Source: Cytophagales bacterium (GTDB lineage: Bacteria; Bacteroidota; Bacteroidia; Cytophagales; UBA9547). Taken from it: DNA of 64,000 nucleotides. Made by a program: the position numbers and the translations under genes. Where the stretch lies: contig REAG01000117.1 of the NCBI GenBank assembly GCA_004294265.1, positions 540 to 64,539 of the forward strand, in the 5' to 3' direction. The notes beneath the pieces were generated by a model that was given only the letters and a program-made list of their open reading frames with translations, was not told where the DNA came from and made no database searches. Of this stretch, positions 1 through 64,000 are shown one piece after another (the stretch's first letter is position 1; each line of letters opens with the position of its first letter).

Positions 1-187
1 AAAAGAACATAATAGAAGTATTTACAATATGATTTGTGCTTTTGCAACTGTTTCAGTCGTTTGCAGTTTGTGTGGCTTAGGTTTTTATCTCGGGTTTGCC
101 ACTCAATCTGCTTCCATAGCATGTAGTGTAATTGTAGCAAGCATTTTTGCTTTTGTAGGTTCAAAAGTTGTGCGACCTAATAATTAA
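1..187 (+). CDS. 3' end of a hypothetical membrane protein (open to the left window edge)
   Basis: The frame is open from base 2 to TAA at 185-187. The tail MICAFATVSVVCSLCGLGFYLGFATQSASIACSVIVASIFAFVGSKVVRPNN is strongly hydrophobic. It is too short for the ORF track and no family was recognised. Confidence 0.25.
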   Translation, partial: KEHNRSIYNMICAFATVSVVCSLCGLGFYLGFATQSASIACSVIVASIFAFVGSKVVRPNN

Positions 188-251
188 TATCTTACCTTTA
201 CTTCCCTTTCAAAACCGCAATTTCTAACTCTAATTTCAAAATGATATTGGC

Positions 252-473
252 TTACAAAGCAATTTGAGATTCGTAAGATTTTCTGAGCTCTTCAAGAAAA
301 CTATTGTCTATATAGCCATTGTTGCTATTAGTATTATTCATAAAACAAAACACCATTTTTGCGTCTAAATCCATCAAAGAAGGCACCGAAACCTCAAAAA
401 TTGAAACTAATTTTTCAATTTTTGAGGTATTTATATCTACTTCGCCACGCTCAATGTGGCTGTATATTTTAAA
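252..473 (-). pseudogene. 5'-truncated XRE-family helix-turn-helix regulator remnant
   Basis: My own reverse-strand translation gives FKIYSHIERGEVDINTSKIEKLVSIFEVSVPSLMDLDAKM...ESQIAL*. This matches only the second half of an HTH_3/XRE domain (IS.IE.G...P....L.KIA..L.V....L). An in-frame TAA lies immediately upstream at 474-476, and no start codon or first helices are present. Confidence 0.5.
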
Positions 474-510
474 TTAATTCATTTAAAAACTTCAATTTGT
501 TATAAATTTT

Positions 511-518
511 TATCTTTG
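511..518 (+). promoter_or_regulatory. candidate Bacteroidota -7 promoter box upstream of the RM gene
   Basis: TATCTTTG matches the Bacteroidetes -7 consensus TAnnTTTG, 42 nt upstream of the ATG at 560. No well-spaced -33 TTTG was found. Confidence 0.3.
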
Positions 519-559
519 CTATTGACTAAGCTTTTTTAATTTTAGAAAGTAAAAATAAA

Positions 560-3500
560 ATGACAACGCAACAATATATTGACAATATAAACAAACGCTA
601 CAAACTTGGAAATGCAACCGAGCATACTTTTCGTGGCGATTTGCAACAACTTTTAGAAAGTTTAGTGCCTGAAATAAGAGCGACCAACGAACCTAAAAGA
701 CAATCTTGCGGAGCTCCTGACTACATTCTGACCAAAAAAGAAATTCCAGTTGGTTTTATAGAAGCCAAAGACATTGGCGACAAAGACCTTGAAGGAGCTA
801 AGAAAACTGGAAATAAAGAACAGTTCGACCGCTACAAGGCTTCGCTAAACAACTTAATTTTTACCGATTATTTAGATTTCCATTTATATATTGATGGCGT
901 TTTTATTACAAAAATCGCTATTGCTGAAATTTCTCCCTCTCCTTTGGGGAGAGCTGGAGAGGGGGTTATCGTTCCCCTGCCCAACAACTTTGCAACTTTT
1001 ACAAATCTCATCAAAGATTTTTGTACACACGTTGGGCAGACCATAAAAAGTTCAAAAAAACTAGCAGAAATAATGGCAGGCAAAGCCAGATTACTTTCGG
1101 ATGTGATTGAAAAATCTTTAACCAGTGACGAGACCCACAACGAAGACAGTACCTTAAAAGATCAAATGATTGCTTTTAGGCAAATATTAATTCATGATAT
1201 TACCCCCAAAGGTTTTGCCGATGTGTATGCCCAAACCATCGCTTATGGTATGTTTGCAGCTCGTTTGCACGACCCAACTTTGGAGACTTTTAGCAGACAA
1301 GAAGCAGCAGAACTTATTCCAAAATCAAATCCGTTTTTACGCAAACTGTTTGGCTACATAGCTGGTCCTGACATTGACGACCGCATAAAATGGATTGTAG
1401 ATAGTTTGGTAGATATATTTTTGGCTTGCAATGTTGAAGAAATTTTAAAAAACTACGGAAAGCAATTCACCTCCTCCTCTGGGGGAGGACGGGAGGGGGC
1501 TGACCCCATCATCCATTTTTACGAAACATTTTTGAGTGAATACGACCCAGCACTAAGAAAAGCAAAAGGCGTTTGGTACACACCGCAACCCGTAGTAAAT
1601 TTTATTGTACGGGCTGTAGATGATATTTTAAAAACAGAATTTGATTTACCACAAGGGCTTGCTGACACCAGCAAAACAAAAATAAAGGTTGATATTCAAG
1701 GCAAAAAAACAGAACAGGAAGTTCATAAAGTGCAAATATTGGACCCTGCCACGGGTACAGGAACTTTTCTTGCCGAAGTAGTAAAACATATTCATAAAAA
1801 GTTTGAAGGACAAAAAGGGATTTGGAGCAATTATGTAGAAAACGATTTATTGCCACGAATTAATGGTTTTGAGCTACTTATGGCAAGTTACGCCATGGCA
1901 CATTTAAAATTAGATTTGCTTTTAAATGAAACAGGTTATTCTCCCTCCCCGATGGGGAGGGCTGGGGTGGGGTTTCAACGCCTTCGAGTTTATCTTACTA
2001 ATAGTTTAGAAGAAAGCCACCCAGATACAGGAACTTTATTTGCAAATTGGTTAAGCACAGAAGCCAATGAAGCCAATCATATCAAGAGAGAAACGCCCGT
2101 AATGTGTGTCATTGGCAATCCGCCTTATGCAGTAAGTTCTACAAACAAAGCAACATGGATAGAAAAACTTACAAAAGATTATAAAAAAGGGCTGAACGAA
2201 CGAAATATTCAACCGCTTTCGGATGATTATATTAAGTTTATTCGTTTTGGGCAGCATTTTGTAGAAAAAAACGGCAGTGGAATTTTGGCATACATTTCTA
2301 ATAATAGTTTTTTGGATGGTATTATTCACCGCCAAATGCGTAAGAATTTATTAGAATGTTTTGACACTATTTATATATTGGATTTACATGGGAATATTAA
2401 GAAAAAAGAAATTTGTACCGATGGAAGTCCAGATCAAAATGTTTTTGACATTATGCAAGGTGTTTCTATCAATATTTTTGTAAAAACAGGCAAGAAAAAG
2501 CAAGGCGAATTAGGCAAAGTTTTACATATTGATTTGCAAGGAAAACGACAATTCAAGTTTGATTTTTTGCTCAATAATTCATTAAAATCTGTTAGTTGGA
2601 ATAATTTACAAAACGACAATTTAAGTTATTTTTTTAGTAATAAACAATTTGATACAAGTGGCGTGTATGAAAATGGATTTAAGCTGAATGAATTGTTCGG
2701 TGAAAACAACGCAGGTTTAGTAACTTCGAGAGATAGTTTTATAATTCAAAACTCTGAAAATGAAGTAAAAAAAACGACACAAGATTTTGCTTACTTAGAC
2801 TCTGAAATTGCACGCAGAAAATACAATTTAGGAAAAGATAGCCGAGATTGGACAGTTAAAAACGCTCAAAAAGATTTAATTGCCCATAATCTTGATACTC
2901 AAAATATCAAACCCATTTTATACAGACCATTTGACATAAAATATTTGTATTATACTGCCAAATCCAAAGGATTTATTTCATACCCAAGAAACGAAATATT
3001 AAGGCATTTGAAAAATGATAATTTTGCTTTAATAACAACAAGACTTTTAAGTTCAACTTTATTCAGCCACTCTTTTATAAGTAATATTTTTGTAGATAAA
3101 TGTACGATTTCTAATCGAGGAAAAGAAACTAATTATGTATTCCCACTTTATCTTTATCCAAAACCAATAAATGAAATTCAAGAAGATGATTTTCAAAACA
3201 AATTGGCTCGATTGGAAGAATCTAAAGTGATTTATGAAAGTGCAAAAAAAGCGTTTATTCAAGTTCAAAAAATGTTTTCGGCAGTTTCAAATCCAGATAA
3301 AGAATTACTTACTTATTATAATCAACAGGTTAAAAACTTAAAGAAACTAGAACTTGAAGTAGAAAAATTTAAAATTCAGCTAGCAAATTCACAAGCAAAA
3401 CCATTATTTGAATCTGAAATTAAACGTAAACCCAACTTAAACCTAGCAATTATAAAACAAATAGCAGATGCGCTAGGCATACCCACCATGTTACCCAACG

Positions 3501-4021
3501 GAGAAGCCCCCTTCGGGGGTTTGGGGGCTCTTGATATTTTAGATTATATCTATGCCGTTTTACATTCGCCAACATACCGAGAAAAATACAAAGAATTTTT
3601 AAAAATAGATTTCCCTAAAATACCTTATCCAAAAACCTATAAGGTCTTCGAAGACCTTATAGGTTTGGGCAGCCAATTAAGACAAATCCATTTATTAGAA
3701 AGCCCAACAATTGAAAAATACATAACGCAATATCCCGAAGATGGAAACAATGTAATTACAAAACCACGTTTTTCTCCCTCTCCTTCGGGGAGGGCTGGGG
3801 TGGGGCTTGTTTATATAAACGAAACTCAATATTTCGATAATGTTCCACAAATAGCTTGGGATTTTTATATTGGCGGTTATCAACCCGCCCAAAAATGGCT
3901 CAAAGACCGCAAGGATAAAAAATTAGAATTTGATGATATTTTGCATTATCAAAAAATCATAGTTGCTTTGACAGAAACGGACAGATTGATGAAAGAAATT
4001 GATAATATTGAGATTGAATAA
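560..4021 (+). CDS. Type IIG single-polypeptide restriction-modification enzyme (N-terminal PD-ExK nuclease, gamma-class N6-adenine methyltransferase, C-terminal specificity domain)
   Basis: Nuclease-like motif GAPDYIL...GFIEAKD. AdoMet motif I ILDPATGTGTFL and catalytic motif IV VIGNPPYAVSS. C-terminal YIYAVLHSPTYREKYKEFLKIDFPKIPYP...IGGYQPAQKWLKDRKDKKLEFDDILHYQKIIVAL resembles the Type ISP/IIG specificity-domain tail. The 1153-codon ORF is intact. Confidence 0.85.
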   Translation: MTTQQYIDNINKRYKLGNATEHTFRGDLQQLLESLVPEIRATNEPKRQSCGAPDYILTKKEIPVGFIEAKDIGDKDLEGAKKTGNKEQFDRYKASLNNLIFTDYLDFHLYIDGVFITKIAIAEISPSPLGRAGEGVIVPLPNNFATFTNLIKDFCTHVGQTIKSSKKLAEIMAGKARLLSDVIEKSLTSDETHNEDSTLKDQMIAFRQILIHDITPKGFADVYAQTIAYGMFAARLHDPTLETFSRQEAAELIPKSNPFLRKLFGYIAGPDIDDRIKWIVDSLVDIFLACNVEEILKNYGKQFTSSSGGGREGADPIIHFYETFLSEYDPALRKAKGVWYTPQPVVNFIVRAVDDILKTEFDLPQGLADTSKTKIKVDIQGKKTEQEVHKVQILDPATGTGTFLAEVVKHIHKKFEGQKGIWSNYVENDLLPRINGFELLMASYAMAHLKLDLLLNETGYSPSPMGRAGVGFQRLRVYLTNSLEESHPDTGTLFANWLSTEANEANHIKRETPVMCVIGNPPYAVSSTNKATWIEKLTKDYKKGLNERNIQPLSDDYIKFIRFGQHFVEKNGSGILAYISNNSFLDGIIHRQMRKNLLECFDTIYILDLHGNIKKKEICTDGSPDQNVFDIMQGVSINIFVKTGKKKQGELGKVLHIDLQGKRQFKFDFLLNNSLKSVSWNNLQNDNLSYFFSNKQFDTSGVYENGFKLNELFGENNAGLVTSRDSFIIQNSENEVKKTTQDFAYLDSEIARRKYNLGKDSRDWTVKNAQKDLIAHNLDTQNIKPILYRPFDIKYLYYTAKSKGFISYPRNEILRHLKNDNFALITTRLLSSTLFSHSFISNIFVDKCTISNRGKETNYVFPLYLYPKPINEIQEDDFQNKLARLEESKVIYESAKKAFIQVQKMFSAVSNPDKELLTYYNQQVKNLKKLELEVEKFKIQLANSQAKPLFESEIKRKPNLNLAIIKQIADALGIPTMLPNGEAPFGGLGALDILDYIYAVLHSPTYREKYKEFLKIDFPKIPYPKTYKVFEDLIGLGSQLRQIHLLESPTIEKYITQYPEDGNNVITKPRFSPSPSGRAGVGLVYINETQYFDNVPQIAWDFYIGGYQPAQKWLKDRKDKKLEFDDILHYQKIIVALTETDRLMKEIDNIEIE
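932..967. repeat. in-frame GC-rich palindromic insert, copy 1 (encodes SPSPLGRAGEGV)
   Basis: tctccctctcctttggggagagctggagagggggtt. Exactly 12 codons (codons 125-136), GC-rich in an AT-rich gene, with a pyrimidine arm and purine arm that can pair. Confidence 0.8.
1469..1504. repeat. in-frame GC-rich insert, copy 2, diverged (encodes TSSSGGGREGAD)
   Basis: acctcctcctctgggggaggacgggagggggctgac. It has the same CT-run followed by G-run architecture as copies 1, 3 and 5, but is diverged and its boundaries are approximate. Confidence 0.55.
1940..1975. repeat. in-frame GC-rich palindromic insert, copy 3 (encodes SPSPMGRAGVGF)
   Basis: tctccctccccgatggggagggctggggtggggttt. Exactly 12 codons (461-472). 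CCCTCCCC and GGGGAGGG form an 8-bp stem around the 3-nt loop gat. It lies between methyltransferase motifs I and IV. Confidence 0.85.
3500..3529. repeat. in-frame GC-rich palindromic insert, copy 4, short variant (encodes GEAPFGGLGA)
   Basis: ggagaagcccccttcgggggtttgggggct. 10 codons. CCCCC-ttc-GGGGG forms a hairpin, with an alternative AGCCCCC/GGGGGCT pairing. It resembles the 3' half of copy 5. Confidence 0.55.
3773..3808. repeat. in-frame GC-rich palindromic insert, copy 5 (encodes SPSPSGRAGVGL)
   Basis: tctccctctccttcggggagggctggggtggggctt. Exactly 12 codons (1072-1083), in the same orientation and reading frame as copies 1 and 3. Confidence 0.85.
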
Positions 4022-4115
4022 CTAAAATACTACAAATTATTTGTATAAATTTAAACAAAAATAAATACATTTACTGTATGAATCCTGCAAATAAAAAACA
4101 CAAAAATTAGAAAAT

Positions 4116-4730
4116 ATGTCTTTAGAAGAAAATGAAAAAAAACGTTTTTTATTTCTGAAATATCTATACACTCAATCAAGTGGAGATGCTACCTATATTT
4201 TTATAATTAGTGAAGTTGGAAAAGAATTAGACTATGACGAAGTTAAACTTATAACTTCTTATCTTTTTGAAGAAAAATTAGTTAAATTCCCAGCTCTTGG
4301 TGGAGTTATTTCAATAACACACCAGGGAATAAAAGAAGTAGAAAATACAATTCGAAATCCAATAAAGAATACAGAACAAATTTTGCATTATAACACTATA
4401 AATATAGGGACAATGAATAATTCTTCATTGCAACAATCAACAACTAATTCAGGCATATCATTTGTGTATAACGAACAAAAATCTTTAGAATTAAATGATA
4501 TAATCAAATTACTAAAGGATATAAAGGATAGTTTTGAACTATCAAATGACTTACAAAATGAACTAATAACTGAACTTCAAACTATTGAATTACAATCTAA
4601 ATCAGTTAAACCTAAAAACATAATTATTTATGAATCTTTAAAAACCATTAGGACAATTCTGGAATCAGTTGCAAGTAACGCAATAGCTCCTTTAATTATT
4701 GACCGAATTACTGCACTTCTTTGTAGCTAA
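4116..4730 (+). CDS. hypothetical protein, 204 aa, function unknown
   Basis: Clean ORF 95 nt downstream of the RM gene on the same strand. The N-terminal ~75 aa look winged-helix-like (KKRFLFLKYLY...EVGKELDYDEVKLITSYLFEEKLVKF...ISITHQGIKEVE). The C-terminal half is helical and repeat-like. No family was recognised. Confidence 0.55.
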   Translation: MSLEENEKKRFLFLKYLYTQSSGDATYIFIISEVGKELDYDEVKLITSYLFEEKLVKFPALGGVISITHQGIKEVENTIRNPIKNTEQILHYNTINIGTMNNSSLQQSTTNSGISFVYNEQKSLELNDIIKLLKDIKDSFELSNDLQNELITELQTIELQSKSVKPKNIIIYESLKTIRTILESVASNAIAPLIIDRITALLCS

Positions 4731-4830
4731 TCATTAATATTTTTAAATGAAGAATTATAATTTTGTATACATGATATCAAATAACACTACCCGCCATGGC
4801 TCTAGGATGCACACTCTGTTGGGTTTTCGA

Positions 4831-5008
4831 TTTTAAAACCGTTTAAATTTGCATTTTTTGAAATATACCAAACCCCCTATCACAGTTTTTGAGCAAGTTA
4901 TCATTTTTTAAGTTCAATATTCCAAAAGCTTATTAAATTGCAAAATGAATATCAAGCTCAAACAAATCCCAAATCAGCAAAAAGCTGAAGAGTTATCAAA
5001 ACTGTTAA
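4831..5008 (+). repeat. direct repeat A: duplicated recJ upstream region plus first ~22 recJ codons
   Basis: Aligns by eye to 6231-6407 with about 10 differences over ~175 nt. The alignment includes the ATG (4945 vs 6344) and MNIKLK(Q/P)IPNQQKAEELSK. Confidence 0.85.
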
Positions 5009-5070
5009 AAGAAATAGAAAATAGTTTAAGAGAAAATTATAATCTAAAATATAATTGTTTAGTATCATAA
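4945..5070 (+). pseudogene. recJ 5' fragment (41-codon leader ORF made by the duplication)
   Basis: Translates as MNIKLKQIPNQQKAEELSKLLKEIENSLRENYNLKYNCLVS*. The first ~20 residues match RecJ at 6344, then the sequence diverges. The TAA at 5068-5070 is 1 nt before the ATG of the next gene (taacATG). Confidence 0.55.
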
Positions 5071-5071
5071 C

Positions 5072-6073
5072 ATGCAATACATACAAGAAATAAAACAAAT
5101 ATTAGCCAATGCAAGGCAAAAAGCCTACACCGCAATCAATGCTGCTATGACAGAAGCATATTGGAAGATAGGCGAAAAAATAGTGCTGGAAGAGCAAAAC
5201 GGAAAAAATCGTGCAGCGTATGGTGAAAGTATTTTAAAAGATTTGTCTATTGCATTAACACAAGAGTTTGGTAAAGGGTTTTCGTATGCTAACCTACGTA
5301 ATTTTAGACAATTTTATTTAACTTATCCCGACCCAGAGATTTGCTACGCAGTGCGTAGCAAATTGACATGGACGCATCATCGTTTGATAATGAGAGTAGA
5401 AAATACGGATGCTAGAAATTATTATCTAAATGAATGTGAAAATCAAAATTGGAGCTCTAGGGTGTTGGAACGAAATATTAATACTTTTTACTATCAAAGA
5501 ATTTTATCTACCAATGCACAATTTCCTGCAACACAGATAAGGGAAATTGAAACTCAAAATATTAAAGATTTCATTAAAGACCCTTACATATTTGAGTTTT
5601 TAAATATAGAACAACCCCATTATGCAAAAGAGCTAGAAATAGAAACCGCATTGATTGAAAATCTACAATCGTTTTTGTTAGAATTAGGCAAAGGTTTTTC
5701 GTTTGTCGCAAAGCAATTCAGAATAAGCACAGAAACAAGTCATTTTTATATAGACCTGGTTTTTTACAATTACATATTGAAATGTTTTGTAATCTTCGAC
5801 TTGAAAACCACCAAATTAACCCATCAAGACGTGGGACAGTTAGATATGTATGTGAGAATGTTTGACGACTTGAAAAAGCAAGACAACGACAACCCCAGTA
5901 TTGGCATCTTACTCTGTGCCGAAAAAGATGAAACCGTAGTGAAATATTCGGTATTGGCAGAAAATAAACAGCTTTTTGCCACCAAATATTTACCTTTCTT
6001 ACCTACCGAGCAAGAACTGATTGCCGAAATTGAAAGGGAAAAACTAAGCATCAAACAAAAACAAAATGAGTAG
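5072..6073 (+). CDS. YhcG-like PD-(D/E)XK nuclease family protein (DUF1016)
   Basis: N-terminal ARQKAYTAINAAMTEAYWKIGEKIV..EQNGKNRAAYGESILKDLS, central IKDPYIFEFL and the nuclease core ELGKGFSFVAKQFRI...YIDLVFYNYILKCFVIFDLKTTKLTHQDVGQLDMYV are characteristic of YhcG/DUF1016. Confidence 0.85.
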   Translation: MQYIQEIKQILANARQKAYTAINAAMTEAYWKIGEKIVLEEQNGKNRAAYGESILKDLSIALTQEFGKGFSYANLRNFRQFYLTYPDPEICYAVRSKLTWTHHRLIMRVENTDARNYYLNECENQNWSSRVLERNINTFYYQRILSTNAQFPATQIREIETQNIKDFIKDPYIFEFLNIEQPHYAKELEIETALIENLQSFLLELGKGFSFVAKQFRISTETSHFYIDLVFYNYILKCFVIFDLKTTKLTHQDVGQLDMYVRMFDDLKKQDNDNPSIGILLCAEKDETVVKYSVLAENKQLFATKYLPFLPTEQELIAEIEREKLSIKQKQNE

Positions 6074-6230
6074 AAATAAATTAACCCAAGTATTTCATTA
6101 TGACCTAACAAGCTATATCAATCTATGTTTTTACCAAGAAAAAATAATAAAAAGAGCAATTTAATTACAGTTTATACTATAAAAATTGGCTCAAGAATTC
6201 AACTTATAAATGCAAATTTTGTAATTAACA

Positions 6231-6407
6231 TTTTAAAGCCGTTTAAACTTGCATTTTTTGAATATACCAAACCCGCTATCACAGTTTTTGAGCGAATTAT
6301 CATTTTTTAGGTTCAATATGCCAAAAGCTTATTAAATTGCAAAATGAATATCAAGCTCAAACCAATCCCAAATCAGCAAAAAGCTGAAGAATTATCAAAG
6401 TTATTAA
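6231..6407 (+). repeat. direct repeat B: native recJ upstream region and 5' coding end
   Basis: Partner of 4831-5008. It continues into the full-length recJ ORF. Confidence 0.85.
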
Positions 6408-8041
6408 ATATCAATATTTTACTTTCAAACTTATTAATACAAAGAGAAATAGATAATTTTGAAAATGCAAAATCATTTTTCAGACCAAATCTAAATGAAA
6501 TTCACAATCCATTTTTGATGAAAAATATGGATAAAGCTGTGGAAAAAATAATAAAAGCCATCGAAAATAAAGAAAAAATATTAATTTATGGCGATTATGA
6601 CGTGGATGGAACTACTGCGGTTGCGTTAGTTTTTGATTTTCTAGGCAAATATCATACCCATATTGACTATTATGTTCCTGATAGATATACAGAAGGTTAC
6701 GGAATTTCAACTTTAAGTATAGATTTTGCAAAAGAAAATAATTTTTCGCTTGTAATAGCCCTAGATTGTGGCATTAAATCAAATGAAAAAATAAATTATG
6801 CTAACACTTTAGGAATTGATTTTATCATTTGCGATCATCACGAGCCAGGTGAAGAAATTCCAAAAGCGCTTGCCGTTCTTGATGCCAAGCAAAACGATTG
6901 TAACTATCCATACAAAGAACTTTCGGGTTGTGGCGTTGGGTTTAAATTAATGCAAGCATATTGTATTAAAAAAAACATTGAATTAGATAAATTATTTCCG
7001 TATTTAGATTTGCTTTGTGTAAGTATTGGAGCAGACATAGTGCCAATAGACGGAGAAAACCGTATTTTTTGCTATCATGGATTAAAAATAATCAATGAAA
7101 ACCCACGTTTTGGAATTAAATCTTTAATAGGAATATCAGGATTTAAAAAGCAATTTAAAATTTCAGACGTTGTTTTTAAACTCGCTCCTAGAATAAATGC
7201 CGCAGGAAGAATTCATCATGCGAAAGCTGCCATAAACTTACTCATTTCAAATACAGAAGAAGAAGCAGAAAAATGGGCTACAAAACTTAATGATAGTAAT
7301 ATTTACAGAAAAGAATTAGATAAAATAATCACAGAAGAAGCCATAGAAATGATAGAAAATCAAGTTGATTTTCTATCATTAAAATCAACAGTTTTATTTA
7401 AAAATGATTGGAACAAAGGCGTAATCGGAATTGTGGCTTCTCGTTGCATAGAAAAATATTATAAGCCAACCATTATTTTAACAGAATCTAACGGAATTGC
7501 AGCAGGATCGGCTCGTTCAGTTCATGGATTTGATTTATACAATGCCATTTCAAATTGCTCAGACTATTTAGCACAATTTGGAGGACACACCCATGCGGCA
7601 GGCATGACTTTAAAAATTGAAAATATTGAAAACTTTAGAAAAGCATTTGAAAAACAAGTTTCAAAAACAATAAAAGAAGACTCATTAACGCCACAAATGC
7701 TTGTCGATATGGAAGTTCCACTTTCATTTGTTAGTTTAAAAACAGAAAAAATAATTTCACAAATGCAACCTTTCGGACCAAAAAATATGACTCCCGTTTT
7801 TATTACTAAAGGATTAATTGACGGAGGAAACAGTCGAGTTGTAGGTGAAATTCATCTAAAATTAGATTTACATTGCCCCACTTCAAATATAAAAATTGCA
7901 GGTATTGCATTCCAAAAAGGAAATTTAATCAATCAAATTCAACAAAAACACCCATTTACAATCTGTTACACTTTAGAAGAAAATATATTTAACAATATTA
8001 AAACCGTCCAAGCTCAAGTCAAAGAAATCATATTTGAATAA
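6344..8041 (+). CDS. recJ: single-stranded-DNA-specific exonuclease RecJ
   Basis: DHH-family motifs GDYDVDGTTA, LDCG and ICDHHEP, plus the DHHA1 motif FGGHTHAAG. 565 aa. Confidence 0.95.
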   Translation: MNIKLKPIPNQQKAEELSKLLNINILLSNLLIQREIDNFENAKSFFRPNLNEIHNPFLMKNMDKAVEKIIKAIENKEKILIYGDYDVDGTTAVALVFDFLGKYHTHIDYYVPDRYTEGYGISTLSIDFAKENNFSLVIALDCGIKSNEKINYANTLGIDFIICDHHEPGEEIPKALAVLDAKQNDCNYPYKELSGCGVGFKLMQAYCIKKNIELDKLFPYLDLLCVSIGADIVPIDGENRIFCYHGLKIINENPRFGIKSLIGISGFKKQFKISDVVFKLAPRINAAGRIHHAKAAINLLISNTEEEAEKWATKLNDSNIYRKELDKIITEEAIEMIENQVDFLSLKSTVLFKNDWNKGVIGIVASRCIEKYYKPTIILTESNGIAAGSARSVHGFDLYNAISNCSDYLAQFGGHTHAAGMTLKIENIENFRKAFEKQVSKTIKEDSLTPQMLVDMEVPLSFVSLKTEKIISQMQPFGPKNMTPVFITKGLIDGGNSRVVGEIHLKLDLHCPTSNIKIAGIAFQKGNLINQIQQKHPFTICYTLEENIFNNIKTVQAQVKEIIFE

Positions 8042-8042
8042 A

Positions 8043-8271
8043 GGGAACCTCTAAAAACCCCAATATTATTTTTAAAAACCCCACCCAAACCCTCCCCAAG
8101 TGAGAGCAATGTCGTTAAGTTAAGATGCTCGAAAGTCCCTCCCCCTTTTTGGATTCTGCGTCTTCGTAGCAGAACTTGGATTTAGGGAGGGGTTTAATGA
8201 AAGTAATTTCTTTAACTTAACGACATTGCAAGTGAGAGAGCTTCATCGGAATTGAATTTTTAGGAGTTCAC
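8043..8271 (+). repeat. MITE-like GC-box element, composite/nested long copy (229 bp)
   Basis: Its ends match the 119-bp family (gggaacctctaaaaacc...tttttaggagttcac). The interior is a 122-bp unit bounded by an 18-bp perfect inverted repeat (8106-8123 / 8212-8229) and a 10-bp direct repeat caagtgagag (8097-8106 / 8229-8238). That unit carries an inverted second copy of the family core hairpin. Confidence 0.75.
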
Positions 8272-8281
8272 TAAATACAAA

Positions 8282-9187
8282 TTAAACTATAATATTACTT
8301 TTCTTATGAACGTGTTCGGGTAACTGACCGCCTCTTAAAATTGTGTTATTATTAAATTTTAAACCTAAATCAGTAGTTTCATTTAAAGTCCAATCCTCTT
8401 GTTTCATCATTCCAGTTTGTCCAAAAGCCAAAAGAGCATTTTCATAACATACTTTATTTATTGAATCAGCATCAAAACCACGTTCATTCATTAAACTAGC
8501 AGTTTTAGGAACTGCCAAAGGATCACTCACACCCCAATCGGCAGCACTATTGATGATAATTCTTTCAGTTCCATATTGCTTTACAATTTCTACCATACGT
8601 TCATTGCCCATTTTTGAATAAGGATAAATTGTAAATGCTGCCCAAAAACCTCTATCTAAAACCTCTTTTACAGTTTCTTCATTATTATGGTCAATTATTA
8701 CTTTACTAGGTAGTAAACCATGTTCTAAAGCTACATTCATGCTTTTAGTTGTGCCATTCTTTTTATCCCTATGAGGTGTATGAACTTGCACTAGAGTGTC
8801 CGTTTGTTTCGCTAACTCGAGCTGCAATCTATAAAATTTATCTTCTAAAGGCGTTTGTTCATCATAACCAATTTCTCCAATACCTACAACATGTTCTTTA
8901 CCTATAAAAAGAGGTAAAATGTCCATAACTTGTTCTGCTAATGCCTCATTGTTTGCTTCTCTAGAATTTAAACCCATTGTGCAATAATGTTGAATACCGA
9001 ACTGAGAAGCCCTAAATCTCTCCCAACCAATCAGACTTGAAAAATAATCTTTAAAAGTACCAACTGAAGTACGAGGTTGACCAAGCCAAAAAGAAGGTTC
9101 AATAACAGCAACTATTCCAGCTTTCGACATAGCTTCGTAATCATCTGTCGTTCGACTAACCATGTGAATGTGAGGATCAATAAACAT
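8282..9187 (-). CDS. TatD-family / amidohydrolase-fold metal-dependent hydrolase
   Basis: MFIDPHIHM has an HxH metal-binding start, with later VQVHTPH and IIDHNNE. The ORF track extends to 9259, but the ATG at 9187 (MFIDPHIH) matches the usual family N-terminus. Confidence 0.65.
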   Translation of the reverse strand: MFIDPHIHMVSRTTDDYEAMSKAGIVAVIEPSFWLGQPRTSVGTFKDYFSSLIGWERFRASQFGIQHYCTMGLNSREANNEALAEQVMDILPLFIGKEHVVGIGEIGYDEQTPLEDKFYRLQLELAKQTDTLVQVHTPHRDKKNGTTKSMNVALEHGLLPSKVIIDHNNEETVKEVLDRGFWAAFTIYPYSKMGNERMVEIVKQYGTERIIINSAADWGVSDPLAVPKTASLMNERGFDADSINKVCYENALLAFGQTGMMKQEDWTLNETTDLGLKFNNNTILRGGQLPEHVHKKSNIIV

Positions 9188-9320
9188 ATATAAATTAGAA
9201 TAAGAACAAAAGTAAAGGGCTTGAAACGAAACCATGGTTTCTCTCAAGCCCTCTAACATATATTTAAGTATTTACGTTATTAATTAGAATACAAATAACA
9301 TGCCAAACTACTTATAAGTA

Positions 9321-9464
9321 TCAGTTAAAAATTTCTTTTTTAACTGATTTATTTTTCTTTTCCCATGGATTAGTAGTTTTCCGAGACATATCATAAACAA
9401 AATATCCAACAAAAAGAAAAAAAACAATAGAAAGTAAGATAAATAAAAATCTTTTGAGACTCAT
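9321..9464 (-). CDS. possible small membrane protein (47 aa)
   Basis: My own translation gives MSLKRFLFILLSIVFFLFVGYFVYDMSRKTTNPWEKKNKSVKKEIFN*. It has one clear TM helix followed by a basic tail. It is below the ORF-track cutoff and no homology was recognised. Confidence 0.25.
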   Translation of the reverse strand: MSLKRFLFILLSIVFFLFVGYFVYDMSRKTTNPWEKKNKSVKKEIFN

Positions 9465-9496
9465 AAATTAAAACTTAATATTAAAGTAATATAAAT

Positions 9497-9535
9497 AATA
9501 AATGGCAACTATGAAAAACATAATTGCCATTTATT
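9497..9535 (-). terminator. hairpin downstream of the cytochrome oxidase operon
   Basis: 12-bp perfect stem aataaatggcaa / ttgccatttatt with a 15-nt loop, 20 nt after the coxI stop. The flanks are AT-rich on both sides. Confidence 0.45.
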
Positions 9536-9554
9536 TTTTAAAAAAATATAGTTA

Positions 9555-11396
9555 TTAATGAATAATTTCAGATTTAGCATCCTCTATCTCGTGAGGTAGA
9601 TTACTTTCTGGAGTATGATTTAAAGGTACAGTTTGAGGTATAAAATCACTTTCAGCACCTGGTTTTGAATAATCATAAGGCCAACGATAAACACTTGGTA
9701 TTTCACCCTCCCAATTTCCATGACCAACATTAACAGGAGTAGTCCATTCTAAAGTATTTGATTTCCAAGGGTTTTGAGTTGATCTACGTCCTTTAAAGAT
9801 GCTATAGAAAAAGTTAAAACCAAAAATCATTTGAGATGAAAATGTTATTATTGCTGCTACACTGATAAACATATTCAAATCGCCAAATGTACTAAAAGCA
9901 TCATAACTTGTAAATGAATAATATCTACGAGGGAAACCAGCTATACCAATATAGTGCATAGGAAAGAAAACCATATAAACTCCTATAAAAGTCATCCAAA
10001 AATGAACATAACCTAATCTTTCATCCATCATTCTACCAAACATTTTAGGAAACCAATGATAAACACCAGCCATAAATCCAAAGAAAGAAGCGGAACCCAT
10101 AACCAAATGAAAATGTGCTACAACATAATAAGTATCATGTAATTGTATATCAAGTGCTGAATTTCCTAATATGATACCAGTTAAACCACCAGAAATAAAC
10201 AATGAAACTAATCCAATAGAAAACAACATGGCGGGTGTAAAAACAATATTACCTCTCCAAAGTGTTGCAATATAATTAAATGCTTTTACTGCTGATGGAA
10301 CTGCAATTATGAGCGTTAAGAACATAAAAACTGAACCTAAGAAAGGATTCATGCCCGTTATAAACATGTGATGAGCCCATACAATGAATGAAAGGAATGC
10401 AATACCTAAAATTGAGCCAATCATTGCTCTATAACCAAATATTGGTTTGCGAGAATTTGTAGCTATAATTTCAGAAGTAATACCTAAAGCTGGTAAAAGT
10501 ACAATATAAACCTCAGGATGACCTAAAAACCAAAATAAATGTTGGAATAAAATTGGAGATCCTCCCATGTTATGCAAAGCTTCACCACCGATATAAATTT
10601 CAGATAAATAGAAGCTAGTTCCAAAGCTTCTATCGAATACTAACAACAAGGCTGCTGAAAACAAAACGGGAAAAGACAAAACACCAATAATTGCTGTTAT
10701 AAAGAAAGCCCATATTGTTAATGGTAATCTTGTAAAGCTCATACCATTAGTTCTCATATTAATAATAGTTGTAATATAGTTTATAGAACCTAACAATGAA
10801 GAAACTATAAAAATTGCCATAGAACATAACCATAAAGTCATTCCTAATCCTGACCCTGACATAGCTTGAGGTAAAGCACTTAAAGGAGGATAAATAACCC
10901 AACCTCCTGAAGCAGGACCTGTTTCTAAAAACAATGAAACAAACATAAGCATTGATGAAACAAAGAAAAACCAATATGATAACATATTAAGAAATCCAGA
11001 AGCCATATCTCTTGCTCCAATTTGCAAAGGAATTAGAAAATTAGAGAAAGTTCCACTCAAACCAGCAGTCAATACAAAGAAAACCATAATAGTACCATGC
11101 ATTGTAACAAGTGCAAGATAAAAAGATGGATCTAACTTACCATTTTGAATCCACTCTCCCAAAATAGGTTTTAACCACTCTAAATTTGCATCAGGAAAAC
11201 CCAATTGTAAACGAAATAGAATAGAAAATCCTCCGCCAATAAGAGCCCAAATCAGACCAGATATTAAAAACTGTTTTGAAATTACTTTGTGATCTTCACT
11301 GAAAATATATTTTTGAACGAAATTTAATTCATGATGATCATGCTCGTGTTCATGTGCATGAATGTCATGTGCTGAAATTGTTGCTGTTGCTGACAT
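9555..11396 (-). CDS. ctaD: cytochrome c oxidase subunit I (heme-copper oxidase)
   Basis: FWFLGHPEVYIVLLP, WAHHMFITGM, VAHFHLVMG and 12 or more TM helices. Confidence 0.95.
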   Translation of the reverse strand: MSATATISAHDIHAHEHEHDHHELNFVQKYIFSEDHKVISKQFLISGLIWALIGGGFSILFRLQLGFPDANLEWLKPILGEWIQNGKLDPSFYLALVTMHGTIMVFFVLTAGLSGTFSNFLIPLQIGARDMASGFLNMLSYWFFFVSSMLMFVSLFLETGPASGGWVIYPPLSALPQAMSGSGLGMTLWLCSMAIFIVSSLLGSINYITTIINMRTNGMSFTRLPLTIWAFFITAIIGVLSFPVLFSAALLLVFDRSFGTSFYLSEIYIGGEALHNMGGSPILFQHLFWFLGHPEVYIVLLPALGITSEIIATNSRKPIFGYRAMIGSILGIAFLSFIVWAHHMFITGMNPFLGSVFMFLTLIIAVPSAVKAFNYIATLWRGNIVFTPAMLFSIGLVSLFISGGLTGIILGNSALDIQLHDTYYVVAHFHLVMGSASFFGFMAGVYHWFPKMFGRMMDERLGYVHFWMTFIGVYMVFFPMHYIGIAGFPRRYYSFTSYDAFSTFGDLNMFISVAAIITFSSQMIFGFNFFYSIFKGRRSTQNPWKSNTLEWTTPVNVGHGNWEGEIPSVYRWPYDYSKPGAESDFIPQTVPLNHTPESNLPHEIEDAKSEIIH

Positions 11397-11424
11397 TTTA
11401 TGTTTTTTAAATAATTAATAATTT

Positions 11425-12441
11425 TTACTTTATAGCTATGTTTTTACTATCTAATTGAATATTTGCTAAATATTCAGGATTTTTTTTCAAAAAAGCTTCT
11501 TGAGATGAATACCATTTTTCAAAGTCTTCTGGTTCATCTACAACTAAAAGAAATTTCATCCCAAAATGCCCTTTTCCACAAACTTCCGTACAAGCTAATT
11601 CATATTTAAAATCTGATTTTCCTGTAATAGACTTCATTTCATCAGTTGTATATATTGGTGTAAACCAAAATGTGGTGGGCATACCAGGAACAGCGTCCAT
11701 TTTTTGCCTAAAATGAGGCAAGAAAACTGAATGTAATACATCTCTTGCTCTTATTTTAAACTGAACTGGTTTACCTTTAGGAATATGAATTTCTCTAGGA
11801 AGAAAGTCATCATAACTTAATTTGTCCGAAAAATCTATCCCAACTTCATTCGTAGCGTCAATCATTTTATAATTGTAAGTTCCTAACTTACCATCTTTTC
11901 CAGGATAACGAACAATCCAGTTGAATTGTTTGCCTGTAATTTCTAAAACAACAGCATCTTTAGGTGCTGGAGCTGTTATATCTGTCCAAGTTTTGTAACC
12001 ATAAATTACCAAAACAGTTAATACAATAGCAGGAATTACAGTCCAAATAATTTCCAATTTATGATTATCTGGATAAAAGAATGCTTTTCTATCTTCTTTA
12101 TATTGATATTTATAAGGAAAATAAAATAATAAAACATTAGTCGCTACAAAAGCAATCATAATAATGATTGTTATAATCCAAAAAAGATTATCAGTAATTA
12201 TACCATGTTCCGAAGCAGGTTTAGGTAAGTAAAATTCAGAAAATTTACTTGCTGACCAAAATATTAATGCCAAACCTACTATAAAAAATATTGGAAATAA
12301 AACAGCATTAATACTATTGCTTGAACCAACACGTTTATTATACGATCCTTTCAATATGGATAAAAGCGAACCAACTCTAACCAATAAAAAGAAAATAATT
12401 AACAATAATATTACAGTTGCAGAAATTATAAATGTATTCAT
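11425..12441 (-). CDS. ctaC: cytochrome c oxidase subunit II
   Basis: Two N-terminal TM helices and a CuA centre, HSVFLPHF...CTEVCGKGHFGM. Confidence 0.9.
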   Translation of the reverse strand: MNTFIISATVILLLIIFFLLVRVGSLLSILKGSYNKRVGSSNSINAVLFPIFFIVGLALIFWSASKFSEFYLPKPASEHGIITDNLFWIITIIIMIAFVATNVLLFYFPYKYQYKEDRKAFFYPDNHKLEIIWTVIPAIVLTVLVIYGYKTWTDITAPAPKDAVVLEITGKQFNWIVRYPGKDGKLGTYNYKMIDATNEVGIDFSDKLSYDDFLPREIHIPKGKPVQFKIRARDVLHSVFLPHFRQKMDAVPGMPTTFWFTPIYTTDEMKSITGKSDFKYELACTEVCGKGHFGMKFLLVVDEPEDFEKWYSSQEAFLKKNPEYLANIQLDSKNIAIK

Positions 12442-12499
12442 TAAATTATTATTTAAGTACTATACAAACTGTTATAGCACGTTGTTTTAAAATTTTAAA

Positions 12500-13798
12500 T
12501 TAAATATTATGTTGAATAGCTTCTTTTAGAAAAGGATGATTAGCTGGTATCAATTTTGCTTTAGTTAATGAATTAGTAACAACCATAATAAATAAAGTAC
12601 CGAATGAAATAGCTGTACCTAATTCTATAAGACCTAAATCACTAGTTCCTTTAGTTGTTCCTGGCATAATCATCAAATAAAAGTCAAACCAATGACCTAT
12701 AATAATTGCTATTGTTACAACTTTAAGCATTGATAGCTGTCTTTTTGCATCTCTAGTCATTAAAGCAAGAAATGGAAATGCAAAATTAATAAATAAATTA
12801 AAGAACAAAAGAAAAGTATATTTACCATCAAAACCTCTAATTCTATCAATAAAATAAACAGTTTCTTCAGGTAAATTTGCATAGAAAATCAACAAAAATT
12901 GACTAAACCAAATATATGTCCAAAAAATACTGAAAGCAAACATAAATTTACCTAAATCATGAAAATGATTCATATTCATCGCTTTCAAATATCCATTTTC
13001 TTTCAAAAACACACAAATCAAACATATTGTTGATAATCCAGTAACCCACCAGCTAGCAAAAACATACCATCCAAACATAGTTGAAAACCAATGTGTGTCA
13101 ATAGACATAATCCAATCCCAAGCTGCCATTGGCGTTGTTACTGCAAAAATAATTATAAATACAGCTGATAGATAACCTGATTTATGATAAAAAGATTCAC
13201 CACCTGTTAAATCTTCTTGTAATGAATAAGAACGTATTTTAGACCAAACAAAGTACCACAAACCGAAAAATGCAATCATTCTACCTAAATAAAAAGGCAA
13301 ATTTAACCACGCAGCTTTTCCCGCTATGATAGAATCATAATTTTCAGAGCCTTTTTCCATAATTCCATGATGCAACCAATGAAACAATAAATCATGATGT
13401 CCTAAAAAGTAATTTGCTAGAAAAATAACAACTATTATTGCACCACCAACTGGAATAAAAGCACCCATAGCTTCAGGTATTCTTTTCAAGACAGAAGACC
13501 ATCCAGCCCAAGCTACATACTGTACACAAACGAAAAACAAACCCATGGCTGAAATACCAGTAAAAAATATAGCATTTTGCCATAAAACTGCCCAAATACG
13601 CATCATAAATGAAGGACCATGACCATGAGATCCCTCAGAAGCTTCAGCGACTTCGTGACCATGTCCGCCAAACATAGCAAACAGAACTCCAACTGTAAAC
13701 AATAAAACACCAACTATTAAAGCGATATTTAAGTTCTTTTTAAATTTTGATGATAGAGACAACTGCTCATCTACCGATACTTCTATATGATGTAACAT
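12500..13798 (-). CDS. actF: Alternative Complex III subunit ActF (quinol:cytochrome c oxidoreductase quinone-binding subunit 2)
   Basis: Polytopic NrfD-like membrane protein in the last position of the actABCDEF order, immediately upstream of coxII as in flavobacterial ACIII-cox clusters. Confidence 0.7.
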   Translation of the reverse strand: MLHHIEVSVDEQLSLSSKFKKNLNIALIVGVLLFTVGVLFAMFGGHGHEVAEASEGSHGHGPSFMMRIWAVLWQNAIFFTGISAMGLFFVCVQYVAWAGWSSVLKRIPEAMGAFIPVGGAIIVVIFLANYFLGHHDLLFHWLHHGIMEKGSENYDSIIAGKAAWLNLPFYLGRMIAFFGLWYFVWSKIRSYSLQEDLTGGESFYHKSGYLSAVFIIIFAVTTPMAAWDWIMSIDTHWFSTMFGWYVFASWWVTGLSTICLICVFLKENGYLKAMNMNHFHDLGKFMFAFSIFWTYIWFSQFLLIFYANLPEETVYFIDRIRGFDGKYTFLLFFNLFINFAFPFLALMTRDAKRQLSMLKVVTIAIIIGHWFDFYLMIMPGTTKGTSDLGLIELGTAISFGTLFIMVVTNSLTKAKLIPANHPFLKEAIQHNI

Positions 13799-13822
13799 TA
13801 TGTAATTATAATATTCGATTAA

Positions 13823-14452
13823 TTATTCTTGATTTTGTAAAGTTTGGACATAAAGAACGATTTTCCATCGGTCTTCAGGATTTATTTGAGATGCATGAGA
13901 CCACATTCTGTTTCTTCCAAAAGTTATGGTATGCCAAATATGTCCTTCTGTATCCATTTTAACTGAACCTTTGCTGTAAGATGGCACCCCTTTATATATT
14001 TTACCTACTTCACCATCACCTTGACCATTTTCACCATGACAATGTTTACAAAAATTTGTATAAAGTACTTTACCCTGCTCTAACAATGCAACTGAATCAC
14101 TTAAAAAAGTAGATTTTAATTTGAGAGGATTTTTTAATGTTCTACCAGATAACTGAAAACTATCTTTATCTATGTGATATGTAGCTGGAATAACAACTCC
14201 AGAATTTCCAAAATTAAAATTAAACTTACTAATTTTTAATGTGTTAGTTACAGGCTTTCTCATATTCATCTTGTAAGGATTATTTGGATTGGAATTATAA
14301 TCCGCATTTTTTTCATCTACAATTTGAGATAAAGGCTCATAAGCCTCTGAATGATACATTTCATTAGCATATTCAGTTCCAGTATTATTCAAATCTTTTT
14401 TACAAGAAAAAAGAGTAATTGTTGTTGCAATTAATATAAATATATTTTTCAT
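13823..14452 (-). CDS. actE: ACIII monoheme cytochrome c subunit ActE (lipoprotein)
   Basis: Single CxxCH motif (CKHCHG). The likely start is MKNIFILIATTITLFSC (lipobox) at 14452, rather than the track start 14494, which would overlap actD. Confidence 0.75.
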   Translation of the reverse strand: MKNIFILIATTITLFSCKKDLNNTGTEYANEMYHSEAYEPLSQIVDEKNADYNSNPNNPYKMNMRKPVTNTLKISKFNFNFGNSGVVIPATYHIDKDSFQLSGRTLKNPLKLKSTFLSDSVALLEQGKVLYTNFCKHCHGENGQGDGEVGKIYKGVPSYSKGSVKMDTEGHIWHTITFGRNRMWSHASQINPEDRWKIVLYVQTLQNQE

Positions 14453-14459
14453 AATAAAA

Positions 14460-14984
14460 TTAAAGTTCTTTTTCGTTAACTTCAGTTGCTCCATGCGACA
14501 TTAAAATTTGAGACAACTCATCTTTGCTTAGTTTATTTTTTGATAAATCAATAGCAACTATAAATTTATCGTCTGTACTTCTTTTATCAAATATAACAGG
14601 TTTAGACCAAGGAGCTAATCCACTAGAAACAAAAAAAGTACCAACCATACCAAAAGCGGCAAACAAAACAGTTCCTTCAAAAGTGATTGGAATAAAGTTT
14701 GGAATTGAGGCATTAGGTTTTCCACCTACATTCATAGGCCAATCAATACCATTCATTGATATCATCATTGATAAAGCGAGTGTACAACCCGTTAATCCAA
14801 ATAGAAAAGCTGCCATAGGTAATCGAGATCTTTTATAACCTAAATTTTCATCTAACCCATGAATAGGATATGGAGTAAATACCTCTTGAATTTTTACACC
14901 AAGATTACGAATGTCATGAACACCATGCATTAATACATCTTCGTCATCAAAAACTCCCAAAATAAAATGTTTTGAAACTGACAT
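14460..14984 (-). CDS. actD: ACIII membrane subunit ActD (DUF3341)
   Basis: About 174 aa with a central TM pair. Its position between actC and actE is typical of the quinol:cytochrome c oxidoreductase membrane protein. Confidence 0.75.
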   Translation of the reverse strand: MSVSKHFILGVFDDEDVLMHGVHDIRNLGVKIQEVFTPYPIHGLDENLGYKRSRLPMAAFLFGLTGCTLALSMMISMNGIDWPMNVGGKPNASIPNFIPITFEGTVLFAAFGMVGTFFVSSGLAPWSKPVIFDKRSTDDKFIVAIDLSKNKLSKDELSQILMSHGATEVNEKEL

Positions 14985-14996
14985 TAAAATTATAAA

Positions 14997-16391
14997 TTAG
15001 TGTGAATGAACATTAGATTTAAAATCAACTACTGAATTAGTTTCAGAAGAAGACTTCAATACAGATTTGATTTCAGCCATATTTACCACTGGCAAAAACT
15101 TGCTAAAGAGGAAAAATAAAGTAAAAAACAAACCAAATGAATTTATATAAACGCCTACATCTACTGAAGTTGCATAAAACATAGCCCAACTAGATGGAAC
15201 ATAATCTCTGTGTAAGGATGAAACAATAATTACAAATCTTTCAAACCACATTCCAATATTTACAATAATTGAAATTATAAATGTAGCTGCAATACTTCTT
15301 CTTATTTTTTTAATCCAAAACAACTGTGGAGAAATCACATTACAAGTCATCATACACCAGTATGCCCACCAATACGGACCAGTTGCTCTATTAATAAAGC
15401 AATAGCTTTCATATTCAACACCCGAGTACCAAGCTATAAAAAATTCTGTTAAGTAGGCAACACCAACAATAGAACCAGTCAAAATAATGATTTTATTCAT
15501 TGTTTCAATATGTTCTAAAGTAATATAATCCTCTAATTTGTAAACTGATCTAGTTATAATCATCAAAGTTAAAACCATTGCAAAACCAGAAAAGATAGCT
15601 CCAGCAACAAAATAAGGAGGGAAAATAGTTGTATGCCATCCTGGAATAACAGAAGTTGCAAAATCCATAGATACTATTGTATGTACTGAAAGTACAAGTG
15701 GAGTAGATAAACCAGCCAATATTAACGAAACTGATTCATATCGAGACCAATCTTTTGCTCCGCCAGTCCAACCAAAAGACATGGCTCCATAAACGATTTT
15801 AGAGATTTTTGTAGTTGCTCTATCTCTTATGGTAGATAAATCAGGAATCATTCCAATATACCAAAACACCAAAGAAACAGATAAATAAGTAGAAATTGCG
15901 AATACATCCCAAACCAAAGGCGAATTAAAATTTACCCAAAGTGAACCAAAAGTGTTAGGAAGTGGTAAAGGCCAATATCCTACCCAAGGACGACCCATGT
16001 GGCATAAAATAAAACTAGCTGCACATAAAACGGCAAATATAGTCATTGCCTCAGCCGCTCTGTTAATCGATGTTCTCCATTTTTGACGGAACAACAATAA
16101 CACGGCAGAAATTAATGTACCTGCATGACCAATACCAACCCACCAAACAAAATTTGTAATATCCCATGCCCAACCAACAGTTTTATTTAATCCCCACTCC
16201 CCTATTCCATACCATAAAGTTCGATATACATTATAAAGACCATAAGAAAGTGTTAATACAGAGATTCCAAACGCAATCATCCATGTTGGATTCGGTTTAG
16301 CTTCTACATGACGACAAATATCGTTGGTAACATCGTGTAGTGTCTTTCCACCAGTTACTAAAGGTGGTCTAATAGATGAACTTACTTGCAT
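14997..16391 (-). CDS. actC: ACIII subunit ActC (NrfD/PsrC-like quinol-binding membrane protein)
   Basis: Ten-TM NrfD-like protein directly downstream of the Fe-S/molybdopterin-like subunit. Confidence 0.85.
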
Positions 16392-16415
16392 ATTCTAATT
16401 ATAAATTAATATTTT

Positions 16416-19400
16416 CTAAACATTTCTAATTTTTGACAAATAAGATACCGATGGCTTCACATTTATTTCTTCTAATAAATGATAAGCTCTTTCTTTATTT
16501 GTATCACTCAATAATTTGGTTATTCTGCTTTCTGGGTCATTCATATCTCCAAAAATAATCGCATCTGATGGACAAGACGAAGAACATGCTGTTTCAATTT
16601 CTCCATCAATAGGTCTTCTTTTTTCAATTTTAGCTGCCAACTTTCCAGATTGAATTCTTTGAACACACATTGAACATTTTTCCATAACGCCACGAGCACG
16701 AACTGTAACATCAGGATTTAAAACCATTTTACCTAATCCTTCGTTTTCACGAGAATCATGTGCAGGATTTATTCCAGAAAACTTCTCATTTGTGTAATAG
16801 CTAAACCAATTAAATCTACGAACTTTATATGGACAGTTGTTTGCACAATATCTTGTACCAACACATCTATTATAAGTCATTTGATTTAAACCTTCTGTAC
16901 TATGCGTTGTTGCTAAAACTGGACATACCGTTTCACAAGGAGCGTTATTACAATGTTGGCACATTACAGGTTGAAAAACAACTTGTGGATTTTCTGAGGG
17001 ATCTTCCATTGTGGTAAATCCTGCAATAGATTTATCTTCTTTATTATCAGAAGAATAATATCTATCAATTCGAATCCAATGCATTTCTCTTCGATTGATT
17101 ACCTCTTGTTTACCAACAACTGGCACATTATTTTCAGCTTGACAGCTAATAACACAGGAACCACAACCTGTACAAGAATTCAAATCTATGGCTAAACCCC
17201 AAAAGTGATTATTGTAATTATGTGTTTGTAAACCTTTAGTATCCCAAATTGATATATCCTCAGGTTTTTTCTCGCCCTCGTTTGTTTTAATCATTGGTCT
17301 AAAACGACCAGCATAAGGATCTTTAATATAATCTGACAATGAAGCTTCCTGAACAATAGGACGTGACATCATTGTTTGGTGCGTTTGTGTTTGTGCAATA
17401 GGAGAATTTTCTCCTGTTTTTTCTAAAGTACAAGTACCAGAAAAACTTGCAAAACCATCTAAAATTGAAATAAGTGGATAAGCATTTGCTCCTATACCAT
17501 TAGCTACTTTTCCTGCATTTTCTCTGCCATATCCTAAAGCAATCGAAACTGTATTGGCAGCTTGACCAGGTTGAATAAGAATAGGTAAAACTAACGAGAT
17601 TCCGTTTTTAGAGGTTAATTTAACTCTATCTCCTTGCTCTAAAGATTTTTCTTTGGCTAAAGATTTTGAAACACATATATAATTGTCCCATGTTGATTTG
17701 GTAATTGGTTCAGGAAATTCTTGTAACCAAGGGTTATTTGCTTGTGAACCATTTCCCATTCCAACTTTCTCATATAAAGAAAATTCTAATTCATTAGTCG
17801 ATTTTGAAATTGAAACGGCAGATGCGATTGAACTAGCATCAAAAGTGTATGGTAAAGATGAATTTGAACTAGGAAGTTCAAAAACACCATTATATTGAGC
17901 TTTATCCCAAAATAATTGAAAAGAAGTTATTTCCGATTGTTTAGGAAAAACATTAACTCTCCATACATATTGAACATAAGAAAAAGCATCCATCATTCCA
18001 CCTGACCATCTATTTAATGACTCAATAGATTGACGTGTAGAAAATAAAGATGATATTGTTGGTTGACAAATACTATATTTTCCCTCTGAAGGATTTGCAT
18101 CAGACCAACTTTCTAAAAAGTGATTATCTGGAGCAATAAAATTACAAATTGAAGAAGTTTCAGATGGTCTATCGCTAATGGCTACTCTTACTGCTACTTT
18201 AGATAAAGCAGATTTCAATTCTTTTCCTTTTGCAAAATCATAAATAGGATTACAACCTATAAAAATAACAGCTCCAGCATCGCCAGTCAGCAAACTAGAA
18301 ATTGTAGTTTCACTACCTTTTTTAAAGTTTGAAGGATTTGAAATAGAAATTGTTGAATCATAATTTCCCAACATTTGATTTATGTTGTTAATTATTAATT
18401 GTGTAGCTAAAACATTAGAAGAGGAAATAACTAAAGATTTACCTTTGGCATTAATTAAATCAGTCGATGCTGATTTAATCATTTTTGTATCTACCGAAGC
18501 AGCACCAGAAATTTGAGTTCCTCCCAAAGACGTTGCAATCGAATTGTGCAAAGCTATTACAAAAGACAATTCTTGTGATGGTTTTATAGCTGTTCTGAAA
18601 TCTGCGTTTGCACCAGTCAAGCTCATTGTTGTTTCAAACTGATAATGACGAGACATCGTTTTTTTATCTTTTGAAACTTTTCTATTTACAGAATAATCTT
18701 TAGTAAATTGAATTGGAGAAAGCCATGTTCCCAAAAAATCAGCTCCAAAAGAAACTATGACGTTAGCTTTTGAAAAATCGTAACTTGGAAGCGAATTAAC
18801 ATTAAAAGATTTACCGTTAGCAGCTAACATAGCAGATGATGAAATCGAATCATAAACTACGTGTGAAGCGGTTGGGAATTTTGCTATAAATTCATTGATG
18901 GCTTGTTGCAAAGAAATACTCAAAACAGTATTTGTAACTATTTTAATAGGCTTTCCTGCAGAAGAAACTTCAGATAAAGATTTACCTAACTGCGAATCTA
19001 AATCTTCCCAAGAAGATTTTTTACCTTCTATAACAGGATTTCTAAACCGTTCTTTATCATATAAAGACAAAACAGATGCTGCTACCCTTGCAGAAATAGC
19101 TCCTTTTGAAATTGAAGAATTTTTATTTCCTTCAATCTTAATCGGACGTCCTTCTCTTGTTTTAACGATTATAGAACAATAATCACCACCTTCGGCATAC
19201 GTAGAAGCATAATAATTAGGAATAGTAGCATCTACATCTTCAGGTTTATTCAAATAAGGTATGGCTTTTCTTACGGGAGTTTCGCAAGCAGCCAAAGTAG
19301 CAGCAGCAACGCCAAAACCCATCATTTTAAGAAAATCTCTTCTATAATGACCGCCATTTTCTGACTCAGAGGGAAGAAAATCAGGAAACTCTTGTTTTGC

Positions 19401-19472
19401 ATTTTTAACAAACTCAGGAGATTGTTCCAATTCCTCTAATCCTCTCCAATAGGTTTTGTTAGTAAGCGACAT
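16416..19472 (-). CDS. actB: ACIII subunit ActB (Tat-exported molybdopterin-oxidoreductase-like domain fused to a 4Fe-4S ferredoxin domain)
   Basis: Twin-arginine signal RRDFLKMMGFGVAAATLAAC. C-terminal cysteine clusters CTGCGSCVISC, CQHCNNAPCETVCP and CVGTRYCANNCP. Confidence 0.9.
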   Translation of the reverse strand: MSLTNKTYWRGLEELEQSPEFVKNAKQEFPDFLPSESENGGHYRRDFLKMMGFGVAAATLAACETPVRKAIPYLNKPEDVDATIPNYYASTYAEGGDYCSIIVKTREGRPIKIEGNKNSSISKGAISARVAASVLSLYDKERFRNPVIEGKKSSWEDLDSQLGKSLSEVSSAGKPIKIVTNTVLSISLQQAINEFIAKFPTASHVVYDSISSSAMLAANGKSFNVNSLPSYDFSKANVIVSFGADFLGTWLSPIQFTKDYSVNRKVSKDKKTMSRHYQFETTMSLTGANADFRTAIKPSQELSFVIALHNSIATSLGGTQISGAASVDTKMIKSASTDLINAKGKSLVISSSNVLATQLIINNINQMLGNYDSTISISNPSNFKKGSETTISSLLTGDAGAVIFIGCNPIYDFAKGKELKSALSKVAVRVAISDRPSETSSICNFIAPDNHFLESWSDANPSEGKYSICQPTISSLFSTRQSIESLNRWSGGMMDAFSYVQYVWRVNVFPKQSEITSFQLFWDKAQYNGVFELPSSNSSLPYTFDASSIASAVSISKSTNELEFSLYEKVGMGNGSQANNPWLQEFPEPITKSTWDNYICVSKSLAKEKSLEQGDRVKLTSKNGISLVLPILIQPGQAANTVSIALGYGRENAGKVANGIGANAYPLISILDGFASFSGTCTLEKTGENSPIAQTQTHQTMMSRPIVQEASLSDYIKDPYAGRFRPMIKTNEGEKKPEDISIWDTKGLQTHNYNNHFWGLAIDLNSCTGCGSCVISCQAENNVPVVGKQEVINRREMHWIRIDRYYSSDNKEDKSIAGFTTMEDPSENPQVVFQPVMCQHCNNAPCETVCPVLATTHSTEGLNQMTYNRCVGTRYCANNCPYKVRRFNWFSYYTNEKFSGINPAHDSRENEGLGKMVLNPDVTVRARGVMEKCSMCVQRIQSGKLAAKIEKRRPIDGEIETACSSSCPSDAIIFGDMNDPESRITKLLSDTNKERAYHLLEEINVKPSVSYLSKIRNV

Positions 19473-19531
19473 ATATTTTTACTTATTTAATAACTAATGA
19501 ATATTTTTAACAACAATTTTAATGATAAATC

Positions 19532-20788
19532 TTAATAATGGCATTTAGAACACTCTAATCCACCAATATCTTTTACTTTCATTGGTTCTTTAACTGCATT
19601 TCCATCTTGAGATTTAGTATGAGCAGCCATTAAAGCATCGTAATAATGATTATCTTTTCCGTTTACAGCTGTTTCTCTGTGACAATTAATACACCATCCC
19701 ATTGTTAAAGGCGAATATTGTTGAACAACTTCCATAGTTTCAATTGGACCATGACATTGTTGACATTCAATTCCACCTACTTTAGCATGTGTAGCATGAT
19801 TAAAATTAGCTAAATCAGGTAAATTATGAACTCTAACCCATTCAATCGGACGACCAGTTGATATTGCTTTGTAAATTTTTTGAATTTCAGGAGACTCTTG
19901 TTTGATTGCGTTATGACAATTCATACAAATATTGGCAGATGGAATACTTGCAGATTTAGACTTATAAACACCCGTATGACAATAATTACAACCTATTTTG
20001 TACTCGCCAGCGTGAAGTTTGTGCGAAAAAGCAATCGGTTGAGTAGGTGCATATCCTTGTGAAATACCAATTCCTACCAGCCCATCTAAACAAGCTTTTC
20101 CAATAACTAAAATAAAAGCAAATGTAGCTATACCTTTAAACGCTTTGCTGTTATAAACTGCAGACAAATCAAATTTACTTTCAATAACTTCTTTATCAAT
20201 ATCTGAAATATTTGTACTTGAATTCAAATATTTTGTTATAATAGATAGTATTAAAACTAAGACTATTAGTATAATTACTAAAACAAGAACAAATAAAACC
20301 AGAATAAAATTATTTGATACACCATCATTTGAAGATACTTGCTGAACACCACCTCCACCTTGAGGAACTGCAGCTGCAGCAACAACGGGAACTTTTTCAG
20401 ATTCAGACTTAATATATGCAACAATAGATATTATTTCAGCATCTTTAAAATCAAAAGATTGCATTTGTGTCTTTCCAAACTTATTATAAATTTCATTTGC
20501 ATAAGCATCACCGCTATTAATTAATAAAGTAGAATTTTTAATCCATTTGATTAACCAAGGCAAAGGACGTCTTGCATGAACACCTTTAAGACCAGGACCA
20601 ACTACAACATCATCTGAAACTCCATGACATTGAGTACAATTATTTTCAAATAAAGCCTTACCTGCCGAAATAACTGCATCATCTGTAGGAATAGTTTGAC
20701 CCTTTGAAAATGAAAATGAAAAAAGGATGAGTGTAAGTACAGTAAATTTAGCGGAAATTTTTCTTAAAACTTTGTAATCGTAAGACAT
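19532..20788 (-). CDS. actA: ACIII multiheme cytochrome c subunit ActA with an N-terminal monoheme domain
   Basis: CxxCH motifs CTQCH, CNYCH, CMNCH, CQQCH, CINCH and CSKCH. A central TM segment is present and the gene is first in the cluster. Confidence 0.85.
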   Translation of the reverse strand: MSYDYKVLRKISAKFTVLTLILFSFSFSKGQTIPTDDAVISAGKALFENNCTQCHGVSDDVVVGPGLKGVHARRPLPWLIKWIKNSTLLINSGDAYANEIYNKFGKTQMQSFDFKDAEIISIVAYIKSESEKVPVVAAAAVPQGGGGVQQVSSNDGVSNNFILVLFVLVLVIILIVLVLILSIITKYLNSSTNISDIDKEVIESKFDLSAVYNSKAFKGIATFAFILVIGKACLDGLVGIGISQGYAPTQPIAFSHKLHAGEYKIGCNYCHTGVYKSKSASIPSANICMNCHNAIKQESPEIQKIYKAISTGRPIEWVRVHNLPDLANFNHATHAKVGGIECQQCHGPIETMEVVQQYSPLTMGWCINCHRETAVNGKDNHYYDALMAAHTKSQDGNAVKEPMKVKDIGGLECSKCHY

Positions 20789-20974
20789 ATATGCAAATTC
20801 TATTTTGATTGGTACAAATTTAATATCACAATTTTTATAATCAAATATAAAATGTATAAAAAAAATATAAATTTTAATTTAAAAGAAAAAAACGCATCAA
20901 AAATGCCTAAAAACGAGTTTTTAAAGGAAATTAAAAAAAAAAAACGCTTAATTTAGAATAATTTTAAATAACAA

Positions 20975-22189
20975 CTAAAGTCTTGATATTAAAAAAAGTT
21001 TAATGTCTTTAAATTTTAGCTCAAATCTTTTTGCAATAGATTGATTTGTTAGACTTCCTTTATAAGAATAAACACCTTTCATTAACCATTCTTTTGAAAA
21101 AATAGCATCATCGATTCCTCCATGATTGTCAATTTGAAGTAATAAAGGAGTAAATATATTGCTTAAAGCAGTTGTTGCTGTACGAGCTACTCTTGAAGCA
21201 ATATTTGGAACACAATAATGTATAACTCCATGCGATTTGTAAGTTGGTCTTTTAAGTGAAGTTAGCTTTGATGTTTCAAAACAACCGCCTTGATCAATAC
21301 TTACATCTACTATAACACTATCAGACTTCATATTAGAAACCATTAACTCTGTAACTACACAAGGACTTCTATCATCTTCAGAACGTAAAGCACCTATAAC
21401 TACATCGGCTTCAGATAAAGCATGAGAAAGTGTAAAAGTATCAAGAGTTGATGTGTAAATATGAGCTCCCAAATTTTGTTTAAGTCTTCTTAATTTATAA
21501 ATATGATTATCAAAAATTTTAACTTCAGCTCCCAGACCCATTGCGGTTCTTGCTGCATACTCAGCAACAGTTCCAGCACCCAAAATAACAACTTTTGTGG
21601 GTGGAACACCTGTAATTCCTCCTAAAATCATCCCTTTACCTTCATTAGCACTGCTCAAATACTCGGCAGCAATTAACATTACTGTACTTCCAGATATCTC
21701 ACTCATTGCTCTTACAATGGGCTTTCCTCCAACTTTATCTTCAATAAATTCTAAAGCAATTCCAGTAATTCTTTTTTGGACAATAGATTCAATATATTCA
21801 GATGTAACTTTTGCCATTTGCAAAGCCGAAAATAATGTTTGACCAGCCCTCATGTATTCCAATTCAGATAAAGTTGGAGGCATAACCTTCAAAATAATAT
21901 CAGCTTTATAAACTTCAAATGTAGAATATACTATTTTTGCACCTGCCTCACTAAAATCATTATCAGAATATTTTGCAGTTTCACCAGCTTTAGACTCTAC
22001 CCAAACTTCATGCCCGTTATTAACTAACAACAAAACACCTTCAGGTGTTAGCATAATTCGACTTTCATACTCTTCAATCTCTCTGGGAATACCAATAAAT
22101 AAACTTTTTGAATCTCTTTTAATTTTTAATAATTGCTCTTGAGGATATAATGCGTGCATTTGAGCAAGTTCTGAAATTCCTTTTTTCAT
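20975..22189 (-). CDS. ald: alanine dehydrogenase / PNT-family NAD(H)-dependent dehydrogenase
   Basis: GIPREIEEYESRIMLTPEGVLLLVNNGHEVWVESKAG matches the AlaDH/PNT N-terminal domain. Rossmann motif VVILGAGTVAEYAAR. Confidence 0.75.
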   Translation of the reverse strand: MKKGISELAQMHALYPQEQLLKIKRDSKSLFIGIPREIEEYESRIMLTPEGVLLLVNNGHEVWVESKAGETAKYSDNDFSEAGAKIVYSTFEVYKADIILKVMPPTLSELEYMRAGQTLFSALQMAKVTSEYIESIVQKRITGIALEFIEDKVGGKPIVRAMSEISGSTVMLIAAEYLSSANEGKGMILGGITGVPPTKVVILGAGTVAEYAARTAMGLGAEVKIFDNHIYKLRRLKQNLGAHIYTSTLDTFTLSHALSEADVVIGALRSEDDRSPCVVTELMVSNMKSDSVIVDVSIDQGGCFETSKLTSLKRPTYKSHGVIHYCVPNIASRVARTATTALSNIFTPLLLQIDNHGGIDDAIFSKEWLMKGVYSYKGSLTNQSIAKRFELKFKDIKLFLISRL

Positions 22190-22233
22190 CTGTAAAGAAT
22201 CTAAAATTTAATAATAACCAAATATAAAAAAAA

Positions 22234-22671
22234 TTAAGAAATAACAATATTTAATTTTCTTGATAAATTATCTAAAACTTCAAAATTTAATTTAAGTACT
22301 TTATGTGGTAACAAACTTGAAACCATGGAAGACCATTCAATAAAACAATAATTACCGGAATCTAAATATTCATCAAAACCTAAATCTAATGCTTCAGATT
22401 CGTGTTTAATTCTGTAAAAATCAAAATGATAAATTACTATATTATCTAAAGAAATATATTCATTAACAACAGAAAAGGTAGGACTATTAACTAAAGAAAT
22501 AACATTTAATTCTTTACAAAGCTCTTTTATAAAGGTAGTTTTTCCAACTCCCATTGAACCATTAAAGAGCCAAATTTTATAGTCAGAATAATTTAAAATC
22601 AAAAACCTTACAATTGAATTGATTTCATATAAATTAAAAATAAATGATTTATTAGTCATAGTTATTACCAA
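22234..22671 (-). CDS. tsaE: tRNA t6A37 biosynthesis ATPase TsaE
   Basis: P-loop GSMGVGKTTFIK, SPTFSVVNEY and HFDFYR, at ~140 aa. Confidence 0.85.
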   Translation of the reverse strand: MVITMTNKSFIFNLYEINSIVRFLILNYSDYKIWLFNGSMGVGKTTFIKELCKELNVISLVNSPTFSVVNEYISLDNIVIYHFDFYRIKHESEALDLGFDEYLDSGNYCFIEWSSMVSSLLPHKVLKLNFEVLDNLSRKLNIVIS

Positions 22672-23191
22672 TTGTAAAAACTAAACCAACAGTAAAAGTA
22701 AAAAATTGTCTATCATAAATTTCAGAGAAAACATGGTTATATTTAAAATTAAAATTTGTTGCCCATTTTTCAGAAAATTCATACAATAAACCCACATTTG
22801 GAGCTAAACCTATTCCACTAAAATTTAACTGAGCTCTATTAAAACCTTGAAAAGAAGTGGACATATTATAATACGCAAAATCACAACCAATGTAGGGAGT
22901 TAAATTTGATTTTTTAAAAAAATAATCAAAGCTACCTCCTAAAGTGTACATAGTTGGAGTAATTCCTAAGAATTGAGAATTAAAAACATAGTAATTTGCC
23001 AAACCGCCAATAGCAAAATTTTCAGTTAGCAAATATTTTGCATTAAAACCAATTCCAAAACCTCTTCCAATTTGTTGATTATTTATGCCTGTTGGTAAAG
23101 TGAAATTTGCATTAGCACCAATTTTAAATTGTCCAAAAATATTAAGATTTAAAAAAATAAAAAAAAGTAAAAAAAACTTAAAAATAACCAT
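22652..23191 (-). CDS. small outer-membrane beta-barrel protein (porin-family-like)
   Basis: Signal peptide, alternating aromatic/glycine beta-strand pattern, and a C-terminal FTFTVGLVF-type strand. Confidence 0.5.
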   Translation of the reverse strand: MVIFKFFLLFFIFLNLNIFGQFKIGANANFTLPTGINNQQIGRGFGIGFNAKYLLTENFAIGGLANYYVFNSQFLGITPTMYTLGGSFDYFFKKSNLTPYIGCDFAYYNMSTSFQGFNRAQLNFSGIGLAPNVGLLYEFSEKWATNFNFKYNHVFSEIYDRQFFTFTVGLVFTIGNNYD

Positions 23192-23253
23192 TTAATTAAA
23201 AATAAAATTCTACAAATAAAGCAAAAAAGAGCCCTAAGGCTCTTTTTATATTT

Positions 23254-24261
23254 TTAAAATTCCCAAAGATTATGTTCAAATTCCATTAAATCATTTGCAG
23301 CTTTTTCAGAACCATACCTTCCTTTTTTTAAGTCCCCTCCATAAGTATCAACAATTTGTTCATCATTAGGATTAGAAACTTTATATATATAAGAAGAAAA
23401 TAATCTTAAATCAAAAGCATCAGAATAATTTCTGTGTTCAGAATCATTTTCGCGATTAAACCAGTTTGCTCTGTTGTCTTTTTTGAAAAGTTCAACTAAA
23501 TCTTTAAACTTTACAGTTGCAACAGGCTGGTTAAACCCCCTAGGATTGATTGAGGCGGGAATATAAACTGTTATTGCAACAATATCATAATAAATTCTTG
23601 ATCTTTTTCTATCGAATATAGCATCTTCTCTAATACTCATCAAAGTCATTTGTTTTGGATCAAGATTTGCCGAATTAGCATAGCTTTTTAAAGCTTCACG
23701 TTTTTCATCAGGAGCCATTCCAGAAGTGTCAGGTGCTTGAACATTAGGATCAACAATGTTAGCTTTAAACTGTTCGTCAGTTAAAATTTTACCTTCATCC
23801 AAAGAGTCAGTTGAATATGGTTTTAACTTTCCTAATTTTAGATATTCCAAAATCAGAGTAGGAAGTTCATGGTTTACAGACATAAAAGATTTATTTTGTT
23901 TTTCTTTCATATCCATAAATCTCCAAACAGTTTTTCGATACATTATATCCTTATCCAAAATAGGGCGAACAGAATATTTATTAAAATTATCAGGGGAAAT
24001 AACCCTTCTGATTTTTGCTTCATATTCAGCTAATCTTCGTTGACGTTCAGCTTCAGCTTCAGCTTTCTTTTTATTTTCTTCATCAGCTTTAGCTTGATTA
24101 GCAGCTGCTGCTTCGGCTTTCATTTGCTCAGAAGACTTTGATGGAACAGCTGAAACAGTTGGTTTTTTTCCTTTTTTTTGAGAAAAAGCCGGATTTATAC
24201 CTAAAGCCAAAATAAGTGAACACGATAATAATGTATTACGAATCATATTTGTATTATTCAA
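23254..24261 (-). CDS. gldN: gliding motility / T9SS protein GldN (PorN)
   Basis: Signal peptide, size ~335 aa, and immediately downstream of gldM in the conserved gldKLMN order. Confidence 0.8.
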   Translation of the reverse strand: MNNTNMIRNTLLSCSLILALGINPAFSQKKGKKPTVSAVPSKSSEQMKAEAAAANQAKADEENKKKAEAEAERQRRLAEYEAKIRRVISPDNFNKYSVRPILDKDIMYRKTVWRFMDMKEKQNKSFMSVNHELPTLILEYLKLGKLKPYSTDSLDEGKILTDEQFKANIVDPNVQAPDTSGMAPDEKREALKSYANSANLDPKQMTLMSIREDAIFDRKRSRIYYDIVAITVYIPASINPRGFNQPVATVKFKDLVELFKKDNRANWFNRENDSEHRNYSDAFDLRLFSSYIYKVSNPNDEQIVDTYGGDLKKGRYGSEKAANDLMEFEHNLWEF

Positions 24262-24264
24262 TTT

Positions 24265-25890
24265 TTAAATAATAGGAACTGTATATATTGTTTGTGAGAT
24301 ATTAACTGTTTCAGTTTTATCATAGAAATTTGTTCTCAAAACTTCTTTTATTTCTATAGTAATCCTATCATTAGGAGCTGCCAAGGAAGCAAAAGAACTC
24401 AAATCAATTAATTCCGAAGATGCATCCATTTGTTTTACCAATCTAGAACCTCTTAATAAGTAAGCTGACCATTTTGATACTTTATAACGAGCATCTTTAG
24501 GGTTTGAAGCTAAGAAATCTGGTAAAGGAACGGCTTTGATTTGTAACTGACGTGGTCCAGGAGATTTAATTCCATTTTTCAAATCAACTAATTTTCCACC
24601 TGTCAAGATATTAATATCAGGTTTTGGAACACCTTTAACAGGAAAAGTAACATCACCAATATAATTACCACTACTTGAAACTTTAATAGCAACATTCTTG
24701 GTGTTAGGAATAACAAATATAGAACCTTTTTGAGCTCCGTTTTGAATTGCAGCACCACTTGCTTGGAAAGTAGGATTATAAACTGAACCTAAGGCAGGTA
24801 CATTTATCTGTAATGGGTTTCCACAATTCATATAAAGTGCTGAAACAGCACCAGACTGAACTTGAATAACTGGTTTAGCAACTACATATTCTCCTTTTAC
24901 TGTAAAAGAAGTATCTTTACCTCTGTTTTTGAAAGTAACTGTTGAATTCCAAGATTTTTTTGCTAAACCATCTTTATCATACGCACCACCAGTTGCAGTA
25001 AATTCTAATTTACCACGACCGTCTTTATCCACTACTAACTGACGACCGTCAACTTTAATAACAGGTTTAAGAGCTGAAGAAGAAGCAGCTAAAAACACTT
25101 CAGCATTATATTTAGTTCCAGCAGCAACAACTCTTGAATCAGCTCTGTACATGGCAAATACTTGATCAAACTTTATGTCAGAAGCACCTAATTCAGCAGC
25201 TAATAAACTTAAAGCATCTGATTCGTATTTTAAAACCTCAGATTCCATCATACTCATTACTGCCATAGAAGCACACATTGGAGTTTGACCAAAATTTAAT
25301 GCTGCGAAATCTTTACGTTTTTGTTCTTTACTTGTAATACGTGGGTCATCTTTAGCGTCAAGTGCAATGTACTTAAAAGATCTAGTTTTGGCATTTTCTG
25401 AATCACCTTCTTTTAATTTGAGGTTATTAAGATAATCAACAAAACCATTAATTTTCTTTTGAAAATCATAGGCTTTACCATTTTTTCTACCTTCAGCACC
25501 AATCATAAGTTGCTCAACTTCCGTTTCAGCTTTCGCACCTTTCCAGTTTACACCATCTTCTTCATAACCACCAGTTACCTTAACTAACTCTTCACGAGTT
25601 TTATCAATGTATAGTTTTATTTCACGTGCTTCTTTTACAACTTCTTCTGCACGTTTTAGAACTGCCTGGTCGCTACTTTTATTACCATTATCAGCAACAG
25701 ATTTAGCAATTACTTGCTTTATTTCTGTATTATTTGTATCATTTTCATCGTTAGAAAATTGTAAACTTTCATCAAGGAATTTGAATTTTTCCATGATTGC
25801 TGAACTTACTTGAAGTGCTAACAATGCAAGCAAAACGAGGTACATCAGACCTACTAATTTTTGCCTTGGGGTTTCTTTACCACCAGCCAT
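24265..25890 (-). CDS. gldM: gliding motility / T9SS protein GldM (PorM)
   Basis: The N-terminus MAGGKETPRQKLVGLMYLVLLALLALQVS closely resembles the conserved GldM start (MAGGKLTPRQK..NLMYLV). Confidence 0.92.
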   Translation of the reverse strand: MAGGKETPRQKLVGLMYLVLLALLALQVSSAIMEKFKFLDESLQFSNDENDTNNTEIKQVIAKSVADNGNKSSDQAVLKRAEEVVKEAREIKLYIDKTREELVKVTGGYEEDGVNWKGAKAETEVEQLMIGAEGRKNGKAYDFQKKINGFVDYLNNLKLKEGDSENAKTRSFKYIALDAKDDPRITSKEQKRKDFAALNFGQTPMCASMAVMSMMESEVLKYESDALSLLAAELGASDIKFDQVFAMYRADSRVVAAGTKYNAEVFLAASSSALKPVIKVDGRQLVVDKDGRGKLEFTATGGAYDKDGLAKKSWNSTVTFKNRGKDTSFTVKGEYVVAKPVIQVQSGAVSALYMNCGNPLQINVPALGSVYNPTFQASGAAIQNGAQKGSIFVIPNTKNVAIKVSSSGNYIGDVTFPVKGVPKPDINILTGGKLVDLKNGIKSPGPRQLQIKAVPLPDFLASNPKDARYKVSKWSAYLLRGSRLVKQMDASSELIDLSSFASLAAPNDRITIEIKEVLRTNFYDKTETVNISQTIYTVPII

Positions 25891-25934
25891 CTTATATAAT
25901 ATTAAATTTTAAATTAAAAGAACCTTTGAAAATA

Positions 25935-26753
25935 TTAACCTTTCATTGCAGAAAGCATGTTACCATATACTGTATTTAAAGAAGTTAAATTACCAGTTAA
26001 TTTAGATAATTCACCTTTAAAAACTTGAGTATCTTTACTTGCCTCTGACATATTTTCCATAGCAGAAGAAAGAGTACCATAAAATTTATTCATTGATTTC
26101 AAATGAACATTAACATCTTGTAATTCCATTTCATAAACTGCATTTAAAGCACTAAGATTTTTCGTAATACTTTGAACTTGCGTATGATATTCTTTTGCAT
26201 CTGAAGAAGCATTTGCCATAGAAGACATTGCAGTTACAGTTGTTGAATAGGATTTGTTTAACTCTTGTATAGATGCTGTTGCAGCTTTAACATTAGTAGC
26301 ATATTCGTCAGATGCAATAGCTGCATTTGCAACAGATCCCATTTGAGAAACAGACTGACTAAGAGCAGAAAAACCTGAACCTAATTTAGAAAGAGTATCT
26401 GGAGTAATGTTGGCTTCTGCCATCATATCATCCATTTTCTTTACTAAACCTTTTCCATCTTTTTTCTCTTCTTTTTTATGAGAAACGTGAGAATGTACTT
26501 CGCCTAATTCTGGATAAACAATAGTCCAATCAGGTTCAGTAACTGGGGGTGCAAAAGCAAAAAGTAAGAATAAAATAGCTTCAGTACCTAAACCGACAAT
26601 AAGCATAGGAGCGGCACCAGGCCAGTGCATGATTTTAAAAAGGGCACCTAAAATAACGATTGCTGCACCTACTCCAGTTATAACAGGAGCTATTTTTGAA
26701 TAAAATTTATCTTTTCCAGTAAGGGCGTGGGAAGATCTGTAAGAAGTACTCAT
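25935..26753 (-). CDS. gldL: gliding motility / T9SS protein GldL (PorL)
   Basis: Two N-terminal TM helices with GAAIVILGALFKIMHWPGA and GLGTEAILFLLFAF, followed by a cytoplasmic helical domain. Confidence 0.9.
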   Translation of the reverse strand: MSTSYRSSHALTGKDKFYSKIAPVITGVGAAIVILGALFKIMHWPGAAPMLIVGLGTEAILFLLFAFAPPVTEPDWTIVYPELGEVHSHVSHKKEEKKDGKGLVKKMDDMMAEANITPDTLSKLGSGFSALSQSVSQMGSVANAAIASDEYATNVKAATASIQELNKSYSTTVTAMSSMANASSDAKEYHTQVQSITKNLSALNAVYEMELQDVNVHLKSMNKFYGTLSSAMENMSEASKDTQVFKGELSKLTGNLTSLNTVYGNMLSAMKG

Positions 26754-26820
26754 TTTTTGAAATTAATTAAGGTTAAATAAATTGTTAAAGTTGAAAGAAA
26801 AATTGATTAAAAGTTAAGGA

Positions 26821-27921
26821 TTAAAATTCTTGTCCAGATGAGCGACCCAAATAGGTCATGGCACATCTGAAACCAATAAATGATTTTGTTGAATCTGCAT
26901 ATTCAAATGTACGTGTACCAAGTTCCAAATAATAGGCAACATCTTTCCATGAGCCACCTCTAAGAATCTTTCTTTTTTCTTTATCGTCAAAATAGGTTGG
27001 GTTCATGTCCCAAACTACTGGTACTGCAGATTCATAAAAAGCATCTTCACACCATTCAGAAACATTACCCGACATATCATACAAGCCATAGTCATTAGAA
27101 AAATAAGAACCTACAGGAGATGTGTACATAAAACCATCATCATAATAATTTCCTCTTCCTGGTTTTAAATTAGCTAACATGCAACCTTTAGAATTACGAA
27201 TGTATGGACCGCCCCAAGGATATTTAGCCATATCACGACCACCTCTTGCTGCATATTCCCATTCAGCTTCAGAAGGTAATCTAAAGTTAGGATTAGCAAA
27301 CAAATTCATTCCACTTAAATCTGTTCTCCATTCGTTCATAAAACGAGTTCTCCAATTACTAAATATACGTGAAGCATACCAATCTACACCTACAACTGGA
27401 TATTCATCAAAAGCTGGATGGTAATAGTAATATTCCATCATTGGGTCTCCCATGTGATGAGCAAAATCTCTAACCCAAACGGTAGTATCAGGATAAAGTT
27501 CTCTAACTATATATTCTTCTCCTTTAGACTTGATAGTAGAATCTAACCAAGCTTGCGTGTTTTTCCAATCCGGATAAAGATCTGGTTTAGATAAAAACTC
27601 AACAAACTGTCTATATTCATTATTAGTAATTTCCGTTTCATCCATATAAAACCCACCTATGGTAATTTGCTTATTATAATTAATTTGAGTTGCAGGAACA
27701 TCTTGATCTGCTTGACCCATGTGAAAAGTACCTGAAGGACAAACTACCATTCCATAAGGAACTTGTTGAGTCCAACCAACTCTATCTGGAACTCCTACCA
27801 AGTCGCCAGTAGGCATACCTGAATTTCCTCCTCCTTTTTTACCGCAAGAATCTATAACGACAAGGGTAGTAACTGCTACCAAAAAGTTGATTGAAATTTT
27901 AACTATTTCTCTTTTATTCAT
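26821..27921 (-). CDS. gldK: gliding motility / T9SS lipoprotein GldK (PorK; FGE-sulfatase fold)
   Basis: Lipobox VVIDSC, and formylglycine-generating-enzyme-like motifs RLPSEAEWEYAARGG, RGGSWKD and GFRCA. The likely start is MNKREIV at 27921; the track start is 27957. Confidence 0.9.
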   Translation of the reverse strand: MNKREIVKISINFLVAVTTLVVIDSCGKKGGGNSGMPTGDLVGVPDRVGWTQQVPYGMVVCPSGTFHMGQADQDVPATQINYNKQITIGGFYMDETEITNNEYRQFVEFLSKPDLYPDWKNTQAWLDSTIKSKGEEYIVRELYPDTTVWVRDFAHHMGDPMMEYYYYHPAFDEYPVVGVDWYASRIFSNWRTRFMNEWRTDLSGMNLFANPNFRLPSEAEWEYAARGGRDMAKYPWGGPYIRNSKGCMLANLKPGRGNYYDDGFMYTSPVGSYFSNDYGLYDMSGNVSEWCEDAFYESAVPVVWDMNPTYFDDKEKRKILRGGSWKDVAYYLELGTRTFEYADSTKSFIGFRCAMTYLGRSSGQEF

Positions 27922-28009
27922 AATGGATAATACTGAAAATCTTATAAAACCTTTCAAAACTATATTAAATTTTTAATAAACAAAACTTTTTTTTAAAAAA
28001 TATTTTAAA

Positions 28010-29005
28010 TTAATACCTAAAACGTGGAGTTCTTATCATTGGTTTAGGTAATAAATCTCTGACAGGAATGAAAAAAGATGCCATAATCTCGTGAGAAGTG
28101 CCCATTTTAGCCGCTTTTCCTATGATTGTGAGGTCAAAACCATAGCCAACTCGCAAAGCATTATTTTTTAAAAAACTTATACCAATTAATGCAATCATTG
28201 CATCAGTATGTCGATAAGAAATTCCTCCCCAGAATTTATAATTAGAATAACTTGCCAAAACAGTTAGGTCAGCTTGAGTATTATTAAGTGCTTGCAAACT
28301 TGATCTTAAAAGTAAAGTAGGCAATAAATTCCAGTTTTCATTTAGAATAAGTTTATATTGAAAAAAAAGATAAGCATGTCTTTTCAATGTACTTGAAAAT
28401 TCTTTAGAATTTATTTGTTGTTTGAATAATTGAGGTTGTAAAAGATGAGATAAACTAATACCCATAGAAATTTTTTTAGACAACAGCCATAAACCTCCAT
28501 CAATGTCAAAAGAACTTTGGCTCGGATTAGCAACCACTTGGTCTAATCTAGGGTCATTATCTTGGTTTGGTTTCCATAAATCCGTGCTAATTCGTTGGTT
28601 AAAATAGCCGGCTCCTATTCCAATTCCTAATTTGACATCTTCTGATATATTTATATGATATGAATAATTGGCTTTTAAGTACAAGTTATTCAATGTAGCA
28701 ATATTATCATTAACTATATTAAAGCCTATACCACTGTTAAAAGCCTTAATTTTGGTTGATGCATTAATAAATTGTGTTACTGGAACTCCGGAAAAATTAT
28801 CATTTCCGCCTGAATTTCTAAAACCTGTCCATTGACTTCTGTAAATTCCTACAAATTCAGTTTGTTCGTTTATGCCAACATAAGCAGGGTTAAAATATGA
28901 ATTTACGAACATATATTGACTAAACTGTGCATCTTGCTGTGCGAATGAAACTATAGAAAAGGATAATAAAAAAATAATTGCTCGAATTTTATTGGTAATT
29001 TCCAT
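28010..29005 (-). CDS. porP: T9SS membrane protein PorP/SprF family
   Basis: AQQDAQFSQYMFVNSYFNPAYVG is the hallmark PorP/SprF N-terminus. The likely start is MEITNK at 29005, which removes the overlap with hemD. Confidence 0.88.
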   Translation of the reverse strand: MEITNKIRAIIFLLSFSIVSFAQQDAQFSQYMFVNSYFNPAYVGINEQTEFVGIYRSQWTGFRNSGGNDNFSGVPVTQFINASTKIKAFNSGIGFNIVNDNIATLNNLYLKANYSYHINISEDVKLGIGIGAGYFNQRISTDLWKPNQDNDPRLDQVVANPSQSSFDIDGGLWLLSKKISMGISLSHLLQPQLFKQQINSKEFSSTLKRHAYLFFQYKLILNENWNLLPTLLLRSSLQALNNTQADLTVLASYSNYKFWGGISYRHTDAMIALIGISFLKNNALRVGYGFDLTIIGKAAKMGTSHEIMASFFIPVRDLLPKPMIRTPRFRY

Positions 29006-29024
29006 AATAAAAATTTTATTGAAG

Positions 29025-29810
29025 CTAAATTGTATTTGCATTTTTAATATAAACTTCCAATGCTCCTGTCATAGATGGAGCGTTTGGCATTGGTGCTTGA
29101 ATATCCAAAACAAGCCCTGCGTCAAGCACAGCTTTTGCGGTAGTGCTTCCAAAGGCTGCTATTCTGGTTTTTTCTTGTTTGAAATTTGGAAAATTTGTAA
29201 ATAAGGAGGTTACTCCCGAAGGACTAAAGAAAACTAATACATCATATTTTACATCTGATAAATCCGAAAGATTTGATGCAACAGTATTATATATTATACC
29301 TTCGCTAAAATTAAAATCATTTTGTTTAAGAAAACTTGGAATATCATCGCTTCTTAGGTCAGAACAAGGATAAAGAAATTTTTCAGTTTTATGTTTTTTT
29401 AATATTTCAAATAAATCTGAGGCTTTTTTTTCGCCAACAAATATTTTCCGTTTACGAATCACTATGTATTTTTGAAGGTAATTTGCGGTTTGGTCAGAAA
29501 CGCAAAAATATTTTAAAGTAGGTTCTAATTCTACCTTTCCTTCTTTGCAAAGTCTAAAGAAATGATCAACTGCATTTCTGCTTGTTAGAATAATTGCAGA
29601 GAATTGTCCAATTTCAATTTTTTGTTTTCTAAATTCTTTAAAAGGCACTCCTTCAACATCAATAAAAGCTCTAAAATCCACTTTTAGTCCATATTTATTT
29701 GCTAACGATAAATATGGAGTATCGTCTGAAGGTTTTGCTTGCGTTACGAGTATGCTTGCTACTTTATTTAGTCTATTTTCTGAAACTTCTTTTATTTCTG
29801 CACCCTGCAT
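29025..29810 (-). CDS. hemD: uroporphyrinogen-III synthase
   Basis: Two-lobe HemD-like pattern (ILTSRNAVDHFF...VFFSPSGV...IAAFGSTTAKA), ~260 aa. Confidence 0.65.
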   Translation of the reverse strand: MQGAEIKEVSENRLNKVASILVTQAKPSDDTPYLSLANKYGLKVDFRAFIDVEGVPFKEFRKQKIEIGQFSAIILTSRNAVDHFFRLCKEGKVELEPTLKYFCVSDQTANYLQKYIVIRKRKIFVGEKKASDLFEILKKHKTEKFLYPCSDLRSDDIPSFLKQNDFNFSEGIIYNTVASNLSDLSDVKYDVLVFFSPSGVTSLFTNFPNFKQEKTRIAAFGSTTAKAVLDAGLVLDIQAPMPNAPSMTGALEVYIKNANTI

Positions 29811-29826
29811 GAGTAATTGATGTAAT

Positions 29827-30921
29827 TTAAGTGAGCTTTAGGATATATACAAAAGGATATAAATCGCAAATGCAAATATACGCAAATAAATAATTCTTAT
29901 TAAAACCAAACTTAAATAGAAGTAAATAAAATTCTCTTACGAATAAAATTATGAAAAGTAAAAATGGTAAAACCCACTTAAAATCATAATTTAAGTGTAT
30001 TAAGGTAAAAAATGGTGTTAATGTAAAAAATAAAAATAAAGCAATAATTAATAAAAAAAGAGCCAAAAAACGAAATATTTCTGTTACAATAGTTACTGTA
30101 AAACTTTGAATTTTCAAAAAATAACCAAAAATGAGATGTAAAAATATTTTTATGATTATCAATTTAACAGTAAACTTTATAAAAAATAAAAAAAAATCAG
30201 AAGTTTCTTTCGTTTGTGTTTCATTATAAAAATTATGATTAAACGCAAGATATAACAATGTTAGAATTGAAAATATGGTTACACTAAGCAAAATAATTTC
30301 AATTTTAGAGAAATTTGGTTTTGAATTTAATCTTGTTGAATAGTGATTAAAACTTATATTGGAAGATTTTTTAAATAAAAAGTGGGTTTCTATTCCCATT
30401 TGTTTTGCAATTGCAACTACTGTTAAAAATATAATAAAACATATTATAAATATAGTATTAAATGAAGTTCTTTTTTGTTGAATTTCATAATATGTTTTTT
30501 TTTCATTTTCTTTAGTTTTAGATAATTTTTGATGAATTTTGAAACTATCATTAATTTTAATGGAAATTTCTGTTAAAGGTTGGTTGGCATAAATAGTTAT
30601 TAGGTCATTTGCTTTAAATTTAGTTTCTTTTAATTGTATTGTTAGGATTTGACTCGCTGTTTTAAGGCAATTATATTTATTATTATGAAAAATGTGATTT
30701 TCTGAATTAGATTCAATTGTTAAAAAATGATTGATATAATCTTTTTTAATAATAAAACTAATTTGATTATTTTCAGAATATTGATTTAAAATAGGTACAT
30801 AAATATTTTCTTTCTTTGAAAAAACTAGCAAGTCTTCTTTTTCTATTTGTTTAGAGAAGGAGCTAAAACAAACAAAAAGTGATAAAAAAAAATGATAGTG
30901 GTTAAATTTTGACTTTTTCAA
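29827..30921 (-). CDS. polytopic membrane protein (DUF4271-like)
   Basis: N-terminal soluble part plus about 6 TM helices. Adjacency to hemD matches the usual DUF4271 context in Bacteroidota. The family call is from memory of that context only. Confidence 0.45.
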   Translation of the reverse strand: MKKSKFNHYHFFLSLFVCFSSFSKQIEKEDLLVFSKKENIYVPILNQYSENNQISFIIKKDYINHFLTIESNSENHIFHNNKYNCLKTASQILTIQLKETKFKANDLITIYANQPLTEISIKINDSFKIHQKLSKTKENEKKTYYEIQQKRTSFNTIFIICFIIFLTVVAIAKQMGIETHFLFKKSSNISFNHYSTRLNSKPNFSKIEIILLSVTIFSILTLLYLAFNHNFYNETQTKETSDFFLFFIKFTVKLIIIKIFLHLIFGYFLKIQSFTVTIVTEIFRFLALFLLIIALFLFFTLTPFFTLIHLNYDFKWVLPFLLFIILFVREFYLLLFKFGFNKNYLFAYICICDLYPFVYILKLT

Positions 30922-31933
30922 CTTTATTTGCGTAAAAATATACCAAAAGAAGTGTTAAAACTACAAAACTAATTTGTATTGTAAGAGCAATATTAATTTC
31001 TAGCTCTGAAGTTAAAAAAGCAATTGCATACATAAAAAGACTAAAAGTTAAAATCACAACAATAATTCCGGAGTTTGGGTATCCAAGTTTTTTTAAATGA
31101 TGATGTATATGGTTTTGATCAGGGGAAAAAGGTGATTTACCGTTAATAATTCTAATAAAAAAGACTTTTAAAGTATCTATAACAGGAATGATTAACATTG
31201 ATAAAGCTACAACTGGAGAGTTAGCAACTGGTTTGAGTTCAATGAACTTGACAGCAAGTATTGCAATTATGAATCCACAAACGAGCGAACCTGTATCACC
31301 CATAAAAATAATGGCGTTTCTAAAGTTGTATCTTAAAAAACCGATTAGACTACCTGCCAGACAAAAAGCTAAATCAGAATAAGACCTAACTCCGTTTTCT
31401 ATTTGAAAATAAATGTAAAAACCAATAATAGTTGCTATATAAATGCAAATTGAACCTGCTAAACCATCTATTCCATCAATCAAATTAATAGCGTTTGTAA
31501 TACCAATTATTACTAAAAAAGTAAATGCATAGCTAATTCCATCAGGCAAAGTTTGCAAACCAAACAATCCTTGAAAAGAAGTAATACGAATATTTCCAAT
31601 AAAAACAACGATTCCTGTTGCTAAAACTTGAACAAAAAATTTTTTGAAAGGCGAAACTGAAACTAAGTCATCTTTTATTCCAATAAAAAACAGTAAAATA
31701 CAACCAGCAATTACTTGTTGAACTTCTTTATTAACATGTCCAAAAATCGTAATTGAAGAAACTAAACCAGCAAAAATAGCAATTCCACCTAAACGTGGGG
31801 TTAATGATCTGTGAATGGTTCTGTAATTAGGCTCATCAAGAAGCTGTTTGAGATGAGCTACATTTATAATTGATGGTATTGCAAATACTGAAATTAAAAA
31901 TGCCCATAAAAAACATAATACCGAATTTATCAT
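30902..31933 (-). CDS. polyprenyl-phosphate N-acetylhexosamine-1-phosphate transferase (MraY/WecA, glycosyltransferase family 4)
   Basis: NAINLIDGIDGLA, FMGDTGS and 10-11 TM helices. Confidence 0.85.
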   Translation of the reverse strand: MINSVLCFLWAFLISVFAIPSIINVAHLKQLLDEPNYRTIHRSLTPRLGGIAIFAGLVSSITIFGHVNKEVQQVIAGCILLFFIGIKDDLVSVSPFKKFFVQVLATGIVVFIGNIRITSFQGLFGLQTLPDGISYAFTFLVIIGITNAINLIDGIDGLAGSICIYIATIIGFYIYFQIENGVRSYSDLAFCLAGSLIGFLRYNFRNAIIFMGDTGSLVCGFIIAILAVKFIELKPVANSPVVALSMLIIPVIDTLKVFFIRIINGKSPFSPDQNHIHHHLKKLGYPNSGIIVVILTFSLFMYAIAFLTSELEINIALTIQISFVVLTLLLVYFYANKVEKVKI

Positions 31934-32204
31934 TTTGCAAACTTAAACTATTTATTACTAATAGTTATAAAAAGTAAGCAATATTTACACTAAAATAAGA
32001 AAATAAATAGTTTTTTATTAATAATTATTACTTTTAAAGTTCTTATGCTAAAATATTTTAAAAATAATAATAATTTCAATCTAAATACATTTGCTTTTAT
32101 TTATTTTTTCCTCCCAATGTATATTTCTTTGCTGCATATTTATCGAAAGAAAAATAATATAATTTTCCTTCGTGTGGATTCAATTCAATTTTTATATTTT
32201 GAAG

Positions 32205-34013
32205 TTATCCAAATTCAACTGATTTATCTTCTAAATATTCACTCACAAAAAGTTTTGGTTTTTTTACAAGTGAATTTATAGTGTAATCAACCGATTTTTT
32301 ATTTTCATTTCTATTAATTGCATATACAATCCAAGTGTTTTCGGATACTATTTCTTTTACCAAGACTTCAATATCTTCTTGTTTATCAATAAATGGAAAT
32401 GTAGCAGTTGTTTTAAAAGAATTTGGTTCAAACGATCTAAAAAAGTCTATTTTATCTTTATCCAATATTGAAAAATCTTCAGAAGTGCAAATCATTCCAC
32501 CCTGCAAACCCATCCAAGTATTGATAGTTTTGGATTCCATAGGAGTCATTTTATTGAATTTTGTTCTTAAAATCATGGCATCTGGGTCGTTTTGCCACCA
32601 CACATTATTTATATGCTGATTGCCAACTGTTTCTTTAAACATACTTTCAGCACCATCCCATTTTGCAGTAATATCTGCCGAAACTCTCATGCCATCAACG
32701 TAGCCAATAAATGAAGGATATGTAGCGATACAACCTAACCAAAACGATTCTTCTCCAATTTCTTCACGAATCATTTTAAAGAATTCTCGCTGATATTCTA
32801 TACTGGTTTTGCCAGGCGTATGACGTTTTAAGTTTTGCGATTGTTGATCACCCCACATCATAAAATCCGTTTTAAAATAAGTTATACCCATTTTTCTTAG
32901 TTTTCTAAAAACACCTCTTAAATATGCCATCACCTCTGGATTGCTTGTATCGAGCGTAAAATATTCTTCGTCCATTGCTCCCCATAGCCGTTGTTCGTCA
33001 AAAAACTGAAACCAACGAACTTGTGTGTTATCTCCCCATTTTAAAATCCAATCGGGATGTTCTATAAAAACTTTACTTCTATTTCCGACCATATATGGAC
33101 CAATCCAAATGCCTGCTTTGTAGCCTTTTGATATTATATTTTTAATAGATGGCTCTAAACCTTTAGGAAATTTCAAACTTGGTTCGAGCCAATCTCCCAA
33201 ATGAGGATGATAACCTGCATCTATTTGAATGGTTTGTAAAGGAATTTTTGGTTTGATAGTTTCAAAACCTTTTACATAATCAAACAACATTTTTTCTGTC
33301 AAAAAATCGAAAGAATAATACCACGAACACCACAAATAGGCTTGAGGTTTGTTGGTTCGGGCTTTCATTGTAGTACCAATTTCTTGGGCTTCGGCTCGCA
33401 TACCTTCGTAATATTTTTCGGTTTCTGAAAAATATAAAGTAGGCAAATTAGTTGGTAAAACTTTTTCGGTTTGAATACATACAGAAATACTTTTTTTGTT
33501 TTCAATCGTTTTTAAATCTGTGTAAGATACATATTTATTTATATCATGAGTTGAAACTATCAATGCTGTACCACTATCAGGCAATAATCCAGTAAGTAAA
33601 GTACTTTTTTCTACTTCTTTTTCATTCCATTTTTTTATGCCACCATCTCCCATAATTCCTCCAGAAGTTCTGTAAAAACGATTTGCTCCATCAATAGCAC
33701 AATTATGAATAGGTGATATTATGTCAGCGATACCTTGAGGCAACGAAGTTTGCGTTTTGAGGCTCAAATATTTGCCTTCAGTAGAAAATATAAGTTCTAA
33801 TTTTCCATTTTCTAACACATATTCAATACTCGAGGCTGTTGTTTTGATTTGAATTGGACGAATTGAAATGCCATTAATTGCTGGATAACAGTTTGTAAGT
33901 TTTATCGATTTTCCAATAATATCAAAAGAGCCGTTGGATGCAATTTTATAGCTTATATTTTGAGCGGATAAAAATAAATTTAATAGTAAAAATACTATAA
34001 TAATCTTTTTCAT
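32205..34013 (-). CDS. secreted glycoside hydrolase, alpha-galactosidase-like (clan GH-D, GH36/27-like)
   Basis: Signal peptide. TIM-barrel segment QIDAGYH..GDW, GIWIGPY, HPDW and LDTSNPEV, plus YFKTDFM, a KxD-type nucleophile motif. Confidence 0.55.
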   Translation of the reverse strand: MKKIIIVFLLLNLFLSAQNISYKIASNGSFDIIGKSIKLTNCYPAINGISIRPIQIKTTASSIEYVLENGKLELIFSTEGKYLSLKTQTSLPQGIADIISPIHNCAIDGANRFYRTSGGIMGDGGIKKWNEKEVEKSTLLTGLLPDSGTALIVSTHDINKYVSYTDLKTIENKKSISVCIQTEKVLPTNLPTLYFSETEKYYEGMRAEAQEIGTTMKARTNKPQAYLWCSWYYSFDFLTEKMLFDYVKGFETIKPKIPLQTIQIDAGYHPHLGDWLEPSLKFPKGLEPSIKNIISKGYKAGIWIGPYMVGNRSKVFIEHPDWILKWGDNTQVRWFQFFDEQRLWGAMDEEYFTLDTSNPEVMAYLRGVFRKLRKMGITYFKTDFMMWGDQQSQNLKRHTPGKTSIEYQREFFKMIREEIGEESFWLGCIATYPSFIGYVDGMRVSADITAKWDGAESMFKETVGNQHINNVWWQNDPDAMILRTKFNKMTPMESKTINTWMGLQGGMICTSEDFSILDKDKIDFFRSFEPNSFKTTATFPFIDKQEDIEVLVKEIVSENTWIVYAINRNENKKSVDYTINSLVKKPKLFVSEYLEDKSVEFG

Positions 34014-34090
34014 TTATGTAGTTTTTAAAATGTATACGTAAACATATCAAAACAAAACTTAAATTAAAAATAAATAATTAAAATACTAAT

Positions 34091-34209
34091 AGGAACCCCT
34101 AAAAACCTCCATTCCGTTAAAGCCCTCCCACTTGGATTCTGCGGTTTCGTAGCAGAAATTGGTTTGGGTGTGGTTTTTAAAAATAATATTGGGGTTTTTA
34201 GAGGCTCCC
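34091..34209 (-). repeat. MITE-like GC-box element, 119-bp copy (reverse orientation)
   Basis: aggaacccctaaaaacc...ggtttttagaggctccc. It aligns over its full length (about 85% by eye) to the reverse complement of 62186-62304, including the core hairpin ggattctgcggtttcgtagcagaa. Confidence 0.85.
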
Positions 34210-34223
34210 AAATTTCATTTAAA

Positions 34224-34264
34224 GAAAAAAAAGCCTTTTCGTTTCCGAAAAGGCTTTTTTTGAT
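34224..34264 (-). terminator. rho-independent terminator of groES-groEL (bidirectional shape)
   Basis: 13-bp perfect stem aaaagccttttcg / cgaaaaggctttt with loop tttc, flanked by A-run and T-run, about 20 nt after the groEL stop. Confidence 0.8.
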
Positions 34265-34282
34265 ACAAAAATGAAAGGAATA

Positions 34283-35920
<1,638 letters not shown>

Positions 35921-35971
35921 TTTTTTAGTTATAAGTTATAAATTATGAATTATTATTTTTGGAATATTAAA

Positions 35972-36262
35972 CTAGATGATAGCGAAAATATCAGCTTCAC
36001 GCATGATTAAATATTCTTTACCATCAAAAGTAACTTCAGTACCCGAATATTTGCCGTAAAGGACACTATCGCCCACTTTTACTTGAGGTTTCATCACGTT
36101 TCCGCTCTCTGATACTTTGCCAGCACCAACCGCAATAACTACTCCTTTTTGTGGTTTTTCTTTTGCTGAATCTGGAATATACAGGCCTGAAGCGGTTTTT
36201 GTTTCTGCAGCAGCAGGTTCTACTAGAACTCTATCTGCCAATGGTGTTAAATTTATTGCCAT
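35972..36262 (-). CDS. groS: co-chaperonin GroES
   Basis: [42 protein letters not shown], 96 aa, directly upstream of groEL. Confidence 0.97.
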
Positions 36263-36557
36263 TATTTGATTTAATTATTTTTGATTAATATTTTAATGAA
36301 AATCATTGTACTCAAATATTAACATTAACTATGCCAATTTTAAAAATTATCTTTTAGAATGAAATTTTGACATATAATATAGGTGTTTTAAAATGGAAAG
36401 AAAACAAAAAAAATAATTTCAAATTCAAAATCTTACAATATTTATTTGCTCTAATAAAAAACTAAAATTTAATTTTAGATTTTAAAAAATATAAATATAA
36501 TTATTTTTCGATTTGATTAAATTTGTTTAATTTTGATTACGTTAAATTTCATTTGCC

Positions 36558-36854
36558 ATGCAACATTTACTTATTTCAGTTTCAGATAATGCAAATTTGG
36601 GAGCAATTCAATCGCTTTTGCTCCAAACAAAAGGCATAGAGCGCGTGGAAACCATAGAAAACGACAATTTTTTGGAATCAGAAACTGATTGGATAAATAA
36701 TTTACATAAACCAGGTCCAAAACTTACTGAAGCTCAGTTAGATGAATTGGTTCAAGCCATGGACAATGAAGAAGATACAGGAATATCAGAAACAGAATTG
36801 GATAAAAAATTTAATGCTTATTTTTTTAATAAATGGGGAATACAAATTTCGTAA
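36558..36854 (+). CDS. putative antitoxin of ParE-type TA pair 1
   Basis: Small acidic protein overlapping the downstream ParE-like ORF by 22 nt. The assignment rests on context only. Confidence 0.45.
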   Translation: MQHLLISVSDNANLGAIQSLLLQTKGIERVETIENDNFLESETDWINNLHKPGPKLTEAQLDELVQAMDNEEDTGISETELDKKFNAYFFNKWGIQIS

Positions 36855-37138
36855 TAAAATACGCTAAAATGTCAGATAGAGATATAATTAAAATGGCAGA
36901 TTATATTACCGAAAATTCAAGTTTTGAAGTAGCTTACAAATATTATCTTAGATTAAAACTTCACATTAATTCATTATCACTTTATCCAGACCGAAACTTA
37001 CCTTGTCGTTACTTTCGATTTTCTAAAAAAAAATATCTTTGTACCGCATTTGAGGAAACTTATATTATTGCCTACGTGATAAAAAAGAATGAAATAGTAA
37101 TAAAAAGAGTTATTCATGGTAAAATATTAGGATTGTAA
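36833..37138 (+). CDS. RelE/ParE-family toxin (pair 1)
   Basis: About 100 aa with the ParE pattern: SDRDIIKMADYI, then L..YPDRNLPCRYF, then YIIAYVIKKNEIVIKRVIHGK. Confidence 0.6.
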   Translation: MGNTNFVIKYAKMSDRDIIKMADYITENSSFEVAYKYYLRLKLHINSLSLYPDRNLPCRYFRFSKKKYLCTAFEETYIIAYVIKKNEIVIKRVIHGKILGL

Positions 37139-37148
37139 ATAAATAAAT

Positions 37149-37182
37149 AAACCTATAAGGTTTGAAAAAAACTTATAGGTTT
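37149..37182 (+). terminator. hairpin after TA pair 1
   Basis: 11-bp stem aaacctataag / cttataggttt with a 12-nt loop, 11 nt after the stop codon. The T-tract is weak. Confidence 0.4.
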
Positions 37183-37439
37183 TAATACTTGTTCTTATTT
37201 TTAGTCCCCAAACTAAATCTCAATAGAAGTAAATCTCTAACGTGTTCATCATTAAACAAAATCCAACCTTATTTTACATACAAAAATAAGTCTTTAATTT
37301 GTTTTTCGATGGTTTATATTTTAAAATTGCAAATATAAAAGTTTTGTAGTATATTGTATTTATAGCTTTCAACTTACAAGAACTTTCTATACAAACGAAG
37401 GCAAATAGGAGCAAAATTAACAAATTTCAAAATAATATT

Positions 37440-37676
37440 ATGTACACAACATATCATTTAGAATCAGCACAGGAAGTAAGCACTGATATTTTAGACGCTA
37501 TAAAAGCTACTTTTAAATCTAAGCCAATTACTATTATTGTGGAAGAAGACGATAACAATTTTGAGCTAACTGCTGATTTAAAAGCCGTTTTGGAAGATCG
37601 TTTGCATGAAGATGAAGGTTCGTATCTGTCCGCTGAAGAGTCTATCTTTCAACTTAATAAAAAATATGGATTATAA
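37440..37676 (+). CDS. putative antitoxin of ParE-type TA pair 2
   Basis: 78-aa acidic protein (ITIIVEEDDNNFELTADLKAVLEDRLHEDEG) overlapping the downstream toxin by 11 nt. Confidence 0.5.
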   Translation: MYTTYHLESAQEVSTDILDAIKATFKSKPITIIVEEDDNNFELTADLKAVLEDRLHEDEGSYLSAEESIFQLNKKYGL

Positions 37677-37962
37677 AATTATCATTTCGCCTCGTGCTCA
37701 AAAAGAGATTGAAAACGCCATTGATTACTACGTTTTGTACAGCATAGGCGTTCCTATGTATTTTATAACTGCACTTAAAGAAGCTTACAGAATATTAGAA
37801 ACAAACCCATTTTTTAGGGTTCGTTATAAAAATATTAGGGCTTTAAAGATAAAGAAGTTTCCGCATTCTTTGTATTTTATCATCAACGAAGAAAAAAATA
37901 CGGTTCGAGTACTTTCTTGTTTTAACAACAAAAGAAATCCTAATAAAAGACCAAGATACTAA
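37666..37962 (+). CDS. RelE/ParE-family toxin (pair 2)
   Basis: MDYKIIISPRAQKEIENAIDYY...FPHSLYFIINEEKNTVRVLSCFNNKRNP is a typical ParE/RelE layout. The start is taken at the internal ATG 37666, not the track start 37606. Confidence 0.7.
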   Translation: MDYKIIISPRAQKEIENAIDYYVLYSIGVPMYFITALKEAYRILETNPFFRVRYKNIRALKIKKFPHSLYFIINEEKNTVRVLSCFNNKRNPNKRPRY

Positions 37963-38121
37963 ACCCAAAAGATATCGGAGATAAAGACTTTTAGATAATT
38001 CATTTTCAAAAAACATTTAGATTTGTTCTATCTAATTATTTTAAGTATATATAGATGCTATCTTAAAAACCATGTAACACAAGTATAAAAACCTTAAAAA
38101 ATCATATAAATCAAATTTAAA

Positions 38122-39297
38122 CTACACTTCAACCACTTTTTTTAAAGGATTTCTTTCAATGGTTTTTACAGATCTATCCTTCCATTGGCATTTCATCCAA
38201 GCATCCAACATTTTACCTTTTATTGTTAAAAGCTTAATTAAAAATACCTTTTCAACTCTTTTAGCACCCAAATTTAGTTTTGCATCTAAAGAACTTCTGC
38301 CTAATTTTAGTGTTTTTTTCTTGTTTTCAATCGCATTTTCTAAACCTAAAAAAAGCATATTGAAATATAAATTGTATTTTTTATTTATTACTTTATCATA
38401 GCCCAAGTAATACATTTCAATTTCAGAATCATTTTCTAAAGTAGAATAAAAAGCAACCATTTTATTTGAAATAAATAAGGCATAAATTTTAAAATTAGAT
38501 GAATGAATTTGGCTCATAGAATACCAAAAAGATTTATTAACGACCGAAAACACAAAATCTTGTTCTTCAATAGTTTCTAAATATAAATTTTGTAAGTCAT
38601 TTTGAAAAATTTCAATTTCTGAGATTGAAAGTAAACGAATTTCAAAATGATTTTGACTTTCAGTAATTTTTTTATAGCGAGATGCATATTTCCTAGAAAG
38701 CATTTCGGCATAATCTTCTATTTTAGTCCAATGGTTTTCTATTTGAAAATCCATAAAAATATCAGGAATTTGCTGAAAAAAACCATTTTGATTTAAAAAA
38801 ACAGCTTGATTAGAATTAAATTCAATTTCTTTTCCAATCAAAGCTGTACATTTTAACTTTTTTGCTAAAGTTTCACTTCCTTCGAGCCAAAAATCAAGGC
38901 TTAAATCTTGGTTTAAAATTAAACTATCATGAATAAAAGCAGGAAAATTATTTCTTAAAATATTACCTAAAACCAAAACTTTAAATTGAGAAATTCCCAA
39001 TAAAATTTGAATTAAACTAGAAAATTGATTTGATTCCGAAATTTTCTTAACCGTTAATTCATTAGGTCTTACAAATTGATAATAAGAAAAAAAAATAGGT
39101 ATATTTTCAAAAAAAATTACTGTATAATAAGTATGAATATTTAAAGAAGCTAATTGAATTTCTTGAAAAAATAAAATATGATTTTTAAAAAATAAATCGT
39201 TTTTTATACTTTCAATATCTTTAAAATTTTCAGTAATAATTTGAGAATACTCTAATTTATTTTTTATAATTTTATTCTGTATAAGTAGTGTTTTCAA
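38122..39297 (-). CDS. hypothetical protein, possibly GNAT/FemAB-like acyltransferase fold
   Basis: 391-aa ORF. The C-terminal segment VAFYSTLENDSEIEMYYLGYD...YNLYFNMLFLGLENAIENKKKTLKLGRSS resembles GNAT-type FemAB/BioF2-like domains. This is a weak recognition only. Confidence 0.35.
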   Translation of the reverse strand: MKTLLIQNKIIKNKLEYSQIITENFKDIESIKNDLFFKNHILFFQEIQLASLNIHTYYTVIFFENIPIFFSYYQFVRPNELTVKKISESNQFSSLIQILLGISQFKVLVLGNILRNNFPAFIHDSLILNQDLSLDFWLEGSETLAKKLKCTALIGKEIEFNSNQAVFLNQNGFFQQIPDIFMDFQIENHWTKIEDYAEMLSRKYASRYKKITESQNHFEIRLLSISEIEIFQNDLQNLYLETIEEQDFVFSVVNKSFWYSMSQIHSSNFKIYALFISNKMVAFYSTLENDSEIEMYYLGYDKVINKKYNLYFNMLFLGLENAIENKKKTLKLGRSSLDAKLNLGAKRVEKVFLIKLLTIKGKMLDAWMKCQWKDRSVKTIERNPLKKVVEV

Positions 39298-39302
39298 TAT
39301 TT

Positions 39303-40040
39303 TTATAATTCGTTATTTTTAATATCTTTTGTAAGTAATTTTTTGTAATATTTGCTATTTAAACTTTTCTGTAAAGCCAAAATATGATTGCCATGATGCG
39401 TATCCGAACCTACAAAATCTATCATATCGGCATCAATTAATTTTTGAGCCATTTTTTTGCAATCATCTTCGTAATAACCTGACAATGAGTTGATATTTAA
39501 CTGAAAACTCAATCCATAGTTTTTTAAAATTTGATATTTATTTAGGTTAAAATGGTAATAATTATACCTTTCGGGATGAGCTAAGATAGGAGAATATCCA
39601 TTAGACAAAAGCAAATATACAGCTTCGTGAATTAAATGTGATTCGTTTATATATGAAAGTTCAAATAAAATATGTTTATCACCAAAAGTAAGTAATGGTT
39701 CATTATTTTTAATTTTATTTAAAAAGAAATCATCTAAATAGTATTCAGCAGCAGCTTCAATTTCTATTTCACAATTTTGAGTTTTAAAGTAAGATTTTAG
39801 TTCTTCAAGTTTTGGTAAAATAGTTTCCGGAGAATTATTGTATTTAGAATTATAAATATGTGGAGTAGTAATAATTTTAGTAATTCCCGTTTTTTTTAAT
39901 TCTAAAATTAATTCTAAAGATTGTTCAAAGGTTCTAACACCATCATCTAATCCAGGCAAAAGATGCGAATGAAAATCGGTTGTAAAACCATATTTATTGT
40001 CAGAGTTTACCCCAAAAATGCTTTTAATATTACTAATCAT
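39303..40040 (-). CDS. CpsB/CapC-type PHP-family protein-tyrosine phosphatase
   Basis: DFHSHLLPGLDDG, TTPHIY, LAHPERY and GSDTHH metal-binding motifs. Confidence 0.75.
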   Translation of the reverse strand: MISNIKSIFGVNSDNKYGFTTDFHSHLLPGLDDGVRTFEQSLELILELKKTGITKIITTPHIYNSKYNNSPETILPKLEELKSYFKTQNCEIEIEAAAEYYLDDFFLNKIKNNEPLLTFGDKHILFELSYINESHLIHEAVYLLLSNGYSPILAHPERYNYYHFNLNKYQILKNYGLSFQLNINSLSGYYEDDCKKMAQKLIDADMIDFVGSDTHHGNHILALQKSLNSKYYKKLLTKDIKNNEL

Positions 40041-40177
40041 GGTCTAATAATGGATTCCAAATATTGATTTTAAAAATTTTAAAATCAAATATTGATTCAA
40101 ATGTTTTGAAAAACATAGATCAATTAATTTTGCAAAAATATAATTAAAATATCATCAAACAAAACTCTATTTTTGAA

Positions 40178-40951
40178 TTATTTTATATCTTTTAAAAATG
40201 GAAATTTTTTTCTATAATCACTTAATAATGAAGTGCATAACTCAAATTGAATTACTTTTTCAATTTCCCCAAAATTCTTATTATGTTCAGGTAAAGCAAA
40301 CGAAAATGCACTATTTCCATTATATTTTTGTTTTCTACCATCCTCCCCTATTCTGTTTATGCCAATTACAAAGCAAGAATTTTCAATAGCCCTTGCTTCT
40401 AACAAATGATTCCAAGCCAAAACTCTACTTTCTGGCCAGTTAGCACAATAAATAATTAAATCAAAAGCATATTTATCATCAATAATTTGATTTCTAGCAT
40501 TTTCAGGAAACCGTAAATCGTAACAAATCTGCGGATTAATTTTCCAATTTTTATAGTCAATAATTACTTTTTTTGAACCAGAATTATAGACTTTATCTTC
40601 ACCAGCAAAGCAAAAAGTATGTATTTTGTCGTAAGTTTGTATATTTCCATTTGGAGTAACAAACAAAAAACGATTATAATAAAAACCGTTTTCTTTAATA
40701 GCTATTGAACCGCAAATGGCAGATTTTGTTTGAACTGCTATCATTTTCATCCACTTTGTAGTGTGTCCGTTTGAGGGCTCAGAAAAAGTTTTTGGATTCA
40801 TAGAAAAACCTGTATTAAACATTTCAGGCAATATTATTAAATCAAAGTCGTTAGAAATATTCCATATTTTTTCTTCCAATATGGCTAAATTTGCAGCTAT
40901 GTTTTCCCAAAAAATATCAGTTTGAATAAGAACTATTTTTAGATTTTCCAT
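40178..40951 (-). CDS. carbon-nitrogen hydrolase (nitrilase superfamily, omega-amidase-like)
   Basis: ILPEMF (Glu), a central Lys region, and ICYDLRFPE (catalytic Cys). 257 aa. Confidence 0.85.
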   Translation of the reverse strand: MENLKIVLIQTDIFWENIAANLAILEEKIWNISNDFDLIILPEMFNTGFSMNPKTFSEPSNGHTTKWMKMIAVQTKSAICGSIAIKENGFYYNRFLFVTPNGNIQTYDKIHTFCFAGEDKVYNSGSKKVIIDYKNWKINPQICYDLRFPENARNQIIDDKYAFDLIIYCANWPESRVLAWNHLLEARAIENSCFVIGINRIGEDGRKQKYNGNSAFSFALPEHNKNFGEIEKVIQFELCTSLLSDYRKKFPFLKDIK

Positions 40952-40976
40952 TGTAAAAAAGTAAGAATAAAAAATA

Positions 40977-41612
40977 TTATTTTTTTACTTTTAATGGAAA
41001 TACTTTTCTGAACTTTTCAATTTTAGGCTTAATCACAAAATAGCAATAAGGTTGCGAACCATTTAGATTATAGTAGTTTTGATGATAATTTTCAGCTACA
41101 TAAAAAGTTGAAGAGGGAGATATTTCGGTTACTAATGGTTTTGAATAAGCTCCAGAACTATTCAAATCAATTTTTAATTTATCTGCAATGTTTTTTTGTA
41201 TTTCATTATGATGAAATATTACTGAGCGGTATTGCGTTCCTGCATCGTTTCCCTGTCTATTTAGCGTAGTGGGGTCATGTGTTTTCCAAAAAATTTCTAA
41301 AATATCTGAAATAGAAATTTTATCAGAATCAAAAGTGATTTGAACAACTTCTGCATGACCAGTTTCTCCAGTACATATATCTTTGTAAGTCGGATTTTTG
41401 AGAGAACCGCCCATGTAACCAGATTCTACTTTTAAAATTCCATCGGCTTGTAAAAAAACTGCTTCTACACACCAAAAACAACCTGCTCCTAAAGTTATCA
41501 TTTCTTTTTTTTCCATTTTTACTGTTTTTTTATTGGTTTGCCCACTTGAAAAATCCGATATTATTAGCAATATAAAAACGGATAAAAAGATATAATTTTT
41601 TAAAATTTTCAT
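40977..41612 (-). CDS. msrA: peptide-methionine (S)-S-oxide reductase MsrA (with signal peptide)
   Basis: GAGCFWCVEAVF, GHAEVVQITFD and YHQNYY. Confidence 0.95.
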   Translation of the reverse strand: MKILKNYIFLSVFILLIISDFSSGQTNKKTVKMEKKEMITLGAGCFWCVEAVFLQADGILKVESGYMGGSLKNPTYKDICTGETGHAEVVQITFDSDKISISDILEIFWKTHDPTTLNRQGNDAGTQYRSVIFHHNEIQKNIADKLKIDLNSSGAYSKPLVTEISPSSTFYVAENYHQNYYNLNGSQPYCYFVIKPKIEKFRKVFPLKVKK

Positions 41613-41788
41613 TAACTTTTATCTTAAGTAGTATTACAAATTAAACGAATGAATTTAATGATTGTTATTTAAAATTCAAAATATTTATTTATTGAAATAT
41701 AAATAGCAAATAAAACTGACATTTTTACAGTTTTTTATACTTGGAATAACTTTTGAAAAGTATAAATAAATCATAAATTAAAATTACC

Positions 41789-43606
41789 ATGGAAGAGAAA
41801 GGCACACTTTCGATACATACAGAAAATATATTTCCTATTATCAAGAAATTTCTGTATTCAGACCACGAAATATTTCTTCGTGAATTAGTTTCAAATGCAC
41901 AAGATGCAACTCAAAAACTCAAAAAACTGTCGCTAATGGGCGAGTTTAAGGGTGAATTAGGCGATTTAAAATTGAAAGTAAAAATTGATGAAGTTGCCAA
42001 AACTCTTACTATTAGCGATGCTGGTATTGGTTTGACTGCCGATGAGATGAAAAAATATATCAACCAAATTGCTTTTTCGGGAGCAACTGAATTTGTTGAG
42101 AAATTTAAAGACAAAATTGAAAATCCTCAAGACTTAATTGGTAAGTTTGGATTAGGATTTTACTCTGCATTTATGGTAGCTGAAAGGGTTGAAATTCTTT
42201 CATTAAGCTATAAAGATGGAGCCGAAGCGGCACTTTGGAGCTGCACAGGCACAACAGATTATGCCATTACGCCAGCAACAAAATCGGAAAGAGGAACTGA
42301 TATTGTGCTTTATATTAATGAAGAAAGTGCAGAGTTTTTAGAAAAATCAAGAATAAGTTCTATTTTAACTAAATATTGTAAATTCTTACCTATCGAAATC
42401 GAATTTGATGAAAAAATAATCAATAATCCTCACCCAATCTGGACCAAACAACCAGCCGATTTGAAAGATGAAGATTATGTTAATTTTTACAAAGAATTAT
42501 ATCCATTTTCTGAAGATCCACTTTTTTGGATTCACTTAAATGTAGATTATCCTTTTAATCTTACTGGAGTTTTGTATTTTCCGAAAGTAAAACAAGAGTT
42601 TGAATTACAAAAAAATAAAATACAATTATATAGCCGTCAAGTTTTTATAACAGACGAAGTAAAAGATGTTGTTCCTGAGTTTTTGATGCTGATGCATGGA
42701 GTAATTGATTCTCCAGATATTCCTTTAAATGTATCTCGTTCTTACTTACAAGCTGATGGAAATGTAAAGAAAATAAACTCACATATTACTAAAAAAGTAG
42801 GTGATAAATTAGCTGAACTTTTCAAAAACGATCGACCAAGTTACGAATCTAAATGGGATAGTTTAGGACTTTTTGTAAAATATGGTATGATTACAGATGA
42901 TAAGTTTTTTGAAAAAGCAAAAGATTTTTGTTTATTCAAAAACATTGATAATCAGTATTTTACAATCGATGAATATCGTGAAAAAGTTCAAGTAGTTCAA
43001 GAAGATAAAAACAATAATATTGTTTACCTTTATACAAATGATGAAGGAAAACAAGATTCATACATTCAATCAGCAAAGAAAAAATCTTACGATGTTTTGA
43101 AATTTGAAACTCCTATTGATAATCATTTTGTTTCGCATATCGAACGCAAGTTAGACAAAACAAGTTTCAAGAGAATTGATTCAGATATTGCAGATAAAAT
43201 CATAGAAAAAGATGTAATATTAGAAAGTATCTTGAGTGATTCTCAAAAAGAAGAGTTAAAAACTTTGTTTGATAAAGTAATAAACAATAAAAATTACGCA
43301 GTACAAATTGAAGCACTTTCAGCCGATGAAATGCCAGTTGCAGTAACTTTACCTGAATTCATGCGAAGAATGAAAGAGATGAACATGGGCGGAGGTGGAA
43401 TGAATTTTATGGGTGCAATGCCAGATAGTTATACAGTTGCAGTGAATGCAAATCACGCAATTATGCAAAAAATATTGGCTGCAAACGAGGATTCTAAAGA
43501 GTTAATTGCCAAATACGCTTTTGATTTAGGATTATTAAACCAAAATTTATTAACAGGTGCTGCTCTTACAAATTTTATCAATAAAAGTGTAAATTTAGTA
43601 AGTTAA
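41789..43606 (+). CDS. htpG: molecular chaperone HtpG (Hsp90)
   Basis: FLRELVSNAQDA, IGKFGLGFYSAFMVA and SPDIPLNVSRSYLQ. Confidence 0.95.
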   Translation: MEEKGTLSIHTENIFPIIKKFLYSDHEIFLRELVSNAQDATQKLKKLSLMGEFKGELGDLKLKVKIDEVAKTLTISDAGIGLTADEMKKYINQIAFSGATEFVEKFKDKIENPQDLIGKFGLGFYSAFMVAERVEILSLSYKDGAEAALWSCTGTTDYAITPATKSERGTDIVLYINEESAEFLEKSRISSILTKYCKFLPIEIEFDEKIINNPHPIWTKQPADLKDEDYVNFYKELYPFSEDPLFWIHLNVDYPFNLTGVLYFPKVKQEFELQKNKIQLYSRQVFITDEVKDVVPEFLMLMHGVIDSPDIPLNVSRSYLQADGNVKKINSHITKKVGDKLAELFKNDRPSYESKWDSLGLFVKYGMITDDKFFEKAKDFCLFKNIDNQYFTIDEYREKVQVVQEDKNNNIVYLYTNDEGKQDSYIQSAKKKSYDVLKFETPIDNHFVSHIERKLDKTSFKRIDSDIADKIIEKDVILESILSDSQKEELKTLFDKVINNKNYAVQIEALSADEMPVAVTLPEFMRRMKEMNMGGGGMNFMGAMPDSYTVAVNANHAIMQKILAANEDSKELIAKYAFDLGLLNQNLLTGAALTNFINKSVNLVS

Positions 43607-43622
43607 TTTATTTATGTTGAGA

Positions 43623-43672
43623 AAAGCTAATTCGTTATTTCAAAATATTGAATTAGCTTTTTTTATTTTTTT
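43623..43672 (+). terminator. rho-independent terminator of htpG
   Basis: 11-bp stem aaagctaattc / gaattagcttt followed by tttttattttttt, 17 nt after the stop. Confidence 0.75.
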
Positions 43673-43779
43673 AGCACTAAAATAATTTATTTTAGAAATT
43701 TTTAGACAAAATGTCAGATAAATTTAGAATAAAACATAAATATTTTTTAATATTGTAATCATAAAACAATTTCATTTCA

Positions 43780-45030
43780 TTGACCGCTCAAGAAATACAA
43801 TCTATTAAACAACGCTTTGGAATTATAGGAAATAGTTCGTTGTTGAACTATGCCATTGAAGTTGCTGCTCAAGTAGCTACAACCAATATGACTGTGATGA
43901 TTTCGGGTGAAAGCGGTACAGGAAAAGAATCATTTTCTAAAATTATTCACCAATTAAGTCCACGCAAACATGGACAATTTATTGCTGTAAATTGCGGAGC
44001 AATTCCGGAAGGTACTATTGATTCAGAACTTTTTGGACACGATAAAGGTTCTTTTACTGGAGCTACCGATGCCAGAAAAGGCTATTTTGAAGTTACAGAT
44101 GGTGGTACAATTTTTTTGGATGAAATTGGAGAAATGCCGCTTGGTACGCAAGCAAGACTTCTTCGGATTTTAGAAAATGGCGAGTATTTAAGAGTTGGTT
44201 CTTCAAAAGTTCAAAAAACTGATGTGCGTGTAGTGGCTGCAACCAATGTCAATTTATTGAAAGCCATTGATGAAAAAAGATTTAGAGAAGATTTATATTA
44301 TAGAATAAATACCGTTCCTATTCATGTGCCTGCTTTAAGAGAGCGTGGTCATGATATTTATTTATTATTTAGAAAATTTGCTAATGATTTTTCTGAAAAA
44401 AATCGCATAGATCCAGTTAAACTTACTAAAGAAGCACAAGATGAGCTAAATAAATATAAATTTCCGGGTAATATTCGGCAATTAAAAAACATTGTAGATC
44501 AGGTTTCTTTGCTCGAAATAAACAGAGAATTAGGAATTACAGAATTAGCAAAATACTTACCAAACTACAAACAAAATACAATGCCTAGCATTTCAGGAAA
44601 CTATTCTCAATCGGATAGTTATACTGACAAAGAAATTATTTTTAAATTTCTTTTTGAAATGAAAAGGGATTTGAATGATTTGAAAAGTATGGTTTTGGAA
44701 TTGGCAAAAAATCCATCTGATATAGAACAAATTGTTAATAGCCGACCCGATTTATTTGTAAATCAAGACACAAAATTATTAGAGAAATCAAATTTTAACG
44801 CTAATTCTAGCCAAGAAAACCAACATTCTGAAGAGGAAATATCCAAAGTTGAAGATATTTTACATGTGGTAGAAGAAGAAAATTTATCCATTAATGTAAA
44901 AGAAAAAGAGTTGATAATCAAGGCTTTAAAAAAATATAATGGCAAACGAAAATTTGCTGCTGATGATTTAGGAATTTCAGAACGCACTTTATATAGAAAA
45001 CTTAAAGAGTATGATTTAGAACATTTGTAA
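43780..45030 (+). CDS. sigma-54-dependent transcriptional activator (AAA+ plus Fis-type HTH, no N-terminal sensor domain)
   Basis: Walker A GESGTGKE, the GAFTGA-like loop GSFTGA, Walker B TIFLDEIGEM, and C-terminal AADDLGISERTLYRKLKEY. TTG start per the ORF track. Confidence 0.85.
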   Translation: MTAQEIQSIKQRFGIIGNSSLLNYAIEVAAQVATTNMTVMISGESGTGKESFSKIIHQLSPRKHGQFIAVNCGAIPEGTIDSELFGHDKGSFTGATDARKGYFEVTDGGTIFLDEIGEMPLGTQARLLRILENGEYLRVGSSKVQKTDVRVVAATNVNLLKAIDEKRFREDLYYRINTVPIHVPALRERGHDIYLLFRKFANDFSEKNRIDPVKLTKEAQDELNKYKFPGNIRQLKNIVDQVSLLEINRELGITELAKYLPNYKQNTMPSISGNYSQSDSYTDKEIIFKFLFEMKRDLNDLKSMVLELAKNPSDIEQIVNSRPDLFVNQDTKLLEKSNFNANSSQENQHSEEEISKVEDILHVVEEENLSINVKEKELIIKALKKYNGKRKFAADDLGISERTLYRKLKEYDLEHL

Positions 45031-45039
45031 TCAAAAAAA

Positions 45040-45567
45040 ATGAAATATTTAAAAGCATTTAAAAATAAATTTTTATTTTTTTTTAACCTAATTTTAATAG
45101 CTTTATTAGTAAGTTCTTGCAGAGTTTATAACTTTTCTGGCTCTTCACTTTCACCTGATTTAAAAACGATTTCTATTTCTAATTTTGCAAACGAAGTCGG
45201 AACTGGACCTGCAAGAATGGCTCAAAATTTTACGGAAAAATTAAAAGATTATTACTCTTCTAATACAAGCCTGAAAATTGTTAAAAGCAATGCAGATTTA
45301 TATTTAGATGGTGCAATTGTTGGTTATCAACTTACGCCACTCGCCCCTACCGGACAAGAAACTGCTTCTCAAAACCGACTTACGATTTCAATAAAATACA
45401 AATATGAAAACACCAAGGATTCGACCCAAAATGTATCGCTACAAACTAATCAATATGCAGATTTTGCTCAAAATGTATCGTTTAGTTCGGTAGAAAACGA
45501 AAAAATAGATGAAATTATTGAAAAATTATTGTTAGATATTTTTCAAAAAACAACAGCAAATTGGTAA
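45040..45567 (+). CDS. lipoprotein, LptE-like
   Basis: Lipobox LLVSSC, ~175 aa, 9 nt downstream of the sigma-54 activator. The LptE assignment comes from remembered flavobacterial context and general pattern. Confidence 0.45.
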   Translation: MKYLKAFKNKFLFFFNLILIALLVSSCRVYNFSGSSLSPDLKTISISNFANEVGTGPARMAQNFTEKLKDYYSSNTSLKIVKSNADLYLDGAIVGYQLTPLAPTGQETASQNRLTISIKYKYENTKDSTQNVSLQTNQYADFAQNVSFSSVENEKIDEIIEKLLLDIFQKTTANW

Positions 45568-45729
45568 TAATTTACGTTAATATTGAAAAAAAATATAAAT
45601 ATATACTAAATAAGTTCTTTTTAATTGAGTTTTAAAGCAAAAAACTATTGCTAAACTAATTATTAATATTTTGTGTCTTTTTTATTTGAAATAAATTGTG
45701 CAATTTTGCAAAAATATTATTCTTAATTT

Positions 45730-46356
45730 ATGCGTACAACCCCATTAGAAATCAGACAAAAAAGTTTTGAAAAAGGATTTAGAGGTTACGAAAAAGAAGA
45801 AGTGGATGCTTTTTTGCTTACACTTTCGATGGAATGGGAAAAAAGTTTAGAGATAAATAGAGAATTAAAAAGCAAAGTAGAATATCAAGAAAAAGAACTT
45901 TTAAAGTTGCGTGAAGTTGAAAGTTCGCTTTACAAAACACTTAAAACTGCCGAAACCACTGGCAGCACATTGGTTGAACAAGCCAATAAATCTGCAGAAT
46001 TGATTCTTAAAGAGGCACAAATGAACGCAGATATGTTGATAAACCAATCAAAATATAATGCAAAAAACTGTATTGAAGAGGCTGAAAATAAAGCAAAAAA
46101 CATAATTGAAGAAACTCAAGACCATGTCAAGATTGCTAATCGGGAGTTGAAAGAAATTGAAAATTTGAAAGAGAATTTACTCTTAGATTTAAGAAATCTT
46201 TCAAACGATGTGCTTGAAAAAATAAATAAAATGTATTCTCAAGCGAATAAAAAACAAGAGGAAGCTGCTTCTTTAAAAAGAGCTGCTCAAACTAGCATTT
46301 TTGTTGAAAAAGAAACAGAAATTAAACCTCAAAAAAGCTTTTTTGATTCTATTTAA
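45730..46356 (+). CDS. DivIVA-domain protein
   Basis: TPLEIRQKSFEKGFRGYEKEEVDAFL is the DivIVA N-terminal signature. The rest is coiled-coil. Confidence 0.8.
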   Translation: MRTTPLEIRQKSFEKGFRGYEKEEVDAFLLTLSMEWEKSLEINRELKSKVEYQEKELLKLREVESSLYKTLKTAETTGSTLVEQANKSAELILKEAQMNADMLINQSKYNAKNCIEEAENKAKNIIEETQDHVKIANRELKEIENLKENLLLDLRNLSNDVLEKINKMYSQANKKQEEAASLKRAAQTSIFVEKETEIKPQKSFFDSI

Positions 46357-46362
46357 AAACTA

Positions 46363-47547
46363 TTAAATGGTTTTTCCACCCATCGCATCTGCTTGAGCTT
46401 TGGTAAGTTTATAAAGCATTATTCTTCCAAACCTTCCAGCGACATACATTTTTACAACTAATGCTACGCCACCATCGGAGGTTGAAATGAGGTTGCAAAC
46501 TTCAGTTTTACTACCTGAACCATAATAAGCCGTGTGTATAAGTTTCCCAGCTGATTCATCATAAATTTGAATAATAGCCTGTCCGTTTTTTGAGTTTGCC
46601 AAAAGTGCCACACAATTTATATTATTCAATAATATCTTATTTAATTTTACTTCAGAATATAAACTTAAATCTTGCAAAATATTACCTTCAAGCGAATTAA
46701 TTGATGAAATTGACTCTGAATTAATATTTGCTTGAATTGCCAATCGAGCGTTTCCAAAAACATCAAATAAAGTTGCAGAAAACTTACCATTTGAAAGTGG
46801 TAAAATTGCACTCAGTGCCGATTCGTATCTAACTCCATTCATAATTCCTGACTGAGAACCGTTTGCGTTTGCAAAAGTTAAGGCATGTGTAAAATTTGTA
46901 AATCCATTAAAAAAAAGCTTTCCAGTAGGTAATTCGCCTGTCATGAAAGGCTTTCGTTTTCCTTGCCTTGTTAAATGCCCAAAAACTAAAGGTCGGACAT
47001 CTTCAAAAACATCAAATTTACCAGTTGATTCTGTATTTCCACTGGAATTTAATTTTGTTAAAATACTTTGTCTGTCTTCAGGATTGTAACTCAAAAGTGC
47101 TATTCCAGAACTTGTTTTTTGAGCGGCTAAAGGGTAATAAACGTCAGAAAATGATTTTACTTTTGAAAGCGTTTCATCTGCCTTTATTAACGTAGCTAAT
47201 AAGGTGCTTTTGTTCATAGCAATTATTTGAAATTCCGAACCATTTTCAATTAAATTTGGCGTAGGACTTACTAAATCATCATTTCGTTTTTCCCACAAAA
47301 CTTTACCTTTATCATCGGTTTTTAAAAGATATAAAACAGGGAAATCTGACGTTGAAACTTGAATTTCGGCTAGAATCAAAAAACCATTATCGGCAGTTTG
47401 TTTTATATCCAATGGAAAATAATCATGTCCGCTATTGTTATTTTCAAAAATAGTTGTGAACTGACTTTGAGGTAAGGGCTTATTTTTTGAAATATCACAA
47501 CTTAATAATCCAATAATTAAGGTAATAAATATTATAATTTTCTTCAT
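46363..47547 (-). CDS. hypothetical lipoprotein
   Basis: Signal peptide with lipobox LLSC, and a beta-rich repetitive body. No family was recognised. Confidence 0.5.
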   Translation of the reverse strand: MKKIIIFITLIIGLLSCDISKNKPLPQSQFTTIFENNNSGHDYFPLDIKQTADNGFLILAEIQVSTSDFPVLYLLKTDDKGKVLWEKRNDDLVSPTPNLIENGSEFQIIAMNKSTLLATLIKADETLSKVKSFSDVYYPLAAQKTSSGIALLSYNPEDRQSILTKLNSSGNTESTGKFDVFEDVRPLVFGHLTRQGKRKPFMTGELPTGKLFFNGFTNFTHALTFANANGSQSGIMNGVRYESALSAILPLSNGKFSATLFDVFGNARLAIQANINSESISSINSLEGNILQDLSLYSEVKLNKILLNNINCVALLANSKNGQAIIQIYDESAGKLIHTAYYGSGSKTEVCNLISTSDGGVALVVKMYVAGRFGRIMLYKLTKAQADAMGGKTI

Positions 47548-47585
47548 ATTGGTTTTGATAGTTAAAAGAATAATAAAACAATAAA

Positions 47586-48890
47586 CTAGGAATTCAAATA
47601 TTCAATAATAGCATCTCTCAAATTTTTGAAAATATCTTTTAATAGATCTTCGTTTTCTTCCAATAAAGTTATTCTAAAACCTTGTAAATCAGAGCAAAAC
47701 GAAGATATTGGCACCACACAAATTCCTTTAGCACCCAGCAAATAATACACAAATTGCTTATCCAATGGCATATTAGGAACAGAAACCCAATTTTGAACTA
47801 AATTTTCGATATTTTTATCTTTTATTTTTAATTTTTGACTTACTTTTAAAGAACCTTCTCTAAAAATAATGGTATTATAAAAAGCTCCGTAGGTAGGATT
47901 AAATGCCAATTCGGGAATATCTTTAAGATAATCACTAATTATAGTGCTTCTTTTTCCAATTTTTTCATTCAAATCATGTCTATAAGCCCAATAACGGTTA
48001 TCTCCCATAATTTTAGGTATAGTTTTTTGTGGTATTTTTGTGCTACAAACCTCTATCATTTTTGCATTATCAATGGCAGAACAAAGTTTTCCAAAATCAA
48101 TATCTTTATCTTTGTTGTAATATTCCATCCAACCGCAACGAGATCCGGGCCAAGGCAATTCTTTAGAAATTCCTTTCAAGGAAATGCCCGGAACATCTTC
48201 AATTACTTCAGAAAGTGCGTAAGCTCTGGCTCCATTATAAGTAATATTTAAGTAAATCTCATCACTAATAATGAATAAATTAAATTCTCTTGCAATCTCA
48301 ACAATTCGTTTTAAACTTTCTAAAGGATAAACCATTCCTGTTGGATTATCAGGATTAATTATCAAAATTCCTACGATATTAGGATTGTATTTTATCTTTA
48401 AATAAAGGTCTTCAAGATCTGGAAACCAATGATTTTCAGGATCTAATTTATAGGTTATTGGATTGGCATGTGCATGTGCACTTTCGCTCGAAGAGTGCGT
48501 AGAATAACCAGGAGAAGGCTGAATAATGCGAGAAGTTGCACTCAAAAATTGATAAACCTTACCAATAGCATCTCCTAAACCGTTGAAAAAACAAATATCA
48601 TCTGCAGTAATTTGAGCACCTTTTCTGTCGTTATTTAAGGTTGCTAGAAATTGCCTAGTTTCTAGCACACCTTTAGAAGGGCAATAGCCATAGCTATCAT
48701 TTTCACGCACCGTTTCTACGATGATTTCTTTCATCCAATCAGGCATTTGATGATTTTTAGCTATCGGATCACCAATATTTTCCCAAAAAATAGTTTGTCC
48801 TAATTGCTTAATTAAGTCGGCTTTTTTTACTATTTCACGTATTTCATAGCTCAACTCTTTTGCTCCTTCGCTCAGTAAACGCTGTCTCAT
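47586..48890 (-). CDS. class I/II PLP-dependent aminotransferase (alanine aminotransferase-like)
   Basis: INPDNPTG, FIISDEIY and the PLP-lysine context SKELPWPGSRCGW. Confidence 0.8.
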   Translation of the reverse strand: MRQRLLSEGAKELSYEIREIVKKADLIKQLGQTIFWENIGDPIAKNHQMPDWMKEIIVETVRENDSYGYCPSKGVLETRQFLATLNNDRKGAQITADDICFFNGLGDAIGKVYQFLSATSRIIQPSPGYSTHSSSESAHAHANPITYKLDPENHWFPDLEDLYLKIKYNPNIVGILIINPDNPTGMVYPLESLKRIVEIAREFNLFIISDEIYLNITYNGARAYALSEVIEDVPGISLKGISKELPWPGSRCGWMEYYNKDKDIDFGKLCSAIDNAKMIEVCSTKIPQKTIPKIMGDNRYWAYRHDLNEKIGKRSTIISDYLKDIPELAFNPTYGAFYNTIIFREGSLKVSQKLKIKDKNIENLVQNWVSVPNMPLDKQFVYYLLGAKGICVVPISSFCSDLQGFRITLLEENEDLLKDIFKNLRDAIIEYLNS

Positions 48891-49066
48891 TTTTATTTTT
48901 TTTCTATAATCCTATAAAAAGTGTGTAAAAATACTATTTTTATGGAAAAAATTAACATTTTTGCTTTTTTAAAACAGGATTAAATTTAAAATTTATTTTA
49001 TTGATAAATTATTTTAAATTTAAACTAAAATATTGAAATAAATTAATCTAAAATAATACTTTTTGA

Positions 49067-49546
49067 ATGGTTGAAATTTTTACAGATGGTGCTTGTGAGC
49101 CTAATCCTGGCAAAGGTGGATTTGGTATTATTTTATCTTTTAATGGTCATACAAAAGAAATTTCAGGAGGCTATAAACTTACTACTAATAATAGAATGGA
49201 ATTATTAGCAGTAATTATAGGTTTAGAGGCTTTAAAAATTGATAATCAGGATGTTACAGTGTTTTCAGATAGTCAATATGTGTGTAATTCCGTTGAAAAA
49301 GGATGGATTTGGGGATGGCAAAAAAAAGGATTTGTAGGAAGAGTCAATGTAGATTTATGGAGGCGTTATATAGTTTTGCATCACAAACATAAAGTAAGAT
49401 TTAAGTGGATTAAAGGTCATGCAGGTCATCCTCAAAATGAAAGGTGCGATAGATTGGCAGTTGCAGCCTCTCAAATTCCAAACCTTCCAGACGATGTAGG
49501 TTATTTGAATTCAAAAAATAAAATCACAAACAAACTTGATATTTAA
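49067..49546 (+). CDS. rnhA: ribonuclease HI
   Basis: VEIFTDGACEPNPGKGGFG, TNNRMEL, SDSQYV and ERCDRLA. Confidence 0.9.
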   Translation: MVEIFTDGACEPNPGKGGFGIILSFNGHTKEISGGYKLTTNNRMELLAVIIGLEALKIDNQDVTVFSDSQYVCNSVEKGWIWGWQKKGFVGRVNVDLWRRYIVLHHKHKVRFKWIKGHAGHPQNERCDRLAVAASQIPNLPDDVGYLNSKNKITNKLDI

Positions 49547-49674
49547 TTAAATAAAAATTCTTACTTTATTTTAAAATATTTTAAATAAAAATTTAGATTA
49601 TTTTTATATTTGTTTAATAATTAAAAAAAATTAACTAACATTGAAAATAATAAGCTAAAAATCCTAACAAATCA

Positions 49675-51582
49675 ATGGAAAGGTATAAAATAACTATTTC
49701 GCAACGCATTCGGTATTATTTTGATAATTTAATAAGTCAAGGCACACCAGCTTTGATTGCTTTGCTGTTTTTAACATTCTTAATTGTAGCGTTTCTTACT
49801 AGTTTGCTTTTGTATTTTATGAAAGCAAAAGATGAAGCTGGTTTAGATATGACCTTTTTCGAGGCGTATTGGTCGAGTTTGATGCACGTTATTGACCAAG
49901 GAACTATCACAGGCGACACAGATTGGCAGTTACGAATAGCAACTTTAGCAACTACTTTTATAGGTATATTTTTAATAAGTTCTTTAGTAACAATTCTAAA
50001 TACAGGTTTTTCAAACAAATTAGATGAATTAAAAAAAGGACGTTCGCTAGTTTTAGAAGAAAATCATACGGTTATTTTGGGATGGAGTAGTAAAGTTTTT
50101 TCAATAATTTCAGAATTAATGATTGCACACGAAAATCAATCTTCGTCTTGCATAGTTATTTTAGCCGATGAAAATATTGATATGATAAAAGATGAAATTA
50201 AGGGTAAATTGGGCAGCACGGGCAAAACAAAAGTGATTGTAAGGCATGGAAATCCACGAGATCCTATTGATATAATGATTGCAAATTTGAATACTGCAAA
50301 ATCAATAATCATACTTTCTCCAGAAGAGGCAAAATCAGATGCTTATGTAATAAAAACAATTTTAGCAATCGTTAATAATCCTATTCGCAAAAAAGAACTT
50401 TACACTATAATTGCTGAAATACATAGTGATGTTAATAAAGATATTGCAAAAATTATTGGGAAGGAAGAAGTAACAGTTGTAGTTTCTAATGATATTATAT
50501 CAAAAATAACGGTTCAAACTAGCCGTCAATCAGGTTTAAGTTTAATTTATAATGATTTAATTGATTATAATGGCGTTGAAATTTACATTTTACCTGTTAA
50601 AAATATTTCAGGTCATACTTTTAAAGAAGCCATGTTTGCTTTTGAAGATGTGTTGGCGATAGGAATTAGAAAAGCAAATGGCGATATTCAACTTAATCCT
50701 CCAGTAGATACAATAATTAATGTTTCAGATAAGTTAATTGTGATAGCTGAAGATGATATTGATTTAACTTATGTTCCAAATGTTAAATATAAACCACAAC
50801 CCGTTGATAAAGAATTGTTAAAGAAAAACACAAAAGCTAAATCTTTGCAAAAAACTTTAATTTTAGGGTGGAACGACAACACAAAAATTATTGTTAAAGA
50901 ACTTGATAATTATGTTTTGAAAAATTCGGAAGTTTTGATTTTAGCTGAAATTTCCGATTTAACTGAAAAGGTAAAAGAATTGGATGAGTTTACGCCAAAT
51001 CAACATGTAACTTGTATAAAAGGCGATATTAACGACCGAGCCACCCTTAACAAAATCAATTTTGAATACTATGATGACATTATAATAAACAGTTATTCGG
51101 ATTTATACGAAACGCAAGAAGCCGATGCCATCACACTCATAACATTGATGCATGTTCGAGATATTGCAGAAAAATTAGGCAGGAAATTCAGTATTGTGAG
51201 TGAAATGCTAGATGTTAAAAATCGAGCTTTGGCAGATACTACTCGTGCAGATGATTTTATAGTAAGTGATCGTATAATTAGTTTAGTTTTGGCTCAATTA
51301 TCAGAAAATAAAGAACTTGCCGCAATTTTTGAAGATATTTTCGATTCTGATGGTAACGAAATTTATATAAAACCCGCAACTAATTATGCCTTTGAAAATA
51401 CTGAAGTTGATTTTTATGAAATTTCAGACGTGGCTTCACAAAAGAAAGAAATTGCGATTGGATATAGAATTATGAGTAATATAAATGATCCAAACAGCTT
51501 TGGTATTGTTCTTAATCCGCCAAAATCCGAAAAAATAAAATTCACTTCCGAGGATAAAGTTATTGTTATTTCTGAAGATTAA
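49675..51582 (+). CDS. CASTOR/POLLUX-like ion channel with tandem RCK/TrkA-type domains
   Basis: N-terminal TM helices and a pore-like loop (DQGTITGDTDW), followed by HTVILGWSSKVFSIISEL, which resembles the DMI1/CASTOR signature ILGWSDK. A second copy, LILGWNDNTKIIVKEL, is present. Confidence 0.65.
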   Translation: MERYKITISQRIRYYFDNLISQGTPALIALLFLTFLIVAFLTSLLLYFMKAKDEAGLDMTFFEAYWSSLMHVIDQGTITGDTDWQLRIATLATTFIGIFLISSLVTILNTGFSNKLDELKKGRSLVLEENHTVILGWSSKVFSIISELMIAHENQSSSCIVILADENIDMIKDEIKGKLGSTGKTKVIVRHGNPRDPIDIMIANLNTAKSIIILSPEEAKSDAYVIKTILAIVNNPIRKKELYTIIAEIHSDVNKDIAKIIGKEEVTVVVSNDIISKITVQTSRQSGLSLIYNDLIDYNGVEIYILPVKNISGHTFKEAMFAFEDVLAIGIRKANGDIQLNPPVDTIINVSDKLIVIAEDDIDLTYVPNVKYKPQPVDKELLKKNTKAKSLQKTLILGWNDNTKIIVKELDNYVLKNSEVLILAEISDLTEKVKELDEFTPNQHVTCIKGDINDRATLNKINFEYYDDIIINSYSDLYETQEADAITLITLMHVRDIAEKLGRKFSIVSEMLDVKNRALADTTRADDFIVSDRIISLVLAQLSENKELAAIFEDIFDSDGNEIYIKPATNYAFENTEVDFYEISDVASQKKEIAIGYRIMSNINDPNSFGIVLNPPKSEKIKFTSEDKVIVISED

Positions 51583-51759
51583 TTTAAAAATCTATTCTAT
51601 AAATCTCAATGTAAACAAAACTTAATATTGTAAATTATATTTTATCAAAATCATTTTGTAATTTTATATCAAATAAATAGGTAGAATTTATCTAAGTTAA
51701 TTTCAAAATTAACTTTCAATTTGAATATTTATTATTATACATTTTTAGAATAATCAAAA

Positions 51760-52455
51760 ATGAAAAAAGAAAAATATAAAATATTAATTGTAGATGACGA
51801 ACCTGATATTTTAGAGTTATTGGAATATAATTTAGAAAAAGAGGGTTATGATGTAAAAACGTGCAAAAACGGCAAAGATGCACTTGAAAAAGCAAAAACT
51901 TTTTTGCCAAACCTTATCATCATGGATGTGATGATGCCAATTATGGATGGTGTTGAAAGTTGCCGTAGAATTAAAGAAACGCCCGAATTAGCAAAAATTT
52001 TTATTTTATTTTTAACGGCTCGAACAGAAGAGTATTCAGAAGTAGCGGCTTTTGATGCAGGTGCAGATGATTTTATTCATAAGCCTATCAAACCTAAAGC
52101 TCTCATTAGCAGAGTTCAAGCGATTTTTAAAAGAGATAAAAAAAATGACGAGGAAAAATCAAGTGTATTTAAAATTGCCGATTTAACTATTGATAGAAAT
52201 GAATATGTAATCTATCAAGGCGAAAAACAAATAATAATGCCTAGAAAAGAATTTGAACTTTTGTTTTTTTTAGCTTCAAATCCAAACAAAGTTTTTAATA
52301 GAGATGAGCTTTTACAAAAAGTTTGGGGAAGTGATGTTTATGTACTTTCAAGAACTGTGGATGTTCATGTGCGTAAAGTTCGAGAGCGAATTGGGGAAGA
52401 TTACATTACAACTATAAAAGGAGTTGGCTATAAATTTGAAACCAAAGAAAATTAA
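51760..52455 (+). CDS. OmpR/PhoB-family response regulator
   Basis: Receiver domain ILIVDDEPD...IIMDVMMP...KP, and winged helix RTVDVHVRKVRERIG..YITTIKGVGYKF. No histidine kinase gene is adjacent. Confidence 0.9.
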   Translation: MKKEKYKILIVDDEPDILELLEYNLEKEGYDVKTCKNGKDALEKAKTFLPNLIIMDVMMPIMDGVESCRRIKETPELAKIFILFLTARTEEYSEVAAFDAGADDFIHKPIKPKALISRVQAIFKRDKKNDEEKSSVFKIADLTIDRNEYVIYQGEKQIIMPRKEFELLFFLASNPNKVFNRDELLQKVWGSDVYVLSRTVDVHVRKVRERIGEDYITTIKGVGYKFETKEN

Positions 52456-52463
52456 AAAATATA

Positions 52464-52506
52464 ATACAGGTTTATAATTTAAAAAGTTATAAACCTGTAT
52501 TTTAAA
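52464..52506. terminator. bidirectional terminator between the response regulator and glutathione peroxidase genes
   Basis: 14-bp perfect stem atacaggtttataa / ttataaacctgtat, loop tttaaaaag, with A/T runs on both sides. It lies between convergent stops at 52455 and 52510. Confidence 0.75.
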
Positions 52507-52509
52507 GTT

Positions 52510-53070
52510 TTAATCCAACATACTAATTATATCCAAACTCATTGGGCTAACATTGGATTTGAAAAATGCGACTACATTTCCATCCTCATTTACCAAATAT
52601 TTGCAAAAATTCCAACTTGGTGCTTGATTTATATTTCCATTTTCGGTTTTTTTGGATAAAAATTTGTAAAGCGGGTGCATATCCGAACCAGAAACTGATA
52701 TTTTTTCAAACATTTGAAAAGTTACGCCATAATTTTTTTGACAAAAGCTAGCAATTTCACCATTTGAACCTGGCTCTTGTCCGCCAAAATTATTAGCAGG
52801 AAAACCTAAAATTGTTACTTTTTTACCAAACTTATCTTGTAATTTTTGTAAGTCTTCGTATTGAGGCGTGTATCCACAAGCTGAGGCGGTATTTACAATC
52901 AATATTTTTTTTCCTTTATAAGCCGCAAAACTTATTTCCTTGCCATCTAATCCTTTCATTTTAAAATCATAAATAGATTTTTTGGATTGAACTAATTCAT
53001 CTTTTGCAACAATAGTGCTATTTTTGGTGCTACAAAAAGAGGATATAAACATTAATACTTTGTAAATCAT
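52510..53070 (-). CDS. glutathione peroxidase (Cys-type), exported
   Basis: NTASACGYTPQY, ILGFPANNFGGQEPG and WNFCKYLV. Confidence 0.9.
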   Translation of the reverse strand: MIYKVLMFISSFCSTKNSTIVAKDELVQSKKSIYDFKMKGLDGKEISFAAYKGKKILIVNTASACGYTPQYEDLQKLQDKFGKKVTILGFPANNFGGQEPGSNGEIASFCQKNYGVTFQMFEKISVSGSDMHPLYKFLSKKTENGNINQAPSWNFCKYLVNEDGNVVAFFKSNVSPMSLDIISMLD

Positions 53071-53329
53071 TGTTAAATTAATTAAGAATTAAGCGATAAA
53101 TTGATTGGTTTTGAAATTTAATTGTAAAGTAAATAGATGTTAATTTTGTTTAATATTTTTTAAAAAAAATATTAAACAAAAAATATGAATATTTCATTTT
53201 TCATTTAATTGAAATTATTTTGAAAAAAATTGGTATATCACAAAACCTACAATCATTAAAATCATGGATAAATACATTAATACATCCACCCTAATATAAT
53301 CTTTGTATTTTTGAAAAAAAGCAATAAAT

Positions 53330-54097
53330 TTAGTCATCGTTTTTAACCACAGATTTTTTTGGAAAATTAAAAAAGTAAGAGGTTAATAATGGCACAAAAA
53401 AGAAACTGGCTGTTATTAAAGAAAATATTAAATCTGCGGTATGTCCGTTTACGATTGCACGAACTTCTTCGGTTGCAAAATAATCAACACCAGCCGAAAC
53501 AATCAATTTTAAACCCAAAATTCCAATGACTGCAAAAGCAGTATCTTCCAAAAAAGAGTATGTTTCCATCAATTGCACAAAACTTTGAGCGACAAATCGC
53601 ATTGCTAAAATTCCAATAAAAACGCCAATACATATTATATATATGTTGTTTGTAATGGCAACAGCAGCAAAAATATTGTCAATAGAAAAAGCTAAATCCA
53701 TAACCTCAACTAAAATTACAGTTGACCAAAAAATCCCAATCGCTCCGCCTGTGATTTTATAAATCCAATTTTCTCGTTTTTCAAGCATTTCTTCTACTTC
53801 AGTTTTTTGTTCGCTAAAATATTTTTTGAAATGATTAAAAGTAATATAAGCTAAATAAAAACCACCAAGAGCTTTAAGCCAAAGAATTTTGACCATATAA
53901 CTGGCAAAAAACAAACAAATTCCTCTAAAAACATACGCTCCAATAATTCCATATTGTAAGGCTTTATTGCGGAATTTTTTAGGCAAATCCATAACCATTG
54001 TAGCCAAAACAGCTGCATTATCAACTGACAGTAAGCTTTCTATGAGAATTAAATCTAATATAATAAATATGGCTGTACTTAAATCTTCTCCAAACAT
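53330..54097 (-). CDS. terC: TerC-family integral membrane protein
   Basis: Duplicated signature LLSVDNAAVLA and AFSIDNIFAAVA, with ~7 TM helices. Confidence 0.85.
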   Translation of the reverse strand: MFGEDLSTAIFIILDLILIESLLSVDNAAVLATMVMDLPKKFRNKALQYGIIGAYVFRGICLFFASYMVKILWLKALGGFYLAYITFNHFKKYFSEQKTEVEEMLEKRENWIYKITGGAIGIFWSTVILVEVMDLAFSIDNIFAAVAITNNIYIICIGVFIGILAMRFVAQSFVQLMETYSFLEDTAFAVIGILGLKLIVSAGVDYFATEEVRAIVNGHTADLIFSLITASFFFVPLLTSYFFNFPKKSVVKNDD

Positions 54098-54222
54098 AGA
54101 TTAACTTTTTAAACTTTTTATTACGGCAAAATTGTGAGTAAATTATGAGAATAACAAATTTTTTATTTTTATTAACAAAATAAGTTTAGTTTAATTTTTT
54201 CGATTTAATTTGCAATGTAAAT

Positions 54223-54296
54223 CGGGAAGTAGCGTAGTCTGGTATCGCGCCAGCATGGGGTGCTGGAGGTCGTGGGTTCGAATCCCGCCTTTCCGA
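54223..54296 (+). tRNA. tRNA-Pro (anticodon GGG)
   Basis: Hand-folded cloverleaf. Acceptor cgggaag/ctttccg (one G-U), D-arm gcg..cgc with GG in the loop, anticodon stem ccagc/gctgg with loop a-t-GGG-g-t, variable loop aggtc, T-arm gtggg-ttcgaat-cccgc, discriminator A. CCA is not encoded. Confidence 0.9.
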
Positions 54297-54426
54297 CTTT
54301 TTAAGTGTATTTTAGTCTATTTTTTTAAAAAATTATTTCTTACATTTAGAAATAGTTTAATAAATAAAATTTCAAAAAAATAACTTTTTTTTATATAATT
54401 CTAATTAAAAACATATATAAAAATTA

Positions 54427-55587
54427 ATGAAACCGACAAGAAAAATTAAAATGGGAATGGTTGGTGGAAGCACTGACGCCTTTATTGGAGGAGTACATCG
54501 AATGGCTGCAAATTTAGACGGTCAAATTGAATTGGTTTGTGGTTCGTTTAGTAGTAATCCAGAAAAAACAAAGCAAACGGCAGAGTCATTATTTTTAAAT
54601 CCCAATAGGGCTTATTCAACATTTCAGGAGATGATTTTGGCAGAATCTAAAATGTCTAAAGAAGAAAGGATGGAAGTGGTTTCGATAGTTACTCCAAATC
54701 ATTTGCATTTTGAACCAGCCAAAATGGCTTTAGAACATGGCTTTCATGTAATTTGTGATAAACCTGTAACTTTTAACCTACACGAAGCAATTGAATTAGA
54801 GAAAATTATTACAAAAACTGGTTTAGTTTTTGCTCTTACTCATACTTATACGGGTTACCCTATGATAAAGGAAGCACGTCATATTATTCAATCTGGCAAA
54901 TTAGGAAAGGTAAGAAAAGTAGTTGTTGAATATCCGCAAGGTTGGTTAAGCACTCCTTTAGAATTTAGTGGACAAAAGCAAGCGGATTGGCGAACCGACC
55001 CCAAAAGGTCTGGAATAAGTTGTTGTATGGGTGATATTGGAACGCATGCCGAAAACTTAGCAGAATATGTTTCGGGTTTAAATATTACGGAGGTTTGTGC
55101 TGATTTATCAACTTTTGTGAGCGGTAGATTACTTGATGACGATGGAAATGTTCTTTTAAGATTTGAAAATGGTGCAAAGGGATTGTTGCATGCCAGTCAG
55201 ATTTCAACTGGCGAAGAAAACGATATAAACATACGTGTATGGGGCGATAAAGGTGGATTGGAATGGCATCAAAAAGATTGTAACTCATTGATAATCAAAT
55301 GGTTAGATAAACCAGCTGAGATATTAAGAACTGGAGGAAATGGACTTTCTGGAATTGCATCTGCTACCAATACGAGAGTTCCCGCTGGACATCCCGAAGG
55401 ATACTTGGAAGCATTTGCCAATATTTATAGAAATTTTGCTTTTGCTGTCAGAGCACATCAAAATAATATAAAACATGATAGTATTTCTTACGATTTCCCT
55501 TCTATTAATGAAGGCGTTCGAGGAATGTTATTTGTGGAAAAAGTGGTTGAATCAAGTAAGGAGGGTGCTATTTGGAAAAAAATGTAA
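54427..55587 (+). CDS. Gfo/Idh/MocA-family NAD(P)-dependent oxidoreductase
   Basis: KIKMGMVGGS Rossmann start, VSIVTPNHLHFEPA and HVICDKP. Confidence 0.85.
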   Translation: MKPTRKIKMGMVGGSTDAFIGGVHRMAANLDGQIELVCGSFSSNPEKTKQTAESLFLNPNRAYSTFQEMILAESKMSKEERMEVVSIVTPNHLHFEPAKMALEHGFHVICDKPVTFNLHEAIELEKIITKTGLVFALTHTYTGYPMIKEARHIIQSGKLGKVRKVVVEYPQGWLSTPLEFSGQKQADWRTDPKRSGISCCMGDIGTHAENLAEYVSGLNITEVCADLSTFVSGRLLDDDGNVLLRFENGAKGLLHASQISTGEENDINIRVWGDKGGLEWHQKDCNSLIIKWLDKPAEILRTGGNGLSGIASATNTRVPAGHPEGYLEAFANIYRNFAFAVRAHQNNIKHDSISYDFPSINEGVRGMLFVEKVVESSKEGAIWKKM

Positions 55588-55644
55588 TTATTGTTTTCAA
55601 AATAAAATATATTAATTAATTTTCAGCTTTAAATATCAAAATAA

Positions 55645-56604
55645 ATGTTTACTATCAAAACAATTCCGTTTGGAAAAACGACCGAAATAAAGTTAATAAA
55701 CATTCATACAGGCGAATATGTTGCAATTTTGCCAGATTTTGGTTGTGCAATTAATAGTTTGATATTAAAAAAAGGTGATAAGCTATTTGATTTAATTGAG
55801 GGTTCAGAAAGTTATGATCATTTATTGTTAAATGGCTTAAGTGAATATAAGGGTTCATTTTTATTTCCATTTCCAAACCGATTAAAAGGTGGAAAATATA
55901 GTTTTGATGGAAAAAATTATGAATTTGAAAACAATGATTCAGATGGAAAGCCAAATGCCTTACACGGTATATTAAATGATTGTAAATTTAATATGGTAAG
56001 ATTTGAAGATTTTTATACTAAAGCTGAAATCGACTTTAGCTATACTTCAAGCGGAATTGATTCTCAGTATCCATTTTTATATCAAGTAATAATTAGATAT
56101 ACTTTAGATGTTAATAATGGTTTGAGTATTCAAACTTTTGTTACTAACAAAGGTAATGTTTCTATGCCAGTTGGTTTAGGATGGCATCCCTATTTCAAAA
56201 CTTCGGGAAAGATTGATGAAATGATGATTCACTTCCCTAATTCTGAACATATAGAACTTGATAATTTTGGAATTCCGACCATGAAAATTACACCCTCAAA
56301 ATTATTTAAACTTACAGACAGTGTAAATGACACATTATTAGATGATTCTTTTAGAGTTGTTGAAAATATTCCTATTTCAGAAATATTTCTTTTCGATTCC
56401 GATAACAACGTGAAAGTAAGTATTTGGCAAGAAAATGGCAAAAATAAGTTCAATTTTTTTCAAACTTATATTCCTCCACACCGCAAAACAATCGCCATTG
56501 AACCCATGACTTGTGCACCTGATAGTTTTAACAATGGTTTAGGATTAATAAAATTATCTGCTAACGAAAAATTTGATTGTTCTTGGGGAATTAAATTAAT
56601 TTAA
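55645..56604 (+). CDS. aldose 1-epimerase family protein
   Basis: FPFPNRLKGG, ALHGIL, GLGWHPYF and IAIEPMT are typical of galactose-mutarotase-like proteins. Confidence 0.75.
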   Translation: MFTIKTIPFGKTTEIKLINIHTGEYVAILPDFGCAINSLILKKGDKLFDLIEGSESYDHLLLNGLSEYKGSFLFPFPNRLKGGKYSFDGKNYEFENNDSDGKPNALHGILNDCKFNMVRFEDFYTKAEIDFSYTSSGIDSQYPFLYQVIIRYTLDVNNGLSIQTFVTNKGNVSMPVGLGWHPYFKTSGKIDEMMIHFPNSEHIELDNFGIPTMKITPSKLFKLTDSVNDTLLDDSFRVVENIPISEIFLFDSDNNVKVSIWQENGKNKFNFFQTYIPPHRKTIAIEPMTCAPDSFNNGLGLIKLSANEKFDCSWGIKLI

Positions 56605-56699
56605 GTGAACCTCTAAAAACCCCAATATTATTTTTAAAAACCCCACCTAAACCAATTTCTGCTACGAAACCGCAGAATCAAAAAGCAGGGGGACGTTCC
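56605..56699 (+). repeat. MITE-like GC-box element, truncated copy (~95 bp)
   Basis: gtgaacctctaaaaaccccaatattatttttaaaaaccccacctaaaccaatttctgctacgaaaccgcagaatc is near-identical to the left two-thirds of 62186-62304. The right arm is degenerate. It starts on the base after the TAA of the epimerase gene. Confidence 0.8.
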
Positions 56700-56773
56700 A
56701 ATTTTATGAAATATTACTAATATATTGATTAGTTAAAGTTAAAATACATATATGGGCTTTTCTAAAACAATTT

Positions 56774-59700
56774 TTAATTAAGTCTATATTTTAATCTGCT
56801 TTCAGTCATAATTTTAAAAAACTCATTGCTGGGATTAATTGTAAATTTTCGAGAAAACATACTTAAATTAGAACCATTATGTGTAATATTTAATCGCAAT
56901 TCACAATTTCCTTTATGTTGAGAAGCCGCTTTTTCTAATTCATCAATAAGCCTTGAAGTAATGCTTTCAGATGGAATTTCTAAAGTTACTTTTTTGGTTC
57001 GTTTGCTACGAATTTCTTGTAATAATTCCACTGAAATTGGCTTTATTTCATATTTATCTATCACATTCCATTTGGGCTGTACTTTACAACGCAAAAATAA
57101 ATACTGCCCCAAAACCATCATATAACCTAATTTCAAAAAATCTTCTTTAAAAAGTAAGAATTCTTGCGAGCCTGTGTAGTCTTCAATTTTATAAATTCCA
57201 AAACTTTGTCCGTTTTTACCTGTTCGAGTTTGAGCCGAAGTAACTACACCTGCAACCGTAATTTCTTTGTCTTTAAAATTATCAATATTATTTAAAGTGG
57301 CGTTCACAAAAGTATCAAATTCCAATTTAAACTCATCGAGCGGATGCCCAGAAATATAAAAACCTACTACTTCTTTTTCCAAACGTAATTTTTCTATTTG
57401 TCCCCACGTTTCGCATACGGGCAAACGTGGATTTGAAATGGCAACCGAATTGCCCATATTTCCAAAAAGCGAGTTTGTATTTGAGTTTTTCAACTCTTGC
57501 ACTTGCCCAGCATGGCGTATTATTTTCTCTATAAAAGTAGATTCTTCGCCTGGCTCTTTATGAAAAAACATACCTCTGTGTACGTCTTCAAAACAATCAA
57601 ATCCGCCTGCTTGTGCAAAGGCTTCAAAGGTTTTTTTGTTGACAGTTCGTAAGTTTACTCGTTCTGAAAACTCAAATATATTTTTAAAAATTCCTTTATT
57701 ATTACGTTCATCAATGATAGCTTCAATGGCAGCTCCGCCAGTTCCTTTGATTGCTCCCATTCCAAAAAGTATCTCTCCTTTTGCATTTACGCCAAATTCA
57801 GAATCGGATTCGTTCACATTGGGTCCTAAAACTTTTAAGCCCATGCGTTTACATTCTTCCATAAAAAAAGTTACTTTATCTATGTTGTCTTTTTCGTTGG
57901 TTAAATTGGCTGCCATATATTCTGATGGATAATGTGTTTTGAGCCAAGCCGTTTGAAACGCCACAAAAGCATAGCAAGTGGAGTGTGATTTATTGAACGC
58001 ATATTGAGCAAAAGCCTCCCAATCAGTCCAAACTTTTTCGAGTTTATCTTTAGCATGCCCTTTGGAAACAGCTCCCTCAATAAATTTGGCTTTCATTTTG
58101 TCTAGCACGTCTTTCTGTTTCTTACCCATTGCCTTACGCAAAACATCGGCTTCGCCTTTTGTAAAACCCGCCAAAGATTGAGATAAAAGCATTACCTGCT
58201 CTTGGTAAACCGTAATTCCGTAAGTTTCTTCCAAATATTCTTTCATATCATCAATATCATAAACCACAGCTTCTCGCCCATGTTTACGGTTGATATAATT
58301 AGGAATATAGGCAATAGGACCGGGTCTGTAAAGGGCGTTCATAGCAATAATATCCTCAAAACGATCGGGCTTGAGGTCTTTCATGTGCTTTTGCATCCCA
58401 GGACTTTCAAACTGAAAAATGCCGTTTGTTTCGCCTCTTTGAAAGGTTTCGAGCGTTGCTTTATCCAATAAATCAATATCATCAATTATTATATCAATGC
58501 CATGGTTTTGCTTTATTAATTTTAAAGTATTTTTGATTATAGTGAGTGTTTTTAATCCCAAAAAATCCATTTTTATTACTCCAGCATCTTCAATAATTGA
58601 GCCTTCATATTGAGTAAGTAAAAAATTGGAATCTTTTGCAGTTGCCATTGGCATAAGTTCAGTGAGGTCGGATGGAGCAATAATTATACCTGCTGCATGC
58701 ACACCCGTACTGCGAACCGAACCTTCCAAAACTTCTGCATCTTTTAAAATTTTACCTTTTATTGAGTCCGATTCATAAATTTCTCTTAGCTGACGTATTC
58801 GTTCGAGTTCATCGCTATCTAAATTTTCTTTTTCAGATAATGAGGTATATTTTTTTTCTAACTTACCTTTTAACTCTTTTTTAGCTTCGTCCGTTAGGTT
58901 TTTTCCTTGCGATTGTTTTTCAAATTGTTCTTTCTTTTTCTTATCGCCTTCTTGAGCGTTGAGCGGTGCATGAAATATGCGTCCTAAGGATATACCTGCT
59001 GTATCAGGTATTAATTTTGCCAAATAATTGGCTTCATCCAAGGGCAAATCCATCACTCTCGATACGTCTTTTATGCTCGATTTGGCAGCCATCGAACCAT
59101 AAGTTACAATTTGAGCTACTTGTGTTTTGCCATATTTTTCGACCACATAATCAATTACTTTTTGCCGCCCAGCATCGTCAAAATCCGTATCAATATCGGG
59201 CATTGACTTACGATCAGGATTCAAAAAACGCTCAAAAAGTAGGTTATATTTGATAGGATCAATGTTGGTAATGCCGATGCAATATGCTACTACTGAACCA
59301 GCAGCCGAACCACGACCTGGACCTACAAATACACCCATATTTCTGCCCTCTTTTATAAAATCAGCAACTATCAAAAAATAACCCGCAAAACCCATGGTTT
59401 TGATTATAAATAGTTCAAAATCTATGCGTTCTTGGGCTTCTTGGCTAATATCAATATACCGCTTTTTGGCACCCTCGTAAGTAATATGTTTCAAATATTC
59501 CCATTGTCCATCAAAGCCAGAAGGCACAGGGAAGTTTGGTAATAATATATCGGTTTTTAGTTTTAAAGTTTCAACCTTGTCAACTACTAAATTTGTGTTA
59601 TCAATGGCTTCAGGCAAGTCGTGAAAAGTTTCACACATTTCCTCGGTGGTTTTAAAATAAAACTCATCGTTAGAAAAAGCAAATCTGCGTTTGCCAGTAG

Positions 59701-60445
59701 CATTAGCTTCGTCATCCTCGCTCGTATCTTTTGAGGATGGGTCGCTCATTTTTGAACCAGTGTTGATGGCAAGCAAAATTTCGTGTGGTCCTGCATTTTC
59801 TCGCTCCAAATAATGGCTGTCGTTGCTGGCAATAATTGGCACATTGTGTTTGCGAGCAAATTTTATCAAAACTTCGTTCACTATATCTTGATCTGCAATG
59901 CCATGGCGTTGCAATTCCACAAAATAATCATCACCAAAAAGATTAAGCCACCATAAAAATTCTTTTTCGGCTTCAGCTTCCGATTTTCGTAAGATTGTTT
60001 TGGGAACCATAGCTCCAATGCAACACGTAGTAGCGATTAATCCTTCATGATATTTTTCTATTAATTCTTTATCGATGCGAGGAAAAGAGCCGTATTTTCC
60101 TTCAATCCAGCCTAGTGAACATAGTTTTGAAAGATTTTTATAGCCTTCTTTATTTTTTGCTAGTAATAATTGATGATAACGAATGTCTTTTTCGGGCTTT
60201 GTAAATGATTTTTTGTGCCTGTCTGCCACCACATAAAATTCGCATCCCACAATAGGTTTTACACCCGCTTTTGCAGCCTCATTAACAAATTGAAAAGCTC
60301 CAAACATATTGCCATGATCTGTAATTGCAACGGCTTTCATGCCATCTGAGGCTGCTTTTTTCATCATATCACCGATATCAGTTGCTCCATCTAGCAACGA
60401 AAATTTGGTGTGGCAATGCAAGTGATTAAAAATCATAAGGCTCAA
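56774..60445 (-). CDS. dnaE: DNA polymerase III alpha subunit
   Basis: PHP domain HLHCHTKFSLLDG, GPGRGSAAGS and PDIDTDF, with a C-terminal OB fold. 1223 aa. The start could instead be the ATG at 60436. Confidence 0.97.
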   Translation of the reverse strand: MSLMIFNHLHCHTKFSLLDGATDIGDMMKKAASDGMKAVAITDHGNMFGAFQFVNEAAKAGVKPIVGCEFYVVADRHKKSFTKPEKDIRYHQLLLAKNKEGYKNLSKLCSLGWIEGKYGSFPRIDKELIEKYHEGLIATTCCIGAMVPKTILRKSEAEAEKEFLWWLNLFGDDYFVELQRHGIADQDIVNEVLIKFARKHNVPIIASNDSHYLERENAGPHEILLAINTGSKMSDPSSKDTSEDDEANATGKRRFAFSNDEFYFKTTEEMCETFHDLPEAIDNTNLVVDKVETLKLKTDILLPNFPVPSGFDGQWEYLKHITYEGAKKRYIDISQEAQERIDFELFIIKTMGFAGYFLIVADFIKEGRNMGVFVGPGRGSAAGSVVAYCIGITNIDPIKYNLLFERFLNPDRKSMPDIDTDFDDAGRQKVIDYVVEKYGKTQVAQIVTYGSMAAKSSIKDVSRVMDLPLDEANYLAKLIPDTAGISLGRIFHAPLNAQEGDKKKKEQFEKQSQGKNLTDEAKKELKGKLEKKYTSLSEKENLDSDELERIRQLREIYESDSIKGKILKDAEVLEGSVRSTGVHAAGIIIAPSDLTELMPMATAKDSNFLLTQYEGSIIEDAGVIKMDFLGLKTLTIIKNTLKLIKQNHGIDIIIDDIDLLDKATLETFQRGETNGIFQFESPGMQKHMKDLKPDRFEDIIAMNALYRPGPIAYIPNYINRKHGREAVVYDIDDMKEYLEETYGITVYQEQVMLLSQSLAGFTKGEADVLRKAMGKKQKDVLDKMKAKFIEGAVSKGHAKDKLEKVWTDWEAFAQYAFNKSHSTCYAFVAFQTAWLKTHYPSEYMAANLTNEKDNIDKVTFFMEECKRMGLKVLGPNVNESDSEFGVNAKGEILFGMGAIKGTGGAAIEAIIDERNNKGIFKNIFEFSERVNLRTVNKKTFEAFAQAGGFDCFEDVHRGMFFHKEPGEESTFIEKIIRHAGQVQELKNSNTNSLFGNMGNSVAISNPRLPVCETWGQIEKLRLEKEVVGFYISGHPLDEFKLEFDTFVNATLNNIDNFKDKEITVAGVVTSAQTRTGKNGQSFGIYKIEDYTGSQEFLLFKEDFLKLGYMMVLGQYLFLRCKVQPKWNVIDKYEIKPISVELLQEIRSKRTKKVTLEIPSESITSRLIDELEKAASQHKGNCELRLNITHNGSNLSMFSRKFTINPSNEFFKIMTESRLKYRLN

Positions 60446-60636
60446 AATTATCTAATTACAAATTAAACCTTATTAGATTCATAGTTTTAAACAAGTTATT
60501 CACAAATAGATGATTGTTTGAACCTTTGATTTTAAAAGGGTTAAAGGATTACTCAGTTTTTTTAAAGATAGCATCCTTCCACGCAGATTTAAAAAAAGGA
60601 TGGTATCATTAGATGGCTGATATCGGCTAAGGCAAC

Positions 60637-60671
60637 TAGACTTACCAAGTTTTAAAAACTTGGTAAGTCTA
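60637..60671. repeat. 35-bp perfect palindrome (16-bp arms, 3-nt centre)
   Basis: tagacttaccaagttt-taa-aaacttggtaagtcta, read directly. It lies in the divergent dnaE / araC-family intergenic region. Confidence 0.9.
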
Positions 60672-60963
60672 ACTCGCATCTTTGTTGAGGATAATCATGG
60701 TTCAAAATAAAATCATAATTCGAGTTTTCTACTGCAAAGATTCTAGAGACTTTGGTCTAAAAACCTTGCATTTGAAGTATTTGTAAATTATAAAAATATC
60801 CATTATCTTTAAGAATTAAAAATTTTAGTTTTTCTACAGACCCTACATAAACAAAATATGAATTAAATTTTGGAATAATCACTATATTTAAAGAGGATGC
60901 AATAAAGCCATAATAAACTTACATAAACTTTTTTATTGCATTTTCATTTTTTTCATTTAGTTT

Positions 60964-62049
60964 GTGATTGATATTAAAAAAATCGAAATTTTTATGATAT
61001 TACAATCAATAGAAAGATGGTTTCTTGACTTCCGAAAGTATTTTTACTACTATCGTGATGGTTTTTTTGAAATCCCGTTTGTAGGAAATACTCCCGAAAC
61101 AACAATAGCAAGTGCGATTCGATTGCCGTTTAAAAAATACGATGCCAAACAACAAAAAATAACGACCGACAATCCTTTTATAAAAGGCGAAATGCACTTT
61201 GAATACTTAGAGCCAGGTTTTGCCATTACTTTTTTGGATATGGAATTTAGAGCCAACTGCAATTTCAAATCTATTTATGATAAATATCTGCCTATTGATC
61301 ACTATTTATTGATTTTTCAAGTGAATAACAATGATTTTCCGATGATAACTTCCTATCTTAATGGAAACAAATACACGCTCAAAACTTGGGAATTTTACAA
61401 GCCAGGGTTTAAACACGCCTATATTTTTAAGGGTACGCATGGTTTATATTTTAATATTTATATGAGCGAAGCATGGTTGAAAAATAAAATTGATAATTCA
61501 GAGGAATTTAAAATCCTACTGAATTTTTTAAAATCCGATTCTAACTATATTACATTTCCAGAAAAAGCTGCAATAGAATTGCTTTATACACCTATTGTTG
61601 AAACTATTAAATCAAAAGGAGAACAAGGAGTAAGTAACCCTGAGTTGCTAAAAAAACTAACATACGACTGTGTTATAAGTTTTCTGTCAAAAATCAGACA
61701 AGAAGATATTTACAATCCCGAACTGGAAATAAACGATGCAGAGCGAAAAAAAACAAAAGATGTAGAGCGGAAATTGGTCGAAAATTTGTTTACAGCCTTT
61801 CCTGGAATCGAGAATTTGGCACAAGAAGTAGGAATGTCCGAAACAAAACTAAAAGCAAGTTTTAAAACCATGTTTGGCAATACTTTATTGCAATATTTTA
61901 AAGAAAGACAATTAGAATTAGCCAAATTTTTGTTAGAAACCGAAAAAGTAAAAATCAATGAACTTGCCTTACGCTTTGGTTACGAAAGTGCAGGGAAATT
62001 TTCTAATGCCTTTAAAAACCAGTTTGGCGTGTTGCCTTCGGAGGTGTGA
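60964..62049 (+). CDS. AraC-family transcriptional regulator
   Basis: C-terminal double HTH: LAQEVGMSETKLKASFKTMFG.TLLQYFKERQLELAKFLL...INELALRFGYESAGKFSNAFKNQFGVLPSEV. The N-terminal domain is unassigned. GTG start per the track, with an alternative ATG at 60994. Confidence 0.8.
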   Translation: MIDIKKIEIFMILQSIERWFLDFRKYFYYYRDGFFEIPFVGNTPETTIASAIRLPFKKYDAKQQKITTDNPFIKGEMHFEYLEPGFAITFLDMEFRANCNFKSIYDKYLPIDHYLLIFQVNNNDFPMITSYLNGNKYTLKTWEFYKPGFKHAYIFKGTHGLYFNIYMSEAWLKNKIDNSEEFKILLNFLKSDSNYITFPEKAAIELLYTPIVETIKSKGEQGVSNPELLKKLTYDCVISFLSKIRQEDIYNPELEINDAERKKTKDVERKLVENLFTAFPGIENLAQEVGMSETKLKASFKTMFGNTLLQYFKERQLELAKFLLETEKVKINELALRFGYESAGKFSNAFKNQFGVLPSEV

Positions 62050-62185
62050 TTTATTGAAACTATTTTTTATAGAAAAGAAATTTATTTGTATTTTTACAAT
62101 AAATAGTAAAAGAATGTAAGCCATACACATAAAAGTATTTATAGCCATTCGTTGTGGGTATTCGTTCATAAAATTTGCCACTTTA

Positions 62186-62304
62186 GGGAACTTCTAAAAA
62201 CTCTAATATTGTTTTCAAAAACCCCACCCAAACCAATTTCTGCTACTAAACCGCAGAATCCAAGTAGGAGGGATTTATCGGAATTGAGGTTTTTACGAGT
62301 TCCC
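62186..62304 (+). repeat. MITE-like GC-box element, 119-bp reference copy
   Basis: 16-bp imperfect terminal inverted repeats, gggaacttctaaaaac and (reverse complement) gggaactcgtaaaaac. Internal GC boxes ccccaccc and ggaggg flank the hairpin ttctgc-tactaaacc-gcagaa. Confidence 0.85.
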
Positions 62305-63174
62305 TATTATGTTTAACAATTTTATCTTTTTATTTACTTTTGTTTTTGAATAAATAATAGTCATGATAACAAATTCAAAATTTTCTATTCTTAAAATCGA
62401 AATATCTTCGTAAGATTTGTGTGTTTTAGCATTATAAATTAAATTACCTGATAGGTTATGAATAAAAATTTCTACTTGTTCGTTTAACACATTATCAAAA
62501 TTAAGTTCTCCATTTTTTATAAAAATCTCAGTTTTATTTAGTTCTAACTTCTCTAAACTACTTGGGTTTTGAAATCGTATTTCATAAGCCAAATTTGAAC
62601 CCTAACAACCTACTGAATCTGTTATATAAGCATTGATTTGAAGACTTTCTCCAGAAGACGTTAGGGTTTGTTTATAAAAAGCAGGGTTTGAAAACGGCTT
62701 TTTTATTCCTTCCGATGGCTCCCATTTAAGAAATGCAAGAGGTGCTATTCCGCCAACAATCGGTATAGACTTTAATTCCATACTGTCACCAGGCGATAAA
62801 TATCTAGTAAAAAAAGCCGTTGTATATGCAAATTGAGAAACTCTAATATTTATACTATCTTTATAAATATTACTATTTTGAGAAACTGTTAAAACAAACT
62901 TTAGCCATTCATTTGATGGTAAATTTGAAACAATAGGGCTTGCTACAGTCGTATTGCTTAGGAAATTTGATGCCGTATAGGTGCGATTTCCTAGTATATA
63001 TTTGCAAGACCAATTGTAAGACACATTTAAAGAACCACCCGTAATGGTTAATTTATTTCCTATTTGTGGATTAATTAAATTACTGCAAAAGGTAGTGTCT
63101 TTACCTAAATTAATTTGACCAAACCCAATTTTTGACATCATGACAAGGATTAGTATTATTGTTAATTTTTTCAT
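62293..63174 (-). pseudogene. T9SS-secreted protein gene interrupted by a single in-frame TAG
   Basis: ORFs 62602..63174 (signal peptide MKKLTIILILVMMSKIGFGQ) and 62293..62592 (T9SS C-terminal-domain-like FQNPSS...VEIFIHNLSGNLIYNAK...) are in the same frame. Only one TAG separates them (62602-62604): ...DSVGC*GSNLAYEIRF.... Confidence 0.55.
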
Positions 63175-64000
63175 AGTAATATAATTTTAAAGGTTTTAGA
63201 ATTATTTTTAATTTTTAAGTAATAAATGCCAATACTGTAATCTTTAAGACATACTTCAAAAGCGTTAGATGATTGATTCTGAATAGAAAACATAACTTTA
63301 TTTCCTATCGAATTGTAAATTTCAATTGGTAAGTTATTAGAAGTAATGCCACTAATTTTAATGCAATTATCAAGATTTGGATTAGTAACAATTATTTCAG
63401 AATCTGCTTTTATGTTCGTATTTAAACCTGTAAATGTTGGCAGTTGAAAATAATCACAATCTTCATTTTGAACTTTTATAGATGTAAAAGCATCTGAATA
63501 ACAATTAAAACTTTCGGTATCGCAAACATCAACAACAACAGCTTGGTAAGCAAATTTAGCATTAAACCCATGTTCACTTCCTAAATTATAGTAATATAAA
63601 ATTGTTCTGGAATCTGTCATAAAAAAATAACCATCATCTAACATTTCTAATTTACACCACTTTGTTTTTTTTCCATTATATGAAACCGAACCAGTATCAA
63701 TTATTTTTACATTTCGGTTTTCGGTTGCCACGCTACTCAAATTTATGTTGCAAGTAGTGTTTTTTGTCCAAAGTGTATCATAAAATGTAACCCATCTAGT
63801 TTCAGAATTACTAAACTTAAATTCTCGCTTGCTACCATTTGTACGTATCAAAACACCTAAAGTAGTAAAATTTTGCATTAATATGTTACCTAAAAACGGA
63901 GTGCTCAAACTGCCGGGTGTAGAAATTAATTTAAGTTTTTTGGATTTAAACCCGTCAATTAAAGTGTCTTTAATAACAAAATATTCATTAAAACCATAAC
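63171..64000 (-). CDS. T9SS-secreted protein (partial; 5' end beyond the window)
   Basis: The C-terminal sorting-domain pattern LPIEIYNSIGNKVMFSIQNQSSNAFEVCLKDYSIGIYYLKIKNNSKTFKIILL resembles Por_Secre_tail. My translation shows the frame stays open upstream of the track start (63908) to the window edge. It overlaps the next gene by 4 nt (ATGA). Confidence 0.6.
   Translation of the reverse strand, partial: YGFNEYFVIKDTLIDGFKSKKLKLISTPGSLSTPFLGNILMQNFTTLGVLIRTNGSKREFKFSNSETRWVTFYDTLWTKNTTCNINLSSVATENRNVKIIDTGSVSYNGKKTKWCKLEMLDDGYFFMTDSRTILYYYNLGSEHGFNAKFAYQAVVVDVCDTESFNCYSDAFTSIKVQNEDCDYFQLPTFTGLNTNIKADSEIIVTNPNLDNCIKISGITSNNLPIEIYNSIGNKVMFSIQNQSSNAFEVCLKDYSIGIYYLKIKNNSKTFKIILL

Follow-up and report, generated by a model that had tools for sequence, protein, structure and literature searches.

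A repeat of the BoxC/PIT/TM_ECO triplex class in frame within a Bacteroidota restriction-modification gene, with a putative worn copy in a MITE-like element

Introduction

The bacterial repeats known as BoxC, PIT or TM_ECO (Hoyne et al. 2000; Holder et al. 2015, PMC4666352) follow the published pattern 5'-CCCTCNCCC N3-6 GGGNGAGGG N3 GGGNGAGGG-3' (PMC4666352). For the E. coli relative NMR gave a triplex, not a quadruplex (Holder et al. 2015, PMC4666352), and this triplex was seen on isolated single strands only, not in vivo. In the class II definition (ITxF, Holder et al. 2015) a pyrimidine arm is followed, across loops, by its purine complement and then by a third arm, which lies antiparallel to the purine arm in G.G and A/T.A triads; the stems measure 6–15 nt and the loops 1–6 nt, and at most one mismatch is allowed. 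BoxC/PIT/TM repeats have been known for some 30 years, and the published work has centred on their intergenic copies in Proteobacteria and Cyanobacteria.

Rickettsia palindromic elements (RPE) were reportedly described by Ogata and co-workers in 2000 as sequences of about 100–150 bp that occur in Rickettsia only and are tolerated at surface positions of proteins. The SDRs of cyanobacteria, treated by Elhai and co-workers in 2008, are said to be hairpin repeats of about 20–30 nt, nested in other repeats and inside genes. RPE and the repeat reported here are both palindromic and stand in frame in protein genes (PMC3733652), but the two are unrelated in sequence and RPE lack the triplex layout. 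The SDRs also differ from our repeat in sequence and are not known to have been described as triplex motifs, a separation made by description only.

The DNA analysed here is a 64-kb stretch from a Cytophagales bacterium, referred to as the window. The original prediction for this DNA was that a G/C-rich intergenic segment and several in-frame inserts of a nearby gene share one module. The best overall explanation, to which we give a probability of roughly 0.78, is that the module belongs to the BoxC/PIT/TM_ECO sequence class, with the fold and insertion history set out below. Literature searches found no paper on the exact repeat sequences, and nothing specific on in-frame palindromic elements in Bacteroidetes.

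Sequence and layout of the repeat

Table 1. Features of the window and their scores in the covariance-model (profile) search; E-values are rough
Feature	Coordinates	Strand	Sequence or layout	Remarks	Profile match	Bits	E-value
Host gene, single-chain restriction-modification enzyme	560..4021	+		All five coding inserts within			
Insert 1, 12 codons	932..967	+	SPSPLGRAGEGV	Triplex finder and profile	932-967 (+)	22.5	9e-5
Insert 2	1469..1504	+	TSSSGGGREGAD	Worn triplex motif, triplex finder	1470-1488 (+), hairpin part only	14.5	0.03, weak
Insert 3	1940..1975	+	SPSPMGRAGVGF	Perfect triplex motif, 1943-1972	1940-1975 (+)	43.7	2e-11
Insert 4	3507..3527	+	CCCCC, TTC, GGGGG, TTT, GGGGG	Short G/C-rich segment	3506-3529 (+)	9.2	Not significant
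Insert 5	3773..3808	+	SPSPSGRAGVGL	Triplex motif, 3776-3805	3773-3808 (+)	42.6	5e-11
Composite intergenic element	8043..8272	+		Between convergent recJ-like and tatD-like genes (Pfam)			
Flagged segment	8076..8106	-	CTCTCAC, TT, GGGGAGGG, TTT, GGGTGGGG, TTT		8076-8107 (-)	14.7	0.02, weak
Nested MITE-like element	8107..8228	+	CAATGTCGTTAAGTTAAG / TTTAACTTAACGACATTG	18-bp terminal inverted repeats			
Canonical 119-bp MITE-like element	34091..34209	-		Both terminal repeats; fold z = -2.25			
Truncated 119-bp-family copy	56605..56690	+		Left terminal repeat, CCCCACCTAAACC box and hairpin only			
Canonical 119-bp MITE-like element	62186..62304	+		Both terminal repeats; CCCCACCCAAACC box at 62221-62233	62219-62265 (-)	8.6	Not significant
				

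The intergenic segment at 8076–8106 reads AAACCCCACCCAAACCCTCCCCAAGTGAGAG. Its minus strand retains an intact purine arm, GGGGAGGG, and an intact mirror arm, GGGTGGGG (together 8079–8097), next to a worn pyrimidine arm, CTCTCAC, which has three mismatches to CCCTCCCC. The reverse complements of 1940–1975 and 3773–3808 (inserts 3 and 5), with which the segment had been lined up by eye, are as originally quoted. Formal local alignment to that of insert 3 gave 21 identities in 23 positions and divergence afterwards; for insert 5 the 27 identities over 31 nt stood, and the single gap became two gaps of 1 nt, one in each sequence. The similarity is real, since none of 20,000 composition-matched mononucleotide shuffles and none of 5,000 dinucleotide shuffles reached the scores observed for inserts 3 and 5, nor did any of 20,000 trials in which both partners were shuffled. 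Insert 1 matches more weakly, with 31 mononucleotide shuffles in 20,000 and 123 dinucleotide shuffles in 5,000 reaching its score. When the 64 kb were scanned, inserts 3 and 5 were the best matches to the segment, itself excepted, and the exact 19-mer pattern GGGGAGGGYTKGGGTGGGG was present in the whole window only at 1954(+), 3787(+) and 8079(-), three matches as against none in 100 shuffles.

Read on the G-rich strand, the module consists of the pyrimidine arm CCCTCCCC, a loop of 3–8 nt, the purine arm GGGGAGGG, a loop of 2–3 nt and the third arm GGGTGGGG, which mirrors the purine arm and places a T or an A opposite its A. Inserts 1, 2, 3 and 5 (motifs at 937–962, 1470–1499, 1943–1972 and 3776–3805) fall within the class II definition. 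With an ITxF-like finder, class II G/C-rich motifs turned up four times in the window, each time in gene 560–4021, and in none of 100 shuffles that kept the composition in 200-nt blocks. For inserts 3 and 5 an 8-bp hairpin was predicted by a folding tool that considers Watson-Crick pairs only. With three mismatches in its pyrimidine arm, 8076–8106 lies outside the three-arm class II definition, and DNA folding predicted no stable hairpin there; the segment is best read, from its two intact arms, as a worn copy of the triplex repeat.

The three-arm layout in the window agrees with the published pattern in arm order, arm composition and loop sizes. It departs from the strict TM_ECO/BoxC pattern because the arms (CCCTCCCC / GGGGAGGG / GGGTGGGG) are of 8 nt with a single A/T position, not of 9 nt with NGA as in TM_ECO. 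In E. coli, an intergenic pair at entC-fepB that fits the TM_ECO pattern shares 86% identity with insert 3 over 35 nt. Judged from its sequence, the shared module belongs with the already known G/C-rich class II intrastrand-triplex repeats, those of the BoxC/PIT/TM_ECO kind. The arms are so close to homopolymers that mirror symmetry and direct repetition are not cleanly separable in them.

In a single-stranded state, during replication, transcription or repair, arms one and two would pair as a Watson-Crick hairpin, and the third arm would occupy its major groove via G.G:C and T.A:T or A.A:T triads. By analogy with the E. coli work, such folds may stall polymerases and be associated with local deletions and rearrangements.

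The module has in common with BoxC/PIT/TM_ECO (Hoyne et al. 2000; Holder et al. 2015, PMC4666352) the order of pyrimidine, purine and reverse-Hoogsteen arms, a G/C-rich composition starting with CCCTC, the loop sizes and the lack of mobility genes, and in other genomes it likewise forms inverted pairs. Unlike TM_ECO, which in E. coli strain MG1655 is reported to be always intergenic (PMC4666352), the clear window copies stand in frame inside ORF 560–4021, the host has an AT-rich Bacteroidota genome, and one copy appears to lie inside a MITE-like element.

Distribution of the repeat

A profile test had been proposed with the original prediction; the covariance model used here was built from 17 equal-length copies, all in other species, and the window was scanned with it. 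Inserts 3, 5 and 1 scored strongly, and 8076–8107 and insert 2 weakly (Table 1). The remaining entries were reverse-strand readings of hairpins already listed, and no further match was found in the 64 kb.

The exact 19-mer was found at at least 120 genome loci, in species of many phyla (the listed genome matches include Proteobacteria, Cyanobacteria, Bacteroidota, Chloroflexota, Planctomycetota and others), and at at least 120 loci in viral contigs. A complementary arm, counted if it lay within 2–12 nt and had at most one mismatch, stood upstream of 108 of the 122 listed genome matches (89%) and 95 of the 126 listed viral matches (75%), as against about 2% of random control positions. The third arm was scored on copies that had not been selected by the scan pattern. 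Of the purine arms with a single A, 64 went with a third arm carrying one A or T and 6 with a third arm carrying two interrupting bases; those with A-G-A had (A/T)GA in 22 of 22, and the interrupting base was almost never C. This agreement of third and purine arms could partly come from a few clonal subfamilies and not from selection. In other low-GC genomes the copies are mostly intergenic, and few lie in the middle of an ORF. Because the arms are shared with many species, their identity here is no proof of descent within this genome.

The restriction-modification gene and its inserts

The product of gene 560–4021 is 100% identical to the entry 'MAG: DNA methyltransferase [Cytophagales bacterium]'. 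It has an N6-adenine methyltransferase domain and, at the C terminus, a specificity domain of Type ISP (Pfam: Type_ISP_C, Eco57I, N6_Mtase, MmeI_Mtase), and an N-terminal PD-(D/E)XK-like nuclease motif was read by eye from the translation. Relatives in the PDB are LlaBIII 4xqk, 7lo5 and LlaGI.

The arms of insert 1, CTCTCC, GGAGAG and GAGAGG (937–962), give six triads with no mismatch; the insert is missing from most homologues, stands at the same site in homologue P0024 and has a decayed form in P0005. Insert 2, with eight triads and one mismatch (CCTCCTCC / GGGGGAGG / GGAGGGGG, 1470–1499), is an insertion of 8 codons relative to most homologues and is common to P0068. Insert 3 is laid out as CCCTCCCC, loop GAT, GGGGAGGG, loop CTG and GGGTGGGG; P0112, P0068, P0045 and P0086 carry the same insert at the matching codon position. 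Insert 5 (CCCTCTCC, loop TTC, GGGGAGGG, loop CTG, GGGTGGGG), whose one mismatch is a G-T pair, is also present in P0112 (34/36 nt identical) and P0068. Insert 4 is a doubtful member of the family; its three-arm layout has five triads only, which is under the 6-nt threshold of the finder, and it takes the place of homologous residues with the length nearly unchanged. The inserts are translated as Ser/Pro/Gly-rich stretches, SPSPxGRAGxG, and all five were placed in coil between secondary-structure elements by a predicted model of low confidence (mean pLDDT 63.8, pTM 0.39) that served for loop placement only.

That the G/C-rich coding segments are DNA-level insertions and not products of ordinary protein evolution had been proposed from the start and is borne out by their absence from most homologues, their foreign codons and the conservation of their synonymous sites. 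The codon usage of the inserts is foreign to the host genome, GGG making up 10 of 13 Gly codons in the inserts versus 4% in the window's other ORFs. Where the window, P0112 and P0068 have the same amino acid, the codons also agree in 60 of 63 cases inside the inserts versus about 53% over the remainder of the gene, a comparison of few codons in pairs that are not independent, with p between 0.002 and 0.05 for individual pairs.

Several homologues of about 66–72% identity, from unrelated samples, have these inserts too, with site and reading frame unchanged. Because the codon positions agree at this distance, the coding copies are taken to have come with the gene, not from the local MITE-like element. 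The repeats would have reached the gene family by insertion of DNA, at a time before this lineage parted from several homologues of about 70% identity; some lineages would then have retained them at the DNA level, while in others they would have decayed or been lost. At one orthologous site in P0045 all three arms have changed together (CCTTCTCC / GGGGAAGG / GGATGGGG). The pattern of shared inserts among homologues does not track overall similarity. Downstream of insert 5 the window protein shares 92% identity with P0112, and elsewhere 41–81%; with P0002 it shares 83–89% over the first 700 residues and 58–73% beyond.

The MITE-like elements

By alignment, the composite element at 8043–8272 consists of a left arm of the 119-bp family, the triplex module, a nested element and a worn right arm. 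Its left terminal repeat is exact (8043–8059) and the right one has about five mismatches, partly on a reading by eye. The box CCCCACCC(A/T)AACC was found, as originally described, in the copies at 8043, 56605 and 62186, and the reversed copy at 34091 has the variant CCACACCCAAACC.

The terminal repeats of the nested element match at 17 of 18 bp, and its interior (CCCTCCCCC, a TTCTGC/GCAGAA hairpin, GGGAGGGG) is an inverted relative of the core of the 119-bp family, the hairpin match lying at 8154–8174 on the minus strand. A 10-bp direct repeat, CAAGTGAGAG, flanks the element at 8097–8106 and 8229–8238, so that the element falls within the pyrimidine-arm/loop region of the module. The DNA fold of 8107–8228 has -25.6 kcal/mol (z = -6.7). 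This element is small and without an ORF, has terminal inverted repeats and is bordered by a duplication, and so shows the defining features of a MITE. For its part, the triplex module lacks terminal repeats and falls outside that definition.

The core of the element at 34091–34209 reads, on the G-rich strand, CCCTCCC, ACTTGG, the 25-nt hairpin, GGTTT and GGGTGTGG, so that the hairpin takes the place where a purine arm would stand. Only the copy at 8043 has a purine arm; the three canonical copies keep nothing but boxes like the pyrimidine and mirror arms. No target duplication was identified at the 119-bp copies 34091 and 62186. Neither the terminal inverted repeats nor the 25-nt TTCTGC/GCAGAA hairpin was found in gene 560–4021, and metagenome scans for the 119-bp left arm and for the 25-nt hairpin gave no matches.

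The 119-bp elements and the nested element of 122 bp resemble MITEs in being noncoding, with terminal inverted repeats and long stem-loops, and in lying between or downstream of genes, and the nested one has the flanking direct repeat in addition. The triplex module differs in being much shorter, and would be cargo or target and not a mobile unit. At 8043 the core of the MITE-like element would be a sixth, worn copy of the repeat, reduced to its purine and mirror arms, into which another MITE-like element would have landed. MITE-like elements also adjoin triplex repeats in another Cytophagales genome (L049). Insertion of such elements at triplex repeats in two Cytophagales genomes would make the repeats insertion targets.

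Alternative explanations

The module might instead be a REP/REPIN-like mobile hairpin moved by an HUH/RAYT-type transposase encoded elsewhere, its third arm being a recognition or cleavage tag and not a structural strand; both parts of this proposal we regard as unlikely. REP/REPIN elements (PMC3733652, PMC3116915) are, like the module, short G/C-rich hairpin repeats, often in inverted pairs and downstream of genes, occasionally wholly within ORFs and translated, and insertion targets for other elements. Many proteobacterial loci do carry the module as close inverted pairs, many listed matches lie at contig ends, as expected of high-copy repeats, and REPs are known inside genes (PMC3733652). 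However, neither a GTAG nor a CGTC tag was seen and the flanks are variable in the window copies and the 120 listed genome loci; a search of the window ORFs of at least 120 aa (64 kb) turned up no RAYT, transposase or integrase domain; and no mobility genes lie near the E. coli copies (Holder et al., PMC4666352). The module further differs in having a third, mirror arm and in being nearly constant across phyla, REP families being usually lineage-specific.

The original prediction held that the inserts and the intergenic elements are one family or share a mobile sub-module. The shared module is real, but it is neither private to this genome nor a piece of the 119-bp element. That coding inserts and 119-bp elements form a single family of this genome, the coding copies being pieces of the MITE-like element, or a mobile sub-module of it, that transposition or gene conversion spread within the genome, is improbable given the same inserts at the same codons in ~66–72%-identical homologues from unrelated samples and identical arms at at least 120 loci in other species. 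The MITE-specific parts are absent from gene 560–4021, the two metagenome scans for MITE-specific patterns had no matches, and the canonical 119-bp copies are not recognised by the triplex-repeat profile. These points have to be set against the match of 8076–8106 to inserts 3 and 5 far above chance, the recurrence of the CCCCACCC(A/T)AACC box across all four intergenic copies, and the MITE-like elements of L049 that abut triplex repeats as well.

There is equally little probability that the module acts in DNA or mRNA as a G-quadruplex or a hairpin/quadruplex switch and not as a triplex, with the four G-runs GGGG-A-GGG-YT(K)-GGG(G)-T-GGGG as its functional unit. Inserts 3 and 5 and 8079–8097 (minus strand) do have the canonical motif of four runs (G3+ N1-7), whereas inserts 1, 2 and 4 lack four G3 runs yet keep the three-arm layout. 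The G-rich strand is the sense strand in all coding copies, hence carried by the mRNA, and purine-motif triplexes do not form in RNA (PMC4666352), which counts for a quadruplex. On the other hand, the pyrimidine arm, which a quadruplex does not need, is conserved in 75–89% of the listed copies, P0045 breaks the G-runs while triad compatibility persists, and the E. coli relative is a triplex, not a quadruplex, by NMR.

Selection of SPSPxGRAGxG as a protein feature (flexible linkers or modification sites), with an incidental likeness in DNA, is very improbable, for although the inserts lie in predicted loops and use one reading frame in the window and the best 120 homologues (six carriers, no other frame or orientation), their synonymous positions are conserved with codons rare in this genome, the same DNA is intergenic in many phyla, at these loops further homologues do without the insert, have it in decayed form or carry unrelated inserts, and a Methylococcales homologue has copies in both orientations.

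Several other candidates were dropped, namely a Rho-independent terminator (no T-run rule), a CRISPR repeat (no array), a Shine-Dalgarno or anti-Shine-Dalgarno site (nothing in support) and an assembly or poly-G artefact (the motif occurs in complete genomes). Rfam at gathering thresholds found tRNA-Pro only in the whole window, and chance eukaryotic matches only in region 800–4100 at E up to 5.

Biological significance

To the known triplex repeats of the BoxC/PIT/TM_ECO class the window adds a case from an AT-rich Bacteroidota genome, with several copies translated in frame in one restriction-modification gene. It also adds orthologous copies in divergent homologues that are intact at synonymous sites and have, in one case, changed all three arms together. 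Such comparative data can test selection on the triplex-forming potential itself. For annotation there are two cautions: Ser/Pro/Gly-rich loops in proteins of AT-rich genomes can be repeat-derived DNA, and identity between repeat-derived segments is no proof of movement within that genome.

A tentative suggestion, to which we attach a low probability, is that the repeats of this restriction-modification gene family are kept at the DNA level as islands of near-identity, or as pause or break sites, that aid segment swaps. Such swaps between alleles of about 70% identity may include the target-recognition region. If this reading as recombination islands is true, the repeats would be natural evidence for in vivo selection on intrastrand-triplex repeats.

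Host gene and genomic setting

The largest ORF of the window (560-4021), in DNA of about 30% G+C, specifies a protein 100% identical to the entry 'MAG: DNA methyltransferase [Cytophagales bacterium]' from a 65.6-kb contig. It possesses Eco57I, N6_Mtase and MmeI_Mtase domains and a C-terminal Type ISP specificity domain and is, by its domain content, a single-chain restriction-modification enzyme; relatives with solved structure are LlaBIII, 7lo5 and LlaGI. The remaining ORFs include GldL/M/N, PorP, alternative complex III, cytochrome oxidase, GroEL, HtpG and DnaE, and the window is therefore ordinary Bacteroidota chromosome. A domain search revealed no transposase, integrase or RAYT domains among ORFs of at least 120 amino acids.

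Just 3' of the restriction-modification gene lies a YhcG/DUF1016 PD-(D/E)XK nuclease gene (5072-6073), flanked by a 178-nt direct repeat (4832-5009 and 6231-6408; 87% identity between the copies), which may represent a cassette-like arrangement or a duplicated upstream region.

The module shared by coding inserts and an intergenic segment

Five G/C-rich, in-frame segments of the ORF (inserts 1-5) had been observed to share a module with the intergenic segment 8076-8106. Upon re-reading the window, the sequences quoted in support were all found where they had been placed. In local alignments the segment showed 21/23 identities to the reverse complement of insert 3 and 27 identities over 31 nt to insert 5, the latter with two 1-nt gaps rather than the single one originally counted. 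These scores were reached by 0/20,000 mononucleotide and 0/5,000 dinucleotide matched shuffles, and inserts 3 and 5 are the best matches to the segment anywhere in the window. A degenerate 19-mer, GGGGAGGGYTKGGGTGGGG, has three exact occurrences in the window (1954+, 3787+ and 8079-) and none in shuffles. Scanning for 30-nt stretches with at least 63% G+C revealed five islands of the module type in the gene, one at 8078-8108 and no others in the window.

Our own finder applies the ITxF rules, with stems of 6-10 nt, no more than one mismatch, and triads of the G.G and A/T.A types. It located four class II motifs of the G/C-rich type, every one of them inside the gene and on the plus strand, and none in 100 shuffles with composition kept in 200-nt blocks. 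Insert 4 has the same three-arm layout with five triads only. A covariance model was built from 17 copies of other species and the 64-kb window searched with filters off, which detected inserts 3, 5 and 1, the intergenic segment and insert 2, with rough E-values; other entries were the same hairpins read on the reverse strand. The shared module is real. The original inference of one repeat family of this genome is not supported: the module is pan-bacterial, its coding copies arrived together with the gene, and the canonical intergenic elements cannot be recognised as members.

Triplex-type modules and related elements of the window, with profile scores and the homologues carrying an insert at each site
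Feature	Position	Strand	Finder	Profile (bits)	E-value	Carriers or remarks
Insert 1 (932-967)	937-962	+	class II triplex motif	22.5	9e-5	P0024; P0005 (decayed)
Insert 2 (1469-1504)	1470-1499	+	class II triplex motif	14.5 (hairpin only)	0.03	P0068
Insert 3 (1940-1975)	1943-1972	+	class II triplex motif	43.7	2e-11	P0112, P0068, P0045, P0086
Insert 4	3507-3527			9.2	not significant	
Insert 5 (3773-3808)	3776-3805	+	class II triplex motif	42.6	5e-11	P0112, P0068
Intergenic segment	8076-8107	-		14.7	0.02	
Canonical element	62219-62265			8.6	not significant	
119-bp element	34091-34209					complete, both terminal repeats
119-bp element	62186-62304					complete, both terminal repeats
119-bp family copy	56605					truncated

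Identity and distribution of the module

Scanning one genome per species with the 19-mer yielded at least 120 loci, in Alpha-, Beta-, Gamma- and Deltaproteobacteria, Cyanobacteria (Microcoleus, Chamaesiphon, Tychonema, Nostoc, Scytonema), Bacteroidota (Prevotella, Muribaculaceae, Mucilaginibacter, Pontibacter, Prolixibacteraceae, Saprospiraceae and another Cytophagales MAG), Chloroflexota, Planctomycetota, Ignavibacteria, Armatimonadota and others. The sequence CCCTCCCC lies 2-12 nt upstream of the 19-mer, with at most one mismatch, in 108 of the 122 genome matches listed (about 2% at random control positions). At least 120 loci in IMG/VR viral contigs also carry the 19-mer, 75% of the matches listed having the complementary arm. 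In the unit, therefore, a pyrimidine arm is followed by a loop and a purine arm and, after a further 2-3 nt, by GGGTGGGG; this last arm mirrors the purine one, a T standing opposite A.

This is the layout that Holder et al. 2015 (PMC4666352) described for class II purine-motif intrastrand triplexes. The G/C-rich motif which that study found to be abundant, TM_ECO (5'-CCCTCNCCC N3-6 GGGNGAGGG N3 GGGNGAGGG-3'), earlier named BoxC or PIT element, has 3,610 occurrences in 262 proteobacterial genomes, and cyanobacteria have many G/C-rich triplex motifs (PMC4666352). An E. coli entC-fepB intergenic pair, which fits the TM_ECO pattern, shares 86% identity with insert 3. Many matches (such as L042, L028, L037, L033, L055 and L113) are found no more than a few dozen bases from the end of a contig, the 3.8-kb contig L042 having copies near both its ends; the repeat evidently breaks short-read assemblies, implying high copy numbers in those genomes.

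Purine-motif triads permit two bases, T or A, at an interruption. Among copies in the fetched loci outside those chosen by the scan pattern, single-A purine arms were accompanied by a third arm with a single A or T interruption in 64 cases and with two interrupting bases in 6, and A-G-A purine arms by (A/T)GA in 22/22; the base interrupting the third arm was T or A, almost never C. The arms are CTCTCC / GGAGAG / GAGAGG in insert 1 and CCCTC(C/T)CC / GGGGAGGG / GGGTGGGG in inserts 3 and 5. At the orthologous site 3 of the homologue P0045 all three arms have changed (CCTTCTCC / GGGGAAGG / GGATGGGG), and its triads are all still allowed except one G-T pair. Such agreement fits a constraint on triplex potential, a reading weakened by the shared ancestry of subfamilies and by how little mirror and direct repeats differ in G-runs.

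Origin and retention of the coding copies

In alignments of 13, later 40, homologues, inserts 1, 2, 3 and 5 add residues that most sequences lack; insert 4 replaces residues. The peptide PSPxG(R/K)xGxG occurs in 6 of the best 120 homologues, in one common frame and in every case at the site of insert 1, 3 or 5. Insert carriers show 66-72% identity to the window protein and among themselves, are no nearer to it than insert-free homologues, and differ in gene neighbourhood. Flanking residues track the insert state (QRL vs QRF at site 3; RF...INE vs KY...IND at site 5), which points to inherited alleles, not repeated hits. The inserts have decayed in P0005, P0086, P0002 and P0024 and are absent from other lineages.

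At the DNA level, inserts 5 and 3 are identical to those of P0112 at 34/36 and 32/36 nt, compared with 70% for the remaining gene. Identical residues use the same codon in 60/63 cases within the inserts of the window, P0112 and P0068 and in about 53% elsewhere (p 0.002-0.05 for individual pairs, which are not independent). GGG accounts for 10/13 glycine codons in the inserts vs 4% in other window ORFs. In a structure model of low confidence, each of the five inserts lies in coil that separates elements of secondary structure. The view that the coding segments arrived by insertion, and not by evolution of protein sequence, is supported, and the insertions are old.

Sequence identity forms a mosaic along the window protein: to P0112 it is 92% past insert 5 and 41-81% elsewhere, and to P0002 it is 83-89% in the first 700 residues and 58-73% beyond. 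The pattern points to allelic recombination, with possible breakpoints close to the inserts.

A homologue from a Methylococcales MAG (L083), of a different phylum, contains at least five triplex-type modules in both orientations. Within L083 5358-8000 the modules are translated (SPSPRGRGE, LPSPSGRGVGGEGE, PLTPLPEGEGNKE, TPTLPQKGREQ, LPSPLGRGVGGEGD), and an inserted region appears to resemble the DUF559 nuclease insert of P0068. Another homologue, P0051, has other repeat-like peptides (GHDPLP, REHAPLP, TRGHDPLPFG) in the same loops (sites 3, 4, 5 and a variable region). The same permissive sites of the enzyme seem to serve several kinds of GC-rich repeat. An AT-rich, 34-bp near-perfect palindrome at 3633-3666 (AAACCTATAAGGTCTTC/GAAGACCTTATAGGTTT), with a relative at 37149-37183, may be a second repeat type written in frame into the gene; the protein there reads KTYKVFEDLIGL, and homologues have KDxxTFWQLVKL.

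Intergenic elements

On its G-rich strand, the canonical core of the MITE-like 119-bp family comprises CCCTCCC, ACTTGG, a 25-nt hairpin (TTCTGC/GCAGAA), GGTTT and GGGTGGGG; boxes like the pyrimidine and mirror arms are present, and the hairpin occupies the place of the purine arm. The copy at 8043 is without the hairpin and has the purine arm (GGGGAGGG TTT GGGTGGGG) and a pyrimidine arm of CTCTC(T)C. Nested within it (8107-8228) is an element of 122 bp, whose terminal repeats measure 18 bp and which is flanked by a 10-bp direct repeat (CAAGTGAGAG). Its fold is very stable (z = -6.7), and its interior is related, in inverted orientation, to the canonical core. Another Cytophagales MAG (L049; 29% GC) has elements bounded by terminal repeats of a similar kind, CAGTGTTGTTAA(A/G)TTCT. 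Element ends adjoin triplex repeats in both genomes (window 8107-8228; L049 394-553 and 1-126), which suggests that triplex repeats may be insertion targets of MITE-like elements, by analogy with REPs for some insertion sequences.

Each of the elements at 8043, 34091, 56605 and 62186 directly follows a gene; for three of the four the neighbouring genes converge, and the element at 56605 begins one base past a stop codon. Their placement would fit a terminator-like or transcript-end role.

Possible mechanism and significance

As an isolated strand, the E. coli relative forms a very stable triplex (Tm 70-82 degrees C), and its NMR spectrum is not of the quadruplex type; stable triplex was not detected in vivo, promoter or terminator activity was not found, and an association of the motif with local sequence variability was noted (PMC4666352). 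Observed here are three-arm anatomy, over-representation, arm conservation across phyla, third-arm agreement, in-frame location in loops and, in some lineages, retention at the DNA level. The module might fold transiently on single-stranded DNA in replication or transcription, leading to stalling, precise loss and rearrangement. The only survivors would be copies of multiple-of-three length, stop-free in every frame and in permissive loops, their host gene being dispensable and horizontally moving.

The triplex-repeat class and REP-type repeats inside genes are already known. What is new is a Bacteroidota host of the triplex repeat, several translated copies within one restriction-modification gene family, the synonymous-site retention of those copies, and the link of the triplex repeat with MITE-like elements.

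Follow-up and report, generated by a model that had tools for sequence, protein, structure and literature searches.

Short repeats that carry the same core are easily taken for members of one family, and the question at this locus is whether a palindromic unit that sits inside a resident repeat belongs to the family of its host or came from elsewhere. The unit lies in the 240-bp spacer (8042-8281) that separates the stop codons of two convergent genes, recJ (protein TAG57672.1) and a tatD-like gene (protein TAG57719.1), in a 64-kb stretch of a Cytophagales MAG, hereafter the window. A resident repeat begins after a gap of 1 nt from the recJ stop codon, and the 122-bp unit splits it in two. We conclude that 8107-8228 is very probably an IS4-subgroup MITE with a chimeric body, which jumped into the resident repeat and left a 10-bp duplication. 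The basis for this conclusion is the geometry of the unit, the family to which its ends belong, the variable duplications around its relatives elsewhere, the existence of transposase-encoding relatives, and the absence of the composite in sister lineages. The features of the locus, with the other resident-family copies used for comparison, are interpreted as follows.

6344..8041, plus strand: recJ, single-stranded-DNA exonuclease (ORF list; TIGR00644, 519.5 bits against a cut-off of 396.9).
8043..8096, plus strand: left portion of the resident repeat, in which the family's 25-nt hairpin is missing; aligns to the copies at 62184, 56603, and 34093 (reverse complement) up to CCCACCCAAACC.
8097..8106, no strand: first copy of the target-site duplication, CAAGTGAGAG; the 10-bp sequence differs in other family members.
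8107..8123, plus strand: left terminal inverted repeat, CAATGTCGTTAAGTTAA, of IS4-subgroup type; fits -AATR--------WTW (Table 1, PMC2266710).
8124..8211, minus strand: MITE interior (local and multiple alignments, DNA fold, and ORF check).
8212..8228, minus strand: right terminal inverted repeat, TTAACTTAACGACATTG; Logan contigs L001, L002, L129, and L130 contain this junction as well.
8229..8238, no strand: second copy of the target-site duplication, CAAGTGAGAG; corresponds in the alignment to CAAGTGGGAG of the canonical resident copy.
8239..8271, plus strand: right part of the resident repeat, AGCTTCATCGGAATTGAATTTTTAGGAGTTCAC (alignment).
8282..9259, minus strand: TatD-family hydrolase gene, convergent with recJ (PF01026 and source names; weak TIGR00010 match).
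34093..34212, minus strand: resident-family copy in reverse orientation (alignment).
56603..~56700, plus strand: variant resident-family copy, with a right half (CAAAAAGCAGGGGGACGTTC) that matches the MITE interior best.
62184..62304, plus strand: canonical resident-family copy, for comparison (alignment).

A repeat finder returned a perfect inverted repeat of 18 nt (8106-8123 and 8212-8229; 100% complementary, with 88 nt between the arms), and the 10-bp direct repeat CAAGTGAGAG flanks the unit without a mismatch at 8097-8106 and 8229-8238, as an earlier note on this DNA had described. Neither is likely to be a chance occurrence: the arm was found at just two places in the window even when three mismatches were allowed (0.12 expected), and CAAGTGAGAG occurs just twice in the 64 kb, where 0.04 occurrences are expected by chance. 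When the arm was compared with 123 ends among the matches listed from other genomes, the base outside CAATG was not conserved (A in 8, C in 36, G in 28, and T in 51), and conservation of the arm ended after position 18, which is G in 85% of them. Because the base beyond CAATG is free to vary, the 18th arm pair, G8106 and C8229, belongs to the duplication, and the element itself is 8107-8228, which leaves perfect terminal inverted repeats of 17 nt, CAATGTCGTTAAGTTAA. These are the element limits and the 10-bp duplication that had been proposed, with the outermost arm pair now assigned to the duplication. No ORF of 20 aa or more was present inside the unit. As single-stranded DNA, it is predicted to fold with −28.6 kcal/mol (z = −6.4), and this strong fold is attributable to the arms and the inner palindrome. 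Its length of 122 bp, its non-coding content, its terminal inverted repeats, and the target duplication are those of a MITE.

To place the termini, the 17-mer CAATGTCGTTAAGTTAA was scanned against one genome per GTDB species. At least 119 stretches matched, and in these the 17-mer ends elements in Bacteroidota, Chloroflexota, Bacillota, Pseudomonadota, Verrucomicrobiota, Planctomycetota, and other phyla, often with several elements per genome. Many of the matches lie k−1 nt from contig ends (for example, at 110-126 where k is 127 and at 124-140 where k is 141), as is expected of the terminus of a multi-copy repeat. Among the matches listed, 74 pairs of arms could be formed within loci, mostly 60-280 bp in size. 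About 24 of these 74 pairs were flanked by decamers identical at 10 of 10 positions, and all of these decamers differed from one another (for example, CCCGATTTAT, ATAATTCAGG, GGCTCAAGTT, and GGAGGGGGCA); a few elements among the matches listed had 9-bp duplications. Since the flanking decamer changes with each copy, CAAGTGAGAG is a target-site duplication and not a part of the element. The earlier note had proposed a search for other copies, each with a flank of its own, and had named a constant flank or the lack of any further copy as the observations that would speak against transposition; neither was the outcome, as elements with exactly these termini occur in many genomes with differing flanks, of 9 bp in place of 10 bp in some cases. 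Within single genomes, lineage-specific variants that are 92-96% identical to each other occupy different sites and have different duplications. In a clostridial locus (L014), two 189-bp MITE copies (3461-3649 and 4577-4765) are 96% identical, lie ~0.9 kb apart, and have their own perfect duplications, CAGGCTGAAC and GTTCAGCATT; the two targets are partly reverse complements of each other. The exact 17-nt end was present in at least six phyla, and the MITE interiors were unrelated between genomes (loci L003-L121). A scan of viral contigs for the arm gave two matches and no sign of phage carriage, and a full-text literature search for the arm sequence gave no match.

Several of the elements in other genomes have 9-bp duplications and lie at CCC-N3-4-GGG mini-hairpin sites (L010 609-782, L017 6133-6317, L087 1423-1597, and L011 134-246). 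Since insertions into CCC-N3-4-GGG hairpins recur in several genomes, landing in resident repeats seems to be usual for this group. The sites suggest that MITEs with these ends prefer insertion into resident palindromic repeats.

The family of origin of these ends could be assigned through full-length relatives in other genomes. Elements with the same arms and a length of 1391-1442 bp were found at five loci (L039, L042, L043, L100, and L096) and encode a protein of ~445 aa; perfect duplications enclose them, for example in L039 (5255-6645; GGAGGGGGCA), L043 (GGTGCGAGCT), and L100 (GTATTAATGG). The ~445-aa protein matched PF01609 (DDE_Tnp_1) at 2e-18 and the NCBIfam model NF033592, "IS4 family transposase," with 170.5 bits (cut-off, 115), and it contains the motif Y-2-R-3-E-6-K as YNMRWGVEESYKLFK. 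The full-length copies in L039, L042, and L100 encode a single-ORF DDE transposase with this motif, which is the signature of the IS4 family (PMC2266710). For the IS4 subgroup of that family, De Palmenaer, Siguier and Mahillon 2008 give ends of the form -AATR--------WTW, a length of 1400-1650 bp, and direct repeats of 10-13 bp (Table 1, PMC2266710), and the ends, size, and duplication length all fit this row of the table. In the window arm CAATGTCGTTAAGTTAA, positions 2-5 read AATG and positions 14-16 read TTA. The transposases of L096 and L100 were 29-31% identical to that of L039, and the elements have an identical or near-identical 17-mer in common. No transposase homologue was detected in the 64-kb window by tblastn. 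A homologue search at E <= 1e-40 returned 1068 related proteins, of which most of those listed lie on ~1.4-kb contigs, and none could be tied to this MAG. The combination of IS4-type ends, a 10-bp duplication, and transposase-encoding relatives identifies the nested unit as an IS4-subgroup MITE. The proposal that the inverted and direct repeats are the footprint of a transposition is thereby supported by the same termini at other sites, their different duplications, and the IS4 transposase of the relatives.

We then compared the body of the unit with the resident family. This family is an intergenic repeat of ~123 bp with the termini GGGAACCTCTAAAAACC... and ...GGTTTTTAGRGGTTCC and a central hairpin, TTCTGC-N9-GCAGAA; the window contains three other copies, and 8043-8271 is the fourth, split by the 122-bp unit. 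The core of the unit, GGATTCTGCGTCTTCGTAGCAGAA (8151-8174), is the resident hairpin in reverse orientation, with TTCTGC-N9-GCAGAA itself at 8154-8174, and it is bracketed by CCCTCCCCC (8137-8145) and GGGAGGGG (8185-8192). Comparison with the hairpins of the other copies (34134, 56657, and 62238) confirmed both the inverted core and the C-rich and G-rich brackets, and the second direct repeat aligned to CAAGT(A/G)GGAGGG of the canonical resident element; in these points, the earlier description of the unit was accurate. The similarity extends beyond the core, as the interior at 8131-8207, when reversed, showed 79-81% identity across 76-77 nt to resident-family positions ~24-95. The local alignments of the interior to the resident family scored 64-69, against 15 ± 2.3 (maximum, 25) for shuffled sequence, and the best match was the variant at 56603, with which the interior has the right half in common. 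The unit has neither of the resident termini GGGAACCTCTAAAAACC and GGTTTTTAGRGGTTCC and aligns to family positions ~24-95 alone. The host copy has CTCC in place of its 25-nt hairpin, while the insert holds one. IS4-type termini and the lack of resident termini together mark the unit as a chimera and not as a resident-family copy; judged by these alignments, its body is a diverged, arm-less copy of the resident family, so that IS4 ends enclose a local repeat body.

Other short repeats were also noted in the window. At this locus, TAAA both precedes and follows the resident repeat (8039-8042 and 8272-8275), for which the other three copies have no clear counterpart; the TAAA flanks may be a short target duplication of the resident repeat's own. 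A second short repeat family, at 921-967, 1929-1975, and 3762-3808, consists of a hairpin CTCCCTCCCC-N3-GGGGAGGG followed by GGGGTGGGG, and its C-rich and G-rich blocks are those that also bracket the cores in the resident repeat and in the MITE body. A 34-nt palindrome, AAACCTATAAGG...CCTTATAGGTTT, is present in two copies (3633-3666 and 37149-37182) that are 82% identical to each other.

The relation between host and insert admits other histories. The host has CTCC at the position of the 25-nt hairpin, and the hairpin of the insert lies 10 nt away in the opposite orientation, a complementary pattern that would be expected if the body had been taken from the host copy in situ, for example by aberrant transposase action or by repair after excision. 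We consider such a rearrangement improbable, because the insert overlaps the arms that the host has retained (family positions ~24-50 and ~77-95) at ~75-80% identity only. Moreover, the right half of the insert is closer to the 56603 variant than to the host, and ordinary insertion of a pre-formed unit leaves just such a perfect 10-bp duplication. Inversion or in-situ capture as the source of the inverted core had been tried as an explanation and was rejected on the finding that the interior is ~80% like the overlapping host arms.

A somewhat less probable history, and the one that the earlier note had favored, is the transposition of a resident copy of the GGGAAC... type into a sibling, with the 17-nt arms (CAATGTCG...) as the termini of a subfamily. 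The family core hairpin and the C-rich and G-rich brackets in the interior would be explained in this way. The insert, however, lacks the terminal ~22-28 nt of the family on both sides, its termini are of IS4 type and occur in many phyla that do not have the resident family, and the three other resident copies in the window have no such arms. With IS4-type termini and a relationship to the family that is confined to the interior, at ~80%, the idea of a resident copy inside its sibling was not borne out, and we regard it as very unlikely.

Least credible of all is a reading of the unit as something other than mobile DNA (a structured RNA, a terminator, or a switch that inverts between its inverted repeats): the strong single-strand fold, the site between convergent genes, where a terminator would be useful, and the inversion of the interior relative to the resident family would agree with this, but IS4 termini form the arms, the target duplications differ from copy to copy, no terminator-like site was predicted inside the unit, a spacer between two 3' ends offers no promoter for a switch to flip, and Rfam gave no meaningful family for the region at the gathering threshold or at E <= 1 (a chance match to SNORA79 had E = 0.79 and 19 bits against a gathering threshold of 55).

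As an inserted IS4-subgroup MITE, the unit would have arrived in the following way. An IS4-type DDE transposase would recognize the two 17-nt terminal inverted repeats; this enzyme would be supplied in trans by a full-length relative, and the unit would be excised by cut-and-paste, in keeping with established knowledge of the family. The transposase would then join the unit to a target cut with a 10-bp stagger in the right-central part of the resident GGGAACCTCTAAAAACC... repeat, and repair of the stagger would produce the CAAGTGAGAG duplication. The body may have been acquired through a composite of two short elements around a repeat, followed by a deletion, or through filler synthesis during repair. 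Mobilization in trans, the cut-and-paste chemistry, and the route of body acquisition are thus inferred.

The history of the locus could be followed in related strains. Identity to the window was 100% for Logan contigs from SRR7244339 and SRR7244350 and 99.2% for those from SRR12360572 and SRR12360546. The 99.2% contigs had the same right junction, TTAACTTAACGACATTG|CAAGTGAGAG; the left arm of the resident repeat adjoins recJ in this strain, as it does in the window. More distant lineages were represented by SRR12360573 and SRR12360575, with identities to the window of 97.0% and 95.8%, respectively, on the tatD side and of 93.1% and 91.0% in recJ. In these lineages, window positions 8042-8272 are replaced by 10 nt, GCCCAAAATG. 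The recJ and tatD stop codons are only 19 nt apart in L128 and L131 (96-97% identical), where the 231-bp composite is absent. In the still more distant L122 and L124 (TatD, 81-83% identical), recJ is not beside tatD, and for this reason they are uninformative on an empty site.

The absence of the composite from the 96-97% lineages indicates that it is a lineage-specific gain, and the shared junction in the strain with 0.8% divergence indicates that the MITE insertion predates that split. The earlier note had suggested a comparison with sister strains for an empty site: the site without the composite was found, but an allele of the resident repeat without the MITE was present in none of the sister strains examined. 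In consequence, the insertion step is inferred from the duplication, and the MITE step is not separately datable. At 0.8% divergence, the arms and duplications, 54 nt in all, should have gathered ~0.4 substitutions, so that their perfection alone is no proof of recent activity, and the fresh insertion and continued activity that the earlier note had suggested could not be shown.

Further copies of the element were also sought. The window contains no second copy of the 122-bp variant, as the arms occur at one site. When the interior and the resident family were compared by BLAST with more than 120 loci, same-strain contigs alone matched, and JGI metagenomes gave no match to the right-end 26-mer or to the degenerate core hairpin TTCTGCTACKAARMCGCAGAATC. 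Four tatD-side Logan contigs (k = 31) all end at window position 8200, and the recJ-side contig ends at 8066. The breaks at 8200 hint at extra MITE ends, as they fit a repeated 30-mer at 8200-8229, or at strain polymorphism. They were downgraded as proof of extra copies, since the recJ-side break at 8066 is not predicted by a simple repeat boundary.

The neighborhood of recJ varies in other ways as well. A 178-nt direct repeat (87% identical; 4832-5009 and 6231-6408) flanks a gene for a DUF1016/YhcG-like nuclease (5072-6073), and its second copy (6231-6408) overlaps the start of recJ. In the L128 and L131 lineages, a different gene, of 186 aa, adjoins recJ in place of the nuclease gene, and in the 99.2% strain (L132) the nuclease gene is broken into two ORFs (165 and 140 aa). 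This region looks like a strain-specific gene insertion with duplication of the recJ 5' region. No exact-protein match for RecJ or for the 317-aa TatD was on record.

The IS4 assignment invites comparison with named elements. The ends of Escherichia coli IS4 (TAATGCCAGTCAGTTAAG and TAATGCCGATCAGTTAAG; MG1655) are identical to CAATGTCGTTAAGTTAAG here at 13-14 of 18 positions, and the target duplication is about one helical turn in both (12 bp for E. coli IS4 in K-12 MG1655 and 10 bp for the window MITE). E. coli IS4 and the full-length relatives (1.39-1.44 kb) are alike in having a single-ORF DDE transposase with YREK, and InsG, the E. coli IS4 transposase, was 20.8% identical to the L039 protein. 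Unlike IS4, the window element has 122 bp, no transposase, and a body that is not derived from an insertion sequence. The closest named insertion sequence among annotated plasmids was ISPa1635, an IS4-family element of Pseudomonas plasmids. Its ends, CAATGTCATCAACTTTGG and CAATGTCATCAACCTAAG (CAATGTCATCAAC...), have CAATGTC and the overall pattern in common with the window MITE, but it differs in its length of 1637 bp, its proteobacterial host, 5 of 18 end positions, and a transposase with 31% identity to that of the L039 element.

Nonautonomous elements offer a closer analogy. The MIC231 cassettes of Bacillus cereus reportedly consist of IS231 ends around unrelated passenger DNA (Chen et al. 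1999 and De Palmenaer et al. 2004, cited in PMC2266710). They belong to the IS231 subgroup, are kilobase-sized, carry a gene, and depend on a transposase in trans. MIC231 and the window MITE are alike in having IS4-family termini around DNA that is not from an insertion sequence, with the transposase presumed to act in trans for the latter; the passenger of MIC231 is a gene in a kilobase-sized cassette, whereas the window MITE carries 88 nt from a local non-coding repeat. Classical bacterial MITEs, such as Correia/NEMIS, RUP, ERIC, and the MITEs of P. gingivalis, are small and non-coding, with inverted repeats and a target duplication; they are intergenic, fold into a long hairpin, and are often nested in other repeats. 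The window MITE shares with them the size class, the lack of coding capacity, the intergenic site, the hairpin fold, and the nesting, but it comes from another insertion-sequence family, and its duplication is 10 bp, compared with TA for Correia. Exact 17-nt ends that are common across phyla and enclose lineage-specific bodies are a property of the window MITE type, unlike the classical MITEs.

The unit is therefore an ordinary type of mobile-DNA footprint, of a known kind, of which the chimeric body and the cross-phylum 17-nt end are the mildly unusual parts. The 122-bp insert disrupts no gene, and it is probably neutral for the organism because its neighbors on either side are the 3' ends of two convergent genes, recJ and the tatD-like gene.

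Whether its chimeric body reflects a wider process is a more speculative matter. A tentative proposal, which we think somewhat doubtful at present, is that IS4-subgroup ends repeatedly join resident palindromic (REP-like) repeats and so produce lineage-specific chimeric MITEs. As the transposase needs ~18 bp per end, two such ends would be enough to mobilize whatever short local repeat lay between them. Hints of such end capture are that nothing past position 18 is conserved in the 123 ends among the matches listed and that many insertions lie in CCC-N3-4-GGG hairpins. In a Methylococcaceae MAG, a palindrome that lacks arms and lies 3.4 kb from a MITE is similar to the body of that MITE, and in a Kapaibacterium MAG, the module of a MITE body, CCCTCA.CC...GGGTGAGGG, recurs with different termini, TTTGTGTAAAC and GTTTACACAAA. 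A MITE body and its arm-less or other-armed homologue lie on the same contig in L062 (131-221 and 3649-3771) and L011 (3736-3805 and 134-246); a palindrome motif in one such homologue, GCTGAGCGGAGTCGAAGC, also resembles MITE bodies of Aquimarina. If the proposal is true, it would describe a general way in which MITE families arise and REP-like modules spread, and the window unit would be such a hybrid, found within a copy of the family from which its body derives.

The locus provides a clean, datable case of one mobile element inside another. The identical 17-nt IS4-type end across phyla, with transposases that are ~30% identical and MITE bodies that are unrelated and locally derived, could be useful for the question of how MITEs originate. 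For the annotation of repeats, it matters that elements with different mobilization machinery can go unnoticed when a "family" is defined by the core that its repeats have in common.

Follow-up and report, generated by a model that had tools for sequence, protein, structure and literature searches.

A probable new family of small inverted-repeat-bounded elements in an uncultured Cytophagales bacterium

A 64,000-nucleotide stretch of DNA (the window) from the MAG of an uncultured Cytophagales bacterium (31% GC; locus tags EAZ27_*) contains four similar short repeats, which raises the question of what kind of element they represent and why they are found where they are. The host appears to live in cyanobacterial mats, to judge from the PH2015 sample names. 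An initial annotation had read the repeats as MITE- or REP-like elements. In our assessment they are probably copies of a previously undescribed family of gene-less, inverted-repeat-bounded, non-autonomous MITE. The type of element is ordinary; it is the family that is new, and its distinctive properties are interchangeable small modules and a position against stop codons.

Copies and architecture of the element

The initial annotation had listed four copies, and all of them were found where it had placed them. Copies A (62186..62304, plus strand) and B (34091..34209, minus strand, in reverse orientation) are complete 119-bp elements, here called type I. In copy A, the most diverged of the copies, the left inverted repeat occupies positions 62186-62202, the core hairpin 62238-62258, and the right inverted repeat 62288-62304. 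Copy B is located in a tandem gap, with the groEL stop codon 74 nt upstream and the alpha-galactosidase start 78 nt downstream, and is placed past groEL's own canonical terminator hairpin (34231-34262). Copy C (56605..56699, plus strand) had been described as truncated; it does possess a type-I left arm and core, and its right arm is degenerate (gggggacgttcc) rather than cleanly cut. Copy D (8043..8271, plus strand), found in the recJ/tatD gap, had been called a long composite. It is indeed composite, but is more than a long copy, since a second element of 122 bp is nested inside it. The full copies A and B and a copy from a sister MAG (L002) are 86-92% identical, in keeping with the 85-95% that had been estimated by eye, and for the arms of C and D the identity to the other copies is 81-96%. 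Searches of the 64 kb with nhmmer profiles of the whole element and of the core revealed no additional or decayed copies.

The canonical 119-bp element is characterized by a 17-bp inverted repeat (GGGAACCTCTAAAAACC), an A/T-rich spacer, a C-box (CCCCACCC), the tetranucleotide CCAA and a hairpin, followed by a further CCAA, a G-box (GGGAGGG), a spacer, and the closing inverted repeat. The terminal repeats are imperfect, as had been recognized at the outset, with a length of 16-17 bp and 14-15 of the outer 20 positions matching; A, B, D, and L002 each have GGGAACCTCTAAAAACC and its complement at their two ends. The core hairpin consists of a 6-bp stem and a 9-nt loop (TTCTGC-TACGAAACC-GCAGAA), and its ttctgc-N9-gcagaa form, previously described as conserved, proved to be invariant in all copies. 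On the reverse strand there is a candidate Bacteroidetes-type outward promoter (TTTG-N17-TAATATTG), which a pattern scan scores in B and D only and which has 21 matches window-wide. The TAATATTG box is visible by eye also in C and L002; in C, TTTA stands for TTTG.

The elements, which range from 95 to 229 bp, contain no ORF with a start codon and gave no family hit; on each strand of the type-I element one frame stays open from end to end. Neither a transposase nor any other coding function was found within or beside the copies. The earlier statement that the window lacks a transposase holds for the scanned ORFs of at least 100 aa, the other ORFs having been judged by Pfam marks on related-strain orthologues. 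A parent insertion sequence (IS) with matching ends was not found in the window or the compared loci, where the elements themselves account for every occurrence of the inverted-repeat motif. At gathering thresholds Rfam recognized only a tRNA in the whole window, and with E values of up to 10 the 700 nt around copy A gave noise only (14-17 bits, against gathering scores of 66-70). Because neither search returned a family, an explanation as a small-RNA family was dropped.

Dispersal, filled and empty sites, and mobilization

All four copies were first seen in one 64-kb window, which would suit a local segmental duplication, or a chance likeness of low-complexity A/T-rich intergenic DNA. The 23-nt core motif (pattern TTCTGCTACNAANNCGCAGAATC) has four matches in the window versus 0.00 expected (100 shuffles), and the left-end 19-mer is present at five ends versus none expected. 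The sequences flanking the copies are mutually unrelated, assemblies break inside copies, and the family is represented both in a sister MAG and elsewhere in the same MAG, on another contig. These data refute duplication or chance, to which we assign a negligible probability. The initial annotation had itself stated that it would be refuted by an element confined to this region or matching a known structured RNA; the family extends beyond the region and matches nothing in Rfam.

A search of 5.8 billion proteins with the translated element yielded one match, a spurious 72-aa hypothetical ORF (EAZ27_09540) on a 13,204-bp contig. Since genes of the window bear the tags EAZ27_02385 and EAZ27_02390, this fifth copy, known from its protein record alone, belongs to another contig of the same MAG. 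A sixth and complete copy, L002, is carried by sister MAG PH2015_01D_33_11, which brings the known type-I copies to six. Spurious ORFs such as EAZ27_09540 are reported by gene callers, as are altered C-termini, for example that of the T9SS-cargo protein with its element-encoded GNS*. An exact-match scan for the core in 185,579 species genomes, a collection that does not include the window's own MAG, gave four loci in three related MAGs. Two matches in JGI metagenomes were rejected as chance hairpin matches in unrelated coding or high-GC sequence. Searches of viral contigs, plasmids, and phages returned nothing, and there is no sign of a phage or plasmid origin.

Five Logan contigs from five sequencing runs (L005, L013-L016) end 29 nt into copy C, and a sixth (L006) extends as far as the epimerase stop codon. 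Contig L012 breaks off 24 nt into D and L020 in the right end of A; L017 has its start in the core of B. Assembly breaks inside copies are typical of repeats, and the family explains short-read assembly fragmentation at particular gene ends in this Cytophagales lineage.

At the recJ/tatD site the element is carried by the window and L012. Three related strains (L009, L010, and L011) have an empty site, with the two genes 19 nt apart as compared with 240 nt in the window. BLAST homology between the window and L009 breaks off at 8041 and is found again from 8273 onward, positions that enclose the element (8043-8271). Sample SRR12360573 is empty at D (L009), yet carries copy C (L013). The empty site in L009 possesses 10 unrelated bases (gcccaaaatg) in the element's place, and the strains differ by 3-7% around it; given this imperfect empty site, a precise insertion is consistent with the data rather than proven. 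The polymorphic copy is the composite D, and movement of the plain 119-bp form is not thereby shown. At the site of copy A, L020 carries the same insertion; L018, L019, and L021 come from a relative in which the genes downstream of AraC are arranged differently, and are uninformative on an empty site.

The sequence TAAA precedes copy D at 8039-8042, where it takes in the recJ stop codon, and follows it at 8272-8275; L002 has TGGA on both sides. In each case the duplication is perfect and flush with the element. By our own arithmetic, a perfect 4-mer match is expected by chance at ~0.7% per site at this base composition. The flanks of copy B are ATTT/ATTA and those of copy A TTTA/TATT, with at most TA shared, so that two of the four complete copies exhibit perfect 4-bp duplications. 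A TA duplication of the IS630/mariner type fits copy A only and was rejected. The duplications at these two copies support the MITE half of the initial reading, as do the small size, the lack of coding capacity, the terminal inverted repeats, the dispersal, and a site that is filled or empty between strains.

The REP half fared differently. A REPIN/REP or IS200/IS605-type (PATE) element would be moved as single-stranded DNA by an HUH tyrosine transposase (RAYT/TnpA) recognizing the hairpin. This would be in keeping with the form of the whole element, which is a REPIN-like long imperfect palindrome, with the invariant stem and semi-conserved loop, which contains CTAC (GTAG on the other strand), and with the failure to find a DDE transposase. 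HUH single-strand transposition of the IS200/IS605 kind is not known to make flanking duplications, and REP-type elements lack them, whereas 4-bp and 10-bp flanking duplications are present here. IS200/IS605-derived PATEs are further recognized by sub-terminal hairpins without inverted repeats or duplication, both of which these elements possess. At its ends the element has plain inverted repeats and neither REP hairpins nor short palindromes tagged GTAG/CGTC. GTAG is confined to the junction of loop and stem in the central hairpin, as opposed to the unpaired tag at the stem foot in the REP super-families (PMC3733652), and no RAYT or TnpA gene was found in the window. An HUH-driven origin is consequently very improbable, and the REP-like label is not supported. 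For the MITE that we favor, a DDE-type transposase encoded elsewhere in the genome would presumably recognize the inverted repeats and move the element in trans by cut- or copy-and-paste, each insertion duplicating 4 bp of the target.

A nested element and an exchangeable core

The arms of copy D (8043-8091 and 8239-8271) are type-I, and enclose a GC-box center at ~8075-8106 of the form CCCCACCC-AAA-CCCTCCCC-AAGTGAGAG, without the ttctgc hairpin. Nested in this GC box is element II (8107..8228, plus strand), a 122-bp sequence with 19-bp inverted repeats, which read GCAATGTCGTTAAGTTAAG when G at 8106 and C at 8229 are included. The 10-bp direct repeat caagtgagag stands on either side of it, at 8097-8106 and 8229-8238. 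Within element II the ttctgc hairpin lies on the minus strand, in reverse orientation, at 8152-8174. Contig L003, of another genome, holds a second copy of element II (4828-4728), with 100% identity over 49 + 52 nt and without the hairpin; it too is inserted in the GC-box target, where the 10-bp duplication is a different one, ccaaagggag. The duplication is perfect in both known insertions. The repeats, being identical within each composite and different between the window and L003, indicate two independent transpositions into the same target. The GC-box/hairpin core is itself the preferred target of a second MITE, element II, which duplicates 10 bp. The two insertions form a compact natural example of repeat-into-repeat targeting, in which the same GC box was struck twice independently by a 10-bp-duplicating mini-element. 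An inversion model for the exchange of the hairpin and GGGGAGGG between D of the window and L003 was discarded because the sequence in between keeps its orientation.

The GC-box/hairpin core is a separable module of ~50 nt, found in related genomes inside at least three unrelated inverted-repeat shells: type I (the window and L002), type II (the inner part of D and, as a variant, L004), and a shell beginning CAGGGCTTCCGC (L001). Nine cores are known and all have an identical stem. That an invariant stem and a semi-conserved loop are kept across different shells could reflect a function beyond plain selfish spread. The family is equally a compact natural example of module exchange among unrelated MITE shells and of mobile elements supplying stop codons.

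The same architecture recurs within a gene. A GC-box mini-palindrome at 1929..1975 (plus strand), CTCCCTCCCC-GAT-GGGGAGGG-CT-GGGGTGGGG, lies in frame in a gene for a Type ISP-like DNA methyltransferase, with sister copies at 921-967 and 3762-3808 and a degenerate one at ~1475-1500. It corresponds to the center of copy D, and to the cores of A, B, and C minus the added hairpin. The mini-palindromes form four in-frame insertions of 7-8 codons at loop positions of the methyltransferase, and most homologues are without them. In a PDB alignment LlaBIII is too distant for the SPSPxGRAG segments to be judged; closer homologues show the insertions. A homologue from another organism (L022) exhibits degenerate GC boxes at the same two sites, from which we surmise that the methyltransferase insertions may be old and travel with the gene. 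In-frame insertion is seen for the GC-box mini-palindromes only, and no 119-bp type-I copy is found within a gene.

These data bear on whether the true mobile or selected unit is a small core (the 25-nt hairpin with its CCAA flanks and/or the GC-box mini-palindrome of ~35 nt) rather than the 119-bp shell. Such cores would spread to other repeats, and in frame to genes, by a route that might be coupled to replication or repair, the shells being landing places. One core in three different shells fits this proposal, as do the two element-II copies, which differ only by the 25-nt hairpin versus GGAG, and the same alternation of hairpin and GGGGAGGG, which sets A, B, and C apart from the center of D. 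The in-frame insertions at four loop positions, lacking in most homologues, point the same way. The alternation is, however, a replacement of 4-6 nt by 25 nt, and not a clean insertion with duplication; the CCAA flanks belong to the conserved module and so are not readable as target duplications; the insertions may be old, given the L022 boxes; and with nine cores only, common descent and recombination between elements explain the pattern equally well. We therefore regard a small core as the true unit as unlikely. It is likewise doubtful that the ttctgc hairpin (~25 nt) and the GC-box mini-palindrome (~35 nt) are independently mobile "very small" elements in the Bacteroidota. If the core did move on its own, mobile repeats of less than 40 nt, a poorly understood class, would be extended to a new phylum, and if the mini-elements hopped independently, with no known transposase, into each other, into MITE shells, and in frame into genes, the 119-bp element would be but one of their carriers. 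Otherwise this is one more lineage-restricted MITE family, for which a conceivable host function is so far without support.

Gene ends and relation to known systems

Three of the four copies are situated in convergent gaps, which account for 7% of the intergenic bases, and the bias toward gene ends is real in this small sample. The three pairs named in the initial annotation (recJ/tatD, aldose-epimerase/dnaE, and AraC/T9SS-cargo) are all convergent, and its observation on TAA codons was equally sound: copy C begins directly after the TAA of the aldose-1-epimerase gene, and copy D 1 nt after that of recJ. A stop codon is touched by three of the four copies and, in copy A, supplied by the element itself: there the minus-strand T9SS-cargo ORF ends ...NII-GNS*, its TAA (62293-62295) lying inside the right inverted repeat; a further in-frame TAA is found immediately past the element.

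Such placement might itself be the function, if the elements were kept as host 3′-end RNA structures, either bidirectional terminators or 3′-UTR stabilizing hairpins. Besides the convergent gaps and the stop codons, this would suit the complete copies, which fold better than shuffles (z-scores of -3.0 to -4.6), and the reverse-strand core, a C-box/G-box stem directly followed by T5 (GGGTGGGGTTTTT), which a terminator scan flags in D. MITEs adjoining coding regions are, moreover, known to be transcribed and to change mRNA stability (PMC3733652). A standard terminator scan gave one weak site, on the minus strand of D, and nothing in A, B, and C, although the genome uses canonical terminators, as after groEL. 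Copy B lies past that terminator, and its own terminator-like strand faces no gene. Some related strains do without the recJ/tatD copy, and the 19-nt gap of an empty strain indicates that the element is not needed there. The cores of relatives are found also in tandem and divergent gaps, and stem covariation is absent, the stem being invariant. Retention for a role at transcript ends is accordingly improbable. By eye, the reverse strand of every copy displays C-box...G-box and T5, with a structured "loop" of 30-40 nt.

For a MITE, selection presumably lies behind the gene-end bias: copies would persist chiefly where they are harmless, at the 3′ ends of genes and especially in convergent gaps. 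An A/T-rich target may often include or neighbor a TAA stop codon, which the element's own TAA could replace, and any effect on transcripts, as terminator or hairpin, would be a by-product.

Among systems described elsewhere, the small dispersed repeats of heterocystous cyanobacteria (Elhai et al., 2008) are reportedly ~21-27 nt long and nested in one another, in other repeats, and in genes; they are not known to have a mobilizing enzyme. The 25-nt hairpin and the in-frame GC-box insertions of ~24 nt behave similarly, in another phylum and with another sequence, with two allelic pairs as the evidence of independent movement here. Were the mini-elements independently mobile, the mat habitat would allow a cross-phylum comparison with these cyanobacterial repeats. 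Rickettsia palindromic elements (RPEs) are small palindromic repeats that can sit in frame in functional genes (PMC3733652). The mini-palindromes of the methyltransferase gene are alike in being in frame, and the type-I element is comparable in its open frame on either strand, whereas no type-I copy is found inside a gene, copy A only replacing the last codons and stop; the host is a free-living member of the Bacteroidota, and there is no sequence relation to the RPEs.

Tobes and Pareja are said to have described, in 2006, IS elements that target REPs (IS1397/ISKpn1). Element II resembles these in inserting specifically into a palindromic repeat, and differs in that the targeting element is non-autonomous and of 101-122 bp rather than a full IS. 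The BIMEs of E. coli are similarly mosaics of a few short interchangeable motifs. They are composed of REP units with GTAG tags and lack terminal inverted repeats and target duplications, both of which are found here.

The closest kind is that of the bacterial MITEs, which include Correia/NEMIS in Neisseria, RUP in Streptococcus pneumoniae, ERIC/YPAL in Yersinia, Nezha in cyanobacteria, and MITECca01 in Cardinium. The Correia duplication is TA, compared with 4 bp here, and the interior of our element is a GC-box/hairpin module common to other shells, not the remnant of a deleted transposase. MITECca01, from the Cytophagales endosymbiont Cardinium, has as its parent ISCca4 of the IS982 family (PMC9769881), whereas the present family is without a known parent IS. 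Bacterial MITEs are non-coding sequences of 70-300 bp with terminal inverted repeats of 15-30 bp and long hairpin folds; they adjoin coding regions, vary between strains, and are presumed to be mobilized in trans (PMC3733652). The likeness, judged by description and with no apparent sequence relation, extends to size, absence of coding capacity, inverted repeats, folding, gene adjacency, and strain variation.

Anatomy and dispersal of the type I element

The four copies of a repeat described in the initial annotation (A, 62186-62304 (+); B, 34091-34209 (-); C, 56605-56699 (+); and D, 8043-8271 (+)) are present at these intervals, and a reading of the sequence reveals a common plan at all of them: GGGAACCTCTAAAAACC, an A/T-rich spacer, CCCCACCC, CCAA, TTCTGC-N9-GCAGAA, CCAA, GGGAGGG, a second spacer, and the complement of the first 17 nt. 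In the window, which has a GC content of 30.7%, four matches to the 23-nt core were counted (none in 100 shuffles), and the terminal 19-mer is found at five ends where shuffles lead one to expect none; nhmmer profiles of the whole element and of the core detected no extra copy, intact or decayed, anywhere in the 64 kb. Identity is 86-92% between full copies and 81-96% for partial arms, and the complete copies fold into a long imperfect hairpin, which is better than that of shuffled controls (z = -3.0 to -4.6). Copy C, first considered truncated, has kept its left arm and core, and its right arm is degenerate. Copy D is indeed composite, but in fact nested, with a second inverted-repeat element inside type I arms.

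One frame per strand of the 119-bp element is open from end to end (for example EPLKTPILFLKTPPKPISATKPQNPSGRALTEWRFLGVP; 62152-62316 (+) and 34088-34225 (-)), and the gene-caller product of one element copy is the 72-aa hypothetical protein EAZ27_09540. This protein, on a 13,204-bp contig, was the single match when 5.8 billion proteins were searched with the open-frame peptide. The proteins of the window (TAG57672 among them) belong to a MAG with the same locus-tag prefix, EAZ27_, and the match thus adds a fifth copy at another place in that genome. An exact-match scan of 185,579 genomes (one per species, the window's MAG not among them) placed the core in three related MAGs and no others: PH2015_01D_33_11 (L002) carries a complete type I copy, and in PH2015_06S_32_163 and WN_Cytophagales_18 the core is present in other contexts. 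The same scan of JGI metagenomes gave two matches, both by chance, and there were no core matches in viral contigs, plasmids, or phages. The type I/core family is narrowly distributed.

Logan short-read contigs of related strains break inside the copies, five of them 29 nt into C and one 24 nt into D; a further contig begins in the core of B, and another stops in the right end of A. Such breaks are the usual mark of a multi-copy repeat. A local segmental duplication, the reading which the initial annotation set against dispersal, is ruled out by these breaks together with the copies on another contig of the same MAG and in the sister MAG.

Nested insertion and the mosaic core

The centre of D reads CCCCACCC-AAA-CCCTCCCC-AAGTGAGAG, without the ttctgc hairpin. 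Inside it lies element II (8107-8228), which has 19-bp inverted repeats (GCAATGTCGTTAAGTTAAG), its own ttctgc hairpin in reverse orientation, and on both sides the perfect 10-bp direct repeat caagtgagag (8097-8106 and 8229-8238). Element II in L003, from another genome, also possesses a perfect 10-bp duplication, ccaaagggag. The duplications are the same within each composite and differ at three of ten positions between the window and L003, from which we infer two independent insertions of element II at the homologous G-box position CCAARNGRGAG. Element II is thus a second non-autonomous element, with a preference for this repeat.

The core (~50 nt) is organised as C-box, (T)AAA(T), CCAA-TTTCTGC-TACNAANNC-GCAGAAT-CCAA, G-box, an arrangement conserved in an alignment of nine instances, and is enclosed by inverted-repeat shells of three different kinds: type I, with ends GGGAACCTCTAAAAACC; type II, with ends GCAATGTCGTT[A/T]AGT (the inner element of D, and L004); and a third with ends CAGGGCTTCCGCATTTAAAAC (L001, ~824-995, MAG PH2015_06S_32_163). 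L001 also contains a partial second core ~100 nt from the first, and the CAGGG ends of its shell resemble ISAs1-family termini. Element II copies from two genomes are 100% identical over 49 and 52 nt, the centre alone differing (a 25-nt hairpin versus GGAG). A parallel alternation is that of the hairpin in A, B, and C versus GGGGAGGG (reverse strand) in the centre of D, which matches GGGGAGGG-CT-GGGGTGGGG with two mismatches. That modules of less than 40 nt are independently mobile we consider rather improbable.

A GC-box mini-palindrome of ~35 nt, CTCCCTCCCC-N3-GGGGAGGG-CT-GGGGTGGGG, is found in frame at three to four places in the Type ISP-like (Type ISP/Eco57I-like) DNA methyltransferase gene (560-4021 (+)), encoding SPSPxGRAGxG. 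Three of the four in-frame insertions in this gene, which are found at 921-967 (SPSPLGRAGEGV), ~1460-1500 (SSSGGGREGA), 1929-1975 (SPSPMGRAGVGF), and 3762-3808 (SPSPSGRAGVG), are the mini-palindrome. Alignment shows that the insertions, of 7-8 codons, are missing from most of ~120 homologues. At two of these sites L022 (1501-4929), a homologue which is more distant and comes from a different organism, bears degenerate GC boxes, and the insertions there may therefore be old.

Insertion sites and gene ends

Comparison contigs from four other samples were reached via members of the 90% RecJ cluster. The recJ-tatD spacing is 19 nt in three contigs (L009, L010, and L011) versus 240 nt in the window, and when L009 is aligned to the window by BLAST, homology stops at 8041 and restarts at 8273, on either side of the element (8043-8271). 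The element is present at this site in L012. Sample SRR12360573 is empty here, yet contains copy C (L013), which implies insertions of different ages. In L009 the empty site is an imperfect pre-insertion sequence, with 10 unrelated bases, in strains which differ by 3-7%. Identity to L009 steps from 93% on the recJ side (6271-8041) to 97% on the tatD/cox side (8273-12772) exactly at the insertion site, such that a recombination boundary coincides with copy D.

Copy D is flanked by TAAA/TAAA, the left one containing the recJ stop codon, the L002 copy by TGGA/TGGA, and B by ATTT/ATTA; a clear flanking duplication was not seen at A. Perfect flush 4-mers at two of four testable copies are unlikely to have arisen by chance, which is calculated as ~0.7% for each at this base composition.

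Upstream of recJ, a 178-nt direct repeat, 87% identical (4832-5009 and 6231-6408, the latter overlapping the recJ start), brackets a YhcG/DUF1016 PD-(D/E)XK nuclease gene (5072-6073). L009 has entirely different genes here, for an N6-methylase and an HTH protein, and the locus has the look of a variable island of defence genes in which the 5′ region of recJ is duplicated.

As originally described, three copies lie between convergent genes (recJ/tatD, aldose-epimerase/dnaE, and AraC/T9SS cargo); the fourth, B, is downstream of groEL. Convergent gaps hold 3/4 copies but only 440 of 6,223 intergenic bases, and a stop codon is touched by three of the four. The last residues of the minus-strand ORF at 62293-62592, the C-terminal part of the T9SS-cargo gene, are ...NII-GNS*, and the TAA of this ORF falls within the right inverted repeat of A; a second in-frame TAA lies directly past the right end of this copy. 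An in-frame TAA at 62602-62604 (codon 191, Glu to stop) interrupts the T9SS-cargo gene (62293-63174 (-)), and either the gene is a pseudogene or the MAG was misassembled here; the protein is intact, at 293 aa, in the strain variants P0146 and P0147. Survival is probably biased to gene 3′ ends, where tolerance (no promoters disrupted) and A/T-rich targets, including TAA, could yield the pattern, and the element's own TAA (GGG AAC YCN TAA) would let last-codon insertions survive, as in the T9SS-cargo gene. Stop codons supplied by repeats are known for REPs (PMC3733652).

A host function, such as the terminator or small-RNA roles suggested in the initial annotation, is possible, though unsupported. 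The reverse strand of the element, C-box...G-box followed by T5, is terminator-like in look; a terminator scan scored nothing in A, B, or C and flagged only D. Copy B is located past groEL's own canonical terminator, and strains without D have a 19-nt recJ/tatD gap with no substitute. A Bacteroidetes-type promoter-like motif, TTTG-N17-TAATATTG, is present on the reverse strand of B (34163-34191 (+)) and D (8089-8061 (-)); it points outward via the left inverted repeat and would be antisense to the gene ending there. These are the only element matches to the pattern among 21 in the window; visual inspection shows the TAATATTG box in C and L002 as well, and the scan left C unscored, in which TTTA takes the place of TTTG.

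Classification and relationship to known repeats

No transposase domain was found in scanned window ORFs of at least 100 aa, nor among precomputed Pfam marks on orthologues of the remaining ORFs (related-strain contigs), in keeping with the initial annotation, and the Rfam check which it proposed matched the element to no family. Judged on their organization, the elements appear to fit the structural definition of a MITE, as first suggested, and a MITE family mobilised in trans is the ordinary and best-supported account; a transposase so acting would recognise the 17-bp ends and make 4-bp duplications. The accompanying label "REP-like" is not supported: the element is without a GTAG/CGTC-tagged terminal stem-loop and has duplications at some copies, on which grounds REP/REPIN was rejected. 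An IS200/IS605-PATE was likewise rejected, as inverted repeats and duplications are present. A precedent within the Cytophagales is the Cardinium MITECca01 (PMC9769881).

We therefore regard this as a new lineage-restricted family of a known kind, in which nothing goes beyond the routine except the mosaic core and the nested element that targets the repeat. The element shares its mosaic nature with BIMEs, and element II resembles REP-targeting IS elements, which also insert into a repeat. The likeness to RPEs, seen in the in-frame insertion pattern of the methyltransferase GC-box minis, is limited to the behaviour of the element's small modules, and it is only through this behaviour that the element resembles the small dispersed repeats of cyanobacteria.
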